Shown in pieces: positions 1-64,000 of a DNA stretch of 64,000 nucleotides; positions within the stretch are counted from its first letter, which is position 1; each line of letters begins with the position of its first letter. Below the pieces are notes generated by a model. The model made no database searches. It was not told where the DNA came from and saw nothing but the letters and a program-made list of their open reading frames with translations. The stretch is taken from NCBI GenBank assembly GCA_002104945.1, contig MCFH01000002.1, positions 1,116,001 through 1,180,000 on the forward strand, in the 5' to 3' direction. Position numbers and translations under genes: made by a program. This stretch comes from Piromyces finnis finn. Lineage: Eukaryota > Fungi > Neocallimastigomycota.

Positions 1-1107
1 ATAATGATAACAATGATAATAATAATGATAATAATGTTTTCGATAATGACAATAATAATAATCTTGATAACAATACTATTGATCTAACAAATAATCAAAA
101 CGAACCTGAAATTCCACAACAATGTAAGTATTTTATAAATAATAATAAAGTTTTGATTTTATTAATAAATATAATACATATACAATTATTTATTAGGTAA
201 TATATGTAAGAATTATTATTGCGATAAATACATGGAGAATGGATGTGAAAATATGACAGGAAGACTAGATAAAATAAAAGGTACAAAACAACAATATAAT
301 AATTGTACATTATCATTTCTATATAATATTAATGTTTAAATAATATCCTTTATTTTTTTTTAAAATATCTATATAATAGACTTTTCGGTTGTTGATATAC
401 CTGCGTCAGCCTTTAGATTTAATAATTTTGAAAAACAAATTTTGGTAAACTATCTTGATTCCAAAAATATGACTGTAAATGATTGTTGGAAAAAGTGTAT
501 AGAAAATCTATTAAACAAAAAATTCCAATTAGGTAATATAAATAATAATAATCTAACTCCATGCCCCTATTTGATTAAAAAATAAAATTGTTAAAATTTA
601 ATCTCTTTATACAATAAATATATAAATAATAATTATTTAATTTTTTTTTTCTATAGAAAATATATATTTACGTAATATTCAAGAAGATACTTTTATTTGT
701 TACAATTGTTCTCGACAAGTAAATAAAAAAAAAAAAAGAGAATATTTATTAAAAGTTTATTATTATCATTAATTATAATAAATAATAACAATCCATTTTT
801 TTTTAAAAAAAAAAAACGTTTATATTAATTAGATTTTTTCAGAATTAATTTATCAATATCGTGAAAAAGAAGTTAATAAAGATGATCTTCCAGGTAAATA
901 TAAAATATAAATGTTATTGCTTTTTTGATTTATATATATTTTAAAATGAAATGAAAAATGTACATTCTAATAATATAAATTAATAATAAATTAGAAAATA
1001 TAAGGAATAGACCAGATTGTTGGTATGGTAGAAAATGTCGTACTCAAACAAATAAACAAGATCATGCTAGAAATTATAACCATATTTGTGAACAAACTCA
1101 TTTTTAA
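1..1107 (+). CDS. CHFR: CHFR-like E3 ubiquitin ligase, 3' exons only (Cys-rich domain + C-terminal PBZ zinc finger); gene begins upstream of window
   Basis: Manual splicing of ~6 GT-AG exons gives ...QQCNICKNYYCDKY...AFRFNNFEKQILVNYLDSKNMT...FICYNCSRQIFSELIYQYREK...RPDCWYGRKCRTQTNKQDHARNYNHICEQTHF*. This closely resembles the CHFR C-terminus as I recall it (ELTYQYR, RPDCYWGRNCRTQ...NHICEQT). Confidence 0.8.
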
Positions 1108-1671
1108 AAATTAAAAAAAAAAAAAAATCAAAAAATAAATCAAACCTAAATAATAATAAATAAAATAAAATTTAAGGATATAAAAAAATATTGTTATTTT
1201 AAAACTTTTATATTAATGCATCATACGAATTATTTAAAAATCAAAAATTTAATCATTCTTTTTTCAAAATAGTATTTAAAATTTTTAATTTTTTTATGTT
1301 CATTATTCAATCAATTATAAAATAATATTTCATATAACATTTAATTTATTATCATTTACTCAATTTCCATTTTTAGATCTATATTCCTTAACATATATTT
1401 TTATATTTAGTAAAAAAAAAAAAAAAAAAAAATTTTTTTCTTAATATAAATAATTATTTATTAATTAAAAAATTTTTATTTATATTATAAATCTATTAAA
1501 AAACGTGTATCATCCATCGAATAACAAGGATTGATAAAATTTTATCCATATTTATTGCTATATAGTATAATCTATCAGTTTTTTTTTTTTTTGAATTGCA
1601 TAATGCAGTTAATATATATGCAACTGAATTTAATTAGTTGCACATCTATAGAGTCAAGTTTTCTAAACTAT

Positions 1672-2584
1672 TTAAACAATACCAGCAGCAGGGTCACTAC
1701 CTAATTCAGTAAGGAATCCTCTAACAACAGTAACAGTGTAAATCTTTTTAATATAAATAAATAAATATATATATGTTTATTAATACTTTTAAATAAAAAA
1801 CTTTTAAAATTATATATTCTTTTATATTTTGTTTTACGTACACCAATAATTAAGTGGAATGCAGAAACAATAATACCTAAAATACTGAAGGCTACGATAT
1901 TTGTAACGAAGCCTACAACAGCAAAACAAAAGTTAATAAAAGTGAAGTAGAAGTACCAGGTAACATATTTAGTAATTTTCTATTTCATTATTAAGATTTT
2001 TTTATTTAGCCACTTTGATATTTAACAATATACTTATTATAATTTATTATTTAATAAATACCTTGAATGCACCCCAACAACCAAGACCAGTACAAAGTAA
2101 AGATAATACGGTAATTATAATATTGTATAAGACTCTAAAGAAGGAACCACCAGCACCAAAATTTAAGGCAATTAAAATCTATATAAAAAATAAAATAATT
2201 AATACTTTAAATTTACCTTACTTTCTTACTTTTTAATAAATTAATGTAAAAGTGTGTATATTATCATTTTTTGTTTCCTTTTCTAAAAATGTACTTTTTT
2301 ATAATTTGCTATATAATATATAGATAACTCTTGAATTTTCATACTATAAATTTTTACTTTACTATAATTTTTCTTCTTTGTAAGAGCTATTTTTATCGTA
2401 CATACTTTTTTTTATTATTATTTTCCTTTTAATCTTTTTTTTTAAAAAAAAAAAAATAATTTTTTTTTTTTTGTTACTATTCTAAACTTACAAAGTTAAT
2501 ACCAGCAATAATCATGGTACCATTTCTTAAGTCAGTAAGAGTTAAGAAACTTTTTGGATGGAGTAATGATTCAATAAAACCCAT
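1672..2584 (-). CDS. Small multi-pass (about 4 TM) membrane protein, ~135 aa, unknown family
   Basis: Four exons with GT-AG boundaries: MGFIESLLHPKSFLTLTDLRNGTMIIAGINF / ILIALNFGAGGSFFRVLYNIIITVLSLLCTGLGCWGAFK / KYVTWYFYFTFINFCFAVVGFVTNIVAFSILGIIVSAFHLIIG / TVTVVRGFLTELGSDPAAGIV*. GC is elevated over the flanks. Missed by the ORF track. Confidence 0.7.
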
Positions 2585-5500
2585 TTTTCGTTATTTACTT
2601 TAAATTCTAGTAATATTAATTATACAATAAATTTAAATTATAAATTTTAAAAAAAATGAAAATAAATATTTTTAAAAATTAAATTGATGGCACTATTTTA
2701 TACTTTTTTTTTTATTATTTGTATTTTGTATATAATTAATATTTAATTAATTATGGAAGTATTATTTATTATTAATTATAATATATATAATTTAATATAT
2801 TTAAATATACTGTTTAATTAAAAAAAAACATTCTATAATAGAATAATATTAATATAATTTTATTTTAAAACTATGTCTATAAACTTTATTGTTAATATTT
2901 TATAAAATATGAAAAACAAATATATTGAAATTTTGGTAAAATATGTATTATTCTACTTTATATAATTAATCTTTTTCCAAATTCATAGTTAATAATAAAT
3001 AATATATATAATTTTACTAATAATATTAGGCGTGTTATTGTTAAAAAGAAATAATAAATAATATTTTAAATATTTTAATGAAAGATTTTAATAAAAAAAA
3101 AAGTTTAATTGTGTTTTAAAGATATATCAAATATATCATATAAATAATTATGTATATTACACAATTAATTGTGGCTATGGTATAGGTAATAATAAATATA
3201 CTTGTTAAATAATTAAATAATAATAATTATTAAAATTATTATTTCATGTTAAGTTACTGTATATATGTTATATTATATATGACCATCTTGAACCTTTTCA
3301 AAGAATATATTTAAAAATATTGAATATTATTTAATTTTATGATGAAAGTCTTTTAAAAAAACTTTTTTTTTATTAAGAATCAAATAACAACCTTAAAATT
3401 AAAGTTAAACTATACAATATTTTGTGAATTATAATATTTTTAAATTCTTTCAACTTGTTTCAATTTCTTTTCTTTCAAAAATTATTTCAATTTTAATTTT
3501 ATAAATATCTATATATTATTACAAAGCTTAATTCTAACATCAAAAATTCAAATAATTATACTAATACTAATGAATTTTAAAATAGTCTTCATCAACTTTC
3601 AATTTAAAAATATTCAATAAATATAAAAGGTATATAAATTTATGGTTAATATATATTTTAATTTTATTTTATCAAGTTATTTCATCATGTAAATGATAAA
3701 AATTATTTAGCTATCCTTTAATGCCAATGCTTGATTTACATATATTGTAGTAAAATGCTAAAAAAAAAATTATATGAAATATATTCAATTAAAAAAAAAA
3801 GTATATATTTAAAATTGCTTTTTTTTTTTTTAAATCTTTTATAATATATGGGATAATTAAAAGTGATGAAAAGAGGAGAAGATTTATATTAAATAATTAT
3901 TCATAAAAATAAATGACAGTTTTATAATAAAATGGAATATTATTAATAATAATTGTAATAATAAATAACAATGATCATTTGTTATTGTTATAGATATTAT
4001 AATAATGAAATAAATAAATAATAAAAAAATAACAATAAAAAAATAATGATTTATGATTTATATTAAATAATAAAATTCTATATTCCTATTAGTTTTATAT
4101 TGATAAATGTGGAAAAAGAATATGTTAAAAAGAAAAATAATAGAAATAAATAAAGGGAAAATAGAAATAAAACAAAATTAAAACATAATATAAAATAAAA
4201 GGAGAAGCTTATAAGGTCTATAATATTATCTATATTTTATTACATTATTTTATTGATATTAGTTATTTAAATATAAAAATAAATTATATTAAATCATTTA
4301 TTATATATTATTATTATTTTATTAAATAGTTAACTATGCTTTTATTGTCATTTCTATTATAATAAAAGCATTATGGTTGAATGTAATATCATTTTCTTTT
4401 TCTTTCATTATCTTGCGGCGATTATATTCAAACAAGTCTATTAATTAGTATAAAATGGGCGGTCATCGAATTATTATTTGTTGTACTAAAATTATGTTAC
4501 AAATCATATAATTTTGCTTTGCAAGATAAAACCTATCTCCATAAATTTCTGGATCTCTACGAAATTTTCCTTATTATTATTTTCATGATGAAATAAGAAT
4601 ATTAATATTTAAAGTTTAGTTTTTGTAAAAATAAAAAGGTATAATAACAATTTATTATTAATTTATTTATATTTTAATATAATATATCAATAATATATTT
4701 TAAAATAATTTAACAATCATCTTTCAATTAATTAATTTATACTGTATTAATATAATAATTCTATAGGAGACTTAATTTAAGAAATTTAATTGAATATATT
4801 AATTTATATTATAGTATTATATGGCAGTGATTTATCAAAATGATTTTTTATATTTCTCAATATAATATTATATATATTATTTTAACTGAATATTAAACGA
4901 TGATTAAAATAGTTATAAAATTTTAATTTCTAATAATTTTCAAAGTGTTAAATATGGTAAAATTAAAAATTCTAATATCATTCTCTAATAATAAAATTTG
5001 TAATACGTTCTAATACATATTATAGTAAAATTGTATTTAAAAGAATTATTAAATATACTTTCAAAAAAAAGTTGTAGAAATTATATATTATATATATAGT
5101 TTGTTACTAAATACAATTTTTATTATTATATAACATTTGTTTATTATTTTTTACTATTAAAAATAGGTAATAATAATAATAATAATAATATCAGTATTTT
5201 TTTTATTATTTATTACAATTCATAAACTGTTATAATTATTTATAAAATTTACTATTATTATATTGAAAAAGTAACACAAAAAATTATATTGCAAAAAATT
5301 AATATAATATTATTAAAAAATATTAATTTTTTTTTTTTTATTTTTATATAAAATTTTTATTTTATTTTTTATTTTTTTTTTTTTTGTTAAAATTTTATTA
5401 CTGCTTAGGTAATAAAATTGCTATTAGAAAGTAAAATTTGTTCAATTATAAACATAAAAATAATTATATGAAATAATAAAAATATAATTCATTATCATAA

Positions 5501-5925
5501 CAAAAATAAGAACTTTTATATTTAAAAGTAAAATGAAATATTAATACTCCTAAATAATAACAATAAAATTTAATATTCTAATATTCACAATTAGTTATGA
5601 ATTTTTAAAAAATTTTCAATTGAACAAATTTTACTTGGAAGTGTATTAATATTTATAAATTATTAATATTTCTTCTTAAACATTACAGTTTGATACTCAA
5701 TTAATTAGTTCCAAGAATTCCCAAAAAATATTTAAAAATAAAAATAAAAATTTGAATATTAATAATAAATAGACTCAAGTATTCAAGTACTATTATATAT
5801 TTAATATTGAATAATTTTACTCAATAACATATTAGTATAAAATAAAATATCTTAAATTTATGATTTATCACTATTAATACATTAATACAAAAATAAAAAT
5901 AAAATATAGTTTTCAAATACCAAAG

Positions 5926-5927
<2 letters not shown>

Positions 5928-5976
<49 letters not shown>
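5928..5976. repeat. (AAT)n microsatellite
   Basis: Direct run of aat upstream of the 6027 ATG. Confidence 0.9.
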
Positions 5977-5980
<4 letters not shown>

Positions 5981-6026
5981 TAATAAAACTAAAAACAAAA
6001 AATAAATAATATTATACATTGTGGAA

Positions 6027-7568
6027 ATGGCAGCCGAAGTTAAATCCTCAAAGGCTTTTGATGTCATAATAAATAATGTATTGATTATAAAAAAAAATAT
6101 GATATAATTTTTGTCTTTAAAAAATAATAAATATTAATTTTCTTTTTTCTTTTATTTTTTTATAGAAAAATGATATTGAAGTCAAGAGTATAAATTCAAA
6201 TGATAATATACCATGTATGTTTTTATATTAAATAAAATTTAAAAATAGTTATTATATTATTAATAATTATTCATTATTTATATACATTATTTATATTATT
6301 TTAATATATTTTATTTAATTTTAATGTATAATAGTTGCTTTTCAAAAAAGAGACAAAATTCCTGTAAGTTTAATATTATAGATAGATATTTAATTATAGA
6401 ATTCTATTTTATTTATTCAATTATTTTTTAATCATGTATTAATAAAATATATGATTCATATATAAATGAATAATTATGTATTCATTCTCGTTCTAATAAA
6501 AATCTAACTCTTTAAAATTCAATTAAAAATTTAATATATGTAGTTTGATAATGTAGAAATTACAGTAGAAAAGGAAAAAACAAATAGTTACAGAACAAGC
6601 TCTACATTTTCAGTATCTACTTTAAGCAATTTACCATATGACGAAAGACCAGTACCAACCTTATATAATAAAATAAAAAAAGAAAAGGCAGAAAAAGCTA
6701 AAGCAGAAAAAATTAAAAAAGAAGAAAGAGCTTATAAAACACTTAGTTTAATGGATATATTATCAGAAGAAAAGAAGGCACAACTTTCATGGAAGAAATC
6801 TGTGGTAAATATAATAAATTATTAAAAGCATCAAAAAGTTTTTTTTTTTTTTTAAAAAAAAATAAGAAAATTTACTAAATATTGATTTCATTTATAATAT
6901 TTTATTATTATTATTTAAAAAAGGATGATGGTTTTGGATTAAGACCAAAAAGCGTTGTTAGTAGATCTTCAGCAGCGTACGATAGAAAATTAAATCGTAG
7001 TTCAATGACAATTATGGCAGAAGTAATAAATTCTGATTATTTTGATTCTGGTAGTGAAAGTGAATATGATGATGAAAGTGATGATTTAGAAATTAATGAA
7101 ATTGACAATAAAGACAAAAATAATGTAAAAATAACAGAAAATAATAACTTAACAACTGAAAATGTTAATGAAAATGTTAATAATAATATTACTAAAGTAT
7201 ACCCAGCTGAATGTATTGCTTCAAGTATTGAAGAAATCAAATCAAATCTATGCCAAGTAGAAAATAGTTCAGTACATACTTCAATTGTTACTCAGGAACA
7301 AGTAAAGCATTTATCCCATCAAAGTATATCATTACCAACCTTGGAGAATAAAATCATAAATGTTCCGCAATTAACTATATCATTGGTTTCAGAAAGTGAT
7401 AGTACTAAAACTCCTAGCACAGAAGAACATAAACTTTTAGATTATAACACAAATTCAAATCAACAAAAAAATAAAAAAGGGAAAAAATCTAAAACAAAAA
7501 CCGATAAAAAATCAAAGAAAGTAAAGAAATCAAATGATACGGCATTATGTCAATGCGTAATATCGTAG
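6027..7568 (+). CDS. Hypothetical protein, 5 exons, Lys/Glu/Ser/Asn-rich, no recognisable domain
   Basis: ATG 6027 MAAEVKSSKAFDVIINN, then spliced exons (KNDIEVKS..., FAFQKRDKIP, FDNVEITVEKEK...LSWKKSV) joining the 6882-7568 ORF at DDGFGLRPKSVVSRSS. Confidence 0.6.
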
Positions 7569-7997
7569 TAATATCTTAGATTTCAATGAATACAAATTCA
7601 TTATCATTTAATTTCTTTTTCCCTTTTTTTTTTTTTTTTATTCTTTATTAATTTTATTCATTATTTTTTTTTAAATAAATATTAGTAATGACATCATATA
7701 AGTAATATTTTATTTTAATAATTATTAATTGTCATAATATTACTATATTAAAAAAAAAAAAAAAACGAGGTTAGATATTGATTATAAATCATAAATTATA
7801 AATATATTTTACATTAAGAAAGATATATTTATATTTTTTTTAAAGATTTAATTTTTATTAATAATTAATAGTATTATTAATAAATACTTCATTAATATCA
7901 TTAATATCAAAAATCATAAAACATAAACATAAAATTCATTTTAAAATCATTAACATATATAATAAAAAATATAATTATAGTAAAATAGTAAATAGTA

Positions 7998-8000
<3 letters not shown>

Positions 8001-8040
<40 letters not shown>
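8001..8040. repeat. (AAT)n microsatellite
   Basis: Direct run of aat, intergenic. Confidence 0.85.
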
Positions 8041-8669
8041 TAAAAAAAAATAATAAAAAATAAAATATAAATTAATAAATAATGGCAGATATATTTTAAA
8101 TAATAAATTTAGTATTATAAAATTATTCTTATTAAAATTTAATTCCATAAAAAAATTATAATAAAAAAATTGATTTAAAAATAAAAAAAAGTCTATTTTT
8201 TCATTGATAATTTTTTTTTTATTTCATTTTATCTTTAAAAATATATATATCATTTTTAATAAATTTACATTACAATTTTGTATTTTATAATATTTATATA
8301 TATAATCTTCCCCCTTTTTTTATGTATATTAAACTCATTATCTTTATTATCATTTATTATTTTCTTTTCAATAATCCATAATACAAAATAGCTGAAAAAA
8401 AAAATAATTTCAATACAATAAATTAATAAGAACAATTACTTTGGGTTAATGATAATAATATAATTAAAACAATAATATTTACATGAAATAAAATTACTAT
8501 ATCTTTAAATATATTTCAGTATTGGTTTCTATAACATTAATTATTTTATTATAAAAATATAAAAAAATAACAAAACTTGGAAATTATTAAATCCAGTTGT
8601 ATTTTTATTTTAAACAAACAAGCAAAACAACACTTTTTTAAAGTCGTAAATCTTATAATATTCTTAACA

Positions 8670-10437
8670 ATGACTGCAAATTATTGGGAATCTTCTCAAG
8701 CGTTAGTATAAATTTTTGATAAAAAAAAAAAAAAATGCAATAATTAAAATGAAATTTCAATTTTTAGAAATTATAAAGTTATTTAATGTTCCCTCTTTCT
8801 TACTATTATTGTATTTATTCCACTAAAAAGTCTCAAATGGAAATTGACAAAGGAAGAATTGGAAGAAAATAGAAAGGAAGATTTAAAATACATGACTGAA
8901 AGAGAATATTGGCATTTAAATTATTATTGTTGCAATGGTATTATATTTTAATATCTATAATATATTTCAATGAAATTTATCGCTATCATATAATTAAAAG
9001 TCTTTTGGATATTATTCTTTTTTTTTTTCCCATGCAATTATCTTTATTTATATAAGAAATAATAATTATATGTTAAATCAATTTTTTTAATGAATATTTT
9101 TTAATAAAATATAAATTATTTAATTTTTTTTTTTTTATTTTTTTTTATTTTATTTATAAAATTCAAAAACATTTATAGTTGCTTTTAAAATTGGAAGAAG
9201 TATGCAATTAAGACAAAAAATTATTGCAACAGCATTAACATATTTTAGAAGATTTTATTCAAGGTACAAATAATAAAAAATAATAATATCAAAGTCAAAA
9301 TTTATAATAAACAAAAATTTATATTTGTATTTTAATAATTTAATGGATAAAGTTAATTAATTTGAAATTATATAAATTTTATTATTATTTTATAGAAATA
9401 GTTTTAGAGGTTCCGAACCTTTATTAGTATTAACAACATGCATATATGTTGCAACAAAAATCGAGGAATATCCATTACATATAAAAAATGTAGTTGATGA
9501 AGCCAAAAATGCTGTAGGAGGTATTAATATAAATGTTCTTATATTACAAATTGCATAAAAATTAAGAAAAAATAATAATAGCTATATATATTTAATTAAT
9601 ATTTACAATATAAATTGATATAAATGTAATAGAAACACTTTTTAAATTTGATTGTGCTAATGTAGCAGAATTTGAATTTTATTTAATGGAAGAAATGGAC
9701 TTTTATCTAATTGTACACCATTCTTATAGAACTTTAGTAAAGTAAGTAAACATATAATATAGCATAATATAATATATAAAATATTTTATTTTTATCAAAA
9801 CAATATAATAATAACTGATAATATTATTCATAATCATATTCCCTATTATATTAACTTTATAATTTATTATTATTACTATTATTATAAATATTTATTTTAA
9901 ATAAAGATTAATGTCGGATTTAAAACTTCCAATATCAAGTATACAACAAGCATGGTGGGTTACAAATGATGTTTATAGGACAGATATACCATTATTATAT
10001 CCACCTCATATTATAGCAATCGCAGTTATATTTCTTGTGAGTGTACTTATTCCTGATGCTAACAAATATAAAGATAAAATTAAGGAATGGTTTATTGGAT
10101 TAAATGTAGATATGACGGAGGTAAACTTTATTAATTTATAATAATTAATTTATATCTTTGATTATTTTCAAAAAATAATTAAAGATGTATTTTCATTTAA
10201 AAGTTATTAATAAAATCATTATATATATATATATATATATATATTTATTTATTTATTCATATCAATTAATATTATTAGATTGTTGAAATATCCCAAGAAA
10301 TCATTAATTTCTATGAATTATGGACAGACTTTAATGAAAAAAATATTTACGGTATATTTAAAAAGTTAAGAGTTTCATCATCATACAATGACAATAATAA
10401 CACAACTAAAGCTCATAACGAAAAGAAAAAGAAATAA
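8670..10437 (+). CDS. SSN8: Cyclin C / Srb11 (Mediator CDK8 module), 7 exons
   Basis: Spliced product: MTANYWESSQ...; LRQKIIATALTYFRRFYSR (cyclin box); CIYVATKIEE; AEFEFYLMEEMDFYLIVHHSYR; AWWVTNDVYRTDIPLLYPPHIIAIA. All are cyclin C signatures. Confidence 0.92.
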
Positions 10438-11083
10438 CTAATTTTGAAAATATTCTTTTTATTCATCATATTCATTATTATTATTTAAGCAAAACTAAAA
10501 AATATTTTTTAGATATTAAAAATTTCAATTTTTAGTCAAATTATTTTTCAATAAGCATAAAATAATATATAAAAAAAAAAAAAAAAAAAAAAAAATCACT
10601 ATCATAAAATCTTTTCTTTTTCTATTTAAAAAATTGATAAACAATTCATATATATATATAAATCACCTTTAATCTATACTTTTTTTTCATCATTCATATT
10701 ATAAATTATAAATATTTAGAGAATTTTCTATCAAAATAATCTAAATAAGTTACTACATAGCTTGTTAATATTTAATTTTTTTTTTTTTTAAAAAAAAAAA
10801 AGTACTATTGTATAAACCATTATGTAATTAATATACCATTTACAATATTCTTTCAAAATAATAAAAATAATAAATTACAGTCATATATGATAAATGAATG
10901 TAATATATAATAATAATAAATAAATAAATAAAAAAACAATTCGATATATCATTAAAATTTAATATAATATATATATTATAGTATTTTTTATTTTCTAATT
11001 AATATTATAATTTAAATAGAAAATTTTCTTTATAGTTTTTTTTTTTTTCTATATAATTAATATATAAAGAATACAAAAAATGA

Positions 11084-11086
<3 letters not shown>

Positions 11087-11163
<77 letters not shown>
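11087..11163. repeat. (ATT)n microsatellite
   Basis: Direct run, just past the stop of the 11192-12454 gene. Confidence 0.9.
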
Positions 11164-11165
<2 letters not shown>

Positions 11166-11191
11166 ATATTAAATTTATTTATAAGCTATTC

Positions 11192-12454
11192 TTAGAATAA
11201 AAGAGCAAATACAGCAATAAATATAGTGCCAACAATTTGGTTAATATTTGTCCATGGATCAGTATCAGAGGTTCCAGAAGATACAATGTATGCTTTCTTA
11301 TTTGCGTCTGTATTAAGGTTTTCTACTAAATTATTACTATCGGAACTGCTAAAGTTTTGAACTATTGGGGCTTTACTGTTGCTTGTGTTAGAAGAATCTT
11401 CACTAGAAGTGTCTTCAGCATATGGAACATCATCATCACTACTGTTTTCATCTTCAAGAGATGGTAAAGTTTGTGGTAAATCAGTACTACCTTCACAAAC
11501 ATATCCATTTTTCTTAAGAACATTAATGGCAATGTTTTTATTCTTTTCAATACTCTTACTGAGACATTTCACACTTTCATTATTACCAGTGTAGGTACCT
11601 GGCCATTCACAATTGTTATTGCTAGATTCACAAATCATTCTTAAAGAATATGAATTAGAACCCATATGAACTATTGCATCTTTCTTTGGATTACATTTGT
11701 AATTATAAAGTTGTTTAAGGTAACAACCATTATTAACATTAATTAATTGATTCCATAACCAAGTTGAGAATTCCCACATATCAGAAAGAGTGGCATTTTC
11801 AAGACATTTAGAATCATACTTTTCATAGACATCATCAACAATGGAATAACAAACAGTTTGACCGGTTTTACCTAAAATACGACAGGCTTGATGAAGTTTA
11901 GCACCATTCCAAATCTTAGAATTACCACATTTACTAATAGCTTCATTCATGGATTGTGAAAGTTCACCCTTAATTGAATCAAGACCTTTAGTGAATGCAT
12001 CAATATCAAATTCACTATCACAAGATTGTTCGAAAATACTACTACTAGTAGTTTGTTTAATTAATTTATTAATATTGTATATAGCAGTTACACATTCTTC
12101 ATTATCGTTAATAAGAGTGCCCTTTGGTACAATAAAATTGTCAATGTAATTAAATGATACAGAAGATGGGGTATCATTATCATCATCAGAATTATTTCCA
12201 GTATCCTCATTACCATCAGAAGTATTAATACCATTTATTTTTTCAATATCTGAAGCAGAAACTTCAGTAACTAATGATGAACATCTAACACTTTTACTGC
12301 CATTATTGTTATTATCATCATTTGAACTACTTGTTATCGATCCATCTCTTTTTTTTTTGAAACATCTCATTTTTGCTCCATTTTTACCTATAGTGTAGGT
12401 ATGTGTATAATAGAAGAAAAGACAAAATATAGCTAATATTACTACTTTTCTCAT
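11192..12454 (-). CDS. Intronless secreted, probably GPI-anchored, Cys-rich protein of unknown function (420 aa)
   Basis: Signal peptide MRKVVILAIFCLFFYYTHT; KKKR dibasic site; about 12 Cys in the central domain; Ser/Asp-rich linkers; C-terminal SSG...spacer...hydrophobic tail IVGTIFIAVFALLF. Confidence 0.8.
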   Translation of the reverse strand: MRKVVILAIFCLFFYYTHTYTIGKNGAKMRCFKKKRDGSITSSSNDDNNNNGSKSVRCSSLVTEVSASDIEKINGINTSDGNEDTGNNSDDDNDTPSSVSFNYIDNFIVPKGTLINDNEECVTAIYNINKLIKQTTSSSIFEQSCDSEFDIDAFTKGLDSIKGELSQSMNEAISKCGNSKIWNGAKLHQACRILGKTGQTVCYSIVDDVYEKYDSKCLENATLSDMWEFSTWLWNQLINVNNGCYLKQLYNYKCNPKKDAIVHMGSNSYSLRMICESSNNNCEWPGTYTGNNESVKCLSKSIEKNKNIAINVLKKNGYVCEGSTDLPQTLPSLEDENSSDDDVPYAEDTSSEDSSNTSNSKAPIVQNFSSSDSNNLVENLNTDANKKAYIVSSGTSDTDPWTNINQIVGTIFIAVFALLF

Positions 12455-14084
12455 CTTTATTTTTTTTAATTAAAAAAAATTTTTATATTGTTGAAATAAA
12501 TCAATGATAATAAATGTACTATTATAATTTTTTCGATAGATATAATTATTTGAATCCAAAATAAAACCAAAATTTTAAATTGAAAAAAAAAAAAATAAAG
12601 AAAGAAATAAAAATAAGAATAATAATAATTAATAAATATTGACGAATGAATTGTTTAATATCATTATCAATATCTTATATAAAAATCAAAATTTAATTGA
12701 ATAATTTAAATTATCCAAATAATTAAGGATTAATAAAATGTTAATTATCTTTATAATTTGAATGAAAAAATAAATATTTTGGAAAAGTTTAATAATAATT
12801 ATTATCATAATCAAATATTAACTATATGAGAAAAGATAAAACTACAATAATTAAAGTTAGGTTTAAAAAAGAATTATTATTAATTATTATTATTTTGTCA
12901 ACATTTTATTTATATATTTGATAAATGTTAATAAATAAATTGAATTATTAATTTATATTATTATTTATTTATTTCTTCTTAATAAATAATTAAAAATGTT
13001 TACCAAATTATATTAGTTAATTCTGTTTAGTGATACTATTAAATTTTAATAAAATATAATAGTTAATTTGAATAATTACTTTATTTAAATTATATTTGTT
13101 TTTTTTTTGTTTTTTTTTTTTTTTTTAATTTTATTTTCACTTTATATATATTTCAATTATTTTTTTTTAAATATTTATAAATATTTTATCATTAAAATTA
13201 GACTAACATTAAAAGAAATTATAAGTTGCCTAAGAATTTTAGTAAATAAAATAATAATCTAAGAGATAAAATATAAATAATTTTTTAATTTTTTAATGCT
13301 ATTTTCAAAATTTATTTATTATTACATGTTCATGTTCCTTTCTTTTTATATTAGTAAAAAATAATTAATACCTAGAAATATATTATACATTCTTAGATGT
13401 ACCTAAAAAATACTATATTATAAAAATATTAAAACTAGTTATAATAAAATTTATAGAAATATTTATATATTTCTATAAATTTTATTGTTTTTTTTTTATT
13501 AAAATTTAAGAGGTTAAGCAAATACAAAATATAAAATTGTTTGATTTTTTTTTTTATTATTGTTTTTTGTATAATATAAATCAATTATTAGAATTTTTGG
13601 AGTTAATGATTAGGGTTTTGTAAAAAAAAAAAAAAAAAAAGTATTAACAAGTAAATATATAGCTTTTATTTAAACATTTTTAAAATTTTTAAACTGCTAA
13701 TATGATGTTATTTATACTATTTGTATATTAAATAATATTATTGCACTAATTAAGAAATTCCCAGTAAACTAATTTAATAAAAAATTTTAAACATTATTTA
13801 ATAACATTTCAAATAATTTTTTAAAAACAAGGAAAAAAAAGATAAAAATAAAATTAAAATTTTTAAAAATATTAAAGGTGAAAGTAAAATCTGTTTTTTC
13901 ATTAATAAAAAAAATAACTTTAAAAAACCTTCTTTTTAAATGTTATTATTTTGTTTTTTTTTTTTTTGTTTTGATTTATTTTGTTTGGTATTAAATAATC
14001 TTTAAACAAAATAATCTTTTTTTTTTTTTATTTTATTTTTCGTCTATCTTAATATATAATTGCGCAGTAATATATAAAATAAAA

Positions 14085-16153
14085 ATGGAAATAAGAAAAG
14101 AAAATATAATCGATAAAATTGAAATTAAAAAAGTAATTTTATATAAAATATTAAATTAATGTAATAATTATTAAATATCTATTTTTTTTTTTAAATATTT
14201 TAATATTTGTTTATACTCTGAATATTTTTAATAACGACATCTATCTAAAAAAAAATAGAAAAAGGAATTGAAATTAAGATTTTTAATATTATGCTCCTTT
14301 TTAATTTTTATTTTTCATTTTATGATATGTCGATTTTCAAACCCAACTCGTTTATTAAAACCGAAACATAAACATATCGATGATAATACTGTCATAATAG
14401 TTAGTATTGATGGTTTTCGTAATGATTTCCTAGAAAGAATGGAATTTACAAAAAAAATAAATAAATTAAGTCATATTGGTAATAAAGCAGAGTTTTTAAA
14501 ACCATCTTTCCCAACCTCAACCTTTCCAAATCATTATACAATTGTAACTGGTTTATATCCAGAATCCCATGGAATTGTCTCTAATACTTTTTATGGTATA
14601 TTTATCTATAATACTTTTAAGTATATCAATATTGTAATTAAACCTATTAAACTATTTTATATATTAATATAGATAAAGAGTTAAATAAAACATTTAATAT
14701 TAGAGATAATGAATTAATAAGAATACCTGAATGGTGGGGTGGATCACCTGTAATTATTATATCTTTTATGTTTTTTTTATTTTATCATAGTTTACTTTAA
14801 TAAATATAATTTTTAAAAATAAATAAATGATTAAATCTATCTCTGTAGATTTGGAATGAAGCCGAGAAAAATAATATTAAATCAGCTGTTTGTATGTGGT
14901 TAGTATAATTGTAAAATTCTTGGGAAAAATTATTTATTAATCTAATTTTTTTCTATTTAATAATAATATACTAAAGGGTTGGAAGTGAAGTTGAAATAAA
15001 TGGAATGTCACCATCCTATGTTGTTAAATTTGATCCAAATACTACTCTTGACGAAAAGTTAAATACAGTTAGTAATTGGTTAAAATTGCCAAAAGAAGAA
15101 AAGCCAAGATTAATTTTAGTATATTTGCCAGAAGTTGATAAAGCAGCTCATAATTATGGTGTTAATTCCGATGAGGTAATATTGTTTTATATTTGTTACA
15201 TAATATAAATTAAGGAATACTATTATTAATATATATATATATATTATATTTTTTAAGGTTAACCTTTCTCTTAAATTAGTAGATAAATTTATATATAAAT
15301 TGTATAAATTAATAAATAAAAATAAACATAGAGATAATACCAATTTAATTATTGTATGTATCAATTATGAAAACATAATAATTATATAATTATATTAATC
15401 CTTTGTATTTTATAAATTATCAATTTAGCTAAGTGATCATGGAATGGCTGATATAAAACAAAATGGCCAAATTTATATTGAAGATATTTTTGATGAGGAA
15501 GATAATGTTGAAGTCATATCATATATTCCACACTTATATATTAAAGATGATGATAAATGTATATAATAATTTAATGTTTAATCTTGTTTAATAATTTAAA
15601 GTATAATAATACTAGATTAATAATATTTCTATATTTTACCAATATATATAGTAAATATCGATTATATATATGAAAAAATGATTAATGCTAGCATCAATAA
15701 TGGCCATTGGATGCCATTTAAAAGAGAAAATATCTTGGAGAGATTCCATTATAATAATAATAAAAGAATATCACCAGTTATGGGAATTGCTGAAACTGTA
15801 TGAATATTTATCTGTATATATATATATATTTAATAAAAAAGTAATTAGGTATTCTGTATTTTATATTAATTAACATGGTTTATATATATAAAAAGGGCTA
15901 TTCATTTACATATAAAAATAGGACACTCCCTGTTGCTATGCATGGTTATGATAATGAAGATGATAATATGAATGCATTCTTTTTAGGCATTGGCCCAGTA
16001 TTTTCAAAATACCCTGGTCAAACCATACCATCTTTTAATAACGTTGAAATATTTAATCTAATAACAACCATATTGAATATTACTGAAAATGTATCACCGA
16101 ATAACGGAACTGTAGAAACAATGGAAATGTTTACCTATTATTTAAATCTTTAA
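14085..16153 (+). CDS. NPP1: Ectonucleotide pyrophosphatase/phosphodiesterase (NPP, alkaline-phosphatase superfamily), type II membrane anchor, multi-exon
   Basis: VIIVSIDGFRNDF; FPTSTFPNHYTIVTGLYPESHGIVSN with the catalytic Thr; VYLPEVDKAAHNYG; SDHGM; AMHGYDN...MNAFFLGIGP. The 5' exon at 14085 (MEIRKENIIDKIEIKK) is tentative. Confidence 0.9.
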
Positions 16154-16458
16154 TATTTATTAATATTATTTTTAGTATTATTATAAATCATAATAATTAT
16201 TGTAAATATTATATATAGAATTTATTTATTATTTAGTATGTTTTTAATTTTTTAAATAGACATTTACTTATTTTTTTTTTACTTTCTATCAATAATTACA
16301 TATAAGGTATATAAGTTTTTTCATTAATAATTAAATTCAATAAAAAAATTAATAAATTAAAAAAGTTATCCAAAAAAAAACTACAAATTTAATCTTTATA
16401 ATTTAATATATAATAATTAAAAATTAAATTTATAATTTATTACTTTGCATTTATTACA

Positions 16459-16501
<43 letters not shown>

Positions 16502-16765
16502 CTCAAAATATTTTTTTTTATTGAAATTAATGTTTCATCATTCTCAAAAGATTATTTATAACGATTATAAATATAATAAATTGAATTTAAAAAACTATAC
16601 ATATAATATATAATATTCAAAATATTATAATAATAATAGTGTATTATTTAAATATGGAATAATTATATATATATTCATATTTATATACCAATATTTAATT
16701 AAAATAGCAATATAGTTCTATAAATTATTAAAAAGAGAAAAGTAATACTAACAAAATAACAGAAA

Positions 16766-19700
16766 ATGACTGACAATCAGAATAATAATCAAACTGAATG
16801 GAATCAAGTTTTTTCATTATATAACAAATTTATCAATAATAGAGATGATAAAGAAATTCGAAATTTATTTTTCACTACATCAGTAAACTATGTTATAAAA
16901 TATCCTTCATGTATTATTTGCCAAAAGCCAGAATTTTGTACTGAATTGATATTTTGTTTTTCTTGTCCACCAACAGGAATATTAGTAAAATTTAGAGAAG
17001 CTTTGGAATTGCAATTTAGAGAATGTGCTAATTGTATTGAAGTTTATCATGAAAAATTACTTCCAGAGTTTTACAAAGCATCATTACCTCAATATGGAGA
17101 GAGTGGGCTAGATAAATTTATTAAAGATATGATAGAGTGGGATGTTAAAAGATTATCGACCCATTTAGATATTTTAATTAAGCAATTATTTGATTCAAAA
17201 GAAGATATTGTTCAATGGAAAAAAGTAAGATCTCAATCCGTTTTTCCATTGTACGAAATTATAAAATACCCCATTGTTATGAAATCATATGATGTTGAAA
17301 CAAAATTTCTCATCATTCTAAAACATTTACTAGAAAGAAAAACAAAATTAACATTACTTAATAGTAAAATGCCTGGAATTTTGGTTTTGGCATTACATAG
17401 TTCAGATTTTATTAGGAATTGGACAAATGTTTCATTTCAATCTTATAAATGCTTTTCTTTATTTAAATCAGATGATTTAAAATCTTTTTTTGAAAATATT
17501 AATTTGTATTTAAAAAATAATTTACCACCTAATTCTTTTGAACAATTAGAATGCGGAAAGTTAAATAAATACTATCATTATACAGAAAATATTAATGATT
17601 TTCTACATGGCATCTGCAAAATAATTAGTGTTATCCCTTCAGACATTTTAGTAGATTTACAAAATATATCAGCTGAATTATTTAAAAGAATTACACTTTT
17701 ATTTAATCATTGGAGTAGTATGGATGTTAAAGTTTTTTTTAATACAATGGAAACGTTTTTCAAAACATTAAAACATAAAATCTGGAATATAGATAATACT
17801 ACAAATAATGATATAATATCAATATTTAAACAAATTTTAAATAATGAGACATATAAAAAAATTTTATCAAATACAGAAATTTTTAAACAAATTCCTACTG
17901 CTGATCAGTCTAATTATTTTAATTGGATATTTTATTTTTCTCAGACTGCCGAGAGTTCATTTCCTTTAGTTTCAGTTGAACTCTTGAAATATGCAATTGA
18001 ACAAACGAATGAATGGTGCCCAGAAGCAAGAGAATGCTATAAATTATTTGTATTTGAAGCAGTTCAATGTTTAAAAAAGGTTGAGGTTGTGGATATTTTG
18101 CTACAATATTGTTTAAAAGAAATAAAGGATAGTGAAAAACAAGCAAAACTTATAGAAATTACAAAAGAGAAAGTTAAAGAAGATACTCTAGCATTAATAG
18201 AAAATCATAAAATTATTTGTGATTTAGATCAATCAAAATTTAATCCAATTCCTAATCATGAAAACGAAAATCAATCAAAGGACAACATTAAATCAATACA
18301 TTTATTAACTTGGAGATATATTTGCTCATTGGATTTCTTAAAAGTAAACAAAGAAATATTTGATTCATTTTTTAATAGTATACAACAAATATCTTTTATA
18401 TTTTCAGATAGACATAATTTTAATCAGTATGTGGATAATCTTGTTTTTATCAGAAGATATATTGTAAATTTATTTGAAGAATTATCAGAACAAACAATTG
18501 ATACTTTAAAAGGTTTTTTCATAGATGAATCAAAATTATCAGTATTAGTTCATAATTTATTCTCATGTGATGATACTATAGTTGATATTTCTTGTAAAGT
18601 ATTAGATAAAATCATGGTAAAAAATATTGATGATAGCATTTTTGATCCAGTGGTATTGGTATTTATTGAGCATTCAAACCTATGTATTAAATTGTTAATT
18701 GATAAATTAAATGAATTTAATCTTTTGTCTAAAGATAAAGATATTTTTTGTATGTTGCACTTTACCAATTCTATAGTTAACACAATTGATAAATTAATTC
18801 CAAATATTGGGAAAATTACTAAAAGTGTTGATATTAAGAATTCTTTTATGGCATCAATTTTCAATTTTTTATATCAAGTTGTTAATAGAAGTAGTAGATG
18901 GATTAAATACCAACCAAATGAAAGACTTTTAATATCACAAGTTCTTCAAAGCTCATTAAATCTTATTTCAAAGATGGTTAAAATGATAAAGTCATATGAT
19001 GCTGAATGCGATTTTTATAACTTCAAAAATGAATTAGTTCATTTTATAAGTCCATTGTCAAAACAGTTAATTTATGAAAATGGAAGAATATATTTTGATA
19101 AAATATTTAATTTAATGTTAAATATATTAAGTTTTATTGAACCACCAAATAAACTTGAAGATAAATATCTGAATATATTAAAAAAGATTTATGAATCGAA
19201 TTCTTTACTACCAGTTCATAAAGAAAAGCTATATCAAATGCTAAACCAATTGGAAGGTATTAATAATTCGAATAATAATAGTAATAATGCATATGGAATT
19301 TCTTATCCAATGATTAATTCTAATCAATTATCACAACCAGTATTTAATGTTAATGTACCTTACCAGCAACAGTATTTAAATCAAGCACCTATAAACTTTA
19401 TAAACAATAGTACTCTTGTAGGAGTAAATCAAGCAAATTGTAATGTTCAAAAAGCTAACAGTTCTGAAAGTATGCCATCATTACTAGCTATTAATAATTT
19501 ATCTAATCCTCAAAATAATATATTTCAACAAAGTTCATTACAATCTGAAAACAATACTGAAATTATTAGTATAACTAGTGATTCAAAAAGTGTTGACAAT
19601 ATTAATAATTCAGAAGATGTCATTATTGTAGAAGACACTCCTGAACCAAATACCTTTAAAAAAGCAGAATCCAATTCACCTATAAGTTTAGATGAACTCA

Positions 19701-22700
19701 TGAGAAATAACGAAGAAAAGGAAAAGGAATTAAAACTGAAAAAAATTCAAGAAGATATGAAGAAAAGTATATTGTCAAATTATAAACATCAAAGTAAAAT
19801 AACAGATATGAGACCGTTATCACCTAACCAAGAATCAAAATATCCAATTAAAACGCCATTTACTATGAACCCAAAAAAGGTATCAGTACAAAAATCAATA
19901 AAAATATTTTCTACAACTCAATCGACAGATGCATTATTAAATAGTAAGCCAATTAGTTCAAATCCTGTTCATAAAATGTCATCAAATGTATTTAGTCCGT
20001 CATCACCACCACCATTCCCTAGTGGCCAGTCATTTGGAATGAAACAGCCTAAATCGTTAGTTCGAGTTAAATCACCAAAATACTCTAGTTCCAGTTCTGG
20101 CGGAAAATTATCAAAACTTCAGAGTTTAAGAAAAGATTTTAATATACAAAGGGATCATTTACAAACAAGAAGAGTTCCGTGTGGGCAATTATCAAAGCAA
20201 ACACATTCCAACCCAAACTTTGATAATAATAGTAAACTAAAAGAAGAACTTGAAGATTCTTCTTCTTCAGAAGAAGATGGTGAAGGTATTTTGGATCTTT
20301 TAAAAGATTACTCACAAGGCGATGGAGAGCCAGTTATTAAAGAAAAAAGAACTATTAAAATGTTAGATGATACCCCTGTAATTATCAATAAGAAAAAAGT
20401 AATTGGAAAATCTGTTATTTCTGATGTTCTAAAAAAGAAATCTAATATTGATATAAAAGTATTACATCGTCATGTTTTATCATGGAATTATCAAATGGGT
20501 GGAAATAAACCTCCAGGTATTAATTCATTAGTTAAAATTCCTGTATCATTTAAATCACATGAAGAATATGTTAAAGTTTTTGAGCCTTTAATTCTTACAG
20601 AATGTTGGGCTCAATTTCAAAAGTCAAAAGAAGACATTGATATTGAAAATGATATTATAAAGTTAATTTTAGAAGATCGTTGTTCTGTGGATGATTTCGA
20701 AGAAATAAAGTTTTCAGCTAAAACTGAGGAAATTCGCGGAAAATCTTTTTCGGAAAATGATATCCTTTATTTAAGATCAGATGATAAAGAAGGTGAAAAA
20801 TCAAAATATACATTCTTTGTGTTAATATCAAATATTACTATTAAAAAGAATGAAGCTATCCTTTCATGCCGTGCTTATTTCAGAGGTGGAAATTTCAATC
20901 TAATTTCTTCATTACGTAAAACATCAGCCTGGAAAACAACTAAAGTATTTTCATGTGTTACTTGTAATCGTGAATATTTAGCTATGAAATTTATGGAAAA
21001 TTCTAATTTATTAAAAGTTATTCTCGAACCTCAAGATAAAGAAAGCAATAAAAAAATTATTGAGAGTCGTTATGTGGCAAATTTAATGGAGAAATATAAA
21101 TTAAATGAATCTCAGGCCCAATCTATTTGTGGTTCAGTAAAAAGTAAAGATGGATTTACTTTAATTCAAGGACCTCCAGGTACAGGTAAAACCAAAACCA
21201 TTTTATCTTTAATTGCTGAATTAAAGGAAAAAGCTTTACCTAAGAAAATAAAAATATTAGTATGTGCCCCAAGTAATGCTGGTTGTGATGAAATTGTAAG
21301 AAGATTGAAAAGAGGAGTTCAAAAAAATAATAGTGAATTATATAAACCAAAATTAGTTAGAATTGGTACAGAAGCTATTCATCCTGATTGTAAAGATGTT
21401 ACATTGGATGCATTAGTAGATGATTTATTTAGTAATGATATGGTTAGTCAAAGCAATATTAGTAAATCTAATCAAAGTGAAAGTGCTTTAAGAACGCAAT
21501 TAGAAGATTTACATAAAAAATTGGAAGATCTAAGAAAAAAGGAAGAAGATGTTATTGTAAATAAACATGATGATATTTTACAACAAGAAATTTCATTGAA
21601 AATTGGAGAACTTATAAGAAAAAGAAAGGAAATAAGACAAGCATTAGAATCAACACAAGTAAAAAGTAAACAAATTTTAGAGCAGGCAAGACAACATGCA
21701 AAACAGAAAGTTTTAAATGACGCTGATATTGTCTTGAGTACTCTTGGTGGTAGTGGTCATGATATTTTAAGTAATATTGAAGGAGGTTTTGAAATTGTTA
21801 TTGTTGATGAAGCAGCCCAAGCTGTAGAACTTAGTTCATTGATTCCATTAAAGTATGGAGCAACTAAAGTTATTTTAGTTGGTGATCCAAATCAATTACC
21901 ACCAACTGTTATATCTCTTTTAGCACAAAATTATTCATATGAACAAAGTTTATTTAAAAGATTACAAATTAATAACCCTGATTCTGTATATTTATTAAAT
22001 GTTCAATATCGTATGCATCCACACATTTCCAAATTCCCAAGTAAGCATTTCTATAATTCAAAGATTGTTAATAGTATGAATATGGAAAAATTAAGATTCC
22101 AACCATGGCATAATGACAAGCGCTTTAGACCATATCAAATAATTAATGTTGAAGGTATAACATAAATAATTTAATATAATGTTATATTTAACGCTTTAGA
22201 AATATTTTATTAAATTATTGAATAAAACAATAATAATTATATAATTATAATAGGTAGAGAATCTTCATATGGTACCTCCTTAATTAATCAAAGTGAAGTA
22301 GATTCAATTATTACGTTAGTTCGTTCATTATGTGATATGAACCCAAGTATTAATTTCGCAACAAGAATTGGTATTATTACACCATATAATGGACAGTCGA
22401 AACTCTTGAAAAGAAAATTTAATTCAGTTTTTGGAAGTAAAATTTTACATTATATTGATATTAATACTATTGATGGTTTTCAAGGTCAAGAAAAAGATAT
22501 TATTATTTTTTCATGTGTTCGTGCTCATCCAAAATCAGGTTCTATTGGTTTCGTAGCTGATGTTAGACGTATGAATGTAGGTATTACGAGAGCAAGAAAT
22601 TCTTTATTTATTGTAGGGCATTTATCATCTTTAATAAAAAATGAAGAATGGAAAAGTCTTATTGAAGATGGAAAAGAAAGAAAAGCAATAAGTGATGTAA

Positions 22701-23941
22701 ATAATAATATAATATCTTTAAATATATAGATATATATTTACTATAAATAATATAATATTTAATTCAAAAATAATTATAACATTTTATTTTTAAAATAAAT
22801 AAAAAATAATAGTTCACAAAATCAAATTATGAATATAATCATAGTAAAATTCCTTTAAATATTTATTCTTCTGCAATTAAGGTACATAATTATATAATTA
22901 TCAATGATTAATATTAAATGTTTAATAGAATTAATTAATAAAAAATTATATTATAATAATTACCAATAATCTATAATAGTTAAATGATGATGACACTAAA
23001 AACAAAGAAAAAGAAAACAAGCCAGTACTATTAAAAAGAGGTTTAAATGGTAGTATATTAATCATTTACAAATTATTAATTAAATTGTATTTATATTAAC
23101 TTTTTTTTAATGTTATTTTTTTTTTAAGATACTGAATATAGTGATCAAATAAGCAAAAAGGAAAAATTGATTAAAGAGGAAAAGGAAGCTAAAAAAAGAT
23201 CAAAAAAACAAAGTGATGAAAATGATATTGATGATACTAATTCAAATAAAGAGCAAAAAAGGAAAGAACATGAAAATAAAAAAGTAAATTCAGATAGCTT
23301 ATTAAATACTAGTTCCATAAAAGAAATGAATGAAAATAAATCAAAAATAGATTCAATAGAAATGGATAATAAGAAGACAGAAACAATTAAAAGAATAAAA
23401 TCACCAAGTCTTAAAGAGAGATATAAAGAAAAAGTAGAAGAAAGAGAAAATAATAAAGCTGAATCAACCACAAAAATAAAATCACCAAGTCTTAAGGAAA
23501 GATATAAAGAAAAAATTGATGAAAGAGATAGTAAGAAAATAAAATTGGACACTCCACCAAGGATAAAATCACCGAACTCAGAAAATTACAAAGATAAAAC
23601 ACATAAATCAAAATCAAGTCATCACCATCATCATCACCGTCATTCAAGTTCACATAGTTCACACTCATCTCATTCGAAACATAATGATTCATCATTAAAA
23701 TTAAATAATGATACTTTTGATCCCAAAATATTATTAAATGTAAGTTCTCATTTAAATTATTGATTTAATATAAAAATTTATAATTATTATTTATATTTAA
23801 TAATATAAAAAATTTTAGGAAACCTCCAATAATGAACCAGTTGATCTTTTAGATAAGTTAGTAAATAGTTTAAAAACTACCGAAAAAATAGCAAAAGATA
23901 AACATCATAAATATTCTATGAAAGATATGAGGAGATATTAG
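16766..23941 (+). CDS. SEN1: Sen1/senataxin Upf1-like SF1B helicase
   Basis: 5.4-kb first exon with Sen1-type N-domain; LIQGPPGTGKT; VCAPSNAGCDEI; IVDEAAQAVE; LVGDPNQLPPT; LNVQYRMHP. Next exon has GIITPY, TIDGFQGQEKD, RRMNVGITRAR. Small 3' exons encode a charged tail. Confidence 0.95.
23395..23560 (+). repeat. Intragenic ~81-bp tandem duplication in the Sen1 tail (IKSPSLKERYKEK x2, third partial IKSP)
   Basis: ataaaatcaccaagtcttaaagagagatataaagaaaaa and ataaaatcaccaagtcttaaggaaagatataaagaaaaa. Confidence 0.8.
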
Positions 23942-24750
23942 AATGAAGGGAAATAATATATTTTTTGACATTTGCTTATAATATATTTTATTCTTTATTA
24001 AAATATAATATATTTACAAAGTTTTTTATTTTTTATTTTTTTAAATTTAGTGTTTATACCAAACTTAAATAAATTTTTTGTTACACATTACGTATGCATG
24101 CTTTTTAATAATTAAAATATCATTTTATTATTTATTTATTTATTTATTTCTTTACTTATTTATTAAGATAATCTTTTTTGTTACTGTTGTATTTATTACT
24201 CATAAATGATATCTATTAACTAAATTAATAAAAATTATATATAACTAATAAAAATTAATGTTAAATAAATTTATATTTATATAATTTTAATTATAATTTT
24301 AAAGAAAACTATTTCTTTAAAATATGTATCATTAAAAAGGATACATTTTAATATTTAAAACTTTAAAAATTATATAATCATAAACATTTATAATACATTT
24401 ATATTTAATTATGAAATTTGAAAAACTTTATATTTTATTTTAATTTTAGTAGATGCTTTAATATTATTTAATCACTAAATAACATTAAAACTTTATAAAA
24501 ATTGCTTCTTAATGGTTGGATTCCAATATAATAATTAAATTTTAATAAACATTAATGTAATTTAATTTATATAATAAATATTTATAAAAAAAAAAAAAAG
24601 AAGTTATTGTATTCAATTAAAATTGTTGTTGTGATGTTAGCGAAATAAATATTATTAAATGAAGGAAAAAATGATAATTTATTTGTTGTTTTTATTGAAA
24701 AGATTCAATTAATAACTTTATAAATATATATTTATTATATTAATAAAAAA

Positions 24751-24785
<35 letters not shown>

Positions 24786-24890
24786 AAAGATAGAAAAATT
24801 AACATTAATATTTGTTGCCTTTATTTTTAATTAAAAAAAAAAATATAAAAAAATAAAATAAAAAAAAAAAAGGTGATATATTTCATAAAA

Positions 24891-28755
<3,865 letters not shown>

Positions 28756-29406
28756 TAAATAAATTAAAATATAAATAAATACAGGAACTATAATATACAT
28801 AATTTAATTGAATTAATAGATTTATTTAAATTCAAGAATATGATTTAAATTAAAATTTTATAAATAATAAAATTGCTATGAAATTTTACATTTTAATAAT
28901 GATGATAATAATTACTATTATAATTTTAAAGAAAAAAAATAACTATAAAAAAAATAAAATAATACATTAAAAATAATATATATAGTTTATGTATTAAATA
29001 ATATAATTATTAATAAGAATATATTTTATAATTTTTTTATTTAATTGATTTTTTTTTTTTTTTTCTATTTATATATATAATGTATATTGAATTTATTTGC
29101 TAATATTCTTATTACAAAATTGTAATAGATTATTGATTTAAAATTTAAATATTAAATTCATATATTCTATACTATTTAAAAACAAAAAATATATATAAAA
29201 AAAAAGGAATATATATAAATTATTTTAGTGAATATTTATAGATGATAAAAAAAAATAAATAAATGATTTGTTAAAGATGATTAAAATTATATAATTTGTT
29301 TATTAAAAATATTGAATTAAATTAATATTGAAACTGTAAAATAGTTAGAATATTTTTGAATATTTTAATATTTTCAAAAAATGTAATAAATAAAATATTA
29401 AAGTAT

Positions 29407-32400
29407 TTATTGGTAAGCTTGTTGTTGTTGAGTGTAGTCCCATCCTCCATAATAATTTTGTTGGTATGCAGCAGCAGCCTGATATCATTTATAAGTTAAA
29501 TATTATGAAAATTTTTTAAAATTTCTTCTTCATTTTTTTTTTTTTAAATTATATAATAAATTTAATTACCTGAGCATTATATTGATATGAAGCAGCATTC
29601 ATATCACCATAATAAGCTGTTGAAGGATAGGTTTGTGCTTGAGGTGTCATAGTTGATGTAGGTGTAACCATTTGGGATGTTGCAACACGTTTTTGTTGTT
29701 GATCATAAGAACTAGATTCAGTTAATTGACGTTTTCTTTCATTTGTTTGAGTTGCTAGGGTATTTTTGTCTGATTTTTCCATTCTTTTAATATCATCACC
29801 GACTTCGCTGAATAATGAAACAGATGTTCCTTTATCCATTAAAAATTGATAGAATAATTTTCCTAATGCAATTTTTTCATTCATCAATAATGTACATTGT
29901 TCACTTTTTATTATAGTAAATATGTTTCTACAATTCTCTTGTGCTTTATTTATATCTTTTAAATTAAAATTTTTAAATATTTATATTAATTTATAAGCTT
30001 CTATATATATATTATTTTTAAAAAAAATAATAAATATTTTAACTAACCTTCTTGTCTTAATTCAAATAATAAATAATTATACAAGAAAATTTTACTAGAA
30101 AGGTACTTTTCTACTGAATCCTTATATAACTTTCTAGCTCTTTCAATATCATGATGATGCTATTTATAAAGGAAAAAATTTTTAATTATAACAATTTATC
30201 TTTTTTTATTAATTTAATTAAAGATTATTGAATGTTTTCCTTACGTTTTCATATAATTGTGCCAATTTTACTGCAAGATATGATTTGGTATTATCATCAG
30301 TTGCTGAATTTAATGATGAACTAAATATGTTTTCAGTTTCTTGTAAATTATTTTGACGTCTTTCGAAATTTGCGAAGCATTCAATTGTTTCTAAATGACC
30401 AGTAACTATATATATATCATTTATTAAAACCCATTATTAATATTTGTTTGAAATTATTATTATTGTTTTTTTATAATTACCTGTAGCCATAGTTTGTTGA
30501 TACAATTCTCTTGCTTCCTTGATGTTACCTTGTTCTTCTTGGAATACAGCAAAGGCTATACGAATAGATGGATATCTATATTATAAATATGTAAATATTT
30601 TATTAATGAAAAAAAAAATTAAAATAATAATAATTATAACATACTGTGGTGGTATAAAAATATTAATTGCTTTTATAAAAATGTTGGTAGCATCTTGAAT
30701 ATGTCCTTGAGATGCGAGGTATTTAGCATATCTTTCCCAGAATTCTTCATATAATGCCTATTACCGTTCAAATATTTAAATATATATTTATTTTTTAAAT
30801 ATTAATATTATCACTATCTTGATTATATTCTTTTTTTGTAAAAATAATTTTCCAGTAATTTTTTAATTTAATTTATTAATACTTCAAATGTATAATTTAT
30901 ATAAAAAAAACTATAATAACAAAATATTTTTAATAATATAATGTTTTTTAAAGCTAAAATATATATTTTAACAAAACTCTTATGAATAAAGAGTCATTTT
31001 ACTTAAATTCTAGTTTAAAAACTTAATGCTTATATATAACTTACACATGATACAAGACATCTTTCATATAAAGTATAAATACGATTAAAATCACCTTGAC
31101 TTTCTTCGAAATCTAAATATTTTCTCCAGTTGTTTAATTGATATTGATCTAATGGTTTAACGTGGAAATATGGTCTTTTAATTTCCATTTCAAATTCCCA
31201 TCTTTTTTGAACTTCTGATTGTACTTTCATGTATTGTTCACTTTTGATTTTGTGAATTTCTTGTCTAATTAATTGTTCTCTACTACTCTTTATGATATAA
31301 TATTTTTACAATAGTTTTTTAAATTAAATATATATAATACTTTTTAATACTAATTATATTAAATTATCTGAATAAACTAACTTTATCTTCAGTTCCTTCT
31401 AAACTTTTATCTACTATATCTTCAACTTCCTTTAATTTATCAGGTTGTACTAATTCAGAAATTGGTCTTGTTACTGATAAATTTGAATATCTTTTAATTA
31501 ATGAAATAAATGTTAAATTAATAATTTTATAATTATACATTTTAAATTAATGCTTATTACAAATACAATACTTTTCAAATAAAACAGTATAAGCATGAAG
31601 TGGAATTTTTATAACACGTTCTAAAATAGCAAAAGCTTTTGCATCTTCGTGAATACTTTCTTCCCATTCAACATATTTTTCCCAAAATGGTTGACTTTGG
31701 AAATCTAAACCAACATTATAAGCACCACGTTCAAATAAACTTTTTATATTAAATTTATTTAATAATTTGATAATGATATTTTAAATGATTTTTTAAATTT
31801 AATTATGTTATTATATGATTGATTATTGTTACTTACTCTCTAATCTTTTCATTATCTTTACAATGTTGAATTTTAAAATCACAATATTGAATCCATAAAT
31901 CAATACTATTATGAATTGCCATAACACCTTTTTCAAATACCTTTATATTTATTAAAATATTTTATTTCATTTAATTAATTTTAATTTTAAAAGATGGGTT
32001 ATAAAATATTGAAATTTAATATATTTTTCATTAAATTAATTAACCTCTTCAGCTTTTTCAACCCCGTTTATGATCATTTCGATATCAGAATATTTTTTCC
32101 AATAGCCAAAACATAATGGGAATTTAAATAAGAAATTTTCATATACACGATGAATTTTATCTACATCTTCTGGTTTAATATTTGCTGTTATTCCTCCTTC
32201 AACATTTTCTGCAACGGCAATTAATTCTTCCCAAGATTTAAAGTCATTTGGATCCTAATATAATAAATTTATAAAGTAAAATTAAATAGAATGTAAAAAA
32301 AATTAGAAATATATTTCTAATTTCATTATTAATACATGATTTTTTTTTTTTTTTTTTTTTTTTTAAATTCTATACCTTTGAAACAGCTTCCCATAATCTA

Positions 32401-32896
32401 TCCCATTCAGATTTTGATTGATCTATAATATTTAATAATAATAAATTTTAATTTAATAAATATTTTTTTATAAAATGAATTTCAACATTCAATATTACCA
32501 TCAAGATTATATTTTATTTAATTATTACCACAATTTAAAATGATTAATAATTCTTATTTATTTTATCTTAAATCCTTTTTAAAACAATATTTAAATTTTA
32601 ATAAAATTTTAAACAATTATTTTATCATTATCCAAAAAATAAAAAAAGAAAAGGAAAAAGAAAAGAAAAAAAAAAGCTTAGATTTTATTTTATTTTTTTT
32701 TTTTTTTTTAAAAAAAAAAAATATATACTCTTCTAAAATTTAAAATTATATTTATTTTTTAATAAAAATTATACATAACAAAAAAAAAAAATCATTTTTA
32801 AATAATTATAAAAACAATAGTTCATGTTAATATTATTTTTCATTATTAATAATATAATTTACCATTATTACCAGCATCAATTTTCTTTTCTTCCAT
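29407..32896 (-). CDS. PRP39: Pre-mRNA processing factor 39 (HAT repeats, U1 snRNP), about 12 exons
   Basis: DPNDFKSWEELI; FLIKFPLCFGYWKKYSDIE; LDFQSQPFWEKYVEWEE; RWEFEMEIKRPYFHVKPLDQYQLNNWRKYLDFEE; ERCLVSCALYEEFW; Tyr/Gln-rich C-terminus ending YQ*. Confidence 0.93.
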
Positions 32897-33878
32897 CTTT
32901 ATTTTTAACGATTTACACTAATTAATATGATTGTTTAATTTATATAGAATTATTTTTAATTAATATTGTTGTTGTTGTTTACTGTTTATTTTAGCAATTT
33001 ACTAGCGTTGATTTATTTAATTTTTATTCTTTAATATAATTATTATCCCTTTATTTTTACAAAGATTTACTTTATTAAAGTAATTCAATACTTTAAAATT
33101 ACTTATTAAAAAGAAAAAAGTTAAATAATAATTTTATTATCAAAAATTTATTAAATAATATTTTTTAATGGATGAATAATATTAATTAATTGATTATATT
33201 TAATATATAATAAAATATATTAAATTTAGTAAATCTTATATAAATTAATTTTTCATATAATAATAAATAATTTCTTAATAAAAAACAAATATTATAACAA
33301 AAATCAATTGTTATTATTATTTTTATTAATATCATCAATAATAAAGAAATATTTCAAGAAAATTAAAAAACAATAATTAATTATCATCATATAATTCTTA
33401 ATAATTGCTTTCCTAACTATTCATATATTTACTTATTTAGTTATTTATTTACTTATTTATTTATTCACTCATAATTATTTAAGAATCTTATTTATAATAT
33501 AATCTATTAAAATTATAAAATGAAAATAAATCAATGTTGTTAAATTATAATTAATAATAAATAGATGAATAATTTCTAGTAATATTAAAATGAATAAGTT
33601 AATTTAATGTTAAAAAATTAAATTTATTTTTTAATTTTTATTATAAAATGGTTTTGGAGTTCAATTTGATAGTATTTTAAATTTTTTATATCTAATTTTT
33701 TTTCTATATTTTTTGTTTTACAATATAATTACTCCAGCTAAGAATTTTCTTATATAAGAAATAAATATAATTATTATTAATAAATATTATATATCATTTT
33801 TACAATGAAATAATTATTTAAGAAAAAAAATAATAATAAATGAAGCTTTTTAAAATGTATTAAGTAAATCATTGTCCT

Positions 33879-35202
33879 TTATCCTTCCTTTGTTATGGCT
33901 AATTTTAACTATTAATAAATTTATTAAAAATATTTTAAATAAAAAATTAATAAAATAATTAACTTTTTTTTTTTAATAAATATTAAATATATACCTTAGC
34001 AATAGCTTTTGCTGGATTTAATCCTAATGGACAGTTTGACATACAATCTATAGTATTATTAAAATACAACAATTATTATTAACCATTTATCAAATTATAT
34101 ATTAAAATTTATTTATAAAATTATTATAACATACTCATTTCTCCATGGCATCTAAATAATGAATCTGGACCTTGTAATGCATCTTTTCTTTCAGAGTGGA
34201 AGCCATCTCTACTATCTCTAATCCAACGGAATGAATTTAAGATTGTTGATGGTCCAAGGTAAGCATCTTTTAAATAAAGTAATAACTATTTTAATACCTC
34301 GTAAAAACAAAAATTATTTTAATAAATATAAAAAACGTACCGGCATCTCTCCAATAATTTGGACAAGATGATGAGCAACATGCACATAAATTGCACTCGT
34401 AATAACCATCCAATTTTTTTCTTTCTTTTAAAGTCTGTAATATTTCTCTATCTGGTTCCTTAATAATCTCTCCATGTTCATCTTTTTTTTTTCTCATAAT
34501 CCATGGTTGTATATTTTTATATTGTTCATAATAATGTGTTAAATCAAGAACTAAATCTTTAACAACTGGAATATTTGGTAAGGGTGAAATCTTTTGAACT
34601 TTTTGTTTGTCATCAATTGGTGTACTGCAAGCTAATACATTTTTTCCATTTACATTAACAGCGCAACAACCACATTTCCCTTTTATTTTAATATTAATTT
34701 ATTTTTCATATTCAATAATTATAATTATATAATTATAATAATAGTAAAATTATCTTAATATTCAATTTAAAAATAGTATTTACCATTATGACAATGATGA
34801 CGAAAAGTTAAGGTTGGATCTTCATTTTCTTTAATGTGTAATAATCCATCAAGAATGGTTTCTTTGATATCATCCCTTTTTACTTTATATGATTTATAAG
34901 CTGGTTTCTCTTTAGGTTTTTCAGGATTCTATATTTTAAAATTATAATGCAAGAATTATTTTGGATTTTAATTAAATTGAAATTATATTCAACTATATTA
35001 GCATTTATATTTTATATTACGATTCATTTCAAATTACCCATCTATATATTTTAAATTCTAATTCTTCATGATGTTTCGATACTATGGAACAAGAATGAAA
35101 ATTTCTAGAATTATAATTATTATTGGCCTTAAATTTATTTAATATCCCAATAATAGCTTTACTGTTATTAATTATTGCGTGTGTATGATTTACTAAAGAC
35201 AT
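33879..35202 (-). CDS. SDH2: Succinate dehydrogenase/fumarate reductase iron-sulfur subunit (SdhB), with N-terminal organellar presequence, 6 exons
   Basis: FKIYRWNPEKP; LDGLLHIKEKMDPTLTFRHHCHNGKCGCCAVNVNGKNVLAC (2Fe-2S); YECNLCACCSSSCPNYW (4Fe-4S); YLGPSTILNSFRWIRDSRD; CHGEMNCMSNCPLGLNPAKAI (3Fe-4S). Confidence 0.93.
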
Positions 35203-35921
35203 TTCTATTGGTATTCTAATATATAATTAATGGAGGGTTTTTATACAAACAATAATAAAATTAAATGTTTTTTTGAATATAAATTGATACTTTTAATTAT
35301 ATTATATATTAAATATTGGAAGAATTTTCATTATCCTTATTATGCTTTTAAATATACTATTTTATATTTATTATATTTTAAAAAACTTATTTTTAATATA
35401 ATCAATAAAATTAATATATCATTACTTTTTACTTAAAAATAATCATTCAATGATATATTATTTATTATTTTGTTTTTCTATCCTCTTAATAATAATTTTT
35501 ATAGACCTATGTTGTTGTATCAATCAACGTTTCCTTTTTCTCTTTTTATTACAACTTTTTTTATTTTTTTTCTCACTTTTAAGATAATTGTTTTTTTTTT
35601 TTTTATTTTTTTTTTTTATTTTTTTATATATTTTTTTTTTTAAATTTTTTATTTTGTTTAAAAAAAGTCAATATCCAATATATTTCAATACAAAAAAAAA
35701 ATTTTTTTAATTATTTTTCTACCCACGATTATATTTAACATAAAAATAAAAAAAATATAAAATATTTCCATTTTTTCAAAAAATTTTAAAATAAATAATA
35801 CAAAATGTAATTAAACTTTATGTTAAAAAAATTAAAATGTATTTAAGTAATTTATTTTTTTTAAATTTATAATTAAAAAGTATTTCAATATTTTTAAGTT
35901 TTACTAAAACAATATAAATGT

Positions 35922-38900
35922 TTATTCCCTCTTTTTAAATACTGGATTAATTTCTTGTTCAGCTTTTCTTTTTAATCCAAATGCAATCTTCTCTCTCTTT
36001 GGAGCATTTGCAGTTCCTGGATTATTTAATGTTGTTATAAACGTTGATTGTTGAATGCTTGAAGTACCAATTGACTCATTATTTTCACTTTCCTTGGATT
36101 TCTTCTTAATATCAGTTCTTGGTTGAAGTCCTGCAACATCATTTTCTGATGGTAATACACTATTTAATAATTATGAAAATTCAATAAGTATTATATCAAT
36201 AAATTTTAATAGTTACAAAATATTATTACTATTCAAATTAGCATTAATACATACCCTCTATTACCAATAGAAAGAACAAGATGTGCTGATCCCATTGCTT
36301 TGGTTCTTTCTTGTAAAGCACTAACGGTACCCAATGGTGTATCAGTACTGCTCATTTGTTTTAACTTTAACTCTTCCTCTAATTTCTTTAATCTTTTTTC
36401 AGTCTTTAACTTACCAGAAGTCTTTCCATGGAATTTATGTGACAATTGACGAAAAGCCTTTGAAATTCATATTTTTTAAAAATAAAATGTTTTTTAATTT
36501 AATGTTTCTTATTAATTTAATTTAATCATTTCTTATATGCCTTTTATTAAATTACTTACTTCTTTTTGGGTTAAAGTTCTACCAAATTCATCATGGTATT
36601 CAATATTAACAACAGGTTTATAGTTTTTAAATTTCTTTTCAGCTTCTCTCGCTCTTTCTCTTTCTCTATAAATATCATCACGATCATAATCTCTATCTCT
36701 ATCTCTACTTGATCGATGTCTGTCTCTTCTATCATCTTTTTGTCTTCTTCTTTCTTTTATTAAATCATTAAGTTTTTGTTCATTCAACCATTTTTCTTTC
36801 TCTATTTGTAATCTTTCTTTTTCTAACTCTTCTTTGGTTACTGGATTAACAATACCTTTTTGTAATAATAAAGATACAGTGGCAGCCATACCCGATGAAA
36901 TTAAAGGTTCTTCCTCCTATTAAAAAAAGTGATAATAAATAATAATAATAACCAAATTAGTAATTTTATATATAATTCATTATTTACATTGTATGAAGAG
37001 ATTCTTATAAAATTTTATTTTTATATTTACTAATGCTGCTACTCCTTTATTTGATGATTGCTCATTTGATTTTAATTCAGTACTCTCATCTTCTGATTCT
37101 GGTCTTTCTCCTTCTTCCAATTCTTGTTCATTTTGATCTGATATTTTTGATTCTTCATTATTTGATTCATTTACTGATTCCATTTCCATATTATCTTCTT
37201 TTTTGACTTCATTATTAATATTAGACGGTTTTTCATTAGGGTTTTGTCTTTGCAACAATGGCAATGTTGGTATATTTCTAATAAATTCAGAAGTTTCGGA
37301 AACTTCGTTTATAAATCTAATTCCTTCTGATTCTTCTTTTCTTTTCAAATCAAAAGAAATGTTATTATCTTCATCATTATCTTTGTTTTCTTCTTCTTCT
37401 TTTTTTTTTTCTTTTATATCTTCTTGTTTAACTATATATGAAATATTAAATATACATTATAAATTATGATAAAATATATTTTTTATAAATTTTAACAAAA
37501 TACTTGGTAAATGATAGAAAATTATTTATTAAATATATATTATTATTATTGCTTAAAATAAAAATATTAATATACCTTCTTCAACTGTTTCTCTTATTGA
37601 TTTTACCAACTTTTTGGTATTCTTACGACGTGCTTTTGATAATGCTGTCTGAAGTTCATCATCATCAATAAAATTGATATCATCAATATTTGAATTAATA
37701 TTACTGTAAGAATACTTTTCTATTTGTTTAACTTCTATAGATTGTGATGAATTGCCAACATTCATGCTATTTTCTGAATCAATAAAACTTTCTTCACCAT
37801 CTAATCTAATTTTTTTAGTGTGCTTCTTCTTCTTCTTCTTTTTTGGCTTCTTAAATGAAACCATTTCATCTTTTGTATAATAATCTTTAATTTCTTGCAT
37901 TTTATTGTAATTCAAATCTAAACTTCCTTTTTTAAAGCCGTTGTTATCTTCTTCATTACGTAAAGATGTATCAAAAACTTCACCATTCCCATTAAGAATA
38001 AATCCTTTACTTTCATCATCCTCATCATATTGAGATAAAATTTTCTTTTTACCATAAAGTGCTTCTTCATCATCATAAACACCACCATATATGGTTTTTT
38101 TCTTTTTTAATTCCAAATTTTTTTGTAACTTTTCCTTTTCAGTCAATCTTATACTAGTCAATTCATCTTCCACATCTTTGAGATTAAATATTAACAATAA
38201 TAAGAATTACATTATTTCATAAATATTATTTATAAATTAAAATATTAAATTATGATTTATTTAGTAATTATATTATTATAGTTATTATAATTATTATTTT
38301 AGATATTACTATCATCTTCTGTAATAACAGCATCTTTTAATACTAAAATTTCTTCTTCTCCCGTTTCGATTTCTGAAATATTATGTCCAACTTTTAAACC
38401 CTTTAAATTTTCTATAATTTAAAATTAAATAAATTATTTATTTATTAAAAAAAACATTATTATTTTAATTTTTGTTTTTGAATTTTTAGTAAATGACCAT
38501 TATGAACCTGATTTATATTCTTCTAAAACTTCATTGTCCATTGCTTCTAACTCTTTTCTCTTCATTTCAGCAATTTCCTTTTGCCTCTTTTTTTGTCTTT
38601 TAATCCATGATAAAGCATCATCATTTTCTTCATCGTCTAATTCACCTAAACCCTTACCAGTTAATTTTTTCTTCAATTCACGTTTAACTCTAGATTTCTG
38701 AATTTTTTCTTGTATCTTTTTAGTCTCTTCATTTTCTTATAATAAAAAATATATTTAATAAGGATAAAAAAAAAAAATGAATGAAAGAAAAGACAAGATA
38801 AGAAAAGAAAAAAAATAAATGAATTTAAAAAAAATTAATACCTAAAATGAATAAATATAAAAATCTAAAATAATATTATTACTTTTTAATTCATTATTGT

Positions 38901-39375
38901 ATTTTTCAAAATTCTCTTCTGCGCTTTGTTTTTTTGGTTCATTATCTACAAATATAAATTATGAAATTTAATTATATAAAATGAAAAAATGCTTTAAAAT
39001 AAAAATTATTTATTTATAATTTAAAATTTAAAATGAAATTAAATTTACCAACACTGAGAGGCTTTAAACCTAATGATATTCTCAATTTACTACATTAAAA
39101 TAATAATTATATAATATATTATACATATCCATATTAATATTAAATCCTGAATATATGCTTTATTGCAAATTATATTTAATGTATTTTATAATTATCTATG
39201 AATTCATTTATAATTACTTAGTTTCTTCAATTGATAATGAAATTTCTTCATCAGCTATTTTATTGAAATTAAAGTTTTTAAATATTCATAAAAATAATAA
39301 TAATGAAAATGAGTTTACTAAATTCAAAATCTAATTATAATAATTACTAATTGAAACATTATATATTATACCCAT
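35922..39375 (-). CDS. SNU66: U4/U6.U5 tri-snRNP protein SART1/Snu66, multi-exon with 4-nt first coding exon (ATGG)
   Basis: HIND motif [21 protein letters not shown]; [14 protein letters not shown]; [21 protein letters not shown]; [25 protein letters not shown]; STDTPLGT. Confidence 0.92.
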
Positions 39376-40119
39376 TCCGGATATTTTAAGACAATTGTAA
39401 TAAAATATTTCACTGATCTGTATTATAATGGATGGAAGATTTTGAAATTTCTTAAATGTTATATTGTAGTTATAACAAACTAAATTATTAATAATACTTA
39501 ATATATTTGATAATTATTTAAATTGTTTATTTATAAATGTTTTTAGATTAATTTTATTTTATTTTATTTTATTATATTATATTATATTTCATTTTATTTT
39601 TTTATTTTTTATTTTTTATTTTTTTTTTTTTTTGAGTATATAACGAGAAAAAGAATAAATATATATTATGTATAAATAAAAAAAATAAAGATTTTGTTAA
39701 AATCAATCTGAAATTATAATATCAAATTATATAACTACCTATTTACTTATTTATCTGAAAATAAATTTATACCTCTATTATTTTTCCAAGATTTTAAAGC
39801 TTAAATAATTATTGAATTATATAAATATAGATATATATATTTTTTTTTTGAACTTACTTCACAAAGATGAAAGACTATATAAATATATTAATCCCTCACT
39901 ATAAAATTAAATTATTACCTTATTGAAATTAAATTCTATTAATATCACGTGAATTTTCGATAATCCAAAATTTATTTGGATTATCGAAAATTCATCATTT
40001 TAAAAAGAAATAGTTAATGAATAATTTATACTACACAACACAAATTAGTTATAATTATTATTATTTTTTTTAATAAAAAAAAAAACATTTGTTTTTAATA
40101 AGAAAAGATTTTAACGAAA

Positions 40120-41572
40120 ATGCGTATGAAAGCAAAAGTTATTAATTCTATTTTGTTTACAAGTACATAAAAATAACTATAATTTTAGTACTGTTATAGA
40201 AGCAGATACTAATTTTTATTAAAATATATAATTTCATTTAAATAAATAAATTGATAGAAATGTTACAAAGTGTAGAAAAACTAAATAAAACATGTGTTTT
40301 GAAATTTACAAGAGATAAAATATTTTTAATTGTTTCAAAAATTGAATTAACTGAGCTTCAAGTTTGGGGACAAGTTGCTATTGTGAGTGAAAAATATATG
40401 TGAAATAAATACATTTTGTATATATGCTATTAAATTCTTTATATATATTTTAATCTTATTTATATTAAAAAAAAATAAATGAAATAAAATAAAATAAAAA
40501 GAATTTATTGTTTGAAGATTTTATAATCGAAAGCGCAAACAATAATGAAATATGGCTTGAAGTAAGAACGGATCAAATTATAAGAGTTTTAAAATCTGCA
40601 CAATCAGCAATTGATGTATATTGTAAATTAACAAAAAAAACCGGACTTCCCTCGTTATCATTTAATATTAAAAGCATTGTAAACATTAAAAAAAATTAAA
40701 GAATTAAAATTAATTTTAAGGGAAAATTATTTTTAGAATTTATTAAATATATTAATTTGAATAATAATTTTTAAAGTTTAGAGGTGATAATCCTGTATTA
40801 TTAGTTCAAGATATACCTATAAGAGTTTTAAATATGTATCATATATCAGAATATAAAGAACCAATGGTACCTCAACCACATGTAAAATCATAAAATACAT
40901 TTAAACAGTACTAAAAAAAAAAGCTAGATTTTAATATAATTAAATATAAATGGAATTTCATTCATTAGGTACATATATTAATGCCACCTTTAGTTTCAGT
41001 AAGAACAATTATTGATAGAATGAAATCAATGAGCAATTACTTAACAATATCTGCAAATTATAATGGTGAATTTACACTAAAAATAGAAACAGAATCCGTT
41101 TCAGTAGAAACATATTTTAAAGATTTAATATGTCCAGAATTAAGTAAATTTTATTCTTATTCATATCATTTATTTAAACATTCAAACAATATTAATTAAA
41201 AATATTTCTTGTAATATAAATGAAAAAGATCAAAATGAAAATTCGCAATCTCAACAAGAAAGACCAAAAGAACAGTTTTCTGGGTGTCAAATATCAATAA
41301 TAGACTTTGAAAAATTCGTTCACAGTTATGTTATTAATCCAAGTAGTGTTATTTGTAGTAAGTATTATATAATTTTTTTTATTAAAAAATTATTATAAGT
41401 TTTCATTACATATGATAATTATATGTTAATTTAATTAAATATAGGTATAATTGAAAATTTTGCTGTTGTATTTTATGTTTATGTTAGGAATGATATGTCA
41501 CTAATGGATTATGATCAAGAAACAAGGCAATTTGGTGCATTAACATATTATATACCAGCAATTATTGCTTAA
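40120..41572 (+). CDS. HUS1: Hus1 subunit of the 9-1-1 checkpoint clamp, about 7 exons
   Basis: MRMKAKVINS...LQSVEKLNKTCVLKFTRDKI; LFEDFIIESANNNEIWLEV; KLTKKTGLPSLSF; VQDIPIRVL; EPMVPQPHVHILMPPL; SANYNGEFTLKIETESVSVETYFKDL; LTYYIPAI*. Confidence 0.9.
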
Positions 41573-41692
41573 TTATAAAATATTTACATGCACAATTAAA
41601 TTCTTCTATACTTTAATAAATACTATCATATTATCATACTATCTAAAATATAGAAAGATATTTATATAATAAAATCGGTAATTGATTCATAT

Positions 41693-45860
<4,168 letters not shown>

Positions 45861-47121
45861 TTTAATTATACAATTATACTTTTAATCATAATTTTGAATC
45901 TTCAAAATAATTTTTAATAAAATGTAAAAATCAGTTTTTCATAAATTTAAATTTATATGTAGATTTTTTTTTTTTTTAAAAAAATAATTTTGTGTAACAT
46001 TCAATTAATATAGGAAATTGGATCAACAATTTTTTAAACTTTCTATTTCTATATCTATTACTATTATAAATAATACAGTTTTAAAATATATCTTTATTTA
46101 CAAAATATGCTTTCAATTATTATCTAATTTCAGTATTTCATATTTTATTTTTTTAATTTTATTTTCTTTATAAAACTCTCTTATTAGTCTTTATTACTTA
46201 TTTACTATAGTAATAGTAGTTACAAATTTTTGTATATATTTAATATTTTATATTATTAAATAATATTATTATTTAAGATATATTCAGTTTTGCAAAGATT
46301 AATGATACATATATATTAATATTATTCTATAATTAAGGGCATTTATATGTACTGCTATTAACAATAAAAATAAAAGACTTGTTTACCAATATTAAGAAAT
46401 ATTAAGAAAACATATATTATTTCTCATTTTTTAAAGTATTTTATTAAATAATATTTTTTAATTATTTTTATTAAAAATAATCAAGCAGTTATGTATACAA
46501 TTATATATTAATATATATAATTTTTAATTAGTTTTTAAAGTTTTTCATACATCTGTAAACATATTACCTTAATTTTCAATAAAATAATATTCAAAAAAAA
46601 GAAAAGTATTTAATATATATATTAAAATAAAATAAAAAAAAGTATAATATTATATTACTCTTTATAATATTATTCAGAAAGACATAATATTATAAGTAAA
46701 AGTTCAAATAATTATATATATATATGTATAAATATCACACTTCCATTAAACTTTTATAAAAATAAAGGTAAATATTAAAATATTGCAAACCTAACTATTT
46801 TATTTAATTGATTGAAAGAATATTAAAATGAAATAAAAAAAAATAAAATAAAATATCCAAATTATATTTTATGCATTTAATAATAAAAATAATGATAATA
46901 ATTCATATTTATAATTGTTTTATATTTAATAATAAGAAAGAGTAAAATTTTATCATTTTATTTATATTTAATCTGCATTAATTTAATTTGTAAATTTATA
47001 TAATTATTAAAATAATGATTTTCTCTTTATTAATATAATATTCTTAAATATTTTTCAATGGTCTATTTATAATTGCATATATTTATAAACTCAAAAAAGT
47101 AATTAAAATAGTAATAGTTAA

Positions 47122-49366
<2,245 letters not shown>

Positions 49367-50233
49367 AATTAAAAACAAAAGAAAGAAAGAAAGAAAGAAA
49401 GAAAGAGGGGAAAAATTGACAAAACATCATTTATTTAATTAATCTTAAAATAATCCATTAATATAATTTTATAAATAGATTTATGAATGCTAAAAAAAAA
49501 AAAAAAAAAAAAAAGTATATTAGTAATAATATTTTGATAGATTAGCATTGATAATATAAAAGATATATATAAATATATAAACAAAGAAAGAAAAAAAGAA
49601 AAAAAGAAACTATTGAGAAGTTAATTAGAATTACAAAGTGTAAATAAAAACATTAAATATTAAAAAAAAAAGTTTATTTTTTTTTTTTTTTTTGTTGTTG
49701 TTGTTGTTTTCTTTATTATATATAAGCACATATAAGCATAGAAAATATCATTGAATATTAAAGATATACAGAGTTATACTAATTAAATAATACTCTATTT
49801 TAATTTAATGCTTTTTAATTTTATATAGAGTAATAAATTATATTATGTATGGAATTTTGATATATTCATTTATTAAAATAATTATTTTTGATTTATAAAA
49901 TATGCTACATTAAAAAAGGTTTAAACTTATTTTATAATTAGAATATAATCCTACTAAACTTTATATCATAAGAAAATTTAATTAATAAGGTTCTTATTAA
50001 CTAAAAAAAAAAAAGTATTTTCTTTTTCAAAATAAAAAAATAATATAAAAAAAAAAGGAAACAAATTAAATTTTAAAATTTAAATATTAAAAAAAAAAAA
50101 TAAAATCAATACATAAATAAGTAAATTTTTTGAAATTATTCTTCCTTTTGAAATATTAAATATATATTGTAGAATCAATTTATATCATAAACAATAATTA
50201 ATATATATAGAATAAAGATAAATATAAATAACA

Positions 50234-51968
50234 ATGGATGACTATGTATGTGTCTTTTTAACAAAAATAATAAAGTATTATACTGAATAAATATATTTTT
50301 TATAATTATAAATTCATAAATATTCATATATTTACTAAAAATAATTAAATACAAAATTTATGACAATTTATAATAATATATAAATAAATTATTTGACATT
50401 TCAAAAATGAATTTCTTAAAATTTTCTTATATATACGATAACAGGAATCAGTATTATTAGTAATCAGAGAATGTTTTGTATACAGGTTATTATAAAACAA
50501 AATAGAATTCGAAGCATATATAAATATTAAATTGAATTAATTTATATTCATAGAAACTAATTTATCAATATATCAATATTAATATTAAAAAATAAATAAA
50601 TTTTGAATGTCAAAATAATAAATATATAATTTATGAAAACGTTCAAAAGAATTCCACCACTTGGCTCTTCCAAAGGTTACAAGTAAATAACTATATAAAT
50701 TACAATTATATCGAATTAACTTTTATAAAATTCAGAATTCACATTATTATTTTTGATATTTACAAAATAAATTCTAAATTTTTAATTTTGATAAATAAAA
50801 TGTTTAAATAAATAAAATAGAGCTGCTGAATGGGATGTTAACAGTTTCTTATGGTCAGGAAGATTAAGAATCGTTTCTGTTGGTGGAAAGAAATGCTATA
50901 TTAAATTAGAAGTAAGAAATCTCATTATTTTTACAAAATATTATTATTTAAATATAAAAGTTAAAAAAATGATTTTAAAATAGTTTTTTCCTATTAAAAT
51001 AATAATTTTATTTAACAATATTAATAATAATAATAAATAAATGATAAATAATAAAAATAATATCGAATATCTCTTCATTACAGGATGCTAATAGCGGTAT
51101 ATATATATAATTCAAATAGATTTTTATATCAATTAAAATATTATTTAAACAGAGCATAATACATATATATTAATATTACTTTAATTTTTTTAAATAAAAT
51201 AAATTCATTAAAATATAAAACCAATTAGGTGAATTGTTTGCTCAATGTGAATATAAAGAAGATAATAATTCAGTTGAACCTGTTATTGATTCAAGTCGTT
51301 ATTTTGTTTTAAGAATTGAAGATCAAGGTTAGCTGTTTTCCATATACTATCTTACCAAAAAAGATATATTATTTATATTCAAGAAAAAAAAAACAAATAA
51401 ATAAAATTATATTATTGATAATCATTATATTTTTTACAATTCTTTTAACTATAGCTTCAGGAAAACATGCCTATATTGGTATGGGTTTCCAAGAAAGAAG
51501 TGAAGCTTTTGATTTTAATGTTGCCCTTCAAGATTTCATAAAGTAATTAATATGACAATAAATCAATTTTTAATAATACTATTTGATTAGATATATAATA
51601 ATTATTACATAATATAAAATACAAGACTGTGTATTATATATATTTATTCAAATTATATGACTATCAATATTCTAATAATAAATATAATTAAAATGAATAG
51701 GCATTTAAAGAATGAAACAGCACCCAAAATTGAATATACTGGACCAAAAGTTGATTATTCATGGAAAGAAGGTGAAACTATAAATATTAATATTGGAAAG
51801 GTAATATTTAAACTAAAATGAATTGAATTGAATAATTTTCATAATTAAACTGATCTTTAAATATATATATATATTTAATAATACAATATATAGCTAAAGA
51901 AATCTTCTTCAAGTATTAAGAATACTATTCCAACCCAAAATTCCAGTAATAATCCAAATGATTGTAAG

Positions 51969-52015
<47 letters not shown>

Positions 52016-52037
52016 ATAAATAATAATAAATAATAAA

Positions 52038-52080
<43 letters not shown>

Positions 52081-52304
52081 GAATCAATATTAAATATTAT
52101 AAATAAATTAATTTTTATTCGTAATTATATTTTATAAAAGTTATATTATTACCACCTCCTCCACCAAGTGGTAAAACTAGCATTACTCCATCAGCTAGTA
52201 ATAATAATGTATCTAATCAACAAGATAATAATAGTGAATGGGCTAGTTTTGGAGACTTTGTTGGTGCTTCTAATTCCAATCCATCAAATTGGACCACTTT
52301 TTAA
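50234..52304 (+). CDS. NECAP: NECAP (adaptin ear-binding coat-associated protein), about 9 short exons
   Basis: [47 protein letters not shown]...KLE/DANSG/ELFAQC...[17 protein letters not shown]; [24 protein letters not shown]; LPPPPPSG; C-terminal WASF and WTTF* (WxxF AP-binding motifs). Confidence 0.92.
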
Positions 52305-53455
52305 AAAGAAAAAAAAAATCAAAAGATAATAATATAATAAAAAGAATAAATAAAATAAAATATATAGCTATAATAATATATCTTTATGGTTTATAAAATG
52401 AAAAAGTTAAAATAAAAAATTATTAATATAAAATAAAAATAAAATATTCAAATAATATAATGCAAAAAAATAATAATAAAAATAAAATAAAAAATGAAAA
52501 TAATATATATATATAATTTTTAAATTAAGTATATAAAATATTATTTAAACTTGACAATATTTTCTTTTGCACAATATATCAAATGTATTTACACATGAAA
52601 GTTTTTTTAATTATGTTAGCGTTCTAGTATATATATAAAGAAGTATGATCTATTTTAAAATATTTACATATGCTTTAAATTTTTAGATATGTTAATATAT
52701 ATTGACTTTTTTCAAATTTTAATAAAGATTATTTTAAAAAAAAATGATCTGGTTAAAAAATATTAATTTGTTTTATTATTTATTAAGATTTAAATTTCAT
52801 CTAAAATACATGAAAAATTAAAAAAAAAAAATAAACATGATTTATTGAATTTAGTTAAATTAAATAATATATACATCAGATTATATTGTAATATATTAGG
52901 AATATACTCCATACTATATTTTTAATTTAAATTATAAAATATTTAATTTATATAACTTTTTTTTTTTGTATATATGAGTAGATGGTTTTATAGAATTAAA
53001 AAAAAAAAAAAAGTGAACTTTCTCTTTTTTCAAATATTTTTATTTTATTTTAAATAATTCTTTTAATTATATAATTATCTTATTTTTTAATCAAAAATAA
53101 ATAGCATTAATAAAAGCATATAAATATTTCATTAAAAAAAGTATATCTATCTATTATAACAGAAATTTTTAAATAGAAATTTGTTCGTGTCACAAAATTT
53201 TTAATTCTCAATTAAGAAATACACTCTAAAGTAAAGTAAATAATTTTAATTATAATATCATCAATTAGATATAATTTTACTCTAATATTCTAATTATCAA
53301 TATAATATTGATATAATACTAATAACATAATACAATACTTTAATTATACATATTCTTAAATTTTATAACATTTAAAATTGTGGATATTTTATATCAATAA
53401 ATAAAAATCAATAATTGTTTAAAATTCAATATGATAACTACAAAGTAGAATCAAA

Positions 53456-55166
<1,711 letters not shown>

Positions 55167-55415
55167 AACTATTAAATTTAAATTATTCTTCTAACTATTA
55201 ATATAATTTTAATTTCATCATTTTACTAAAATTCGGTTATCATTTTCAAAATACATAATAAAAAAATAAAAAATAAAAATATATATATAATTTACCTCTT
55301 ATTTATTAATATTATTACTTTTTATATTAAAAATAATTGACTTTGGTATTAAAACTTTTTTTTTTTTTATTTTATTTTATCTTATTATTATTTGTTTTGT
55401 TTTGGCTTTGGATGA

Positions 55416-55427
55416 GGGGGAAAGAAT
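55416..55427 (+). repeat. Target site duplication, 5' copy (GGGGGAAAGAAT)
   Basis: Identical 12-mer immediately after the poly(A); 13 bp if the preceding A is counted. Confidence 0.92.
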
Positions 55428-55849
55428 CCCTCTTGGGAACGTGCCTTCATTTATTTAATAAATGTAGTTTCTCAAGGGGGTCTACTCATGCTCATGGTAC
55501 TGAGAGAGTAGAAAGAATTAAATCCAAGTATTGCGCAATGGATGCTTGGTGCCCTTCCCTCTTGGGAACGTGCCTTCATTTATTTAATAAATGTAGTTTC
55601 TCAAGGGGGTCTACTCATGCTCATGGTACTGAGAGAGTAGAAAGAATTAAATCCAAGTATCGCGCAATGGATGCTTGGTGCCCTCTTAGGAACGTGCCTT
55701 CATTTATTTAATAAACGTAGTTTATCAAGGGAGTCTACTCATGCTCATGGTACTGAGAGAGTAGAAAGAATTAAATCCAAGCATTGCGCAATGGATGCTT
55801 GGTTAGTCTTTAAGGGAAAATTATTAGGACTAAGCTCATGGTACTGAGC
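55428..55849 (+). repeat. Three tandem 124-nt structured monomers (55428, 55557, 55681) plus a fourth partial hairpin (55834-55849) at the LINE 5' end
   Basis: Unit CCCTCTTGGGAACGTGCCTTCATTTATTTAATAAATGTAGTTTCTCAAGGGGGTCTACTCATGCTCATGGTACTGAGAGAGTAGAAAGAATTAAATCCAAGTATTGCGCAATGGATGCTTGGTG. Unit 2 has 1 substitution; unit 3 has about 5 plus a divergent end. Confidence 0.95.
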
Positions 55850-55914
55850 GATTAAAAAACATTTTATTCATCGAATTAAGTATTTGATGAATAAGTTGAA
55901 TGTTTGATATTCAG

Positions 55915-56254
55915 GTAAGTTTGTATAGTATTTAATTAGAAGAGTAATACATTTTGTTGCTGTATTTTTCTTTTATTCATGTATTCATGTAGTACTACTC
56001 TTCTCTTGTAAGAATCCAATGTAGTCAACTTTAGCATTTGCATTGTATTTTTATATTCATGTAGCTATTGTTGTATTGTTTCTTGTAAGAGACTGATTCA
56101 CTCTACATCATGTAAAAATACTATTCACAAGCTTTCTGGTGTCGACATTCTTGATTCAAATTTTTTACCAATTTAAATATTTAATGAAAAGTAAAGTCAA
56201 ACAAGTTTAGTGTCAAAAAGCGATTCGAATTTACTAACAACAAACCAAAACTAG
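55915..56254 (+). other. Candidate spliceosomal intron in the LINE 5' UTR
   Basis: CAG|GTAAGT donor at 55915, TACTAAC branch point at 56232-56238, CTAG acceptor ending 56254 (alternative at 56280). No transcript evidence. Confidence 0.55.
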
Positions 56255-56446
56255 AATTTTTAAAGAAAATTTACAACTAGAATTCAAAAAAAAAGAAACT
56301 TTAAACAAAGCATCGTAACAATTTTTGTACTATCCAGTACTTTTAAGAAGAGAGAGAGAGACAGATTTTTTTTCCATATACGTTATATTTATAATTTTTA
56401 TTAGTATTTATTTTATATTCAATATTTTTAATTAGAATTTATTATC

Positions 56447-59400
56447 ATGTCAGTCCTTTATATTAAAGACAAGAATTATATCAGACGTGGTACCCGGTCT
56501 TATGGTATCCCCTTAGATGATATTCGCTCCTTCTTTATTCGTGGTATTCGATCATGGTCAGTAAATATGCTATGGGAAAAACTCGAGGTTATTCTAGAAG
56601 ATAAATTTAATTCAGTTATTAGTGTTAAATATTTTCAAACTTTCAATGATCACTTTTTCTTAGTCAAGGTTCATGGTTCATCAAAAGATTGTATTAAAAT
56701 CTTACACATGTTAAAGAAGAAACTTTCAGTTACCTCAATTTCCTTTTCAGCTCGTAGTAGAAGGAATCACAAATACACTTTTTCCACTCTCAAACGTAAA
56801 ATTTTAGTTTCTAATAAACATCAACATTCTATTCAACAATCATTTCAACAATCAGTTCAACAATCTCATCAACAATCCGATCTTCAACTAGATCTTCAAC
56901 AAGATCTTCAACAAGATCTTCAACAAGATTTTCAACAAGTTTCCAATCATGAAAATATTCCAGATCTACAGCAAACACAATTTCAATCTCATCATTCAAC
57001 ATTTAATTCTAATAGTTCTATCAACTCTGATAACAGTTCAATAGTTGATAGTTCTTCAGTTTCACAGCCATCTAGTAATAGTTCTACTTATTCCTCTGAT
57101 GCATCATCCATTAATAACGATGACTTTAATAATAATAATAATAGCAACGATTCTTCCTCATCCAACAAGCCTGATAACTTTTCTTTTTGTCTTAGTTGGA
57201 ACACCAATGGGTGGAATCACGAAAAGAGAGATAGTATTAGCTATTTCACAGCTATTTTCAAACCATTATTTTTATGTTTCCAAGAAACTGGTAATGGTTC
57301 TGGATCGAATACAGATTATCCTTGTCGTGTTACTTTGCGAAACTATAGACACTTTTTCAAGAAAGCTGACGAATCAGTTCCGGGAATGAGAGGTTTATAT
57401 TTAGGTTTTCACAATTCATGTCAAGCCTCACTTGAAAACTTCTCTGGAAAGTATATTATTTCTATTTATACTTTTAGTCTCTGGAATAGATTCAAATGCT
57501 CGATTGGTAATGTTTATATGCCTCATAGTCATCACAACATCTATGTTGATCATGCAAAGTTAGAAGTTCGCTTGTGGTTACAAACTCATTCATCCCATCC
57601 ATCGATTCTTGTTGGTGATTTTAATATGTCTAAAGTAAAATTATCCAACTGGTTATCAACTAATGGATTAGGAGATTGGGAAATTCTTCCGCTTAGAGGG
57701 TCTACTATCTCTTGGACTCGAGGTGATCAATCTTCCGACATTGACCATGCTCTTATCAATTCGAAGATGAAAGATCTTATTCACTCAGGATCATTTATAA
57801 ATAATTTTTATCCTGTATCAGACCATAAGCCACTTCTTATTAATGGTAAAATTATTCCTATGGAAGATTTTTCTAATGACTTTAATGTTCCTAAGAAAAT
57901 TCTGAAATGGAATAGATTAAAATGTATTGAGGAAAAGGAATCTATTCTCAGTCATAATAAATTCCAAATACTTTCAGCAAAATCCAACGATCCTAATGTT
58001 TCTACAGATGAACTTTCCAAAGAGTTTACTTCAACTGCTTTTTCAATTGCAGACGAGCTCAGTATTACTTCAGCAAATAATGTTATTAAGTCTTCATTTC
58101 ATATTTCACAACAAATTTTTAATCTTCAAAAAATCAAAATGAAGTTGTATAAGAGATTTAAAAAAGAAAGAATTTATGATATAGATGAATTTATTAAAAG
58201 AATTAAAATCTACCGTAAGCTCATTGATTACATCCACAAAAGATGTAATGAATTTAGGAAGCAAGAATATCTTCATTGGATTAAAACAGGATGTGAGTAT
58301 ATGAAGAGTCATAATCCTAAGAAGGCCTGGAAATGGATCAAGAAAACTGCAAAAATTGGAAAAGATTCTTTCTTTATTGCTCAACCAATTAAAAATAAAA
58401 ATGGAGAATTAGTTGTTGCTACGGAAGAACAACTAGATGTGTGGCATGATCATTTCGAAAATCTTGCATCAGACCCAAGTGGTGTAAGTCTTGATTTGGA
58501 GCATTGGTATGAAGAACCAACGAATAAACGTTTTTCACTTCCTATGCTTGATGAGTGGGATATCAACCAAGATATTAGTATTGATGAAGTCAAGTCAGCT
58601 ATCCTCACTACTCCAAATTATAAAGCATCAGGTCCGGATGGTATTCCAATTGAATTTTACAAAGCATTAGTTCCATCAAGTAATGATTCTAATAATGCTA
58701 CAGATAATAATTCTTCTGGTAATACTACTTCAGATAATGATGCTCATGGTTTAAATTTTATTCTTAAATTATTCAACCGTATTTGGGATGGAGATTTCCC
58801 CAACTCATGGAATGAATCCAGTATTGTTTCTATTCCTAAGAAGGGAGATTTGACAGATTGTGATAACTATCGAGGTATATCACTTATCAATAATGGTATT
58901 AAGTTGATTTCCAAAATTGTCACCACTAGAATCTCAGAATATGGTTTAAAGAATAATTTCATTAGACCTGAACAATTTGGTTTTCGAAAAAAGGAAGAAA
59001 GTATTAGTCTTTTCATTTCAATCCAAGAAATATGCCGTAGACGTCAATTAGATAATAAAGAGACATATTTGGCCTTTTTAGATCTCAGGAAAGCATACGA
59101 TTCAGTCCCAATCGGTAATATTCTCCATAAATTAGATTGTTTAGGAATCCGAGGTAAGAGTCTACAATTTATCAAAAATTTATATTTAACATCTAAGGCT
59201 AATGTCAAATTAGATGGACAATTCTCGAAATCTTTTGATGTGAAGAAAGGAGTCCGTCAAGGTTGCCCTCTTTCTCCTATTCTCTTTAATCTCTTTATTA
59301 ATGATATATTTAGAGAGTGCGAAGATCTAGGAGTCAGTTTAGGTGACACTCGATGCTGTGGTGGACTTTTTGCAGATGATATAGTTATTTGTGCTTCAAC

Positions 59401-60994
59401 AAGAGGATGCTTAAAAAAGATGCTTAGAAGAGTTAATGAATGGGCATTGTATAATGAAATGGAATTTGGTATCCAGAAATGTTCAACGATGGTGATTCGT
59501 CCTGAATCAATAGAAAATCAGAACAAGAGAGATCCAACATTTTACTTAGCAGGACAACCCATTCCAACTACTGATTGCTATACTTATCTTGGTGTTCCAT
59601 TTGATAAGAATCTGTCCCTTAAACCAGTAATTAAAGCTCTTAATAACAAGGTTTTGAAAGGGCTTTTCTCAGTCAGTAAATTCTTAAGAAATCCTAATAT
59701 TCCTATTCCTTTCAAAAAACTAGTACTTAACTCACAAGTGATTAGCAGAGTTTCATACTTTGCACCATTACTTGGATCCAACAAAGCTAGGTCTAGGATT
59801 GCTCAGAAGCATGTTAACAAAGGAATACGATGGGTTGCCGGAGTTCATAAAGCTGTATCGTTTATATCTTTATACTCTATTTCAAAAGATTTGAATATTC
59901 CTCCATTGTCAGCCAAATGTGCGTTAGCTCAGGTTAGATGTTTTAACAAATGGAAAAACTCAAATTGTATTATCTCACACCTTGTCAATTACATTCCTAA
60001 ATTTAGAAAATACACGTGGTGCAAATCAAGTAGGACACTTGATAAAAAATTAAAGAAACATGGAGATGTTAAAGCAGTTAAAAACTTTTATTGGAAAGAT
60101 CTCAAAGGGAATTCAATCAAAGCGCAATATTATGATGATAATAAATTTATTGAAACTAAAGATTTTATTAAATTATGTTATGAGTACCCAGAGTTTGCCT
60201 ATGGCTTCTACTGGCTATTGAAAGCAAGAAGCGGATACAAGTTGGATGCTAGAGTTGCCAAAGCTGCCAAATTTGTTGATCCAGTTTGTCCTAACTACTG
60301 TCCATGTTGCAAGTGTGGAGATCAAAGTATTAAACATTGGTTATTAGATTGTCCAACATTTAGAGATATCCGTATTAAACATTATGATTCTATAGTCCAG
60401 CTATTAAATTTTTTCAGTCAACGTAATTCCAATAGTCCTATCAATAATAATGAAATTGATAATATCAGTAGAGATAGTAATAACATTAATAGTAATAGTA
60501 ACAATAGTAGTAATAACAATAGTAATAGTAGCAATAGTAATAGTAACAATAGTAATAATAACAATAATAGAAATAATAATATTAGTAATGATAGCAATAG
60601 TGAAGATAATAATTCTAATTTAGATAGTAATTTAGTTAATGATAGTAATAGTTCTAATAATCCGGTGAATATTAATGTGTATGATTATTCTAGTGTGTGC
60701 AGTAAAATATTTAAATTCCTTCTTGGGGGAAGAAGTTTTAACAATATTAATTACAATTCAAGGGAATGGAAAGAACTTTGTAAGCGTCAGATTCAATCTG
60801 ATACTAACGAAGGAACACCATTCTTGACGGTAACCGCGGAACTTCTAACCAAAATCATGCCTTTTGCTATTGGCCAGCAATGGTCAATGTTCAAAAGGTT
60901 TGAAGCAACATCCAAGAGCGTCAATGCTGAAGAAACAGTAAGACAGGCCAGGAGGGCCAGCGCAACCAATGGAGATCATAATTTTGTTCCATGA
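56447..60994 (+). CDS. LINE polyprotein, 1515 aa: RRM-like N-terminus, AP endonuclease, reverse transcriptase, C-terminal Cys/His motif
   Basis: APE: CLSWNTNG, CFQET, GNVYMP, VGDFN, SDIDH, SDHKP. RT: KASGPDGIP, IPKKGDLTDCDNYRGISL, QFGFR, FLDLRKAYDSV, GVRQGCPLSPILFNLFIND, LFADD, YTYLGV. C-terminal CPCCKCGDQSIKHWLLDCP. Confidence 0.97.
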   Translation: MSVLYIKDKNYIRRGTRSYGIPLDDIRSFFIRGIRSWSVNMLWEKLEVILEDKFNSVISVKYFQTFNDHFFLVKVHGSSKDCIKILHMLKKKLSVTSISFSARSRRNHKYTFSTLKRKILVSNKHQHSIQQSFQQSVQQSHQQSDLQLDLQQDLQQDLQQDFQQVSNHENIPDLQQTQFQSHHSTFNSNSSINSDNSSIVDSSSVSQPSSNSSTYSSDASSINNDDFNNNNNSNDSSSSNKPDNFSFCLSWNTNGWNHEKRDSISYFTAIFKPLFLCFQETGNGSGSNTDYPCRVTLRNYRHFFKKADESVPGMRGLYLGFHNSCQASLENFSGKYIISIYTFSLWNRFKCSIGNVYMPHSHHNIYVDHAKLEVRLWLQTHSSHPSILVGDFNMSKVKLSNWLSTNGLGDWEILPLRGSTISWTRGDQSSDIDHALINSKMKDLIHSGSFINNFYPVSDHKPLLINGKIIPMEDFSNDFNVPKKILKWNRLKCIEEKESILSHNKFQILSAKSNDPNVSTDELSKEFTSTAFSIADELSITSANNVIKSSFHISQQIFNLQKIKMKLYKRFKKERIYDIDEFIKRIKIYRKLIDYIHKRCNEFRKQEYLHWIKTGCEYMKSHNPKKAWKWIKKTAKIGKDSFFIAQPIKNKNGELVVATEEQLDVWHDHFENLASDPSGVSLDLEHWYEEPTNKRFSLPMLDEWDINQDISIDEVKSAILTTPNYKASGPDGIPIEFYKALVPSSNDSNNATDNNSSGNTTSDNDAHGLNFILKLFNRIWDGDFPNSWNESSIVSIPKKGDLTDCDNYRGISLINNGIKLISKIVTTRISEYGLKNNFIRPEQFGFRKKEESISLFISIQEICRRRQLDNKETYLAFLDLRKAYDSVPIGNILHKLDCLGIRGKSLQFIKNLYLTSKANVKLDGQFSKSFDVKKGVRQGCPLSPILFNLFINDIFRECEDLGVSLGDTRCCGGLFADDIVICASTRGCLKKMLRRVNEWALYNEMEFGIQKCSTMVIRPESIENQNKRDPTFYLAGQPIPTTDCYTYLGVPFDKNLSLKPVIKALNNKVLKGLFSVSKFLRNPNIPIPFKKLVLNSQVISRVSYFAPLLGSNKARSRIAQKHVNKGIRWVAGVHKAVSFISLYSISKDLNIPPLSAKCALAQVRCFNKWKNSNCIISHLVNYIPKFRKYTWCKSSRTLDKKLKKHGDVKAVKNFYWKDLKGNSIKAQYYDDNKFIETKDFIKLCYEYPEFAYGFYWLLKARSGYKLDARVAKAAKFVDPVCPNYCPCCKCGDQSIKHWLLDCPTFRDIRIKHYDSIVQLLNFFSQRNSNSPINNNEIDNISRDSNNINSNSNNSSNNNSNSSNSNSNNSNNNNNRNNNISNDSNSEDNNSNLDSNLVNDSNSSNNPVNINVYDYSSVCSKIFKFLLGGRSFNNINYNSREWKELCKRQIQSDTNEGTPFLTVTAELLTKIMPFAIGQQWSMFKRFEATSKSVNAEETVRQARRASATNGDHNFVP

Positions 60995-61227
60995 CAAAAT
61001 TTTGATCTTTGGCTCGGTGTCCCATTGGAAGTCAAATACAATTATTATACTTTAGTATGATAGTGGCTTTCTTACTTTAATTAAATTACTAGAATACATT
61101 ATACCCAATTTTTATTCATTTGTGTTTATTTAAACATATTTTTTTTATTTTTATTTATTTTTAATTTTTTATTACATGTATTATAATTTTAATTAAATTA
61201 ATAATAAAGTTTAAAATATTTGATGCC

Positions 61228-61271
<44 letters not shown>

Positions 61272-61274
<3 letters not shown>

Positions 61275-61283
61275 GGAAAGAAT
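61272..61283 (+). repeat. Target site duplication, 3' copy (GGGGGAAAGAAT)
   Basis: Directly follows the 41-nt poly(A). Confidence 0.92.
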
Positions 61284-62067
61284 AGTTTTTCGTTTAATTT
61301 GTTTAGTTTTTAATATATATATATATAGTAATAATACATATTAATAAAATAAAAAATAATAAAATATATATATAAATTAGTAATTAATAAGATGAATAAA
61401 TGAATGTAAAAAATTAAAATAAATAATCTATTGTGAAATAAATAATTAATAATGGAATAACAGTTTGATAACTCTGTAATTGATTCTGTGTGAGATAAAT
61501 CTCTATAACTAATAAATTAAATAAAATAAGAAAGAGAAGTAACATCAGGTATGATAATTTAGTTCCCACTAAACTCTTCCATGAGTTCCTAATGTTATTA
61601 TTTAATGAAATAATAATATTGGACATTAGGAATGTTCCTTCGGCATATTAGTACGACGACAGCGCTTTTGATTACGTCTAAACCTATCAAAAATGGCTTC
61701 ATATAGCTACTAATAGACATGACATTGTTTTAATAAGAAAATCCGCAAGTACCTCCCAAATGTCCCGCATAGACTCAAAAAAAAAATGAACATTTCCGCA
61801 ATTGTGCGTGAATGAAAAGTGGAAAATAACTATTAAAATTAGAATTTTAAAACCATTTTAACAAATGCAATAGCAATTTTCAAATATAAAAATTTTCTAT
61901 TTTAATTATCAAAAAAAGAAAAAACGTTTCTAATCATCAAATGTTATTTTTATATTTAATATATATAAATAGTAAAATTTATAACATATAATTTTTAATA
62001 TTTAATTTTATTATATTATATTTTATTTTATTATTATTCTAGTTTTGTTTTTGTCTTTGTTTTTTTG

Positions 62068-62099
<32 letters not shown>

Positions 62100-63229
62100 G
62101 CTTAAATTATTTTTTTTAACATATGTTTTCAATTTTTTGAAAGAAATATTTTTGGATAAGAATTTTTTTTTCTGAATTTTTTATATATATATATTTTTTT
62201 TAAAAAAATTCATTGTATTACTTGTTCTTTGATTTTTTAAGAAAATGGTATTGAATTAATAAATTCAATAATATTTATGATATATTCTGCTTCTTTTTAT
62301 ATGCATAAAAAAAATTAATTTCCTATGTTACTCTACAGTTTTTAAATATTCTCCTCTTATAATTTGTATTTTTGGTTATCTTCATACTTATATTTCTTTT
62401 TGAAATTCATCTTAAAATATTATTTTACCTTTATAATAATAAATATTAATAATTATTATTACTTACTAAAAAAATATAAATCAATTTAAATATTATATAT
62501 AGTATATAAATAATAGTAAATAAATTTATAATAAAAAAATAATTATTAAAGAAACTAAACTTTAAATTATTATTTCATTATAATTTAATAGTAAATAAAC
62601 ATTTGTAATATTTTATTCAAAATATGATAAACATATACTCTATAATTATTATTATTCTTATTTTATTATTATATTTCTTATTTTTTATTATTTTTAACTT
62701 AATAAATATTCTATTAGTATATTTATATTTTTACTTTATCAAAAATAAAATTTATGTATACAAATTAATTAAGGGTTAAATTTTTACTAGAAAATATTTA
62801 AAAAAAAATGAAAAAGAATAATCTTAAATAAAATTAAAATAATAATATAATTTATATATTCACTTTCTTAAAATGTTCTCTTCGTATTAAAGGAAATTAA
62901 GATGGAAATAATATCAAAAAAATTTTACCCAATTGTTCCTTTCCAAAAAGGAAAAAAATGTTTTTATATATAAATATATATTATTATCTATTTTTTGTTA
63001 TTTTTTAAATTATAAATTACTTTGTGATAGCGATTTTTTTGGTAATGTGTTATTGTTTTTTTTGTTTGGATGATTCATTATTTGTTTATCGTTTAATTTA
63101 AATTTATTGATTATTGGAATCTTGTGTATTAAGGAAATTATATTCTGATTTTTTTATTGATATACTTTATGGTATTTAAAATAAATAAAAAATGATATAT
63201 ATCTTTTTTATAGTGATATATCATTTAAT

Positions 63230-64000
63230 TTAATGAACGTTACGAACAACATAATCAATGGCTTCAGCGAATGCCTTAACATTCTTTGAGTTTAATCCAG
63301 CCATTGAAATACGACCATTTTCAGTTAAGTAAATGTGGAATTTGCTCATTAAAGCACGGCATTGCTTAACATTTAAACCAGTGTAACTGAACATACCAAT
63401 TTGGTCAACAATATGGTCCCAACTACCTGGGGTCTTTAATTCTACTAAGTATTGGTGTAATTGTTTTCTCATTTCAATAATTCTAGAAGACATAGTCTTA
63501 AGATTATCGTACCATTCTTCGGTTAATTCTGGGGTATTTAAAACAATGTTAGCAATTTCAGCACCGAATCTTGGAGCGTTTGAAACGATAGCTCTAGAAA
63601 TCTTAGCTAATTGAGTTTGACAACGTAAAGAATATTCCTTCTTTGAGGTAACTAAAGTAATACAACCAGTTCTTTGACCATATAAACCAAGGTTCTTAGC
63701 AAATGATTGAGAACAAATTAATTCAAATCCCATATCAACGAAAAGACGAACAGCGTAGGCATCCTTGTCGAGATCACCAGAAGCAAAACCTTGGTAAGCA
63801 CAATCGAAGAATGGGAAATGATCCTTTTCCTTCATGACTTCAGCGATCTTCATCCATTGAGCTGGGTTTGGATCAACACCAGTTGGGTTATGAGCACAAG
63901 CATGAAGAAGGAAGATAGAACCGTTTGGAGCTTCTTTCATGGTATTAATAATACCTTCAAAATCTAAACATTTTTCTTGAGCGTTCCAGTATGGATAACT
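63230..64000 (-). CDS. AAT2: Aspartate aminotransferase (fold-type I PLP enzyme), 3' part; continues beyond window
   Basis: LLHACAHNPTGVDP; FFDCAYQGFASGDLDKDA; SQSFAKNLGLYGQRTG with the PLP Lys; WDHIVDQIGMFSYTGL; GRISMAGL. The frame is open to the window edge (SYPYWNAQEKCLDF...). Confidence 0.96.
   Translation of the reverse strand, partial: SYPYWNAQEKCLDFEGIINTMKEAPNGSIFLLHACAHNPTGVDPNPAQWMKIAEVMKEKDHFPFFDCAYQGFASGDLDKDAYAVRLFVDMGFELICSQSFAKNLGLYGQRTGCITLVTSKKEYSLRCQTQLAKISRAIVSNAPRFGAEIANIVLNTPELTEEWYDNLKTMSSRIIEMRKQLHQYLVELKTPGSWDHIVDQIGMFSYTGLNVKQCRALMSKFHIYLTENGRISMAGLNSKNVKAFAEAIDYVVRNVH

Follow-up and report, generated by a model that had tools for sequence, protein, structure and literature searches.

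What do the three near-identical tandem units at the 5' end of a LINE in the 64,000-nt stretch of DNA analysed here (the window) do, and do they act as DNA, as RNA or as both? A preliminary description had taken them for an unclassified structured RNA, a repeated internal promoter or both at once. The reading that we favor, and to which we assign a probability of about 0.45, is that each monomer is a copy of a ~85-125-nt 5'-terminal cis-acting RNA domain that would define a LINE clade, with both promoter and RNA roles.

The repeats are well delimited. Tandem Repeats Finder places a 3.0-copy tandem array at 55427-55803 with 95% matches, and the three aligned monomers have a mean column identity of 96%. 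The array forms a GC island, with a GC fraction of 0.40-0.42 vs 0.10-0.15 in its flanks. The unit length of 124 nt given in the preliminary description is right for monomers 2 and 3 but not for monomer 1, which reaches 129 nt through an extra CCCTT; monomers 1 and 2 score 148.7 and 150 bits, respectively, with the covariance model R1. That the element begins at nucleotide 1 of monomer 1 is now fixed by its 12-bp target-site duplication, which sets element nucleotide 1 at 55428, the first C of that monomer, and the insertion is a complete, full-length, target-site-duplicated LINE (Table 1). The degenerate partial unit that follows the array has neither a partner for the loop contact described below nor the third hairpin, and in its region 55834-55858 is matched by unit positions 63-87 in blastn. 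Further downstream, a leader block at ~55964-56125 is conserved in the related elements L009, L067, L026, L002, L021, L007 and L001 (blastn), and the leader as a whole runs for 1019 nt before the ORF.

Table 1. Features of the LINE insertion and of its 5' array, in window positions; structural elements are given for monomer 2.
Feature	Positions	Strand	Description
Target-site duplication, left copy GGGGGAAAGAAT	55416-55427	+	Identical 12-mer recurs at 61272-61283
Monomer 1 (u1)	55428-55556	+	129 nt: 124-nt unit plus CCCTT at the 3' junction with u2
Monomer 2 (u2)	55557-55680	+	124 nt; nearest to the family consensus
H1, monomer 2	55557-55609	+	Unit 1-12 pairs with 42-53; minimum-energy fold
Loop contact, 5' strand GUGCC	55570-55574	+	In the H1 interior loop, unit 14-18
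H2, monomer 2	55610-55641	+	7-bp lower stem, 4-bp upper stem, hexaloop UGGUAC
Loop contact, 3' strand GGUAC	55625-55629	+	H2 loop positions 2-6, unit 69-73
H3, monomer 2	55653-55678	+	9-bp stem, loop GCGCAAUG
Monomer 3 (u3)	55681-55804	+	124 nt; four private pair-breaking substitutions in H1 and cap
Degenerate partial unit after the array	55805-55852	+	6-bp stem TTAGTC/GACTAA, then H2-like hairpin GCTCA-TGGTAC-TGAGC
Non-repeated remainder of the 5' UTR	55853-56446	+	Follows the array
Single ORF, 1515 aa	56447-60994	+	Ferredoxin-like domain, apurinic-type endonuclease, reverse transcriptase, CCHC
Poly(A) tail	61231-61271	+	41 A
Target-site duplication, right copy GGGGGAAAGAAT	61272-61283	+	Directly after the poly(A)

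The monomers fold strongly as RNA. RNAfold gives monomer 2 a minimum-energy fold of -45.8 kcal/mol (z = -5.6), a stability matched by 0 of 200 dinucleotide shuffles, while its minus strand reaches -32.8 kcal/mol (z = -3.8). The three hairpins H1, H2 and H3 drawn in the preliminary description are reproduced exactly in this fold; inside H1, unit 13-20 is left as an unpaired 5' strand and unit 21-37 forms a cap hairpin. The 5-bp contact proposed between the H1 interior loop and the H2 loop is likewise feasible: GTGCC (unit 14-18) and GGTAC (unit 69-73) can form 5 bp, one of them G·U, and the partner strands are kept in every lineage examined.

Comparison of the three monomers with one another is far less informative. 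Two substitutions in H3 had been put forward as conversions of U·G wobbles to C-G pairs; both changes are correctly described, but as covariation they are weak, given that monomer 3 also carries four disruptive changes and that the H3 "C" of monomer 2 is the minority letter among genomic copies. The private substitutions of monomer 3 (G8A, T36C, C44A and G52A, in H1 and the cap) all four break pairs, so not every monomer is under constraint, and the fold energy of this monomer is -32.0 kcal/mol. At three of the changed positions (55716, 55724 and 55732), contigs of the RNA runs X6 and X7 carry the consensus letter, as does most of the DNA-run depth at 55732. There is thus no real covariation within the three monomers alone.

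The sequencing runs themselves were read as assembled contigs, from which strand and transcript ends are not readable; at that level, the element, monomers included, is present in RNA-library contigs, and its upstream flank is absent in two of three RNA runs. The LINE family is extremely abundant in the DNA run, with about 11,000 matching contigs. One contig joins foreign sequence directly to the monomer start at 55681, and another makes such a join 7 nt before a monomer start.

The protein places the element among L1-like LINEs. The 1515-aa ORF has a reverse-transcriptase domain and a C-terminal CCHC motif, its apurinic-type endonuclease domain was assigned through precomputed Pfam hits of its relatives, and human L1 ORF2p is the closest solved structure. 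Its top relatives are metagenome-assembly proteins with 54-70% identity, the closest named ones come from Orpinomyces and Neocallimastix (43-44% identity), and gut metagenome runs contain parts of the element sequence. The clade is an APE-type, L1-like one whose hosts are very AT-rich early-diverging fungi, most likely anaerobic gut fungi (Neocallimastigomycota). The N-terminus of the ORF is modelled as a ferredoxin/RRM-like domain with pLDDT >90 for residues ~30-100, the model finding weak fold matches only; speculatively, such a domain could bind RNA, which would make it a candidate partner of the 5' module. A neighbouring aspartate aminotransferase, which matches chytrid-grade fungi best, supports the same host assignment.

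To look beyond a single insertion, we fetched 87 contigs encoding related proteins. Contigs from gut and rumen metagenomes contain relatives, at 40-64% protein identity, that carry the module at their own 5' end. In every relative whose 5' end is present, a segment that is richer in GC and folds strongly lies on the same strand as the ORF, 600-1000 nt upstream of it, and the modules begin with a C-run that is always CCC(C). Within subfamilies, independent insertions share the same first C in different flanks (L002/L085/L082, L001/L010 and L013/L014), and because they start there whatever the flank, it appears that the module itself determines the RNA's 5' end.

When 11 modules were folded from the first C without constraints, all 11 formed H1 and, directly after it, H2 with an apical loop of 6 nt. 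The H1 strand available for the contact stays unpaired in most of these folds, and most modules also form a cap hairpin inside H1 and the third hairpin, H3. These last two parts vary between lineages: the cap hairpin is absent in type A modules, and H3 is absent in L014, L002, L016 and L082. Where H3 is found, its loop GCGCAAUG is invariant on differing stems (the window, L017, L087, L001, L010, L021 and L026), and each occurrence is in the 5' region and in sense orientation. The covariance model R1, for which the window and L017 were the sole sources, recovers L021, L010, L026 and L001 with E = 1e-3 to 1e-2 and detects both type A and type B modules at E of about 1e-3. Tandem 5' units are also seen in other lineages, with a period of ~131 nt in L086 and 52/109 nt in L032; in the window family, tandem units arose independently of those in L086 and L032. 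The type D modules (L083, L086), like the L032 repeats, have the C-run helix start and do not fit the H2/contact scheme, and all of these were excluded from the pair counts.

Alignment across module types had to follow the structure, as MAFFT is not faithful to it here; model R1 misaligns H2 and, for L087, also H1, and pairs were therefore counted with our own script, after exclusion of the near-duplicates L073 (same contig as L001), L085 (close to L002) and L013 (close to L014). Helix registers across lineages were set by hand, which biases the percent-paired figures upward, and the lineages are related, so that pair counts are not independent events; read in that light, 91 of 96 H1 cells are paired, with both-sided changes at 8 of 12 positions across 10 lineages, and the upper stem of H2 is paired in 50 of 50 cells, with both-sided changes at 5 of 6 positions. 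The lower stem of H2 is paired throughout (75/75 cells) with sequences that are unrelated between types and have no common register. For H3, in a register anchored on its loop, 77 of 82 cells are paired and both sides have changed at 9 of 11 positions; this covariation becomes smaller when the AACATTAT-type stem is taken as an L017-type stem with a 2-bp insertion. Strand also matters: the pair table contains 22 G·U pairs vs 3 A·C mismatches, and in 14 of 15 modules the sense strand gives a more stable fold than its antisense counterpart, from which we conclude that the signal belongs to the sense RNA and not to a DNA palindrome.

The loop contact changes its sequence while keeping its place. 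Always on H2 loop positions 2-6, it is paired in 55 of 55 cells with both-sided changes at 5 of 5 positions, and it comes in six sequence versions: GUGCC/GGUAC in the window, GUAUC/GGUAC in L017, ACACC/GGUGU in L087, CCGUA/UACGG in L001 (a wobble variant), L010, L021 and L014, GUACU/AGUAC in L002, L082, L016 and L026, and CUAGG/CCUAG in L020. When all loci were scanned blindly for a C-run helix with a hexaloop hairpin after it, 10 of 10 gut-fungal LINE 5' ends had the contact, vs 1 of 5 look-alike folds in unrelated contigs. Non-cognate combinations of contact strands often also reach 5/5, and per-lineage shuffle probabilities are 2-22%; with a palindrome-like core (GUAC, CUAG) and tolerance of wobble pairs, the test of cognate vs non-cognate contacts discriminates poorly.

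Judged from sequence comparison, the evidence for the predicted helices H1 and H2 is strong, and that for the putative loop contact and H3 is moderate. The domain as we read it consists of H1 starting from the C-run, the H2 hexaloop hairpin and the predicted 5-bp contact, with H3 added in many lineages; it starts at element nucleotide 1, and its fold is conserved and, by all appearances, undescribed. The palindrome-like loops of H2 (GUAC, CUAG) and H3 (GCGC) might also make contacts between monomers or between RNAs.

The fold does not correspond to an RNA family already in Rfam. Rfam 15 gave nothing but a chance miRNA match outside the array when 54500-57500 was searched at E <= 10, and no family matched six relatives at E <= 1. 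Together with a fold that related LINEs keep at their 5' terminus through compensatory changes, this agrees with the preliminary description, which had called the repeat an unclassified structured RNA and had recognized no hammerhead, HDV, twister, pistol or hairpin core on either strand. HDV-like ribozymes are nested double pseudoknots whose parts follow the order P1-P2-P3/L3-P1'-P4-J4/2-P2', and their P1 of ~7 bp starts at +1. Neither the HDV nor the drz models of Rfam matched 54500-57500 (E <= 10) or the six relatives (E <= 1), and the architecture differs: in our module, the contact partner is part of the H2 hexaloop and is enclosed by the H2 stems instead of following a closed P4; a P3-like hairpin is missing from type A modules; and H1, which does start at +1 to +3, spans 8-12 bp. 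Two positions of the CUGAGAG found in H2 differ from the hammerhead core CUGANGA, and the fold lacks a three-way junction. At permissive thresholds, Rfam gave no match to hammerhead, twister, twister-sister, pistol, hatchet, hairpin or VS ribozymes.

These comparisons bear on the idea of a self-cleaving ribozyme of a new class, whose cut at the module's own 5' edge would free the LINE RNA from upstream transcripts. Such a role would suit a pseudoknotted fold that begins at nucleotide 1-3 in all lineages, and the strand order of H1 5' arm, contact strand, H1 3' arm and contact partner recalls P1/P2 of HDV; in L1Tc, moreover, promoter and ribozyme share the first 77 nt (PMC3383444, PMC3185411). 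Against it stand the missing Rfam matches and the architectural differences above, and also the insertion itself: it is full length and retains three intact monomers, so that the RNA from which it was copied had escaped cleavage at the starts of its internal monomers. The self-cleaving option raised in the preliminary description is therefore not supported: the repeat shows neither an HDV-like topology nor any of the known catalytic cores. Efficient self-cleavage at the 5' end is unlikely, and we consider a new ribozyme class very improbable.

A protective role for the 5' end is a further explanation, which we consider quite unlikely. Here, the compact pseudoknotted fold would stall 5'-to-3' exonucleases or hide the 5' end, and tandem copies would provide redundancy, as flavivirus exonuclease-resistant RNAs also occur duplicated. 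The extreme 5' position, a terminal helix that sequesters the first bases, the loop contact and the tandem arrangement all suit this idea, and it is compatible with persisting arrays and with copies beginning at monomer boundaries, such as the loose end at 55681. In known exonuclease-resistant RNAs, however, a ring encircles the 5' end and the fold contains a three-way junction; the module has no similarity to these folds and no match in Rfam. Taken more broadly, the proposal that the module is a new RNA that creates or guards the LINE 5' end, be it as an undescribed ribozyme class or as an exonuclease-stalling fold, and is in addition a DNA promoter, seems to us unlikely.

The leader raises the possibility of a translation element, that is, an IRES-like or ribosome-shunting platform that compensates for 1019 nt full of upstream AUGs. 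The leader contains 23 of these, five per intact monomer, and a stable 5'-terminal helix that would hinder scanning; helix and AUGs together fit poorly with an efficient cap-translated mRNA, which also counts against the reading that we favor. The number of upstream AUGs nevertheless matches the 20 expected from composition, and 640-1000 nt, with a conserved non-repeated leader among them, separate the module from the start codon, so that we regard this as the least probable of the explanations considered.

In its pure form, the promoter explanation holds that the repeats act only as double-stranded DNA, offering factor sites, some of them palindromic, with the hairpins as a by-product. Tandem 5' monomers are the classic format of the mouse L1 promoter, and the GC content of the units relative to their flanks and the precise 5' ends of independent insertions point the same way. 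We also counted in its favor that ATTGCGCAAT in H3 resembles what we take to be a bZIP (C/EBP-type) palindrome; this reading of the H3 loop fails, as the hairpin axis is displaced by 2 nt from the palindrome and relatives show TATGCGCAAT in its place, with only half of the site conserved. What a pure promoter does not account for is that the stems change their sequence completely yet stay paired; nor would a DNA palindrome predict the excess of G·U over A·C or the greater stability of the sense strand, and complementarity between a loop and an interior strand is meaningless in duplex DNA. We therefore consider a promoter without any RNA role unlikely. As one part of a larger picture, on the other hand, the repeated internal promoter named in the preliminary description is plausible, as it would fit both the precise 5' ends and the tandem amplification.

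Because a promoter alone leaves the covariation of the sense-RNA helices and of the contact unexplained, we favor a dual module: a promoter unit in DNA that, once transcribed, would be a 5'-terminal domain recognised by the element's own ribonucleoprotein. Most economically, an internal promoter would start transcription at the module's own first base. Tandem amplification would multiply the promoter units and, as for mouse L1 monomers, insure against 5' truncation. In the RNA, the fold would be a compact 5' cis element, preferably understood as a site that the element's own protein would recognise or that would mark the 5' end for it, much like the 5' pseudoknot RNA of R2, and the invariant H3 loop GCGCAAUG would be a likely sequence-specific protein contact. 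Both functional steps, the promoter and the recognition by protein, are hypotheses.

Among known elements, the A, Tf and Gf monomers of mouse and rat L1 are similar in layout. They too are head-to-tail units of 100-200 nt at the 5' end, followed by a non-repeated leader, and are presumed to be repeated internal promoters; a number of units that varies between copies may be a further likeness. The tandem head-to-tail units at the 5' end of our full-length element correspond to this mouse-L1-type arrangement. They have no sequence relation to the L1 monomers, which are defined by promoter activity and not by a conserved RNA fold, whereas the window unit starts exactly at nucleotide 1 and its helices covary across single-copy lineages. 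The A-module of Dictyostelium TRE5-A, also from an AT-rich genome, is likewise repeated at the 5' end and has promoter activity. TRE5 elements insert ~50 bp upstream of tRNA genes; ARAGORN found no tRNA gene in the 64-kb window, and the named protein relatives belong to the Neocallimastigomycota, so that this is not a Dictyostelium-type TRE element.

Structured RNAs at LINE 5' ends offer the second set of parallels. According to work from the Eickbush laboratory, the R2 5' pseudoknot reportedly binds the element's protein and acts late in integration. R2 differs from our element in its restriction-like endonuclease and its site specificity, and its pseudoknot sits at the start of the ORF, not at nucleotide 1, with no similarity to the window module in sequence or fold. 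What the two share is a conserved pseudoknotted RNA near the 5' end of a single-ORF LINE (reviewed in PMC12203849). The HDV-like ribozymes of R2, RTE and Baggins do start at nucleotide 1, as the module does, and likewise form a pseudoknot between the first helix and a downstream strand, but their helix order, P3/L3, P4 and covariance models are not matched by the window module. A precedent for a combined function is Pr77 with L1TcRz in the L1Tc/NARTc elements of Trypanosoma cruzi, a clade-wide module at the first nucleotides that is both an internal promoter and a pseudoknotted RNA (PMC3383444, PMC3185411, PMC4748587). Like the window module, it is short, occupies the first nucleotides of a LINE and is common to a clade of elements. 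The Pr77 RNA is, however, an HDV-like ribozyme and is not tandemly repeated, while the window fold fits neither the HDV architecture nor the Rfam models. Literature searches on anaerobic-fungal LINEs and their 5' modules returned nothing relevant.

In conclusion, LINEs must rebuild their own 5' end in every copy cycle, and to our knowledge the way in which this end is defined is known in few clades, through the promoters of human and mouse L1, the initiator-type promoters of insect elements, HDV-like ribozymes and the R2 5' RNA. The sequences compared here suggest that a whole fungal LINE clade carries a covariation-supported, pseudoknotted RNA domain that begins at nucleotide 1, is absent from Rfam and has been multiplied in tandem at least twice independently, so that the two known themes of 5' monomers and 5' structured LINE RNAs would be combined in a new form. 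The 5-bp contact and the invariant 8-nt loop offer a mutable target for asking whether the 5' end of a LINE is read as RNA as well as DNA. We know of almost no characterised promoters or cis-RNA elements in anaerobic gut fungi, and a strong, compact and highly repeated 5' module of this kind could serve genetic tools in these organisms.

Conservation at the nucleotide level is found at the 3' end of the single ORF of the window LINE, where the final ~50 nt are near-identical in nucleotide sequence, synonymous sites included, among the window element and four relatives encoded on gut or rumen metagenome contigs (L002, L003, L082 and L085), with an overall protein identity between the window LINE and these relatives of only about 57-61%. 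This stretch includes GGCC-AGNAG-GGCC as well as AGCGCAACCAAU, which has GCGCAA in common with the loop of H3, the third hairpin of the 5'-terminal monomers, and we consider it a candidate RNA element that may be recognised jointly with H3. A hairpin that spans the stop codon has analogues of differing sequence in relatives (GATCATAATTT/AAATTATGATC in L002; GAGACC/GGTCTC in L082), and is likely a stem-loop by which the reverse transcriptase recognises the 3' end.

Features of the window LINE and of the 5' leaders of related elements
Feature	Location	Description
Leader block	window 55964-56125	outside the repeats; DNA-level conservation in at least 7 relatives
N-terminal domain	window 56447-56760	ORF residues 1-105; clade-wide conservation
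ORF-end stretch	window 60923-60975	candidate RNA element
Hairpin across stop codon	window 60973-61008	15 bp, one mismatch, loop TCCATG
Leader repeat	L086 1-185	at least 1.4 copies of a ~131-nt unit that begins with a C-run helix
Leader repeat	L032 518-788	4.9 copies of a 52-nt unit
Leader repeat	L083 90-187	internal duplication of 49 nt

The non-repeated leader of the window LINE also holds a conserved block, within which CTTGTAAGA occurs twice. Seven ATGTA motifs are present in the whole 5' UTR, five of them inside this block or just ahead of it, and six of the seven form minimal upstream ORFs consisting of AUG and a stop codon (ATGTAG or ATGTAA). The block is a candidate for the actual promoter or enhancer, or else for a region of translational control. 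At leader positions 55915-56280, a possible intron, the two RNA-library contigs that span the interval (55752-56292; 55688-56312) show no splicing, and RNA joints are not reported for it. Tandem repeats are also present in the leaders of other lineages of this clade of L1-like LINEs (L086, L032 and L083), so the tandem format is of repeated origin.

At the protein level, the modeled N-terminal domain of the ORF adopts a ferredoxin/RRM-like beta-alpha-beta-beta-alpha-beta arrangement, with pLDDT >90 at approximately residues 30-100. Fold matches to this domain are all weak, with the RRM of human L1 ORF1p among them at rank 44, and the window LINE has no separate ORF1.

In the window, a nearly perfect (TTA)105 microsatellite (54016-54329) lies 1.1 kb upstream of the LINE insertion. 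Upstream of the 5'-terminal folded module of L017, positions 1-48 encode a LINE endonuclease motif fragment, VSDHKPNLL, and the L017 element is therefore nested within another copy of a related LINE. Ahead of the L013 module, positions 42-71 comprise the remnant of an Illumina adapter (GCTCTTCCGATCT) and, after it, 16 nt identical to 16 nt within the H1 cap (the hairpin inside H1) of L002; this appears to be an artefactual or chimeric contig of the public assembly. Finally, a 20-kb gut metagenome contig, L084, carries an actin gene fragment (1-411) that precedes a related LINE by 1.4 kb, and this fragment could serve to place the host of that LINE taxonomically.
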